This document shows positions 1 through 42,957 of a stretch of 42,957 bases of DNA, piece by piece. The notes below the pieces were generated by a model that did no database searches, was not told the DNA's origin, and saw only the letters and a list, made by a program, of their open reading frames with translations. This stretch comes from Octopus bimaculoides (lineage: Eukaryota). Made by a program: the position numbers and the translations under genes. The stretch lies in contig NC_068982.1 of assembly GCF_001194135.2 (NCBI RefSeq), forward strand, positions 124,740,413 through 124,783,369, given 5' to 3'. Numbering within the stretch: the stretch's first letter is position 1; every line of letters begins with the position of its first letter.

Positions 1-126
1 GGCTGAACTGAGTAAACAATAAAAATAACTTCGCCGACTACCAAATATCATTTGCCTCAACAGCACCACCCATCATTATTATTGTGGCTGTTGTTGGCAT
101 TGTTATTGTAATTGTTGTTGTTGTTG

Positions 127-176
127 CTCTTCTTCTTCTTCTTCTTCTTCTTCTTCTTCTTCTTCTTCTTCCTCCT
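127..176. repeat. (CTT)n microsatellite preceded by (GTT)n
   Basis: Direct reading. Confidence 0.95.
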
Positions 177-940
177 CCAGACATATAGACGTGCCTGTTA
201 CATAATAATACTATCTGCTTGTTGGCTTGTTTGCGCGCGTGGGTGCGTGTGTGGAAGGGAATTTTTCTGTGATGTCTTCTTACTCGAACCTTAAATAAGT
301 TCTGTGATCCAATGCATATAGAAGTTCCCAATTCACTATTCACAATTCACTGTGAATACTGTTAAAAGTCGTTATTTAGCATTTCCCATCTCTCTTATTC
401 AATAAGAAACCAAATAATTCTCGCTTGATAAACGCCTGCATAACTTCAATAATAACTATTTGCTGCAATTCAAACACAATTCGGTCTGTTTCGCTCCCTT
501 ACATTCTACCTCTCCACTCCTCTTTTGTAATTGCCTTATTCATTGTATAGGGTTCTCGCCGATCAGATTACTTTACCTTATTTGGGTTCTGATTATTCAT
601 TGTAACTATGATCCTTTAACAATTATACCTGTTCTAATGTAACAAAAGTTGCTTTTACATATTTACAATTGATAAAATTTAGGCAGCACAAACTAAATCT
701 TGTTTAGAAATGACTTTTTTTTTTTAATATAAAGAAATGTGTTAGTTTTCGGAAATCGAAAGAAACGATACAACTTCAAAGGTGCATAGTTATTATAATT
801 ATTTACGTATTATTCATAAACATCAGTGATCTTTTTAAACCGGGTTGTCGCGACACCCTTGTCTACCACAGACATACATATACGTATATACATGCATACA
901 CGCATATGTTTTACAACCCCCACCCACCCCACACACACAT

Positions 941-982
941 TTATGTCCGACGAACGGGAACGTGAAACTCTGAGTAACAGAT
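941..982 (+). ncRNA. Minimal type I hammerhead ribozyme-like motif with U4C variant (probable Penelope-like terminal-repeat remnant)
   Basis: CCGACGA (947-953), helix II ACG-GGAA-CGT, GAAA (964-967), near-palindromic helix III ACTC-T-GAGT, GTA cleavage triplet (974-976); short helix I TGT/ACA. Confidence 0.5.
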
Positions 983-1064
983 TTTGTGATGTCTTTGCAG
1001 CTTTATAAATACAGTCATCGAGTACTATTTTTACCACCTTATTTCACATCTATGTGCTTACTCT

Positions 1065-1097
<33 letters not shown>

Positions 1098-1101
<4 letters not shown>

Positions 1102-1155
1102 GAGAATATACAAATAATAACAACAGACGAGGACAGGTGGTGTAAATAACAAAAG

Positions 1156-1156
<1 letters not shown>
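1098..1156 (-). mobile_element. Short retroelement terminus (possibly Penelope-like) embedded in (TA)n
   Basis: Non-repetitive 59-bp island between two (TA)n runs; family assignment from recall only. Confidence 0.25.
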
Positions 1157-1187
<31 letters not shown>

Positions 1188-1226
1188 TGCTCTTCTTCTT
1201 CTTCTTCTTCTTCTTCTTCTTCTTCT

Positions 1227-1515
1227 NNNNNNNNNNNNNNNNNNNNNNNNNNNNNNNNNNNNNNNNNNNNNNNNNNNNNNNNNNNNNNNNNNNNNNNNNN
1301 NNNNNNNNNNNNNNNNNNNNNNNNNNNNNNNNNNNNNNNNNNNNNNNNNNNNNNNNNNNNNNNNNNNNNNNNNNNNNNNNNNNNNNNNNNNNNNNNNNNN
1401 NNNNNNNNNNNNNNNNNNNNNNNNNNNNNNNNNNNNNNNNNNNNNNNNNNNNNNNNNNNNNNNNNNNNNNNNNNNNNNNNNNNNNNNNNNNNNNNNNNNN
1501 NNNNNNNNNNNNNNN
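1227..1515. other. Assembly gap (N run)
   Basis: N run. Other gaps at 5117-5126, 9503-9578, 10565-11391, 11953-11962, 12575-13159, 13671-13741, 18717-19320, 21078-21283, 28110-28119, 32474-32873, 33827-34526, 38639-38832; most are flanked by microsatellites. Confidence 0.99.
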
Positions 1516-1554
<39 letters not shown>

Positions 1555-2115
1555 CACGGTGGTGCACCAGCATGACCGCAGCCAAATTGGCTGAAACACA
1601 TAAATAAATAAATATATATGAAAACTATTCACTTCAGAATGAAGACATGACGTGACTTTAGCCACCATGTTATATATGTTTTTGTCTTTATTTATACTTA
1701 AAGCTCAGGTTTTTGCTTTCTATTCATAAAGCATGTATTGTGGCTGTGATTACATCGAGCACTTCCATGTATTTCTCTGTGATGTAACAAATGATAGATG
1801 TGTCTTATAGCTCAACAATGAGACATTCAAGTTGGTTATGCTTTTCTCATTTCTATAGCCTATTGTACCACTTCTCTACAATTATTACATGCCGTAAGAA
1901 AGACAGTAGTTACGTAAAATTTTCTTCTTTTAGCAATAATTTGTATCTTTGCCTTTATAGCTTACAATTTATGTAACGGTTCCTTGAAATTAGTGTTTAT
2001 TTTCTCTGTAGAACTGAATTTGATTGTTTTGTGGTTGTTTGGCACCAGATGATCCTAAACCACACAAAAATATTCCAACCGTGAACATCATTCGTTTTAT
2101 ACGGCATAGTGTACA

Positions 2116-2536
2116 TTTACTCTTTTACTCATTTACTCTTTTACTTGTTTCAGTCATTTGACTGCGGCCATGCTGGAGCACCACCTTTAGTCGAGCAAAT
2201 CGACCCCAGGACTTATTCTTTGGAAGCCTAGTACTTATTCTATCGTTCGCTTTTTGCCGAACCGCTAAGTTACGGGGACGTAAATACACCAGCATCGGTT
2301 GTCAAGCGATGGTGGGGGGACAAACACAGACACGCAAACACACATACATATATATATATACACACATATATACGACGGGCTTCTTTCAGTTTCTGTCTAC
2401 CAAATCCACTCACAAGGCTTTGGTCGGCCCGAGGCTATATTAGAAGACACTTGCCCAAGGTGCCGCGCAGTAGGACTGAACCCGGAACCATGTGGTTGGT
2501 AAGCAAGCTACTTACCACACAGCCACTCCTGCGCCT
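2116..2536 (-). mobile_element. Family B tRNA-derived SINE, full length (CORE-like segment, internal TA/TG microsatellite, (AAAGAGT)n tail)
   Basis: Reverse strand reads GGCGCAGGAGTGGCTGTGTGGTAAG...GGTTCCGGGTTCAGTCC...CCTTGGGCAAGTGTCTT; same sequence recurs at 10380, 17750, 23723, 33639, 34556, 38271. Confidence 0.9.
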
Positions 2537-2889
2537 TTGACAACGTTATACAATGTGTTCTTCTGATTTTAGACAACCGGTTATGATTTAGACGAGATAT
2601 GGTTGCTATCTATGGTTGCAAGTCCAACGATCACGTAGAAGCTCCCGCGTTAAACTAAGATTCTCTGCGTTACCAAATCTCCCTGCATTACAGGAGGATC
2701 CTTTGTTAGAGAAAGAGTCATATGACTGCAAATTCATTGTTTTGTTCTAAATTTAGCAGATCTGCAACATGGAGTTTGGGAAATAAAAGTCTTGGAAATA
2801 TTTTCCAGTTCAGCATTATCGATATTGGATATGAAATTTCGAGATGTATATTGTTTGATATCGTTTATGCTGGGATACCGCATTGAACA

Positions 2890-3036
2890 GTTTAGTAGAA
2901 CATATCGACACCGATACTTATTTTAAGTCTGGTGTTTATCGGTCTCTTTTGCCGAACCGCTACTTTACGGAGATGTAAACAAGCCAACATCAATTATCAA
3001 GAGGTGGTGCTGTAATACATATGCATACACACACGC

Positions 3037-3104
<68 letters not shown>

Positions 3105-3128
3105 GCCTGTCTGTCTGTCTGTCTGTCA

Positions 3129-3173
<45 letters not shown>

Positions 3174-3281
3174 TGTAGACGACCGGCTTCTACGCAGTGG
3201 CCATCGTCGGCCCGGCGGCTATACTAGAAAGCACTTGCATAAGGTGCTGCGCAATGGAACTGAATTTGAAACCATGTGTTT
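2890..3281 (-). mobile_element. Degenerate family B SINE with expanded (TCTA)n/(TG)n
   Basis: gccgaaccgcta...gtaaac and cggcc...atactagaaagcacttgc match family B. Confidence 0.7.
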
Positions 3282-3679
3282 GTTCAGTAGTAGAGACACG
3301 CAAATATAAAATGCCTGCTGCTTCAGTTTGTGCTAACTTTTAAGGCTCCAGAAGTGATCGACCTATCTTTAGTGCTCGTCATATTTTCTGATGACTTAGA
3401 ATTCAAGCCATGTGGTGGCCATTTTAAAAAATAATACAAAATATTGTGAGCGACTACATGGAAACGACATTATACACACTTATGAATTTAGGTCAGATAG
3501 ATTCGTGAGTTCAAGTTGATCGGAACCACTTCAATCCATTTATATCTTCGTTGGCTACCTGGTAGAATTGTTAGAGCATCCAGAAAATGCGTTGCGGTAT
3601 TTCCTTTCGACTATTTACATTCTGAGTGAAAATCCTCCCAACACTTGACTACAATGTTGCTTCCTTACGTCCACATAAC

Positions 3680-3812
3680 AAAGCGGTTCGACAGAACGGA
3701 CTGACAGAATAAGTACTAGACTTAAGATATATGTACTGGGGTCGATTTGTTCGACTAAATACTCCATGGCGTAATTTAAGTCTGACCGCAGTCCAGTGAC
3801 TGAAACAATTAA
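3680..3812 (+). mobile_element. Family B SINE 3' tail fragment
   Basis: gcggttcg...agaataagtactag...ctggggtcgatttgttcgact...gcagtccagtgactgaaacaa. Confidence 0.7.
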
Positions 3813-4002
3813 AGATAAACGTAGATTAATATTCCTGGAGAGAACATAAATGTCACAAAATTTTTCGCTTGCCCATACGAGGAAAGAAGCAATATACAAC
3901 GAAATAAGGACTCTAAATTGAAAGAGTGAATTCATATTCATGTATTGAAGCTATTTAACTTAGTCAGTCCGTTAAGAGATATGCGTAAAATCATTAGTGA
4001 AG

Positions 4003-4227
4003 GAGTGTGGCATAGTGGCTACGATGCTGCACTCTCGATCGCAAGATCGCGGCTTCAATTCCCAGACTGGATGATATGTTTAGTTGTTGAGCAAAACACT
4101 TTATTTCACGTGACTCAAGTCCACTCAGCTGTAAACGAACAACTCTGTAACAAACTGACGTCCTGTTCAGCGCGAATGTTGCCAACACGGTACACATACT
4201 TCATGGAAACCAGTTAACTGGTTTCCA
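4003..4227 (+). mobile_element. Family D tRNA-head SINE with CORE-like body and tail Y
   Basis: A-box TGGCATAGTGG, degenerate B-box, ttgagcaaaacactttatttcacg...ccactcagctgtaaa; tail actgacgtcctgttcag...catggaaacc resembles the tail of 25124-25403. Confidence 0.7.
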
Positions 4228-5126
4228 AGGACTCGAGATGGTACCTAATTTTTTTAAAATCGCGTAAGACTCCAGCAGGTAAAGTTAAATATCTTGTATT
4301 CGTCCTAAAAAACAAGGTTAGTATTAGCAAGAACATTGTCTTTTTTTTTTTTTATCTATTTCGAAAATAAACTTTCCCTCGATGTTGGCATGCATTTCTG
4401 TTCAGAGTTCATATATCCGAAACATAGAGTCCATTGTCCTCTGGACAACATGGCTATTTATATGTGTAGTTATCTGTATGGCAGATGCCAGATTTAGATA
4501 TTTTATCAGTATAATTATTTTAAAAAGAATATGAAATAGAATTCTGGTTTTATGAACCGAAAAGCCAATACTGAATTTCGAGAATTAAAAAAGAAATATG
4601 TATAAATAAAAAATAACTAAACAGTATTGTAATGTGATCTAAGTACTGATTATCAAATTATTGTAAGAAAATGGAGACAAAGGTGAAAGCTATTTCACAT
4701 ACTTCCACTATAAATATCCTACATCACTTCTCTAAAATATCCTACGCTACTTCTCTTGGTCTAAATGATAGCGGATCACTGTGGTACAACACAGACGGTC
4801 ACTGTTTCTTTTCTGGCTTCATTTAATAGTTATTATTTATGTTGTTGTGCAATTTATTGTAGGTCTTTGTTATTCGATAAAGTTGAAGTAACAATTTATC
4901 CCCTCTTTCACTTAAGGGAAAGTGGAATTGTACGAGCGGCGAGAAAAAAAATTAGTAAAATAAGATAAAATAAAATATGACTTGCTACTTAGTAGTATGC
5001 AGGGTTCTTTGTCTAGCATATTGTAACTGATGGCTGTTTATAAGAACGTTAATGTAAAAGGTAATTCGTCTTTTACACTTTCAGAAACACACAGACACGC
5101 ACACACACACACACACNNNNNNNNNN

Positions 5127-5160
<34 letters not shown>

Positions 5161-5393
5161 GTGTGTGTGTGAGTGTTTGTGTTTGTGTGTTTGTGTGGGC
5201 ATGTATAACATATTACATATACACTCAGGGACACAGCGACTCAAACATAGCTATATAGGCATGCATATGTATAAATATGCACTACACGTATAAGAACATA
5301 CATATGTAGAAATATACCCATGCATGGATACATGTACAATTTTACATAAGTCGTGCACGTGTGTATATATAGATGTATGTATGTATGTATGTA

Positions 5394-5395
<2 letters not shown>

Positions 5396-5487
<92 letters not shown>
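5396..5487. repeat. Long (TA)n microsatellite in a TA/TG/TATG-rich tract
   Basis: Direct reading. Confidence 0.95.
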
Positions 5488-5489
<2 letters not shown>

Positions 5490-5688
5490 ACATACATTAC
5501 ATTAATGTATATGGATCATATATCTTATGTTATGTTATATATGTATGAATGTATGCATGTATGTATGCATGTATATGTGCACATGATTGTATGTATAGGT
5601 GTACGCATATATCGATGTATGAATCTGTCTGTCTCTGTCTCTCTCTATATATATGTATACATACATACATATATACACACACACACAC

Positions 5689-5731
<43 letters not shown>

Positions 5732-6094
5732 ATCACGTTTTTTTAAGCAAGATAATGTGGAGATGAATACTCTGTTTATGAACACGAGGTATAAATAGAT
5801 AAGCAGAGGAGGTCTGTCTAATTTTAAGCCTAAATCCTATGTCCGCCTCCTCTGAAAGCCCTACTTAGAGTTATAGATACCAATGAACTTGTGCAGATGT
5901 GTGATTATAAATAGATTTATTTCACTCTTTCTAATCTTGCAATTGATATGACGTTATTACTTTTTCATAGTTAATGAATTTATTTTATTTTATTTTAATT
6001 ATTTATTTCGAATTGCGCAACCAATTGGAAAATGATTTGGGGGAATAGAAACTGTGTTTATAAAAAGTTGTTTTTAAATATAGGCTCGAAGCCT

Positions 6095-6530
6095 GGCGGC
6101 GCGCTGGCAGAGCTGTTAGTACGCCAGCAGAAAATGCTAAATGGCATTTTGTTCGTCTTCAGGTTCTGAGTTCAAATTCCGCCGAGGTCAGCTTTGCCTT
6201 TCATTCTTTCGGAGTCGATAAAATAAGTACCAGTTACGCACTGGGGTCGATGTAATCGACTTCATCCGTTTGTCTGTCATTGTTTGCGCCCTCTATGTTT
6301 AACCCCTTGTGGGCAATAAATAAATAAGAACTGTTACCTCGCCAGCAGAAAATGCTAAACGGCATTTTGTTCGTCTTTACGTTCTAAATTCGAATTCCGC
6401 CGAGGTTAGCTTTGTCTTTCATTCTTTCGGAGTCGATAAAATAAGTAGTAGTTGAGCATCGGAGTCGATGTAATCGACTTACCCACTCCTTCGAAATTGC
6501 TGGCCTTGTGCCAAACTAGGAAACCAATAT
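6095..6530 (+). mobile_element. Family A SINE dimer: A1 unit with T1 tail (6095-6327) joined to A2 unit (6328-6530)
   Basis: tRNA-like head, B-box GAGTTCAAATTCC, body gaggtc..ctttgcctttcat.ctttcgg.gtcgat resembling the Nin/Inv SINE domain as I recall it; T1 tail ccccttgtgggcaataaa. Confidence 0.9.
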
Positions 6531-6692
6531 AGGCACAAAGGCTAGTCGAGTATTTCAAGCCCAGTGCTCAACTGGTACTTATTTTATCGACCTCGAAAAG
6601 ATGAAAGGCAAAGTCGATCTTGGTGGAATTTGAACTCACGAAGTAAAGAGCCAGAAGAAATGTCGCTAAGCATTTTGTCCGACGCGCTAACT
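6526..6692 (-). mobile_element. Family A SINE, inverted and tail-to-tail with the dimer
   Basis: aactggtacttattttatcgacctcgaaaagatgaaaggcaaagtcga...gaatttgaactc is the reverse complement of the family A body. Confidence 0.85.
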
Positions 6693-7260
6693 TAATTGAG
6701 GCGGTGAACTGTCAAAATCGTTAGCAGCTTTGGAGCTGTTAAGGTCGATAACCTACGCCTGGATACAGGGTTGGCTAGATACAGGATTATCAAACTGGAG
6801 CAGTTAGTTGGTGCACTGTGCCATGGGACAGCTTTGTTGTGTGTTTACCTATCGCAGTGGCCACGAGAGAGAGAAACTTTAGTAAACTAAAGTTTATAAA
6901 AACAAATTTACGGTCGTCATTGACACAAGAGAAATGAAATTCTTTTGCAACTTTGTCACAAGAAAATAACATTGTAAAAACTGTAGACATAGAAAGTGTT
7001 ATGAAAACATTTGGGGAGCAAAAGTTGAGAGGGGAAATGTTTTAGTTAGGATAATTTATGTGTCAGCATATGTTTTTTTTTTCTTGTTTAGTTTTTGTTT
7101 TGCATTTTCTGAAATTTATTTGGAGAAAATTCTTTAGATCAACAAAAGATCAACTGCACTGTTTGGACTTTCCCTTACCCACCAATCCTCCATTGCGTGT
7201 TTGTGACAGAAATATGTGGAGAGCATTGACAGGATCGTAGATACGATCATTTTCTTTATT

Positions 7261-7261
<1 letters not shown>

Positions 7262-7355
<94 letters not shown>

Positions 7356-7362
7356 CTCTCTC
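7262..7362. repeat. (CTGT)n followed by (CT)n microsatellite
   Basis: Direct reading. Confidence 0.95.
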
Positions 7363-7747
7363 CATGTTATATTAATAAAGGATTTGAGCCGTGGTTGTGT
7401 TTAAACTGTTCTCTTTGGCTTATATATTGTAATAAAATAAACATATTAATCCTAGTTTTTCCTTCTGGCAACATTTTAAAAATCATACATACACTTCAGC
7501 TCTCCGAGGTGTCACCAACCATATGGGTAACTCTATATAGATATAATATGAATTTATTTTAACTTGGACCAAGATCTCCAATTTAAAGGAAGGATTGAGA
7601 AAGAGTTGTCTTTCCCAAGAGTATTAAGAAAAAGAAATGAATAGATATGTGAATGGAAACCAGTTTTCAAATTTTGTGTAACGGCTTTTTATCTTGTATT
7701 GTTAGAAATTGGTAGTTTCAATTTGCTATTTGTTGCTTGGTTTTTAT

Positions 7748-7830
7748 TCTTGTTGTATAGCCTCGAGTCAGCCGTGATCCAGCAAACCTATAAGCAACGG
7801 TGTTCCAGGTGTAAACAACTCGTCTTTTAC
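7748..7830 (-). mobile_element. Family E retroposon 3' tail fragment
   Basis: Reverse strand ctggaacacc..ataggtttgctggatcacggctgactcgaggctatacaacaa matches the tails at 14788-14999 and 19725-19912. Confidence 0.55.
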
Positions 7831-8961
7831 AATGCATAATGTATTAAAGACTTAACCATTTTATTTCTCATTCTTGTTCAATATATATGTTGTCCTCCGG
7901 AAAAAGATTATTCGCGGACACTCCAACACTGATCTCAGGTAGATGAGGCCCTTCATCTCTTTAGCTGCTCAACAAAGAGAAGGTATCTTCATACACCTTG
8001 TTAACTATGGGCTCGTGGCACTTGTTGCACCAAACTAAGACAAGTTTGAAAGACGAAAGAGTGGAAGTGACTCTGCACAAATCATGCCCCTTCTAATAGT
8101 ATTCATGGTGTAGGTTGTTCAGTCAACCAAGACACGGGTACCAACACCACCACATTTTCTTTATAAGTTCAATGGTGACAGGAAAAGAGATGACAGAGAC
8201 AGGTAGAGTATGCAACTGAGACTCTCCAGCCCGGCACATAGGCGACCATTAGGTGATGGTTATTTTCCATAGTCCTATTCTGTGTAGCTGTTTCTTGCTG
8301 AACCTCCATTCGTCGTAGTGACAAAAGAGTCCATCACATGGTATAATGTGAGCGGGGTTTGACGATTATTTATTATTAATCGAGCAATCACTTATAAGAC
8401 CCCTTTCTTATTTGTGGTTTTTCATTATTTAAAAAGTAAAATGTTGCTGAAGTTCATGTCTTTCCCAAAATTACAAAATCGAATCCAGATGACTACAGTT
8501 GTAGATTGAAACTGGGCGAATAAATGCTCTTACTCATTTCTTTGCAACGTTTGCTAATTTATGAAAAGAAATCTATATTATGACTAAATATGGACAAGCA
8601 CCTGAAGAATGACGGATTTGATCTTCGCAAAGTTAACCTATAACTAAGCATCTTTTGAATTTCACTAGAACTTTAAATCACTGATGGGATCACTTCCTGA
8701 CGATGAAGAAAATATTTTCGTGCGATAAACTCTCGAGCTAACATTAAGCACTTTCTTATTATTTTGTTAAAGCCCATGGCTTACGTTCAACTTAATGATG
8801 TTTTGTAAAGCCTTTTCTGGAAGTGTGCGCCATCTGGATTAATAGGCGTTAATAAAAGATGGGACGTGGACGTTGTTCTCGAAGGAAAGAGAAAAAAAAA
8901 CAAGCTGCAAAAGAGAATCGGAAACAAATCACGGGCTGGCCAAGAATTTTTCATCGCAGTG

Positions 8962-8994
<33 letters not shown>

Positions 8995-8999
8995 CGCGT

Positions 9000-9255
9000 G
9001 ACTAGTGATTAGGATGTTGCACTCATCATGGCGGGTTCGATTCCCGGGCCGAACGACGCGTTGTGTTCTTCACGCTGCTTCAGTTCACGTAGCTTTAAAT
9101 GGTAAACTCTGCGCCGGAATAGCTTTCCGATCAGTGGGGACGATGGCGTGCTCGCCTAGCCAGCAGGGTAGCAACATTCGAAAGCTGAAACGATGCAAAA
9201 CGCAATGTGATCATCGATGTATAACAGCAGTCGATAGTCTAGTCGATCACATGAG
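9000..9255 (+). mobile_element. Family D-head SINE with a third tail type (Z)
   Basis: tagtgattagg...GGGTTCGATTCCC B-box, acgcgttgtgt...ttcacgctgcttcagttcac as in the 37222 copy, followed by an unrelated 3' region. Confidence 0.6.
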
Positions 9256-9259
9256 AATA

Positions 9260-9478
9260 TACGAGTAGGTGTTGAAAAGTTCCTAGCTTTGGGTAAAAGA
9301 AAACACAGGAGAATCAGTTAACTATGATTTTATTCAATATATTCCCCTCTCAGATTCACATACTTATTGCAGCGGTCCTTCAGTTTTTCTAAGTCCTGTA
9401 AAAGAATTTGGAAGGTTGAGCCTCCAACGAAGCCTTTCGCGAGGCCCTTAATACCAGGAACTTTTCAGTACCCCATTG
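9260..9478 (-). mobile_element. Mariner-type non-autonomous element retaining only the transposase C-terminus
   Basis: TIRs gtgttgaaaagttcctag / ccaggaacttttcagtacccc; minus strand (about 9330-9430, one frameshift) encodes LEKLKDRCNKYVNLRGEYIE*, a typical mariner transposase end. Confidence 0.85.
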
Positions 9479-10379
9479 TGTGTGTGTGTGTGTGTGTATA
9501 TANNNNNNNNNNNNNNNNNNNNNNNNNNNNNNNNNNNNNNNNNNNNNNNNNNNNNNNNNNNNNNNNNNNNNNNNNNNNTATATATATATACCGATTTCTA
9601 ACATTTTCACTCTTCCACAAAATTTTCTAAGATAACAAAGTCGGTTAAATCAACCAACTCCGGAAAGATGGATAGCAAATTTGCCTTTGGTGCGATTCGA
9701 ACTCAGACGGTAAAGAGACAAAACTAACTCCTGTAATACACTTTTTCTCCTGTACACAACTATTTCTCTTTTCCATTACTCTTTCGTAATATATAATAAT
9801 CAAACTTAGATACTGTTTTGTAATATTCTGCAAGTATCATAAAACTTGCTGGTCACACTAAAACTATGTGTAAGACGATAATAAATATATCTCCAAATAT
9901 CTATCGTATTTTCTCGTTTTATTTATATTATGCAAGCTACTGTTGCCTTAAGAAGACTATAAGCTATACGCAAACTTTGGCGGAAAAAATATGCGTTAAA
10001 TATTTGTATCTCTATGCGACAAGAAGTAAGGTTGTAGCGACACTAAATAAGCTTCTATTTACTTCCTTGATGGAAACTGCTTTAATGCTAACAATTGCTC
10101 AGATATTTCTGTATAGAAGAGCAAAATCTATTTTCTCTTGTAACTCAAATAGATAATAGACCATTGAGAAGGAAATAAAAGTGTTTCATATTAAGCATTC
10201 CAAATATTCTAAGAATGAAGTAAATATTTCCCTTCATTTCTGATGTTATGCATAACTCTTCCTAGCACCACAATTCTCTCTCTCACACACACACGTATGT
10301 ATGTATGTATGTATGTATGTACGTATGTATTATGTAAGTATGTATGTATGTGTGTGCGTGCGTGTGTGTGTATGTGTGT

Positions 10380-10545
10380 ATAGGCGCAGGAGTGGCTGTG
10401 TTGTAAGAAACTTGCTTCTCAACCACATGGTTCCGGGTTCAGTCCCACTGCGTGGTACCTTGGGCAAGTATCTTCTACTATAGCCTAGCGCCGACCAAAG
10501 CCTTGTGAGTAGATTTGGTAGACATAAACTGAAAAAAGCCCGTCG
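10380..10545 (+). mobile_element. Family B SINE 5' half, cut by gap
   Basis: taggcgcaggagtggctgtg...ggttccgggttcagtccc...ccttgggcaagt. Confidence 0.9.
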
Positions 10546-11802
10546 TATATATATATATATATATNNNNNNNNNNNNNNNNNNNNNNNNNNNNNNNNNNNN
10601 NNNNNNNNNNNNNNNNNNNNNNNNNNNNNNNNNNNNNNNNNNNNNNNNNNNNNNNNNNNNNNNNNNNNNNNNNNNNNNNNNNNNNNNNNNNNNNNNNNNN
10701 NNNNNNNNNNNNNNNNNNNNNNNNNNNNNNNNNNNNNNNNNNNNNNNNNNNNNNNNNNNNNNNNNNNNNNNNNNNNNNNNNNNNNNNNNNNNNNNNNNNN
10801 NNNNNNNNNNNNNNNNNNNNNNNNNNNNNNNNNNNNNNNNNNNNNNNNNNNNNNNNNNNNNNNNNNNNNNNNNNNNNNNNNNNNNNNNNNNNNNNNNNNN
10901 NNNNNNNNNNNNNNNNNNNNNNNNNNNNNNNNNNNNNNNNNNNNNNNNNNNNNNNNNNNNNNNNNNNNNNNNNNNNNNNNNNNNNNNNNNNNNNNNNNNN
11001 NNNNNNNNNNNNNNNNNNNNNNNNNNNNNNNNNNNNNNNNNNNNNNNNNNNNNNNNNNNNNNNNNNNNNNNNNNNNNNNNNNNNNNNNNNNNNNNNNNNN
11101 NNNNNNNNNNNNNNNNNNNNNNNNNNNNNNNNNNNNNNNNNNNNNNNNNNNNNNNNNNNNNNNNNNNNNNNNNNNNNNNNNNNNNNNNNNNNNNNNNNNN
11201 NNNNNNNNNNNNNNNNNNNNNNNNNNNNNNNNNNNNNNNNNNNNNNNNNNNNNNNNNNNNNNNNNNNNNNNNNNNNNNNNNNNNNNNNNNNNNNNNNNNN
11301 NNNNNNNNNNNNNNNNNNNNNNNNNNNNNNNNNNNNNNNNNNNNNNNNNNNNNNNNNNNNNNNNNNNNNNNNNNNNNNNNNNNNNNNNNNNTATATATAT
11401 ATATATATTGTGATGTAATTCTCAGCGCTTCTTTTGATAACTTATATATTTTGTATGGCATGAAAGTCGAATGAATAACATATTAGCATACTAGATAGTA
11501 AAAATATATCTATTATATTATTATATATCATCCTGTAGTCGCTTTTAACACAGATTTTACTTTGGTCAGTCAGTTTCTTATTCTTTGCATGTGTACATAT
11601 ACATACACATTAAAAGAAAGCAACCAGATAATATGTACATTGCATAGACAATCTATAAGCGGAACAGTAGAAATATGCAAGACTTTTCTCAAATTCAAAA
11701 TGTGATATTGTTTGTGTTATCTAAGTTTCGAAGAAAGAGCTTTGTATCTCTGTTAGAAATTAGCTCCTTTCTTACAGGATGACATCAAATAATGAAAGCC
11801 AG

Positions 11803-11843
<41 letters not shown>

Positions 11844-11914
11844 ATACATCTGTCTGTCTACCCATCTATTATATATACAAATATAAATATACATACATAC
11901 CTACACACATACTC

Positions 11915-11952
<38 letters not shown>

Positions 11953-12008
11953 NNNNNNNNNNGTGTGTGTGTGTGTGTGTGTGTCTGATAAATATACACA
12001 CACGTGTA

Positions 12009-12235
12009 AGGCAGCGAGCCGGCAGAATCGTTATAGCACCGGACAAAATGCTTAGCGGCATTTCTTTTGACTTTACATTCTCAGTTCGAATGCCATCGAG
12101 GTCGACTTTGCTTTTTATCTATTCGGGATCGATGAAATGAGTACCAGTTGAGCATTGTTTTCGATGTAATCGACTTACCCTTTCCGCCCCCAACCCCGAA
12201 ATCGCTGGCATTGTGCCAAAAATTTGGAGCCAATG
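12009..12235 (+). mobile_element. Family A SINE (A2 tail)
   Basis: ggcagcgagccggcagaatcgttatagcacc...gaggtcgactttgc...ttgtgccaaaaatttgg. Confidence 0.85.
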
Positions 12236-13519
12236 TATACGCATATGTGTATGTATGTTTGTGTGTGCTGTGCAGGGCTTTAAATTGGATTGCTTGAGGT
12301 CGTAACACTTTGACCAGATTGGAGAAGTTTGTTTATCTCCTTTATAAACTATTTAGAACAATCTATATGCATTGATTACAGAACATTCCTGTATGCTTAC
12401 GTTAGTTGTACAGGTTTGCATTTATTGGTTAAAAATCAATCAATAGATTAAAAAAAGTTCGGATAACATTGTTTGTTTTCTATATCGGCAGATTTATTTT
12501 CAAAATGTCGGAGAAATATTTTCTAAACATGGACGATTATATACGTTTATATATATATATATATATATATATATNNNNNNNNNNNNNNNNNNNNNNNNNN
12601 NNNNNNNNNNNNNNNNNNNNNNNNNNNNNNNNNNNNNNNNNNNNNNNNNNNNNNNNNNNNNNNNNNNNNNNNNNNNNNNNNNNNNNNNNNNNNNNNNNNN
12701 NNNNNNNNNNNNNNNNNNNNNNNNNNNNNNNNNNNNNNNNNNNNNNNNNNNNNNNNNNNNNNNNNNNNNNNNNNNNNNNNNNNNNNNNNNNNNNNNNNNN
12801 NNNNNNNNNNNNNNNNNNNNNNNNNNNNNNNNNNNNNNNNNNNNNNNNNNNNNNNNNNNNNNNNNNNNNNNNNNNNNNNNNNNNNNNNNNNNNNNNNNNN
12901 NNNNNNNNNNNNNNNNNNNNNNNNNNNNNNNNNNNNNNNNNNNNNNNNNNNNNNNNNNNNNNNNNNNNNNNNNNNNNNNNNNNNNNNNNNNNNNNNNNNN
13001 NNNNNNNNNNNNNNNNNNNNNNNNNNNNNNNNNNNNNNNNNNNNNNNNNNNNNNNNNNNNNNNNNNNNNNNNNNNNNNNNNNNNNNNNNNNNNNNNNNNN
13101 NNNNNNNNNNNNNNNNNNNNNNNNNNNNNNNNNNNNNNNNNNNNNNNNNNNNNNNNNNNAAATAAACCAAAGAAATTTTAATCTTTCATTCTGACAACTG
13201 AAGGAAATAATTTTTCTTGTCTGATTCCACTCGAAACTAAAAAAAAACTCATTTCTATATACTACTACTACTACTACTCTCCGTGACATGTTTACGCAAC
13301 TCTTTTCTTTCTCTCTCTCTTTTCTTTCTCTCTCTCTTTTCTTTCTCTCTCACTTTGACATTCTCTATCCTTTACCTTCTCTGGCCAACATGTCTCAGTT
13401 ATTCTTTTTGATAGTTTTTACCTTAATTTTAAGCCAACAAATGTACTATTTTCGTATGTTTTACTTAACGATTAAGTTAGCTTAATACTTCGGCCTCTTT
13501 CAAAGAAAGGCGACAGACA

Positions 13520-13560
13520 ACTTGCTGATGATCCTCAGCAGGTTGAAACGTGTCCACAGT
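13520..13560 (+). ncRNA. Degenerate minimal type I hammerhead-like motif
   Basis: CTGATGA (13525-13531), CCT-CAGC-AGG hairpin, GAAAC-GT-GTC, helix I ACTTG/CACAGT with one bulge; T-T mismatch at 10.1/11.1; AATAAA at 13574. Confidence 0.35.
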
Positions 13561-13635
13561 GATCGTACTTACCAATAAAAATGACATTAATCATCACCTG
13601 CCAGGACATCGGCGCATGGGACACTTTGTTCAAGG

Positions 13636-13795
13636 AGGTGGGGAGGTGGAAGGTGGGGAGGTGACAGGTGNNNNNNNNNNNNNNNNNNNNNNNNNNNNNN
13701 NNNNNNNNNNNNNNNNNNNNNNNNNNNNNNNNNNNNNNNNNGGTGGCAGGTGGGGAGGTGGCAGGTGGGGATGGCAGGTGGGGATGGCAGGTAGG
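13636..13795 (+). repeat. G-rich minisatellite of GGTGGGGA/GGTGGCAG-type units spanning a gap
   Basis: Direct reading. Confidence 0.8.
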
Positions 13796-13894
13796 ATTGA
13801 TTTATTCAAAGTTTTACACAAGTAAAAACACAATATTTTTTTTAATAGCAAGTCTGTTTATCAACCAATCATAGAGTTAGCACGAATTAGATTG

Positions 13895-13975
13895 GATTAG
13901 ATTGCCTATGTTCAGCCCACTGCAAGACGTAGGCCTCAACATGTTCTCTTCATCAGCTGATGTGGAGGCCAGAAT
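13895..13975 (-). mobile_element. RTE-clade LINE 3' end fragment
   Basis: Minus strand gag gcc tac gtc ttg cag tgg gct = EAYVLQWA, resembling the EA(Y/F)VQQW C-terminus of RTE ORFs as I recall it. Confidence 0.45.
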
Positions 13976-14277
13976 TTGAGCATGAGATCATACTGGTTTG
14001 ATGAGCCCACTCTGTCAAACTGGCTCAACATGGATTGGTAGAGGGACAGTTAGCATAAATCAGACACATGATATGTAACGTAAAAGATACAATGTTTTCT
14101 GCCTTTCTCAGCACCAAAAATATAAATTACTTGCATATAATTTTTTCCAATAAACATGTCGGCATATTTTTATTTAGTATTCAAGTATTGCTGTACCGTT
14201 TTATCGCCTTTAACCCATTCCGCTCCTTAGCGATATCTTCACACGTCTAAATGCGCAAACTGACTGATCGGCAGAAA

Positions 14278-14484
14278 TGGGTGTGAACTGGCAAAATCAT
14301 TAACACGCCGGGGAAAATGCTTAGCGGCATATCGTCCATTTTGTACTCAAATTCTGCCGAGGTCGACTTTACCTTTCATCCTTTCGGAGTCAATTAAAAA
14401 ATAAGTACCAGTTGAGCACTGAGGTCGATGAAAATGATTTAACCCCTCTCTCAAAATTGCTAGCCTTGTGCTAAAATTTGAATA
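14278..14484 (+). mobile_element. Family A SINE
   Basis: gaactggcaaaatc...gccgaggtcgactttacctttcatcctttcggagtc...ccttgtgctaaaatttga. Confidence 0.85.
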
Positions 14485-14787
14485 TAGCAGATATTTATGC
14501 ATGCGCGCGCGCGCGTGTTTCCGTTGTTTCTATAAAAAGGCTTCCTTAGCAACCATGTTCACATTTGAGGACAAAGTATTCTCAGAAATTACTTGAGATT
14601 TTGCTTTTATTTACTTCAGCATTTCTCATTATTGCACAACGACATCTACTGTACAACAGTAATGCTCTATTTATCTCTATTTTGCCAATAGTTATATATT
14701 TATGTCAGCTCACGTAGGAAATATTCCACGATAAGTGGCACATTTTATTAAAGCATGTCCAATAAGCCCACGAGGAAGCCTATAGAT

Positions 14788-14999
14788 GGTCACTCGACAG
14801 GCTAAAGATAGCAGTCAAATCTCCTTCAAATTAAATTTTACCTTTTACACAAAGAGAGGAAAAATATCTACATTAGATTATGTTTATTTAAAAACATTAC
14901 ATTGAGAAATGTAAGACCAGTTAGTCATGGATGGAACGCTTTTGACCATAGGCTTGCTCAGTCAGAGAACTAACCTGGAGCTAGACAACAACAACAACA
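14788..14999 (+). mobile_element. Family E retroposon ending in (AAC)n
   Basis: ggtcactcgac.ggcta..gatagcagtcaaatctcc...ctagacaacaacaac; homologous to 19725-19912 and 34832-35010. Confidence 0.7.
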
Positions 15000-17138
15000 T
15001 CTATTTTACATTTTAGTAGACGGTAATAAATCTTTAAATTCTCTCAGGTTCATAATCTCCTACCTAAAGACAACAGTACTAGATTGCTGGAATAATGGCG
15101 GAAGAAAATGCAGATAAATGTTCGGTCTCCGTGTGAATCTGAAGATAAACTTACATTAGCTAACGTAAATTGTTGATAACGAAAGCTAAAGAAACTAAAC
15201 AGTTTATATGGTTTCCTTCAAATGATTGATTGATACATTGAATAAAATATCTATTTTTTGGGTCGTCTATTCAACGAAAAGCCGTAATTTCATCAAGTTT
15301 TCACGTGGGGATTCATAACTTGGTGTGCAATGAATACATCCGCGTTTTTTTCCCCCCTGACATTTATATTATCCTAAGTCTATAGATATTAATAATGTAA
15401 AATAACTCTATATATTACAACTTTCTTCTACCTCTTGTCACTGGAAATATATAAAACGTTACGTGAAACAGATTGTCTTTACAAATGGTCTTCTTTTAAT
15501 AGAAACGGATATATAAGCTGGAAAAAGAAATATAACCCTAACATGACATGTTTATTATACTTACATCTTTTGAAGAATCGATTGCGGTGTTATTCCATAT
15601 GACGCAATATATTATAAAAAAAGACCTGCATAAAAGACTGTATCCCTGTTGGCAGTTATTTTATAAGCGTTAGTGATGGGCGCAAGAATGGTTGTGCTAT
15701 TATGAAGAGAACTTGGAAACTACGTAGTTTTAGCTTTGATAACACTACGCAGCATTTTAGACAAGTATCTCCTACCATTGCGCCTTGTCAATCATAGCAT
15801 TACAAATAAAATTAATTTTATTGGTGGAAACTAAGTAGAAGTACCTCGTTGAGATGATTACTGTTCTTGTGTGAACGTTTTAATCCCTCGCTTGATTTTA
15901 AACCATCACCTTGACTGCTTTGGTGTTTTCGTCAGATTTCAGTCCGTTGTTAGCTTTCGATCGGGTCTCCAGTCAATGGATAACTTCTTCCTGCTCTCTT
16001 ATTAGACTTGCGGGGCTGTGAAAACCATGATGGGCGCGGTCTTTCTTCTTTAACTACATCATTAACAAAAAAAAAAAAAAGACAAAAGTTAAGACTATTG
16101 ATTATGATAAGATATCTTCTGCATAATACTAAAATAGTAATCTCAAATAATTTAAGAGCAACAAGAAAGTGTGTGGGTTGAGTAACAAACTTAGATATTT
16201 GTGAAATCATATAAGATGGCGTCTGATACAAAATAAACAGTAATATCTTTTAAACCAAACATTTAAATATAGTTTTTAGAAAGAATACAATGAGTGTTGT
16301 TTTACAAAGTAAGTAATCCTTTTATTTCGTTAAATAAAATGGTTTTTGTTTGCTTTATATTGATTTTGTGAATAGGGATAATCTAACATTTGGTGTCTCA
16401 AATCCTGCTTGAATCTAAAATTCAAAACGCAAAATGGAGATAGTGGGAATATCATTCATGCAGAATAGGTATCTGCATTTTTGATATGAAAACTTCCAGG
16501 TTAACTTGCCCTGCCATTTCTTTCATTACCTTAAGTCTTTCCTCCTGACCATCAATATGACTTCTGTAAAGTCAGGTTTACCGAAGATTTACTCTCTTAG
16601 ATATCAATAAACTAATGTTGGTTCTATATAAGCAAAACGTTAGAGTCTCTCTTTCTGTCCACTGTGCGAACATAGTAGCAACGTTGCTCGGCCACCTATG
16701 GGTTTCGCCTCTCTCTCACCTCTTGGACAAGAGTATTTATGCTTAGACATTACTGCCTCTCCGACTCATATTTTATCATCTCTGATATACCTCAAGTATC
16801 TGCTACATTTCCTAAACTTTTAGTTTTGCACATTAATGAGCTATTAACTGTTAATCTTAACCACACACACACCACACACACACTTATATATCACCTTTCC
16901 TTTTTTCGCATTCTCCACGAAGGCATCATCCTTACGTTATCTTGACACCTCATATTAGACACACAACCCTTTCATAAACAAACATCTTGATCGCATCTGC
17001 CAATGAAGTCGTGCCAACCTATTCCGTTCAACACCACCCAAACAAAGTCACTACACGTATGATGTTTACAACACTACACCTTTCTTGCTCACGTACAACA
17101 CATAACTAAAACCTTTACAAATATTATATATCCCATTA

Positions 17139-17360
17139 TGGTGGCGAACTTGCAGGATCGTTAGCACGCCAGGCACAATGCTTAGCGGCATTTCGTTCGC
17201 CTTTACGTTCTAGGTTCAAATTCGTATGCGGTCGACTTTGCCTTTCATTTTTTTTTCGGGATTGATAAATTAAGTACCAACTGAGTACTGGGGTCGATGT
17301 AATCGATTTACCCCCTCCTCCGAACTTGCTAGCCTTGTGCCAAAATTTGAAACCAATATT
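17139..17360 (+). mobile_element. Family A SINE, full length
   Basis: Head, GGTTCAAATTC B-box, Nin-like body, tail ccttgtgccaaaatttgaaaccaatatt. Confidence 0.9.
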
Positions 17361-17469
17361 ATATATTGCATTCTCTGGAAAACTTATATGGCGACTTAGT
17401 TAAGTCTTTCATGAACCCTAGGATTCATAAGGCCGGTACTTAATCCAATTTCCATAGCATATAAGTGAC

Positions 17470-17690
17470 TGAGATAACCCCCACACACACACACACTTTG
17501 AACGGGATACTAGTCTGTTGCCTGGTTAACTTCTCAGTTATTGCTGGAAGTCATTTACAGCTGAGTGAACTGAGGCAAGGTGAAATGAAGTGTTCTGTTC
17601 AAAAACACAACGCACTGTCCGCTCCCGCAATGGTATCCACAATCTTATGACCGTGAGTGAAACACTCCAGTTACTAGGACACACGCCTTT
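17470..17690 (-). mobile_element. Family D SINE with degenerate tail Y
   Basis: Reverse strand gcgttgtg..ttgaacagaacacttcatttcaccttgcctcagttcactcagctgtaaatg...gcaacagactagtatcccgttca. Confidence 0.65.
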
Positions 17691-17749
17691 GGCTATATAT
17701 TAAGAATATTTCCAAAACTGCACATCATATGTATATATGTATTATATTC

Positions 17750-17915
17750 GCAAACGTGGGCTAAGAAGTGAGCTAAGGGGTTTTCTTCTCAACCACATGA
17801 TTTCAGGTTCAGTCCCACTGCATAGCATCTTGTGCAAGTGTCTCCTACAATAACTTCGGGTCGAACAACGCTTTGTGAATAAATTTGGTAGACAGAAATT
17901 GAAAGAAGCCAGTTG
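17750..17915 (+). mobile_element. Family B SINE 5' half
   Basis: aaccacatgatttcaggttcagtcccactgc...gcaagtgtc...ggtagacagaaattgaaagaagcc. Confidence 0.8.
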
Positions 17916-18106
17916 TGCGTGTGTGTGTATGTGTGTTTAAAAATATAAAAGTGTATAGAATATTTCTATACACAAAGAGGTGACCTTTGACAGGACTCCT
18001 TACGTGCCAAGAAGACAAGTTAGAACCTAAACCACGAAAAAAAAAAAAAAGGATTCACGAGGCGCGCCGATTATAAGACTAGAACAAACAAAAAAATGAA
18101 TTAGTT

Positions 18107-18178
18107 AATCCCGGACTCGAGTTTCGCCATTAATTTCCAAATAAACTAATTTGGGATCTGTGTCTCATCAGCGAGATC
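18107..18178 (-). ncRNA. Minimal type I hammerhead ribozyme, copy 1
   Basis: Minus strand GATCTCG CTGATGA GACA-[cagat-CCCAAAT-tagttt-ATTTGG-aaattaa]-TGGC GAAA CTCGAGTC/CGGGATT. All core positions intact, G10.1-C11.1, palindromic ACTCGAGT helix III, GUC triplet, 7-bp helix I. Confidence 0.8.
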
Positions 18179-18616
18179 GTTAATTAATGAATAATTATGT
18201 AGTTGCAAATACGTACCGAAAACACGTGCTGCGCATAAGAGCTATATCTTTATCCATTATGGATTCGAACTTAGTGCGGGAGCGTAAATATATAGTCCAG
18301 CAGTAAATAAATAAATTTAAAACTGTCTCCTATACAACCTCTGAATTATAAATATTACTATTGTAAATATGAGGGTAATAAATTAAAATAATCTATTATC
18401 AGTGGTTAGCATACATAAATAAAACTCATAAAGCATAGCATATTTTTAAAAATATAAAAGTGCATAGAATATTTCTATACACAAAGAGGAGACCTTTGAC
18501 AGGACTCCTTACATGCTAAAGAGGCCAGTTAAAACCTAAACCACACACACACAAAAAAGGGGGATTCATGAGGCACGCCGATTATAAAACTAGAACGAAC
18601 AAAAAATGAGTTAGTT

Positions 18617-18684
18617 AATCCCAGACTCGAGTTTCGCCATTAATTGCTAAATAAACTAATTTGGGATCTGTGGCTCATCAGCGA
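18617..18684 (-). ncRNA. Minimal type I hammerhead ribozyme, copy 2
   Basis: Minus strand TTCG CTGATGA GCCA-[...]-TGGC GAAA CTCGAGTC/TGGGATT. Core intact, perfect 4-bp helix II base; helix I weakened by a 16-nt deletion relative to copy 1. Confidence 0.75.
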
Positions 18685-19320
18685 ATAATTATGATAGTTA
18701 TATATATATATATATANNNNNNNNNNNNNNNNNNNNNNNNNNNNNNNNNNNNNNNNNNNNNNNNNNNNNNNNNNNNNNNNNNNNNNNNNNNNNNNNNNNN
18801 NNNNNNNNNNNNNNNNNNNNNNNNNNNNNNNNNNNNNNNNNNNNNNNNNNNNNNNNNNNNNNNNNNNNNNNNNNNNNNNNNNNNNNNNNNNNNNNNNNNN
18901 NNNNNNNNNNNNNNNNNNNNNNNNNNNNNNNNNNNNNNNNNNNNNNNNNNNNNNNNNNNNNNNNNNNNNNNNNNNNNNNNNNNNNNNNNNNNNNNNNNNN
19001 NNNNNNNNNNNNNNNNNNNNNNNNNNNNNNNNNNNNNNNNNNNNNNNNNNNNNNNNNNNNNNNNNNNNNNNNNNNNNNNNNNNNNNNNNNNNNNNNNNNN
19101 NNNNNNNNNNNNNNNNNNNNNNNNNNNNNNNNNNNNNNNNNNNNNNNNNNNNNNNNNNNNNNNNNNNNNNNNNNNNNNNNNNNNNNNNNNNNNNNNNNNN
19201 NNNNNNNNNNNNNNNNNNNNNNNNNNNNNNNNNNNNNNNNNNNNNNNNNNNNNNNNNNNNNNNNNNNNNNNNNNNNNNNNNNNNNNNNNNNNNNNNNNNN
19301 NNNNNNNNNNNNNNNNNNNN

Positions 19321-19405
<85 letters not shown>

Positions 19406-19724
19406 CAACTTTCCCCTCCTCTCAAAATTGCTGACCTTGTCCCGAAATTAGAAAGAATATTTTAACGAAGAATAGCAAACAGGAAGCTCGTAGAATTGAA
19501 AAAAAAAGACATTTAAATATTTTATGTAATATGTATAAATCATATACTGCAAATATTTATAATTACCATGATTTTAGTAGCATTTTAAAAATACTTGTCA
19601 ATTAGTTTACGAGGCTGTTCGTTGTTGATCGATCGGCTAGATGCTAGAAACAGCAGCCAATATTCCTTGGAAGTATATCCCAGCGTTTTAGGATCTATAT
19701 CTTTTTAAAAAACACGTACTAGTT

Positions 19725-19912
19725 GGTCATTCGACCAGTTAAAAATAGCAGCCAAAATTTCCTGATATCACGTCCCAGCGGTTTACAGAAGAAGGACACA
19801 TTAGATAATCTGGTCATGGATTCAGTGAGGCCAAGAAAAGAAACAAAATGATCAAGGCTGGAATGCGTTTGATTGGAGAACTGACCTTGGAGGAGGGGTG
19901 GGGCTAAACAAC
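19725..19912 (+). mobile_element. Family E retroposon
   Basis: ggtcattcgacc..taaaaatagcagccaaa...aaggacacattagataat...gctggaatgcgtttga...ggggctaaacaac. Confidence 0.7.
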
Positions 19913-19917
19913 AGCCC

Positions 19918-19967
19918 CCAACAACTACTTCTACCACCACCACTGCTGTCACTATAAAAACCACCAT

Positions 19968-20003
<36 letters not shown>

Positions 20004-20390
20004 AGCCACCACCACTATCACCACTACTTCGTGTAGTAATACTACAACTACTATCACCGCTACCACTTCTTTTAATACTGATACAACTACCACAACCATC
20101 ATCACCACTACAACTTCCACTACCTCTACCAGTACCAGCACCAGCACCACCACTGCCACCACTAACACAATCACCACCACCACCACCACCACCACCACTA
20201 CTACTATTACTACTACTACTACTACTACAGTCACCACCACTATCACCACTACTTCGCTATTACTACGACCACTACCACTTCTTTTAATACTGCTACAACT
20301 ACCACAGCCATCATCACCACTAGAACAACCACTACCAGCACCAGCACCAGCACCACCACTGCAACCACTACCACCACCACCACCATCAGC
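19918..20390. repeat. Compound (ACT/ACC/AGC)n trinucleotide tract with internal higher-order duplication
   Basis: Direct reading; block ctatcaccactacttcg...accacttcttttaatactg.tacaactaccaca.ccatcatcaccacta occurs twice. Confidence 0.9.
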
Positions 20391-21310
20391 TATTTTCATG
20401 ATTTACGTCAACAGGTATGCATAAAATAAATTGTAAATTAATAACAGTTTTAAAATTCATGTAATTTTAACATATATTTGTGTGCTGTTTAGCGGTTTAT
20501 ATGTATTTGTATTGTATAAATCTATAATATAGTTGTAGCAGCTATTAAAATGTCGTTAGCAACCGTCTGAGATTTATCTTCCTTAACAGCCAGCTGATGC
20601 GCGCGTGCGCGTGCGTGCGTGTGTATTTTCAATGTGAATTACATTAGTCTTCTATCAACAAGCAATGCTCTTACAGTATCCTGTAAAATCCTGCTCAGAT
20701 CTAGCCTAGCATTGAAGATAAAACACAGTTTGTTTTGAAGAAATATCAATAACCTTCCTTATACTATGAACCGTACATCTGTGATGTTATGCTATGTTAT
20801 ATATATATATATGTGTGTATTCCTTTTTTTTATTCTTTCTTTATCTCGTAAATAGATGTAGCAGTTGATGGGATCAATAATTTCTAGTGGATTACAGGAA
20901 TGATGATTAAATGAATACGAAAAAGATTAAAAAAAAAAGAAACCCTCAAAACAAAGCAAAAAATAGATAAAAATAAAATGAAACAAGAAACAAACATCGT
21001 GGAGTGTGTTGCCAATTAATTAGGTGTTAGTGACGTCAGTCGGAAGAAAGCCTTGTAAGGAATGCTAACAGATGTAANNNNNNNNNNNNNNNNNNNNNNN
21101 NNNNNNNNNNNNNNNNNNNNNNNNNNNNNNNNNNNNNNNNNNNNNNNNNNNNNNNNNNNNNNNNNNNNNNNNNNNNNNNNNNNNNNNNNNNNNNNNNNNN
21201 NNNNNNNNNNNNNNNNNNNNNNNNNNNNNNNNNNNNNNNNNNNNNNNNNNNNNNNNNNNNNNNNNNNNNNNNNNNNNNNNNNNGGACCTTTATTTGTCTC
21301 TCTATCTGCA

Positions 21311-21312
<2 letters not shown>

Positions 21313-21376
<64 letters not shown>
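21313..21376. repeat. (AAT)n microsatellite
   Basis: Direct reading. Confidence 0.95.
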
Positions 21377-21806
21377 CTTTTCTACTGTAAGCACAAGGCC
21401 TGAAATTTTTGGGGAAGGGATTAAGTCGAATTACGTCAAACCCAGTGCGTAACTGGTATTTATTTAATCGACCCTGAAAGGATGAAAGGCAAAGTTGACC
21501 TCGACGGAATTTGAACTCAGAACGTAAAGACGGACGAAATGCCGCCAAGCATTTTGCCCGGCGTGCCAATGTTTCTTATTTCTTTATTGCCCACAAGGGC
21601 TAAACATAGAGGGGACAAACAAGGACAGACAAAGGGATTGAGTCGATTACATCGACTCCAATGCGTAACTGGTACTTAATTTATCGACCCCGAAAGGATG
21701 AAAGGTAAAGTCGACCTCGGCGGAATTTGAACTCAGAACGTAACGGCAGACGAAATACCGCTAAGCATTTCACCCTGCGTGATAATGTTTCTGCCAGCTC
21801 ACCGCT
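21377..21806 (-). mobile_element. Family A SINE dimer: A1 with T1 tail (21576-21806) joined to A2 (21377-21575)
   Basis: Minus-strand junction cccttgtgggcaataaagaaataa|gaaacattggcacgccggg, the same junction position as at 6327 and 29207. Confidence 0.9.
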
Positions 21807-21843
21807 TTAATAATAATAACAACAACGACTATCATTATTATTA

Positions 21844-21886
<43 letters not shown>

Positions 21887-21903
21887 ACTATTACATGTTA
21901 TAT

Positions 21904-22352
21904 TAGATAGCACGGATGTTGTCTTGAGGTTTAATGACAACGAGTCTCTTCAAATCCCAAGAATATTTTTTTAAGATTCTTGCAGGATTGCACTTCTTTG
22001 CAAGTCGACAATGTTAATCTCAATTCAAATATCATTCAGCTTTTTAGGTAGAATTTTGGGTGTTGTGCCAAAAGCACCAATTACCACAAGAATAACTGTC
22101 ATCTTAGTCTTCCACAATCTCTTCTGTCTGGCTAAGTCCTGATATTTCTCGACTTTTCTCATTTCCTTTGGCATCCACTCTATTATCGTTCGGTATTGAA
22201 AAGTCTATGATCTTACACTATTTATCTTGTCGTCTGCAATAATATCCGGTCTTCTTGTTTCAATAGTATGCTCAATCTTTATGGAGAAATTTCATAAAAT
22301 CTTATAATTATTATTTTCTATCACAGCTTCTGGTTCGTGTTTATACCACTTT
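21904..22352 (-). mobile_element. 5'-truncated R4/Dong-like non-LTR retrotransposon (restriction-like endonuclease region), decayed
   Basis: Minus-strand translation with stops and frameshifts: KWYKHEPEAVIENNNYKIL*NFSI...TRRPDII...CKIIDFSIPND...KVEKYQDLA...VIGAFGTTPK, a PD-(D/E)xK RLE signature; 3' end followed by (TAA)n. Confidence 0.8.
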
Positions 22353-22574
22353 TTGCTACTATTACTATTACTATTTTATTTATTTTGCGTTTCAGAGGAA
22401 GATAGACAGTTGCTGAAGTACGTATGTCTCCTCTCTTCACGCCAACGATGTTGTCGAAGAGAAAGACGATAACCTTAAATCCTCTACAGCCTGGTACCTA
22501 CGTCGGTTGTCACGGTCGTTGCTGTCAGGACACAAAGAACCAGTACAGATAGCGTATGGCATCTTGCTCCACCT

Positions 22575-22753
22575 ACTACCAGTTCCGCCAATCCACTGTG
22601 CGGGATTGGTATGTTTTACAACTATTTTACCGTCCCCGAAAAGAAAAAAAGATGAAGCTGATTTCGGCGGAATTTGAACTCAGAGAGCAAAGAGTCAGAA
22701 CGAACAACACGAGGTATTCTGTCCAATGCTCTAACACATATACTAATTCACTA
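22575..22753 (-). mobile_element. Degenerate family A SINE
   Basis: ccccgaaaag...cggcggaatttgaactcaga... Confidence 0.7.
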
Positions 22754-23135
22754 AAGTGGCACTCCATCGCTTACGACGTCGAGGGTTCCAGTTGATCCGA
22801 TCATCGGAACAGCCTGCTCGTGAAATTAACGTGCAAGTGGCTGAGCACTCCACGGACACGTGTACCCTTAACGTAGTTCTCGGGGATATTCAGCGTGACA
22901 CAGTGTGACAAGGCTGACCCTTTGAATTACAGGCACAACAGAAACAGGAAGTAAGAGTGAGAGAAAGTTGTGGTGAAAGAGTACAGCAGGGTTCGCCACC
23001 ATCCCCTGCTGGAGCCTCGTGGAGCTTTAGGTGTTTTCGCTCAATAAACACTCACAACGCCCGGTCTGGGAATCGAAACCGCGATCCTATGACCGCGAGT
23101 CCGCTGCCCTAACCATTGGGCTATTGCGCCTCCAC
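22754..23135 (-). mobile_element. Family C-head SINE with tail X, full length, 31-bp TSD
   Basis: Minus strand GTGGAGGCGCAATAGCCCAATGGTTAGGGCAGCGG...GGTTTCGATTCCC; TSD 22723-22753 / 23136-23166 (4 mismatches). Confidence 0.9.
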
Positions 23136-23722
23136 CCAACGATCTAACATATGTACTAATTCACTAGATACTATTTGATAGCAATCTTGTATGTTATCAA
23201 ATTCTGACTTTTATAAACACAAATATACAGATTAGTCTATCTAAGAAGAAGCAGTAGTAGTGTCTTAGCTCAATATCATCTCTTAGGCCGGCTGTATGAT
23301 AAACATTCGTATGGTAACATTACAATGGTAAGATACTTTCTATTATAATGACAAATATAGATTATGTTATATTACGCAGAGAAATGAGAGAAATGTTTTC
23401 AGATTCATTCAGATTAAGAGACAAACTCATTATTATCCAGCAAGTTCCGTAGAGTAACAAAGAAGATCGAGATACTTGCTATTGCACAGAATGTCTAAAA
23501 GGAGTCTGTTGTATTCTAATATGGATAATAGAGCATCTATGTTTGTTTTAATACGTATTAGTATTACAATTACTTTTATTTTATTGTGACTTCGTTATTG
23601 TTTTTTACTGAATAACCGAGTAATTTTCCGATTATTTTAGATATACTATGTAGATTGTTTTATGCTTTTTTTTAACAAGCCCATTGATAAAATAAATAAA
23701 TACATACATACATACATACATA

Positions 23723-24030
23723 CAGTCCCACTGTGTGGCACCTTGAGCAAGTGTCTTCTACTATAGCCACAGGTCAACTAAAACCTTGTGAGTGGATTTG
23801 GTAGGCAGAAACTGAAAGAAGCCCGTCGTATATGTGTGTGTGTGTGCTCGCGCGCGTGTCCATACAGCTTGACAACTGGTGTTGGTGTGTTTACGTCCCC
23901 GTAAATTAGCGCTTCAGCAAAAGAGATTAATAGAATAAGTACTAGGCTTTTAAAAAATCCTTGGACAGAGCCGCAGGCTGCTGCATGGCTGCAGTCAACT
24001 GACTGAAACAAGTAAAAGAATAAAAGAATA
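23723..24030 (+). mobile_element. Family B SINE, 5'-truncated
   Basis: cagtcccactgtgtggcaccttgagcaagtgtcttc...gactgaaacaagtaaaagaataaaagaata. Confidence 0.9.
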
Positions 24031-24664
24031 CATACATGTGCTCATATTTTTGTGGTTTACATTTATATATAAATGGATAAGGGAGAAGAGCACTCTTGCT
24101 TGAAACAAGGTTTTTGTAGCCTCTGGCCAACTTGCCTTTTGTTCCTTGTTGTCAGTTTATCGGCTTCTCTCATCTAGAGAATGGTAGGGATCATATCTTG
24201 AAGGCATATATATCTTGAAAACATATATCGGGTAGCAGTACATTAGTGAATGTCATATGCAAATTTGATCTCTTAATTTGATTGCTTGTGGTAAAAATAC
24301 TATCGTTAAACAGAAACAGATTTAGTAAATGCCTACACAGAAAGACTGTGGATGTTGTAACTAATAGGAGTACAGTTAAGCAACCAACGAAATCTTACTA
24401 AAAGTAGAAATGAAGAAAACTTTAAAAGTGGTTGGAAATGAGTTGAATAGTTTATCAAAACTATAGAAAATATATTTTAAAACACGCGATTCTCATTCAT
24501 GGAAGCAAGGGGTTCATGGAGAGAAAAGTGTCTTGCTGACGGCAAGCCCTGGTTGACGAATAAACAAACAAAAGCGCCTCGAGATCAAATCACCAAAGAC
24601 TGCCGTCGTATATCTACCTGTTATTTCAGTCTGAATAAGGCTGTGTAGAAATGGATTCACAATT

Positions 24665-24845
24665 TAATATTGATTTCAAATTTTGACTCAAGGCCAGCAA
24701 GTTCAACTTGTACTTATTTTATCGACTTCGAAAGGATGAAAGGTAAAGTCGACCACGGCGGAATTTGAACTCAGAATGGAAAAACGGACGAAATGCTGCT
24801 AAGCATTTTGCCCGGTGTGCTAACGATTCTGCCAGCTCGCCACCT
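24665..24845 (-). mobile_element. Family A SINE
   Basis: Reverse complement of family A head and body. Confidence 0.85.
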
Positions 24846-25123
24846 TATCATAATTTGATATTTGAGACGAAGACATTCTTTGTCCATGCGGTTATATTAT
24901 ACTCAATCTTGATGCGTCAGACGTCTCAGACGAGCAGTATTAGATTGTTGCACCATATTAACGTATTGGTCTAGATCTAAGAGCGGAATAGATAATCTAC
25001 ATAAGTTTGTCACGGACCTTACACATCCAGCAACTTCACAGGCAGCTACCATTGGAATTGTTTAGATTGTTTAGAAGAATGATCTTTGTGGTGGGCAGCC
25101 AGTCATCAGCAAAACTGCTGGTA

Positions 25124-25403
25124 TGGAGGTGCAATGGCCTAGTGGTTAGGGCAGCGGACTCGCGGTCGGAGGATCACGGTTTCGATTCCCAGACCGTTGT
25201 GTGTATTTATTGAGCAAAAACACTTAAAGCTCCACAAGGCTCCGGCAGGGGATGGTGGTGACCCCTGTTGTACTCTTTCGCACCAACTTTCTCTCACTCT
25301 TTCTTCCTGTTTCTTGAGCAAAAAGCTGCGATGGACTGGCGTCCCGTCCAGCTTGGGAGGGGGGGGACACGCATACGCCATGGAAACTGGGAAACCGACC
25401 CTA
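25124..25403 (+). mobile_element. Family C-head SINE with tail Y
   Basis: ggaggtgcaatggcctagtggttagggcagcggactcgcgg...GGTTTCGATTCCC; 5' part matches 22754-23135; tail gcgatggactggcgtcccgtccag resembles a V-type SINE domain motif (recall). Confidence 0.85.
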
Positions 25404-25539
25404 TGCTTCATAAGGGGCTAAGAGGATTTCCAATCCTTCTACACAGTGTTGTCCTAAAGAGCACTCCTTCTGCAGCCTCAAAAGGAGTGAAAGTATCTGA
25501 AGAATACACTGAGTCAAACGCAATTAAACAGCAATAGTG

Positions 25540-25757
25540 AATATTAGTTTCAAATTTTAGCACAAGGCCAGCAAGATCGGGTATGGGGTACATCGATTAC
25601 AACAACCCCAGTATTTAACTGGTACTTATTTTATGGACCCTGAAATGATGAACGGTAAAGTCAACTCCGGCGGAATTTGAAATTAGAACGTAAAGACAGA
25701 CAGAATACCGCCCAGCATTTTACTTGACGTGCTAACGATTCCGCCAGCTCGTCGCCT
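25540..25757 (-). mobile_element. Family A SINE, full length
   Basis: Reverse complement of family A including tail. Confidence 0.9.
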
Positions 25758-25936
25758 TAGACATTATTAAATATTGAGCGAATGTCTAACAGCACTTCCG
25801 TTAGTAGAAATATCGACCAAAAAATATTATATTTTTGTTGCTGAGAAAGACAGAAAATATTTCAAAGTTGTATGCTGTGTGATTTGTGTAGTGGATTGTC
25901 GACTGATTAAAAAGACAATTATTTCAGAGTGGTATA

Positions 25937-26130
25937 AGGCAACGAGCTGACTGAATCGTAAGTCCGCAAGAGAAAATACTGAGCGGCATTTCTCCCAGCT
26001 CTTTACGTTCAGAGTTCAATTCCCACTGAAGTGAACAAAATAAAATAACAGTGAAATACTGGAGTCGATGTAATTGACTTATTCTCCTCATTCAAATTTG
26101 CTGTCTTTGTGCCAAAATTTGAAGCCATTA
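25937..26130 (+). mobile_element. Family A SINE
   Basis: ggcaacgagctgactgaatcg...gagttcaattccc...ttgtgccaaaatttga. Confidence 0.8.
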
Positions 26131-26268
26131 TAGATTGGTGTTTGTGTTTTTATCAGTATAATATTTCGGTCAAATCAACCTCTCTGCCTCCCTTAACCAG
26201 GGAATCCATAATTCCATAACTGAGTATTGGATTTCTAAAACCTTAAATCAGTACTGTTATCATAGTTA

Positions 26269-26307
<39 letters not shown>

Positions 26308-27139
26308 TTATGTGTATCTATGTGGCGTTTTTCATTTTCATTTATTATTATTTTCTATTGCGTTGCGTATAAGAAACCGCATATAAAACCTCAATCTGGT
26401 TAATATCGCTTGACTGACTGTGTTTGAGTATGTCTCAAATTATTAATTAGATCTAATCAGGTTTGAATCTGTCTCAGTCAGTAAATATAGAACAGAGTAT
26501 CCAAGTTTCTAGCAACAGAAGTAAACAGACACAGAAATTGCTGACATGTTAGCTGCGTTGAAAGTTCAAGGCTATTTGTTCTCAACACGTTTGGAACAAA
26601 AACAGAAAGATATTATCTAGAAGACAAGTCTCTTTACAGAGAAAAGTATAGACCAGCAGAAAAATATTGCAAATGTTGTTGTGGTTCTTCTTTCTTAACA
26701 GTAAACAAGTAGCTTAATTTCCTTCCTCTCGACTAGGCCATGGAAAATTTTAAAAAAATATTAGAAAAAACATTGATCGCTGTCACAAGACACGGGATTC
26801 AGAAAAGAAGAACTAAAAGATAAATATGTTCTGCTTATGTGGTTTCTTTGTTCAATGTTAGAGTGAAGCAAACAATTTAATCCTCTCGCCTACTCTTATT
26901 TCAGTCTTTCGAGGTGGCGGATGACACAGAGTTGTTAGAGTATCATAAAAAATGTACACGGTATTTAGTTACAAAGCTTTACGTTTCACGTTCAAATCCC
27001 GCCGCGGACAACTGTGCATTTCATCCTTCCGGATCGATAAAGTAAGATACAAGCTAATTACTGGGGGCTTCTTCCTAAATACGATTGGAATTTCGATGAA
27101 ACTTTATCAATTTCTTTTTGTGTTATTAGAATATGCTGC

Positions 27140-27285
27140 AGTGAAGGCACGTGGATAGATGGCTTAAGAGTTTTTGGCCATGGTCATAAAGTCGTGGGTT
27201 CGATTCCAGGCAGCAAGATGTGTCCTGGAGCAAGGCACAGCATTTCACGTTGCTCCAGTTTACTCAGCTGAAAATGAATACAATA
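27140..27285 (+). mobile_element. Family D SINE head and CORE-like body
   Basis: GGGTTCGATTCC B-box, gtgtcctggagcaaggcac..atttcacgttgctccagtttactcagctg. Confidence 0.65.
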
Positions 27286-27289
27286 CAGA

Positions 27290-27325
<36 letters not shown>

Positions 27326-29383
27326 TATCTCTCCATATGTCACGTCCTCGATATTTCCGCTGGGCCAGTAGTAGAGTCGACAGTTATATATGTCTGCTCG
27401 TAACTACATAGGCTCTTGAAGCAACATGTGAAACCGTAGTACAGTCCACCAAGTCAGATCCATCCTAGAGTGGCGACTAAGCTTTTATCTACAGAAAATT
27501 TTGACCAACTGAATGTATTGAATAACATAGTCATTGCGACGGTATCCATGCCTTTACACAGTGATATAAAGGAAGAGAAACAGAAAAGAACCCAGACGTT
27601 CATCTAGAACTAGAAGGACAAAAGTACCATAATGTATCATTTTCTCCATTTTTCCAATATCTTAACCACTTCCATCTGCATTGTCATATTTCTGTATTTA
27701 TACAAGTTTTATCTTTCACTACAAAAGGGAGTTGTCAGTGTAATATAAACAATATCTAATTTGCAACAAATATGACAAAAATCTGAAAAAATACAAGAAT
27801 CAAATAATATACAACTAACACAACTTGAACCTGTTGCACATGATTTTATGTGCGTTCTTATTAGATCAATTTTTTTTTTTATTTGAAATATTTTGCTCCT
27901 GCTAAGTGTAGCTATAAGTACATCGTGACATGTGCTCATTGTAATTTCAGTCAATATCTTCTATTTTATCTTACTTCTCATGTTTTCGTCTTAATTACAT
28001 CCTGGTTAGTCTAATTAATTTATTCAACTCAAGAAGAGACTATTGTAAAATGAAATAATAAAAACATTTTTATGGAGTAAGTACTTAATTTCTTTTTTTT
28101 TTTTTTTTTNNNNNNNNNNTTTTTTTTTTTTTTCTTCTCTTTTTGCAGTCATAAGTGTAATATTTTTCACGACTAAAATAGCAAATTGAATAAAGTGCCT
28201 TCTGCATAATTGCTTTAAATTTTGACACAAGGACAGTTATTTTAGGAGGACGTGGAACGTCAGTCGATTTCATCGACTCCAGTACTTGACTGGTACTTTA
28301 TTTTATCGATCCTGAAAGGTAGCTTGTACATAATTGCTTCAAATTTTGACCCAGGTCCAGATATTTTCGAGAGAAGTGGAGTTCAGTCGACTACATCAAC
28401 TCCAGTACTTGACTGTCATTTTATTTTACCGACCCCGAAAGGTACAATCTAAATAATATAGACACAATACCTCATTCAGAAATATGAAATCTAGTTTTTA
28501 GTCGAAGACGGTGAATTGATAGAGTCATTAGAGCATCGAATAGATTATCTCGCGGTATTTGTTCTAGCTGTTTGTGCTTGAAGTTAGAACTCTGCAGATG
28601 TCCTTTTGACATCCATAGAAAGTATTAATTTGTGGCGGATGATTGGCGGAACTGCTAGAACGTAGGGAGGCTTGTCTTCCAGTGGCTATTTCGACTCTTT
28701 GTATCGATATAAGTGCGAAGCTGTATCGACAACCTTTCTCTTAGACATCACCGGTAATACGGAGAGAATAGAATTGCGTGCGTAAGCAATTGTTAGCTTT
28801 ACGCTCGTGCGCGCACTACACACATACACATACACACACACACGCAAGATTTGACTAGGTCTACACTTTGATAGGGAGGAATTTTCCGGATGCAGAAATC
28901 AAGGGTCAGCTATGATCGGAGAAAGCCTTGTTTCCTGACGTTTGAGATATCAATTACACTGCAATCATAAGTATAACATTTTTCACGACTGAGGCGGCGA
29001 GCTGGCAGAAACGTTAGCACGCCGGGCGAAATGCTTAGCGGTATTTTGTCTGCTGCTTCCGCCGAGGTCGACTTTGCCTTTCATCCTTTCGGGGTCGATT
29101 AAATAAGTATCAGTTACGCACTGGGGTCGATATAATCGACTTAATCCGTTTGTCTGTCCTTGTTTGTCCCCTCTGTGTGTAGCCCCTTGTGGTCAGTAAA
29201 GAAATAAGAAACGTTAGCACGCCGGGCGAAATGCTTAACGGTATTTCGTCTGTGTGAGTTTTGATTTATTGGTAATTATTATTGGAGTGCGTCTGTATAG
29301 TAAGTGCAAGTTTCTATTGACTATTTTTGTGTTATTTCCTGTTATAGTTATTTGTGTGATAATCTTCGTTCGAAAACTATCGT

Positions 29384-30082
29384 GTGTTTTCCCCTGTGGG
29401 AGAAACATTAATTGCTGGCAAGATTCCGAAAAGTGTAACTTCGTCTGGCGAAGAGTCGTCAACCGACAGGGTGGCAAAAAAAATTGAAAGTTTAATATTT
29501 GGCGATATTTCGGATTCTTCTGAAAATGAATTTCCCCAGCCATCAATGTGTACTATTGCAAAGAGGAATATTGACGTGAAAAGCCTTCAAAGAGAAGAAA
29601 ATAAACAAAACAGAAGTTTTGCGTCGGCAGGTGGAGGTGGAACCCGCCAGCTGTCGACAAACAAAAATGACCTGATAAAGTGCAAAAATATGATAAATGA
29701 AGACGGTGTTGTGAAAGTTCAACCCCCGGAAGAACTATTAATGTTAGAAAAAAGAAAAACAATTATTTTTAAATCTTACTGTCTAAAAGGAAATAGAATT
29801 GATCGAATGAGCGAAGAGAAAGTTGAGAAGTGCTTGAAACCCATCTGGCAGGATATCACATACCTAGCCAGAGGGAAGAAGTTTGGTACTATCGAAGTAC
29901 GATCAACAGATATAGAAACTGCAGAAATGCACTCAGTTAAGTCTTTAGAAACGGAGGACGGCGTTTTAATTCCAATATATATGGGAATGAGGACGTCAAA
30001 GATACGTATACCAAGGGTCCCACCTCAAGTTGACACTATGTGGTTGATGGCGGCAGTCCTGGCAAAAAAAAATGGAAGATAG
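29384..30082 (+). pseudogene. ORF1-like N-terminal fragment of the Tx1-type element
   Basis: 232-aa non-repetitive ORF at the ORF1 position, ending LIPIYMGMRTSKIRIPRVPPQVDTMWLMAAVL; assignment rests on position and motif resemblance. Confidence 0.6.
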
Positions 30083-30117
30083 TATAACACTCCTTCAGGC
30101 TACCGTCACAGAAAAGG

Positions 30118-31177
30118 CACCTGGGTTGGCAAGTCGATGCCTTCAGACAGCGTTGTTGGGCGCTGGACAGAGGGACCGGTTAACTTGCTGGGATTCTGGT
30201 TTGGATCAGGCCTCCAGATAGAGAAGAACTGGACGGAGGTTTCGAACAGATTGGCTGCAGTAGTCAAGACCTGGTCTTGGCGGTGACTATCCCTGAAAGG
30301 GAGGGCGGAGGTGGCCAATGTGTTCAACGCATCGGTCTTTACCTACCGCCTGACCGTCGTTCCCTGTCCGGATTCGTGGTTGATCAGGTTGGAGAGACAG
30401 CTCTTTCGCTTTCTGTGGAAGGGCATGTCGCCACTTGTGAAACGCTCTGTCTGTTGTCAAAAGCCGTTAAAGTGGGGTTTAGGGATACCTTGGTTAATGA
30501 TGCGCAGGCATGCGTTGAGGGTGAGACATCTCTGGATTCTCCTGGATGGTGAACGGGTGTGGTCCCTGCTGGCCAAAAAATTGTTCCCCGAGTTCAAAAG
30601 TTTTTGCGAACAGGAAGCCCGGTGTTCTCGTAGACCGACGTCGAGTGAATGGCACAAAGAGTGTTGTAAAGCCTTCCTGCTATTCCGGCCTTCGGGCAAC
30701 GGTGGGGGCTCTACACGAATTTTATATACTTGGTTGGTAGAATCTGAATGTGACAATGGCCTGGGGGCGACTCTAGGTCTCGGGTATATTCAACTGAGCA
30801 GCCTGTTCCATCGTACATTCGGGTTGAGAACGTTGGACAACTTCCAAACGTCCTTGACCTGGCAACGTTACTGAGGTGCCTTGCCCGTTTGGGATAAGCT
30901 CGCAAGACATGGTAAGCGTCAGTCTCCGACCTGTCCAAGATTCGGGGGAGACAGGGAAACCGTCCCTCACGCTATTGTCCAGTGTCTAGAGATATCTGAA
31001 ATGTGGGTTTATGCTGAACACCTATTGTCCGGCGAAGGAAGAGTACGGCTGTCGACTGAGTCAATTATAAAAATTGACCCACCGGAAGTTTCAACGAACG
31101 AAGGTAAGAATTGTTTTCTCATGGTTGTGGCAATAGCGAAAGAGGCAGTATGGAAGACTAGGATGAAAGGGAATTAA
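30118..31177 (+). pseudogene. C-terminal part of L1/Tx1 ORF2 (post-RT region and CCHC-type knuckle) with premature stops
   Basis: LLGFWFG..NW..W..R*LSLKGRAEV..YRLTVVPCP..LFRFLWKG..VKR..GLGIP and CPRF..ETVPHAIVQC (C to F substitution); in-frame TGA at about 30284 and at 30872. Confidence 0.85.
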
Positions 31178-31822
31178 GACAGGCAACTTTATCTCCGGCC
31201 ACGAGTTAAGATCGTTTTTTTTTTTTTAACTTTTCATTTGAAAAGGAAGGTGTGGCTGGAGAAGAGGTGTCTGTCGGAGATTATGTTCAAAAAGAGATGG
31301 GAGCATGCTGCACGAGTGTTGTGTGTGCAAAGAACCGTGTGAATAGGCTATAAAAGAAGAACAAAAAGGTACCAGCGATAAATCGGGGCTTGTGGGGTCG
31401 GAATGTGGCCTGATCATCGCTACATTTGTGTCGTCTCTGTATTGTTAATTTCATTCGATTTTTAAAAATATTTTATATAATTTTTATATTCATATTTTAT
31501 GTAAAATCATAACGCATTACTGATCCTAATCAGTTGTTTTGTCCATTTCTGTGTTTGGCCCCTTGTGGGCAATAATGAAATTGGTATTTCGTCTGTCTTC
31601 ACGTTCTGAGTTCAAATTCCACCGAGGTCGACTTTGCCTCTCCATTCTTTCGGGGTCGATACATTAAGTACCATTTGCGTAGTATGATCGATCTAATCGA
31701 CTTTCCCCCTCCCCCAAAATTTTGGGCCTTGTGCCTTGAGTAGAAAAGAATATTTTTCACGACTAAAATAGCAAATGTGTATGTATGTATGTATGTATGT
31801 ATGTATGTGCGTATTTGTATGT

Positions 31823-32247
31823 TTTATGTGTGTATTCTCATGCATATAGTTGCATATCTAGACATGCTCATATATATATAAATGATAAACTTCTGGAAAG
31901 TTTTACAGATTTTTACAGTTTCAGTGATAGATTGGATCTGTAGTTTTCGAATTAGCTTTCTCCTTTCTGATTTTGAGACGCCTAATTTGTCAAGATTGGT
32001 ATATAGGCAGTGTGTTATATATACTAGGTCTCCAATAATTACAGGCATAAACCTGAACTTGTAATCTGGATAGAGTAACTGCGTATTTCTTAATAATTCA
32101 GCGTAGGTATTCTCTTTTTCATTTATCTTCAGCTTTATGTTAACATCTGCTGGGCAGCTAATTTCCACAACTGTACATAGTTTTTCTTCTCAATCCCAAA
32201 TCATTATATAAGGCCTGTTGGGCTTACATTTTATTGAGGTCTTCTAT
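31823..32247 (-). mobile_element. 5'-truncated RLE-type non-LTR retrotransposon fragment embedded in (CATA)n
   Basis: Minus strand [50 protein letters not shown]...PVIIG (degenerate PD..ExSxP..K..Y RLE motif); (TATG)n on both flanks. Confidence 0.75.
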
Positions 32248-32473
32248 TTATGTATGTATGTATGTATGTATGTATGTATGTATGTATGTATGCATGTATG
32301 TATGTATGTATGTACGTACGTATGTATGTATGTATGTATGTATGTATGTACGTACGTATGTATGTATGCATGTATGTATGTATGCATGTATGTATGTATG
32401 TATGCATGTATGTATGTACGTATGTATGTACGTATGTATGTATGTATGTATGTATGCATGTATGTATGTATGT
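32248..32473. repeat. (TATG)n tetranucleotide array with TACG/TGCA variants
   Basis: Direct reading. Confidence 0.95.
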
Positions 32474-33638
32474 NNNNNNNNNNNNNNNNNNNNNNNNNNN
32501 NNNNNNNNNNNNNNNNNNNNNNNNNNNNNNNNNNNNNNNNNNNNNNNNNNNNNNNNNNNNNNNNNNNNNNNNNNNNNNNNNNNNNNNNNNNNNNNNNNNN
32601 NNNNNNNNNNNNNNNNNNNNNNNNNNNNNNNNNNNNNNNNNNNNNNNNNNNNNNNNNNNNNNNNNNNNNNNNNNNNNNNNNNNNNNNNNNNNNNNNNNNN
32701 NNNNNNNNNNNNNNNNNNNNNNNNNNNNNNNNNNNNNNNNNNNNNNNNNNNNNNNNNNNNNNNNNNNNNNNNNNNNNNNNNNNNNNNNNNNNNNNNNNNN
32801 NNNNNNNNNNNNNNNNNNNNNNNNNNNNNNNNNNNNNNNNNNNNNNNNNNNNNNNNNNNNNNNNNNNNNNNNNNTGTTGGGCTTACATTTTATTGAGGTC
32901 TTCTATTTATGTATGTATGTATGTATGTATGTATGTATGTATGTATGTATGCATGTATGTATGTATGCATGTATGTATGTATTCTCGGTTCAGCATTCAA
33001 TGAATTATTATTGTCTTCTCACTAAAGTTATACCAAATAATGATGGTTAGGACGATGTGAATGAGGCTAAGGCGCATAAGGATGACATCAGGAGGAAATG
33101 TATGATGATGACGATGATGATGATGAGGCGGAGAAGGGTTAGGGTGAGAATGACGAGTATGACAGTGTATTATTTATTTATAACTGCACTGTCACTCGCA
33201 CATAATTTCGTGTAAAATTCCTGGTGTCAATACAGTTATTCTCACTAACCCTATCCTTGTTGTCATCGACATCGTATCACCATCATCATCCTCCACCTCT
33301 TCCTCCTCCTCCTCCTCCTCATCATCATTGTCATCATCAACGTCGTTATTTGCATCAAAATCGTTTCTGTCATCATTGTTGTAGTCATTGATGACATTTT
33401 CCCATTGTTCTTGTCACTCACAACCACCTTCGACCTTAGTCCCAACTATTTTTAAGGCCAAAGTATACTGTTCACATAATGGAAATTTAATTGCGGAATA
33501 GCTTTGTTTTAATAGCAACAATCTAGATTTCTCATTAACCTTGAGTGTTTCGAAAAAAAAAAAGAAAAGAAAAGAAAATAGAAGCAAATTACACCACCCA
33601 TCACACATACGAATAAATATTATGGCACATTAAATTAT

Positions 33639-33802
33639 GCGGCAGGTGTGATTGTCTGGTAAGAAATTTGCTTCCCATCTACATGGTTCCGGGTTCAATT
33701 CTACTGCGTGGCACCTTGGCCAAATATCTTCTTCTATAACTCCGGACCTACCAAAGCCTTGTAAGTGGATTTGGTGGACGGAAAGTAAACGAAGCCCTTC
33801 GT
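33639..33802 (+). mobile_element. Family B SINE 5' half
   Basis: catggttccgggttcaattctactgcgtggcaccttggccaaat...gtggatttggtggacggaaag. Confidence 0.8.
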
Positions 33803-34555
33803 ATATATATATATATATATATATATNNNNNNNNNNNNNNNNNNNNNNNNNNNNNNNNNNNNNNNNNNNNNNNNNNNNNNNNNNNNNNNNNNNNNNNNNN
33901 NNNNNNNNNNNNNNNNNNNNNNNNNNNNNNNNNNNNNNNNNNNNNNNNNNNNNNNNNNNNNNNNNNNNNNNNNNNNNNNNNNNNNNNNNNNNNNNNNNNN
34001 NNNNNNNNNNNNNNNNNNNNNNNNNNNNNNNNNNNNNNNNNNNNNNNNNNNNNNNNNNNNNNNNNNNNNNNNNNNNNNNNNNNNNNNNNNNNNNNNNNNN
34101 NNNNNNNNNNNNNNNNNNNNNNNNNNNNNNNNNNNNNNNNNNNNNNNNNNNNNNNNNNNNNNNNNNNNNNNNNNNNNNNNNNNNNNNNNNNNNNNNNNNN
34201 NNNNNNNNNNNNNNNNNNNNNNNNNNNNNNNNNNNNNNNNNNNNNNNNNNNNNNNNNNNNNNNNNNNNNNNNNNNNNNNNNNNNNNNNNNNNNNNNNNNN
34301 NNNNNNNNNNNNNNNNNNNNNNNNNNNNNNNNNNNNNNNNNNNNNNNNNNNNNNNNNNNNNNNNNNNNNNNNNNNNNNNNNNNNNNNNNNNNNNNNNNNN
34401 NNNNNNNNNNNNNNNNNNNNNNNNNNNNNNNNNNNNNNNNNNNNNNNNNNNNNNNNNNNNNNNNNNNNNNNNNNNNNNNNNNNNNNNNNNNNNNNNNNNN
34501 NNNNNNNNNNNNNNNNNNNNNNNNNNATATATATATATATATATATATATATACA

Positions 34556-34697
34556 CTACGAGCGTCTGTCAGTTTCCTTCTACCAAAATCTATTCACAAG
34601 GCTTTAGTCGGCCCGAGACTATAGTAGAAGAGTGGGACTGAACCCAGAACCATGTGGTTGGGAAGCAAGCTTCTTGCCAAACAACCACGCCTGCGCC
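34556..34697 (-). mobile_element. Family B SINE 5' half with internal deletion
   Basis: gtcggcccgagactatagtagaaga|gtgggactgaacccagaaccatgtgg. Confidence 0.8.
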
Positions 34698-34831
34698 TTT
34701 GTCAGATTTTATCGGAACTTCATATTCAAGTTGGTTTGATATCCTCATTCATAATCACAAGAATCATCCTTTAATTTCACCTTCGTTAAAATTTTCGAGA
34801 GAATTATTTTAGTTTGTTAATAATTGATCAC

Positions 34832-35010
34832 TGTTGTTGTACTGCTCCAAGTTGATCGAGATTAAGTAGATCTATATTTTAAGATATTTCACCTTAGACA
34901 GATCTAGGATAATTTTATCTAACATGTCCTTCCTTTTTAAGACAGTGAGGTTTGAATTGTAAGAGATTTGGCTACTACTTCTCGCAAATAGAGTGATCAC
35001 GTAGAGGTTA
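34832..35010 (-). mobile_element. Family E retroposon
   Basis: Reverse strand gtagccaaatctctt...gtcttaaaaaggaaggacatgttagataa. Confidence 0.6.
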
Positions 35011-35675
35011 TCTCGCTGACTCTAACAGTTGAGAGATAAGGTAATTGATATATATGGTAAGTACTATAATAATACTTGCCTGTAACAACGTTCCACAACG
35101 CATGGGTCACGGCCTAAATTGTGTCCTAGAAGAATTTCTGGAAGAGTCACAGAAAGAAATATTTGATAAAATGTAAAATATTCTTCAATTTGTTGCATAG
35201 CTATAAGCATTGAGAATGCAATATCACATTTACAGAAAAAATTGAGTAATGTTTTTGCCAGAAAAATATCAAATGGTAAGTGTTCCCCACACTTTTACTT
35301 ACAACACTAAAATGGCATCTCGGTAACAACACATTTCTGAGAACTTTTTGATAATTTTTCTCTTTTATTTGGAAAGGGGAATTTTCCCGAAGTGTTATAG
35401 GATCATTAAACAATCTATATAAGGTAATACAATATCTTTCCTTTAATTTTTCTTTTCATTTGTTTGCATCACCTTACGCATTTGCCTAATTTTTCACTTA
35501 CTTTTGTATTCTTTACACATTACAATGCGCCAGACAAATTGTAATACTCTTTCATTTAAATATTTTTAAAGGGTCATGATGCATTATTTTTTATCCAAAA
35601 TGGGTCGCAATGATAAACTGTTAGGTAGTTAGCTTGTATACTTTATGGTACGCTCAATAACTATTGTAGTTTATA

Positions 35676-35918
35676 TACGGGGTTGGCCAAAAATCACCCG
35701 ACAGTAAATAAAAATTCCATAAATACTTAATATTCAATTTTATTTATTCATTCCAATTATGAATGCTTAATAATTGAATGCTGTGAGTTAAAATCACCGT
35801 TTTTTTTTTAATATTTGTCTATTTATTAGCGAAGTCTCATATAAAATAATTTTTTTGTTCTAATCCTGGAATTAAATGGTTTTGATTTACTGTCAGGTGA
35901 CTTTTAACCAACTCCGTA
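35676..35918. mobile_element. Tc1/mariner-type MITE with ~38-bp TIRs and TA TSD
   Basis: Left TA-CGGGGTTGGCCAAAAATCACCCGACAGTAAAT; right end reverse-complemented TA-CGGAGTTGGTTAAAAGTCACCTGACAGTAAAT. Confidence 0.85.
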
Positions 35919-37219
35919 TATTTACTTAGCTAACTGAAACCAATTTCGACGATTAACTTAACCTGTTATGCGTAGGCATGCACTAATGTGCTGCTAGTAT
36001 GTAGATATACCACAGCCTTTTTAAAGTCACAATCATTTGAACTGGTTCTTTATACGATCTTTAATGTCGGAAACAATTACTAAAGTAAACTAGACTACGT
36101 GGTTGAAGCTTGATTCATATCAACTTTAGACATATTACTTAGTGTTAGCGAGCATGTGGGAAATCTATTACTTAAAGCACTCCATGGAAACTAATTATGG
36201 TCGGCAGTTTCTAATGGGTGTAAATGGAACGATGTTTCCGAAGTTTGCGTTCATTTAGAATAATATTATCTCTATTAAATTTGCAACACTCTCTAGGAAA
36301 TGTTACTCTCAAAGTGACATTAATTTCTCTCTTTTAACAATGACTACTTAAATTATTCATATAAAATGTCCCGCCCGCTTGCCAAGCATACAATTTGTTA
36401 CATGCCAAATAGAATCTATTTGGACACACCTCTTCTTCAGCTCTGGTAAACACATAACGAAGAAGAAACTAATTTAAATAATAATCAACAAAAACAATTT
36501 TTCTAGTTTTTCTGGTTCTTCTCAGTTAATCGATGTTGCAAGATGCGAATTAACATACGTCCAGTTTTTCTGTTTCATTTTACGCCACAAAGATAAATGA
36601 CACTACTTTCTCATCTATTATACCGAAGCTCTGAAACGCACACACACACACACTAAATAAATGAATAAATAAAATCAAGCTGCTTGATTTAAATCGTGGA
36701 GATAAATGATTCTGTTGTTACCGGAGGCAGTAGATAGCTTAATATAATCAATCTAAAACAATGCTGTCTACTTAAGTTTACGCTTCTGACATTTACCCTT
36801 TTCATAATGAGTCTTTAGAATAAATATAGTATCGGTGTTATATATCTAATTCTCCAGGAAGCCTGTGGCTGTTTTTATTGTCTTTGCTTTCAAACTCTTA
36901 TATTTGCAGTTATGACTACATCTCATGGAAATGTTTCATGAATCCATGAGGTTATTTCATTAAGTTCACCAACGCTACTTTGAATGAATACATATACTTA
37001 TATATTCACTCTAGATACTTGCTTTCTTCAACAAAAATACAATCTTCACGATGTTCTTGTACAAATATAGACAAAAGCCCTCTAATAAATTTTCGACCTT
37101 AAACCTCTACTTATTTTACAACAGTTCGTTTACGTATTATGAAAGCAGAAAGAGGGAGCGGGGGTTCGTGTTTTATCAGTAACGATGGAGAAATACGTAA
37201 CGATAGTGACAGGAAAAAA

Positions 37220-37541
37220 GGTGCGTGGCTTAGTGGTTAGGATATTCGGCTCACGATAGTAAGATCACGAGTTCGATTCCCGGCGACGCGTTGTGCGCTT
37301 GAGCAAGACACTTTATTTCACGTTGCTTCAGTTCACTCAGCTGGCAAAAATGAGTAGTAGTACCTGTATTTCAAAAGGTCAGCCTTGTCATATTCTATGT
37401 CACGCTGAATCTCCCTGAGAATTACGTTAAGGCTACGTGTGTCTGTGGAGTGCTCAGCCACTTGTACGTTAATTTCACGAGCAGGCTGTTCCGTTGATCG
37501 GATCGATTGGAACCCATGCAATCGTAAGCGACGGAGTGCCA
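37220..37541 (+). mobile_element. Family D-head SINE with tail X
   Basis: gtggcttagtggttagg...GAGTTCGATTCCC, CORE-like ttgagcaagacactttatttcacgttg; tail gtcagccttgtca...cacgagcaggctgttcc...ggagtgcca matches 22754-22935. Confidence 0.9.
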
Positions 37542-38270
37542 GTACAGTAACAGAAAGAAGAAATCTCTCGCTCCTTTCTTTTCCTTAATTCCCTATATCA
37601 CTTCCTTGCTCTCTTAATACTCTCTCTCTCTCTCTCTCTACCCTCCTCTCTCCTACATGGGCAGTTGTATGTCATCCATTTAATGTTTAAGCCGAAATTA
37701 TCCGGGAAGAGCCGAACTATTTCCGCCTTTCCCATTTTAAGCAGATGATAAGTTTTTTACATTGAAAATATTTAAAGATCTCGGATAAGTTAATGAACTA
37801 ACGGCAAATATATTCTCAACTTTTTATGACCACCAACAAAACTATATCAATATTTACATCAAGAAGTATCAGCCAACAGCATAAACAATAAGCCATTGGA
37901 TCGTATTTCAGAGTCACAGATATACAACGTTTATAGATTCTGTTCCAGACACTGCAAAATTATATCAGCCATTCTACTTGTTGAAGCTTCCTAGGGCTTC
38001 TACCACATCAATTTCTGTAACAAGAAATAGGAGCCACTGTCTTACTCCATTGAAATCTTGATCAGCCTTAGATACTTGACTGTTGGTTAAAAAATTAATG
38101 CTTTTTATTACTACAATTCTTCAGAATCTATTAGAGTAGGTGCAAGCGCTAATATGTGATTTATAAAAACATGTGACATATTAATAAAAATCTGTAAATA
38201 TACAACCATCCAGATCTCTGAGTACCTTATTATTTTTTCTAATATATATATATATAACTTAATTTATATT

Positions 38271-38638
38271 ATAGGAGTGACTGTGTGGTAAGACGCTTGC
38301 TTCCCAACCACATGGTTTCGGGTTCAGTCCAACTGCGTGGAACCTTGGGCAAGTGTCTTCTACTATAGCCTCGGGCCGACCAAAGCCTTGTGAGTGGATT
38401 TGTTGACGAAAACTGAATGAAGCCCATCGTATATATGTATATATATGTATGTGTGTGTATATGTTTGTGTGTCTGTGTTTGTCTCCCCAACATCGCTTGA
38501 CAACCAATGCTGGTGTGTTTACGTCCCCGTAACATAGCGGTTCGGCAAAAGAGACCGATAGAATAAGTACTAGGCTTACAAAGAATAAGTCCTGGGGTCG
38601 GTTTGCTCGACTAAAGGTGGTGCTCCATGACTGAAATA
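38271..38638 (+). mobile_element. Family B SINE, near full length (duplicated across the gap at 38833-39105)
   Basis: Matches the reverse complement of 2116-2536. Confidence 0.9.
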
Positions 38639-39246
38639 NNNNNNNNNNNNNNNNNNNNNNNNNNNNNNNNNNNNNNNNNNNNNNNNNNNNNNNNNNNNNN
38701 NNNNNNNNNNNNNNNNNNNNNNNNNNNNNNNNNNNNNNNNNNNNNNNNNNNNNNNNNNNNNNNNNNNNNNNNNNNNNNNNNNNNNNNNNNNNNNNNNNNN
38801 NNNNNNNNNNNNNNNNNNNNNNNNNNNNNNNNAAAACTGAATGAAGCCCATCGTATATATGTATATATATGTATGTGTGTGTATATGTTTGTGTGTCTGT
38901 GTTTGTCTCCCTACCATTGCTTGACGACCGATGCTGGTGTGTTTACATCCCCGTAACTTAGTGGTTCGGCAAAAGAGACCGGTAGAATAAGTACCAGGCT
39001 TGCAAAGAATAAGTTCTGGGATTGATTAGTTCGACTAAAGGCGGTGCTCCAGCATGGCTGCAGTCAAATGACTGAAATAAATAAAATAACAAAAAGAATA
39101 AAAGAGTATATATATATGAACTAAGAAAAACGTCTGCATATGGTCACTCGCTCTGCCAGAAATGGCAGGTAAATATCATTCATATCATACCTTTGGATCT
39201 TAGAAGAGAAGAACGATGATTTGTGATTAATATCAGATGGGATGTA

Positions 39247-39445
39247 AGCGGTAAGCTGGTAGAATCGTTAGTACGCCAGGCAACATGTTTAGCAGCATTT
39301 CGTCTGTTTTTAAGTTTTTGAGTTCAAATTCCGCCGCGGTCGACTTTGCCTTTCATCCTTTCGTAGTCGATAAAATAAGTAACAGTTGAGTACTTATCCC
39401 ATCCCCCGAACTTACTGGCCTTGTGCCAAAATTTGAAATCAATAT
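39247..39445 (+). mobile_element. Family A SINE
   Basis: gcggtaagctggtagaatcgttag...gagttcaaattccgccgcggtcgactttgcc. Confidence 0.85.
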
Positions 39446-40199
39446 TCGACGGATTGATCACGGCTGGAACATATTTTATAATAGGTTTGTTTGGTTAAGG
39501 CTGGCAAAAGTGACAACTTAATCCACAGATAGAGAGTGGGGGAAGACATCTTCAAACTGGAGACCTGGCCAGAGTGTTTTTAAAAGGGAAGACACCACTA
39601 GAGATACCCAGGGTCCCAAGTGGTGGAGTTAAATCGGCTGATGCATTAATGCACGTGATTTGAACTCGGAACCGGAAAAGATACCGCAAGGTATCCGGTC
39701 CGAGGTTCTTACAGTGCTATCAATCCATGTCCCTGTTACATTTTTTTTTATTAATCCGGAAAGGAGAAAAAGCTAATTTACTTCAGTAGGATTTGAACTC
39801 AAAGCACAAAATATTACGGGGCATTTTATCCCAGATGCTCTAATGACTCCACTAATCCATCACTTCGAAAAAACAAACAAAACACTGTTGTCGTATGTGT
39901 AACTTCTAAGACCGAGACAAACAACTCTAATAACTAGATACAATATACTAAGTCCTATATTACAGACGAAACTACAGAAGCTGTGTTGAAACAACCAATA
40001 CATCCTTACCAAGTAACTCATTTCATTCTAACTCCTTCCCTGAATGACAAGAGTTACTTACAACAATCTATTTATAGAATGAAGCTGGGGTGACTCGAAC
40101 TAGAAATGTCAATAGAAAAGAAGCCTCGGCGCTAGATATATTGGGAGAGGCTGGAAATATACGAATGGGATAGGTTTCTTTAGATAGACACTTCAATAT

Positions 40200-40853
40200 T
40201 AATTCTAACTTTGGCACAAAGCCAGCAATTTTGAGGAGACGAGGAAGTCGATTACATCGACCTCAGTACTTGACTGGTACTTATTTTACTGACTCCGAAA
40301 GGAAAGGCAAAGTCGACCTCGGCAGGATTTGAACTCAGACGTAAAACCGGAAGAAACGCTGCTAAACATCTCATCCGACGTGCTAAAGATTCAACCTGTT
40401 CATTGCCTTTTAATAACAGTTTCAAATTTTTGGCACAGGGTCAGCAATTTTAGGTCTGTGGGTAAATCGATTACATTGATTCCAGTCCAGTGCTTGACCG
40501 GTAATTATTTTATCGACTTCAAAGGGATAAAAGGCAACGACGACCTTGGCGGAATTTGAACTCAGAACGTAAAGCTATACCAAATGCCGCTAAGTATTTT
40601 GTCTGACGTGCTTACGAGTCTGCCAGTTTGCCACCTTACTTCGCTTAATACATTGATTTCAAATTTTGGCACAAGTCCAGCAATTCCAGGGGAAGAGTGT
40701 AAGTCCATTACATCGACCCCAGTTTTCAACTGGTACTTATTTTATCGACCCGGAAAGAATGAAAAGCAAAGTCGACCTCTGCAGAATTTGAACTCGGACG
40801 AGATATCGCTAAGTATTTTGCCCGGTGTGCTAACGATTCTGCCAGCTCGCTGC
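40200..40853 (-). mobile_element. Three head-to-tail family A SINEs (about 40200-40400, 40410-40633, 40651-40853)
   Basis: Three consecutive reverse-complement family A units; CCTTACTTYGCTTAATA duplicated at 40634-40650 and 40854-40870. Confidence 0.85.
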
Positions 40854-41463
40854 CCTTACTTTGCTTAATATATTGGAAATGGAATGCAGATTTCGTAATG
40901 AAGTGGTAGAGTCAATAGAGAATCTAATAGAATTCCTCAAGGAATTTATTCCGGCTCTTTTCATTTCGAAAGCAAATCCCATTATTATTTTACTGGGAGA
41001 GTAGACTTAATCAGGTTACCCGATGTAATTTTATCATCTTCCAGCATTTGTGTTTTTAGCGGAGTCTACTCTGTTGCAATTATTTCGGCCACGTCGGTTT
41101 AACGATACTTTCTTCTCTCTCACTCACAGGCTTTGGAGATACTTGCCTCTTGACAAAAAGACTATATTTCCTATTATTAGTAAATTAGATGCAGGAGGAC
41201 AAAAGTTAACAAATGCATCAATAATTTCATCGTTTATGAAAGAAATTGCGAGACGAAATCTCCAAGGGATTTAACAGGTGCTATACCAGAGGAACCAGAT
41301 TTCAAAATTATATGCTATATATACAACGTGGCTCATGCAAAAATAGAGAGGAATAAAGAATTAAAAAAAAAAAAGAAAAGAAAAACATTGCTAATGTAAA
41401 GGAGGTTTCGTAGAATGTCGAATAAGTTCAATTACCACGAGAACAGGAAAATTTGGGGATTTT

Positions 41464-41537
41464 ATCACATAGAAGACATCCGTTCTCATTCGATCACCAA
41501 AGTTAAGCAATGTAGAGCCTAGTTAGTACCTAGATGG
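41464..41537 (+). pseudogene. 5S rRNA-derived segment (about nt 13-86 of 5S, including box A, IE and the start of box C)
   Basis: ATCAC..GTTCTCATTCGATCACCAAAGTTAAGCAATGTAGAGCCTAGTTAGTACCTAGATGG aligns without gaps to the metazoan 5S sequence I recall (roughly 80% by eye); many differences are CpG-type transitions. Confidence 0.8.
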
Positions 41538-41700
41538 ACAGCCAATTGACAGCATCATCAGAGCGTCGGATAGATTATTTTGCAGTATTCGTTCTGGCTT
41601 TCTACACACTAAGTTCAAATCCGACATAAGTCAACTTTACCTTTCATTTTTTGGTGATCGATAGATAAAATAAAGTACCAGTCCTGTACCGAAGTTGACT
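41536..41700 (+). mobile_element. Degenerate family A SINE abutting the 5S segment
   Basis: ggacagccaattgacagcatc..gagcgtcgga..gcagtatt..aagttcaaatcc..aagtcaactttacctttcat..gataaaataaagtacca. Confidence 0.65.
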
Positions 41701-42957
41701 AGCTTCTTTCTGCTTGTCCTCTCTTCTTGAAGAAATCGGTTGTAGATGGACCTGAAACAGGATGGTCTCCACCAGGACTGAAAGGTTCAAGATACATCGT
41801 ATTTCACAACGGCATTTCAATGACTCCATCGAAGTGTTGAGTGCCGGCCTAAAGCTAAAGCCGAGGCCAAATCTTCAAACAAAGAGTACAAAAAGCTGAC
41901 GTCACTGCATATGGAAGGTAAGCAAAAATTAGTGGTAAAAGTTTTATTCTTAACTTGGATTCAGACAGAGCCAACAGGCCAAATAATTAAACTTTTCAAT
42001 CAACACTGCAACTGAACTTACTTGACATTCTGCAAAACCCTTTCCATTTGATTTATTGTGGTCGAACGCAGATCTTTACCAGTTTTCACTAATTTCAGAC
42101 TTTATCAAATAACTGACGTAATAAAGGTTACAAATAAATGTCTTTCTTGATATGGAGCCAAATCGCGAAACATTAATAATACCTACCCATCCGTATAGTT
42201 TTCGTCCATAAAAACCAGCTGGCTGTACTGGTAGTATTGTTTTGCTTACATAATAAACATAGCATATTTAAAAGGCACTTGTTTTATTATTGTTATTATT
42301 ATATAAACTGACACCAAACATAAATATATCTTAAAATCAGCAATTTTACTTCTTTGTATTAGAAATTATTTTCAAATAACAATAAATACAATATACATAG
42401 TTTTTTTTCTTCTTTCTTTCTCTCATTATTTTTGCGAATTTAAATGGGGTTTGAAGTTAGGAATTACGCCATCTTTACGAGAAATCGTGAAACAGGTGAT
42501 CACACAGTGTGTGGTGGTGGGGGAAGAAGGAATAGCGTATATAATATATAAGGCTTTCATTGAACTCATTTGAATACATTTCAGGTGAGAAGTAACCATG
42601 ACGAACAAATGTTTCGAGTGCTACGAACACATAACTATTATTGTGATATGTAATCAGTGAGCTATATATATATTTCAATAGAAAATACACACGATTTCAC
42701 AACTCGGAGTAACATCACATGGCGGTTGTGTAATTCACTATAAATTGTTAGAGTTCGTTTCAAAAATTATCTTCAAAATCCGTCAAATATATATCAATAT
42801 TGAGTAATGTTTTTTTTTTTAAATTTTTGTATGGAATTATACCATTATTGCGAACGTATTATTCATTATAATAACAAGAAAATATTTATATATTTACATA
42901 TTTATAGATTATACAGATATATCTGTGCAAAGATTTACATATATATATATATATATA

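What the first reader, a model, noticed from the sequence alone, without database searches (positions are those of the whole stretch)
17936..18693. Paired minimal hammerhead ribozymes in direct repeats defining a 510-nt self-excising unit (retrozyme-like, possible circRNA)
Seen: two ~250-bp direct repeats flank a ~245-bp unique spacer. On the minus strand each has a complete hammerhead core (CUGAUGA...GAAA, G10.1-C11.1, GUC triplet) and the self-complementary helix III ACUCGAGU. Predicted cuts at 18624/18623 and 18114/18113 release a 510-nt non-coding monomer. Established: minimal type I hammerheads with palindromic helix III occur in Penelope-like element terminal repeats and in metazoan retrozymes, cleave best as dimers formed between tandem copies, and retrozyme monomers can circularise. 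Inference: the repeat-spacer-repeat layout resembles plant LTR retrozymes but uses a type I core, and the monomer is longer than the metazoan retrozyme units I recall. Helix II is unusually extended (internal loop plus CCAAAU/AUUUGG helix) and contains GAUCCCA, which can pair with the arm 3' of the cleavage site (U/CGGGAUU), suggesting a fold switch. A gap starts at 18717 and may hide more copies.
Basis: partly seen in the sequence, partly recalled or inferred. Interest (0 to 1): 0.85.

Follow-up and report, generated by a model that had tools for sequence, protein, structure and literature searches.

The report
Decayed hammerhead-ribozyme retrozyme repeat, 510-nt unit
This is one and a half head-to-tail copies of a small non-coding mobile repeat carrying a self-cutting hammerhead RNA motif, a kind of element already well described in animal genomes, and this copy looks old and partly broken.

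Summary
On the minus strand there are two type I hammerhead motifs exactly 510 nt apart. The downstream one (18177-18108) scores 35.4 bits against Rfam Hammerhead_1, just over the 34-bit threshold. The upstream one (18686-18618) scores 26.3 bits, below it. Both keep the full catalytic core, the G10.1-C11.1 pair, the GUC cleavage triplet and the palindromic ACUCGAGU.

The layout is about 1.5 tandem units of a 510-nt, 32.5% GC, non-coding repeat sitting in a TG/TA microsatellite. It is not an LTR-spacer-LTR element: there is no primer binding site and no polypurine tract.

This fits the known metazoan non-LTR retrozymes, which are non-autonomous derivatives of Penelope-like elements. Published unit lengths run from 51 to 972 bp, and the cave-cricket pDo500 hammerhead satellite is 463-505 bp, so 510 nt is not unusual.

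The locus looks decayed. The two units are only 88% identical, and the upstream hammerhead has lost the 5' arm of helix I. The hammerhead fold is not the predicted minimum-energy fold, and the hammerhead is not significantly better conserved than the rest of the repeat (p = 0.12).

No other copy was found in the window or in the searchable DNA collections, none of which holds animal genomes. Family size, expression, circularity and any link to Penelope-like elements are therefore untested.

Verdict: a new member of a known kind, of low to moderate interest.

The parts
17936..18702 (-). Whole element: about 1.5 head-to-tail units. A 5'-truncated upstream unit (18702 to 18446) is followed by a full 510-nt unit (18445 to 17936).
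   Evidence: Direct-repeat families D2, D4 and D5 with offsets of 509-511; pairwise alignment A1; blastn of the unit against the window.
18108..18177 (-). Downstream type I hammerhead (B). Core intact, helix I of 6-7 bp, long imperfect helix II (37-nt insert), helix III of 2 bp plus a UCGA loop. Cleavage after C at 18114.
   Evidence: Rfam RF00163, 35.4 bits against a gathering score of 34. Helix I duplex -7.0 kcal/mol. Constrained fold.
18618..18687 (-). Upstream type I hammerhead (A). Core, helix II (with a better 4-bp base: G-C, C-G, C-G, A-U) and helix III are intact, but the 5' strand of helix I is lost to an indel. Cleavage after C at 18624.
   Evidence: Rfam RF00163, 26.3 bits, below gathering. 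Helix I duplex only -1.4 kcal/mol. Indel visible.
18114..18623 (-). Predicted 510-nt RNA between the two GUC cleavage sites. 32.5% GC, no stop-free stretch longer than 44 codons.
   Evidence: Coordinates read; GC and folding; stop-free stretches.
18175..18444 (-). Part of the unit present only once at this locus. AT-rich, non-coding, and contains a B-box-like AGTTCGAATCC at 18271-18261.
   Evidence: No tRNA found by ARAGORN.
17936..18013 (-). 3'-terminal block of the unit (second copy at 18445-18522). It is better conserved than the middle of the repeat and contains two hairpins: GGAGUCC...GGUC(U/A)CC and the perfect palindrome GUGUAUAGAA-AUA-UUCUAUACAC. It is a candidate recognition module for reverse transcriptase (inference).
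   Evidence: 72/78 identical against 77/95 in the middle of the repeat, Fisher p = 0.046. Palindrome I22 at 17951-17973 and 18460-18482.
17914..17935 (.). (TG)n-type microsatellite abutting the 3' end of the element. It belongs to the internal microsatellite of a tRNA-derived SINE-like repeat at 17768-17935(+).
18703..19403 (.). (TA)n, then an N gap (18717-19320), then (TA)n (19321-19362) and (TG)n (19363-19403), on the 5' side of the element. Together with the microsatellite above, this places the element inside a compound TA/TG microsatellite.

Best explanation
This is an old insertion of about 1.5 tandem units of a non-autonomous, non-coding retroelement that carries a type I hammerhead. 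In the current literature that is a metazoan 'non-LTR retrozyme', a derivative of the pseudo-LTR region of Penelope-like elements (PLEs).

The mechanism below is inferred from the family and is not shown here. An active master copy is transcribed through two or more units. Each hammerhead cuts after GUC. The cut is made either in cis or, because the 2-bp helix III with its palindromic loop is weak, as a double hammerhead in which the ACUCGAGU segments of two tandem copies pair into an 8-bp helix III. This releases 510-nt monomers with 5'-OH and 2',3'-cyclic phosphate ends. A host RtcB-type tRNA ligase circularises them. A PLE reverse transcriptase/endonuclease supplied in trans then copies the RNA into a microsatellite target, producing greater-than-unit-length head-to-tail copies with arbitrary ends.

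At this locus the element is probably a relic. The two units have diverged to 88% identity, and the upstream ribozyme has lost its helix I 5' arm. Only the downstream ribozyme can fold on its own. Release of a 510-nt RNA would require the downstream core to cut the upstream site in the double-hammerhead arrangement.
For: - Two Hammerhead_1 matches lie in register 510 nt apart on one strand. Both have an intact core, the G10.1-C11.1 pair and a GUC site.
- The repeat is head-to-tail with unit offsets of 509-511, and homology runs past the supposed 'LTR' edge.
- The unit has 32.5% GC and no coding capacity.
- There is no PBS or PPT.
- No Pfam domain was found in the flanking stop-free stretches of 62 residues or more between about 11.5 and 25.5 kb, nor in ten other large ORFs, apart from a weak zf-RVT match in a LINE fragment 11 kb away.
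- The ACUCGAGU self-duplex is 8 bp at -12.1 kcal/mol.
- The downstream 5' arm pairs with both 3' arms (-7.0 and -6.1 kcal/mol), whereas the upstream 5' arm pairs with neither (-1.4).
- The element lies inside a TA/TG microsatellite.
- Literature: type I hammerheads in short, low-GC tandem repeats are non-LTR retrozymes that are expressed as circRNAs and ligated by RtcB rather than by the ribozyme (PMC7229834). PLE hammerheads sit in pseudo-LTRs, have long helix II and short helix I, and are thought to work as dimers (PMC4209133). PLEs form partial tandems and show an insertion bias for (TA)n and (CA)n microsatellites (PMC8557442). Retrozyme consensus lengths are 51-972 bp and group with PLE pseudo-LTRs (bioRxiv 10.64898/2026.07.22.740005).
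Against: - Only one locus is available. No second copy exists in the 43-kb window and none was found in the viral, prokaryotic-genome or metagenome contig collections. Mobility, copy number and any PLE partner are therefore unshown.
- The hammerhead fold is far from the predicted minimum free energy (-8.3 against -16.2 kcal/mol downstream, -3.3 against -17.4 upstream).
- An internal GAUCCCA out-competes helix I for the 3' arm.
- Local folds are no better than shuffled sequence, and the monomer fold has a z-score of only about -1.8 in either polarity.
- The hammerhead is not significantly better conserved than the rest of the repeat (61/65 against 149/173 identical, p = 0.12).
- No target-site duplication can be read, because both flanks are microsatellite and one is a gap.
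- No PLE ORF lies nearby.
- The downstream match clears the Rfam threshold by only 1.4 bits.
Confidence: 0.65

Rival explanations
1. It is the edge of a longer hammerhead-bearing satellite array, comparable to newt satellite 2 or cave-cricket pDo500, with further units hidden in the 604-N gap. The units would have been amplified mainly by DNA-level mechanisms (unequal crossing-over) rather than by retrotransposition.
For: The arrangement is head-to-tail and breaks off a few bases before the gap. pDo500 has a unit of 463-505 bp with a hammerhead and a proposed double-hammerhead mode (PMC2837043). The 12% divergence between neighbouring units is typical of old arrays.
Against: The upstream unit ends in (TA)n before the gap, and the far side of the gap is also (TA)n. 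Eleven of the 13 gaps in this scaffold are bordered by simple repeats, so the gap is most simply an unassembled microsatellite. The downstream end stops cleanly at a (TG)n after 1.5 units. In the current literature such satellites are themselves classed as retrozymes, so this rival differs from the best explanation mainly in the mode of amplification.
Confidence: 0.15
2. It is the remnant of an autonomous Penelope-like element. The two pseudo-LTRs with their hammerheads survive, and the RT/GIY-YIG ORF between them has been deleted.
For: PLE hammerheads lie in both pseudo-LTRs, and PLE hammerheads have a long helix II and a short helix I. PLEs form partial tandems and prefer microsatellite targets.
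Against: The 245-270 bp between the repeats shows no stop-free stretch longer than 44 codons, and no RT or endonuclease domain was detected nearby. The repeat register is exactly that of a simple tandem of one short unit.
Confidence: 0.1
3. It is an animal counterpart of the plant LTR retrozyme: LTR, spacer, LTR, mobilised by an LTR retrotransposon, but with a type I hammerhead.
For: Two repeats of about 240 bp, each with a hammerhead, flank about 250 bp of unique sequence.
Against: There is no PBS next to the upstream repeat, no PPT before the downstream repeat, and no TG...CA repeat termini. Homology runs beyond the nominal repeat edge, as expected of a tandem repeat. The hammerhead is type I and the GC content is 32.5%, whereas plant retrozymes have type III hammerheads and more than 55% GC.
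Confidence: 0.03
4. It is a chance hammerhead-like motif in a segmental or assembly duplication, with no ribozyme activity.
For: The downstream match clears the Rfam threshold by only 1.4 bits, and the upstream one fails it. The hammerhead fold is not the thermodynamically preferred one. The hammerhead is not more conserved than the rest of the repeat. The source is a draft scaffold with 13 gaps.
Against: All 11 invariant core positions are present, together with G10.1-C11.1, A15.1-U16.1, GUC, a palindromic loop 3 and a helix I of 6-7 bp. The window-wide E-value is 2.5e-5 over 4227 families. The two copies differ at 12% of positions and by indels, so they are not a read-level assembly duplication. 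The context (tandem, low GC, non-coding) is the one in which type I hammerheads typically occur.
Confidence: 0.07

Closest known systems
Metazoan non-LTR retrozymes (Cervera and de la Pena 2020, PMC7229834; Li, Clavereau and Pollet 2026 preprint, 10.64898/2026.07.22.740005)
   Same: Type I hammerhead on one strand. Short non-coding unit in head-to-tail copies. Low GC (32.5%). No LTR, PBS or PPT. Helix III of 2 bp closed by a palindromic tetraloop, as described for invertebrate retrozyme hammerheads. Unit length within the published 51-972 bp range.
   Different: Only 1.5 units are seen, and only at one locus. Helix II is much longer (39 nt including the closing pair) than the canonical 4 bp plus loop, so the usual loop 1-loop 2 tertiary contact cannot be recognised. 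One of the two ribozymes is defective. Expression as circRNA is unknown.
Hammerheads in the pseudo-LTRs of Penelope-like elements (Cervera and de la Pena 2014, PMC4209133; Craig et al. 2021, PMC8557442)
   Same: A long, imperfect helix II and a shorter helix I. In the downstream copy the second position of stem II is a mismatch (A opposite G), comparable to the unpaired 5' nucleotide of stem II described for PLE hammerheads. The palindromic helix III region suits dimeric action. Partial-tandem architecture and a microsatellite target.
   Different: There is no RT/GIY-YIG ORF in or near the element. The hammerhead has a true helix III with a loop, rather than the loop-less 'min-HHR'. Sequence relationship to any PLE terminus could not be tested.
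pDo500 satellite of Dolichopoda cave crickets and newt satellite 2 (PMC2837043)
   Same: A tandem unit of about 500 bp carrying a hammerhead that processes multimeric transcripts into monomers. Both single- and double-hammerhead modes have been proposed.
   Different: Those are abundant long arrays, conserved across species, with shown cleavage. Here there are 1.5 diverged units and no comparative or experimental data.
Plant LTR retrozymes (Cervera et al. 2016, PMC4918200)
   Same: A non-autonomous, non-coding retroelement whose hammerheads delimit an RNA that can circularise.
   Different: Plant retrozymes have type III hammerheads inside true LTRs, a tRNA-Met PBS, a PPT, more than 55% GC and Gypsy-type mobilisation. 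None of these features is present here.

Membership tests
Hammerhead ribozyme, type I (Rfam RF00163) | Score at or above the curated gathering threshold (34 bits) | tested here: met
   The downstream copy at 18177-18108 scores 35.4 bits. The upstream copy at 18686-18618 scores 26.3 bits and does not meet the threshold.
Hammerhead ribozyme, type I (Rfam RF00163) | Conserved core: C3 U4 G5 A6 N7 G8 A9, G12 A13 A14, the A15.1-U16.1 pair, a non-G residue at position 17, and the G10.1-C11.1 pair | tested here: met
   Both copies read CUGAUGA-G...C-GAAA-C-UCGA-G-U-C. There are no substitutions in the core between the copies.
Hammerhead ribozyme, type I (Rfam RF00163) | Three helices around the core, with helix I open (type I topology) | tested here: inconclusive
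   The downstream copy has a helix I of 6-7 bp (-7.0 kcal/mol), an imperfect helix II of about 12-13 pairs and a helix III of 2 bp plus tetraloop. The upstream copy has essentially no helix I (-1.4 kcal/mol). The hammerhead fold is not the minimum-energy fold for either copy.
Hammerhead ribozyme, type I (Rfam RF00163) | Site-specific self-cleavage after position 17 | not testable with these tools
   This needs in vitro transcription of monomeric and dimeric constructs.
Metazoan non-LTR retrozyme | Type I hammerhead within head-to-tail repeats of a short non-coding unit | tested here: met
   Offsets of 509-511 between copies. About 1.5 units. No stop-free stretch longer than 44 codons inside the unit.
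Metazoan non-LTR retrozyme | Low GC content (below 45-50%) and absence of LTR, PBS and PPT | tested here: met
   GC is 32.5%. The best PBS match has 4 of 12 mismatches and is misplaced, and no purine run exceeds 6 nt.
Metazoan non-LTR retrozyme | Multiple dispersed or tandem copies in the genome (a repeat family) | not testable with these tools
   There is no other copy in the 43-kb window. The available DNA collections hold no animal genomes, and five pattern scans found nothing.
Metazoan non-LTR retrozyme | Expression as linear and circular monomeric RNA | not testable with these tools
Penelope-like element (autonomous) | An ORF encoding a telomerase-like reverse transcriptase and a GIY-YIG endonuclease | tested here: not met
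   There is no ORF in the element. Pfam finds no domain in the flanking stop-free stretches of 62 residues or more between about 11.5 and 25.5 kb. Ten other large ORFs gave only a weak zf-RVT match in a LINE-like fragment at 30.9 kb.
Penelope-like element (non-autonomous derivative) | Sequence similarity to the pseudo-LTR or 3' end of an autonomous PLE in the same genome | not testable with these tools
   Neither the source genome nor Repbase is available. The 3'-terminal block at 17936-18013 is the candidate region to compare.
Plant-type LTR retrozyme | Type III hammerhead in true LTRs, a tRNA-Met PBS, a PPT and a 4-bp target-site duplication | tested here: not met
   The hammerhead is type I. 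No PBS or PPT is present. A target-site duplication cannot be read, because both flanks are microsatellite and one is a gap.

The most novel reading that the evidence does not exclude
The unit may represent an undescribed invertebrate retrozyme lineage (possibly cephalopod or mollusc; the organism was not verified). In this reading its hammerhead carries a 37-nt helix II extension containing a decoy (GAUCCCA) for the helix I 3' arm. The RNA would then toggle between a cleavage-competent hammerhead fold, formed co-transcriptionally or as a dimer, and a cleavage-resistant fold that protects the 510-nt circular monomer. This would be a built-in switch, analogous to the single/double hammerhead regulation of viroid-like RNAs.
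Probability: 0.08. Interest if true: 0.5.

Novelty: new member of a known kind. Interest (0 to 1): 0.27.

Why it matters
If the family proves abundant and expressed in the source organism, it would add one more lineage to the catalogue of animal hammerhead retrozymes. It would also supply a natural 510-nt circRNA scaffold with an atypically long helix II. That would be mildly useful for studying how hammerheads derived from Penelope-like elements work without the canonical loop-loop contact. As it stands, this is a single decayed locus of a well-described class of element. It does not open a new question.

Tried and rejected
- **Relatives elsewhere.** I ran exact-pattern scans with the conserved hammerhead and 3'-block sequences: viral contigs, genome contigs twice and metagenome contigs twice. 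All were empty. These collections hold no animal genomes, so the absence says nothing about family size.
- **Source organism.** A protein search with the LINE-like ORF at 30311-30874 gave a single 60%-identical hit on a 722-bp contig of assembly GCA_024449705.1. A literature search for that accession found nothing relevant. The organism stays unidentified. The SINE sequence and the microsatellite-rich draft scaffold remind me of octopus assemblies, but that is recollection, not a test.
- **Protein-space search with ORFs from inside the unit.** I considered this as a way to reach other copies. I rejected it because the stop-free stretches are 51 codons or fewer (44 or fewer wholly inside the unit) and differ between the two copies. 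The window's own LINE ORF was also absent from the database, so the chance of success did not justify the cost.
- **SINE continuation test.** I asked whether the element splits a SINE, which would have given an empty-site comparison. The sequence after the gap (19400-19700) shows no similarity above shuffled controls to the SINE 3' half, so there is no such proof of insertion.
- **tRNA or Pol III origin of the single-copy segment.** There is a B-box-like AGTTCGAATCC, but ARAGORN finds no tRNA. Three T-runs of 5 or more per unit on the hammerhead strand would terminate Pol III. I treat the motif as chance or degenerate.
- **Other ribozymes or a hammerhead of opposite polarity.** Rfam searches at gathering and at E-value thresholds found none.
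- **Thermodynamic support for the hammerhead, the fold switch or a rod-like monomer.** None of the folds is distinguishable from shuffled sequence beyond a z-score of about -1.8.
Full report

Yes. Reading the minus strand gives, at 18177-18108, AUCUCG-CUGAUGA-G[37 nt]C-GAAA-C-UCGA-G-UC|CGGGAU. At 18687-18618 it gives UAUUCG-CUGAUGA-G[37 nt]C-GAAA-C-UCGA-G-UC|UGGGAU.

An Rfam 15 covariance scan of the whole window at gathering thresholds returns a single hit. It is Hammerhead_1 (type I) at 18177-18108(-), with 35.4 bits against a threshold of 34 and E = 2.5e-5. With relaxed thresholds the upstream copy appears at 26.3 bits (E = 8e-4 locally; 0.027 window-wide). No other hammerhead and no other ribozyme class is found on either strand.

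The direct repeats are confirmed at 17936-18174 and 18445-18684, in three gapless segments with offsets of 509, 510 and 511 and identities of 83-94%. Overall identity is 88%.

**2. Anatomy**

The two copies are not LTR-like blocks with defined ends. Homology continues upstream of the nominal repeat edge, through an indel of 5-16 nt depending on the alignment, to about 18702. There the sequence turns into (TA)n and then a 604-N gap.

At the other end both copies run to ...CACUUUUAUAUUUUUAAA. After that, the upstream copy continues into the single-copy segment, and the downstream copy meets a (TG)n tract at 17935.

The simplest description is therefore 1.5 head-to-tail units: a 5'-truncated unit (18702 to 18446) followed by a complete 510-nt unit (18445 to 17936).

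The unit has these properties:
- It is 32.5% GC.
- It has no stop-free stretch above 44 codons.
- It carries no PBS. The best match to the tRNA-iMet PBS has 4 of 12 mismatches and is not next to a repeat end.
- It carries no polypurine tract. The longest purine run is 6 nt.

The 78-nt 3'-terminal block of the unit is better conserved between the copies than the middle of the repeat (72/78 against 77/95 identical, p = 0.046). It contains two hairpins, one a perfect 10-bp palindrome (I22). Non-autonomous PLE-type elements are reported to share 3' ends with their autonomous partners. This block is therefore my candidate for the reverse-transcriptase recognition module. That is inference from two copies only.

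**3. The ribozymes**

All core positions are identical in the two copies.

Helix III is A15.1-U16.1 and C15.2-G16.2, closed by the palindromic loop UCGA. This is the format described for invertebrate type I hammerheads. The 8-nt ACUCGAGU is self-complementary and forms an 8-bp duplex of -12.1 kcal/mol between two copies. A double-hammerhead is therefore feasible, as proposed for newt, cave-cricket and PLE hammerheads.

Helix II is unusual. It spans 39 nt and folds as G-C, (A.G or C-G), C-G, A-U, an internal loop, G.U, A-U, U-A, another loop, and then CCAAAU/AUUUGG closed by UAGUUU. PLE hammerheads are also described as having long helix II, short helix I and an unpaired base at the 5' start of stem II. 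No loop 1-loop 2 tertiary contact can be recognised.

The downstream helix I is 6-7 bp (-7.0 kcal/mol). In the upstream copy the indel has removed the 5' strand, and the best duplex is -1.4 kcal/mol and out of register. The downstream 5' arm can pair with the upstream 3' arm (-6.1 kcal/mol). In a double-hammerhead, the downstream core could therefore still cut the upstream site. This is inference.

Energetically the hammerhead fold is not favoured. It is -8.3 against a free minimum of -16.2 kcal/mol for the downstream copy, and -3.3 against -17.4 for the upstream copy. However, none of these local folds differs from dinucleotide shuffles (z between -0.8 and +0.3). The 510-nt monomer reaches only z of about -1.8, linear or circular, and the same in the opposite polarity. 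The 'switch' is therefore a possibility, not a finding.

**4. Conservation and age**

The hammerhead, from CUGAUGA through the 3' arm, is 61/65 identical between the copies. The rest of the repeat is 149/173 identical. The difference is not significant (Fisher p = 0.12).

Tandem units made in one retrotransposition event should start out identical. A divergence of 12% plus several indels therefore points to an old insertion, or to a heterogeneous multimeric template. Together with the broken upstream ribozyme, this suggests a relic rather than an active master copy.

**5. Surroundings**

The window is a draft eukaryotic scaffold with 13 N gaps. Eleven of the gaps are bordered by simple repeats.

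The 3' end of the element abuts the (TG)n of a tRNA-derived SINE-like repeat at 17768-17935(+). That family has about nine copies or fragments in the window and an internal TA/TG microsatellite. On the other side lie (TA)n, the gap, (TA)n and (TG)n. The element therefore sits inside a compound TA/TG microsatellite. This matches the microsatellite insertion bias reported for several PLE clades, and it also prevents any target-site duplication from being read.

I tested whether the SINE resumes after the gap, which would have given an empty-site argument. It does not.

No reverse transcriptase or GIY-YIG domain was detected in the flanking stop-free stretches of 62 residues or more between about 11.5 and 25.5 kb, nor in ten other large ORFs tested. 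The only RT-related signal is a LINE-like fragment at 29.4-31.2 kb (weak zf-RVT).

A B-box-like AGTTCGAATCC lies in the single-copy segment. ARAGORN finds no tRNA, and three T-runs of 5 or more per unit on the hammerhead strand argue against Pol III read-through.

**6. Comparison with what is known**

Type I hammerheads inside short, low-GC, non-coding tandem repeats are the defining picture of metazoan non-LTR retrozymes. [quoted passage not shown] A 2026 preprint places them as non-autonomous derivatives of PLE pseudo-LTRs and reports consensus lengths of 51-972 bp. The cave-cricket pDo500 hammerhead satellite has units of 463-505 bp.

The plant LTR-retrozyme features were tested and not met.

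Membership of the non-LTR retrozyme class is met for every feature testable from one locus. It remains open for copy number, PLE relatedness and circRNA expression. These could not be tested, because none of the accessible DNA collections contains animal genomes and five pattern scans were empty.

**7. Verdict**

The retrozyme-like interpretation is essentially right, but the novel embellishments are unsupported. The feature is a new, probably decayed member of a known kind of element. Interest is low to moderate. The only mildly unusual traits are the long helix II and the internal decoy for helix I, and both need comparative or experimental data before they mean anything.

Noticed in passing
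window 17768-17935(+), 2100-2560(-), 10382-10564(+), 23723-24030(+), 33642-33826(+), 34527-34704(-), 38273-38627(+), 38834-39114(+): An abundant tRNA-derived SINE-like repeat of about 460 bp. It has a tRNA-like head (GGTTCAGTCCCAC T-arm-like box), an internal TA/TG microsatellite and a conserved 3' half of about 225 bp. Several copies run into assembly gaps at the microsatellite.
   Followed up: partly
window 29363-31177(+): A LINE-like retrotransposon fragment. It comprises a 232-aa ORF, a 187-aa ORF resembling the region after the RT domain, and a 98-aa ORF with a weak zf-RVT match (E = 9e-4, below the Pfam cut-off). The only database relative is a 60%-identical 217-aa product on a 722-bp contig of GCA_024449705.1.
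   Followed up: partly
window 41452-41571(+): A full-length 5S rRNA-like match just under the Rfam threshold (36.6 against 38 bits, E = 4.5e-4). It could be a 5S pseudogene or the head of a 5S-derived SINE.
   Followed up: no
window 18261-18271(-): A B-box-like AGTTCGAATCC inside the single-copy part of the hammerhead unit, on the ribozyme strand. There is no tRNA fold, and T-runs nearby would terminate Pol III.
   Followed up: yes
window gaps at 1227, 5117, 9503, 10565, 11953, 12575, 13671, 18717, 28110, 32474 and 33827: Eleven of the 13 N gaps are bordered by microsatellite or other simple repeats. Gaps in this assembly therefore mostly mark unassembled simple sequence rather than hidden complex sequence.
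   Followed up: yes
window 5089-5706, 10284-10379, 11866-11995, 32262-32977: There are many sub-threshold matches to the mir-297, mir-3149, mir-1277, mir-466 and sno_ZL1 models. All lie on TG/TA/TATG microsatellites and are composition artefacts, not RNA genes.
   Followed up: yes
window 19722-20402(-): A 227-codon stop-free stretch encoding a valine-rich low-complexity sequence with no Pfam match. I judge it to be a simple-repeat tract rather than a gene.
   Followed up: partly
window 31827-32189(-): A 121-codon stop-free stretch (...EISCPADVNIKLKINEKENTYAELLRN...) with no Pfam hit. From memory it resembles the conserved C-terminal tails of uncharacterised retroelement ORFs common in marine invertebrates. 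This was not tested.
   Followed up: no
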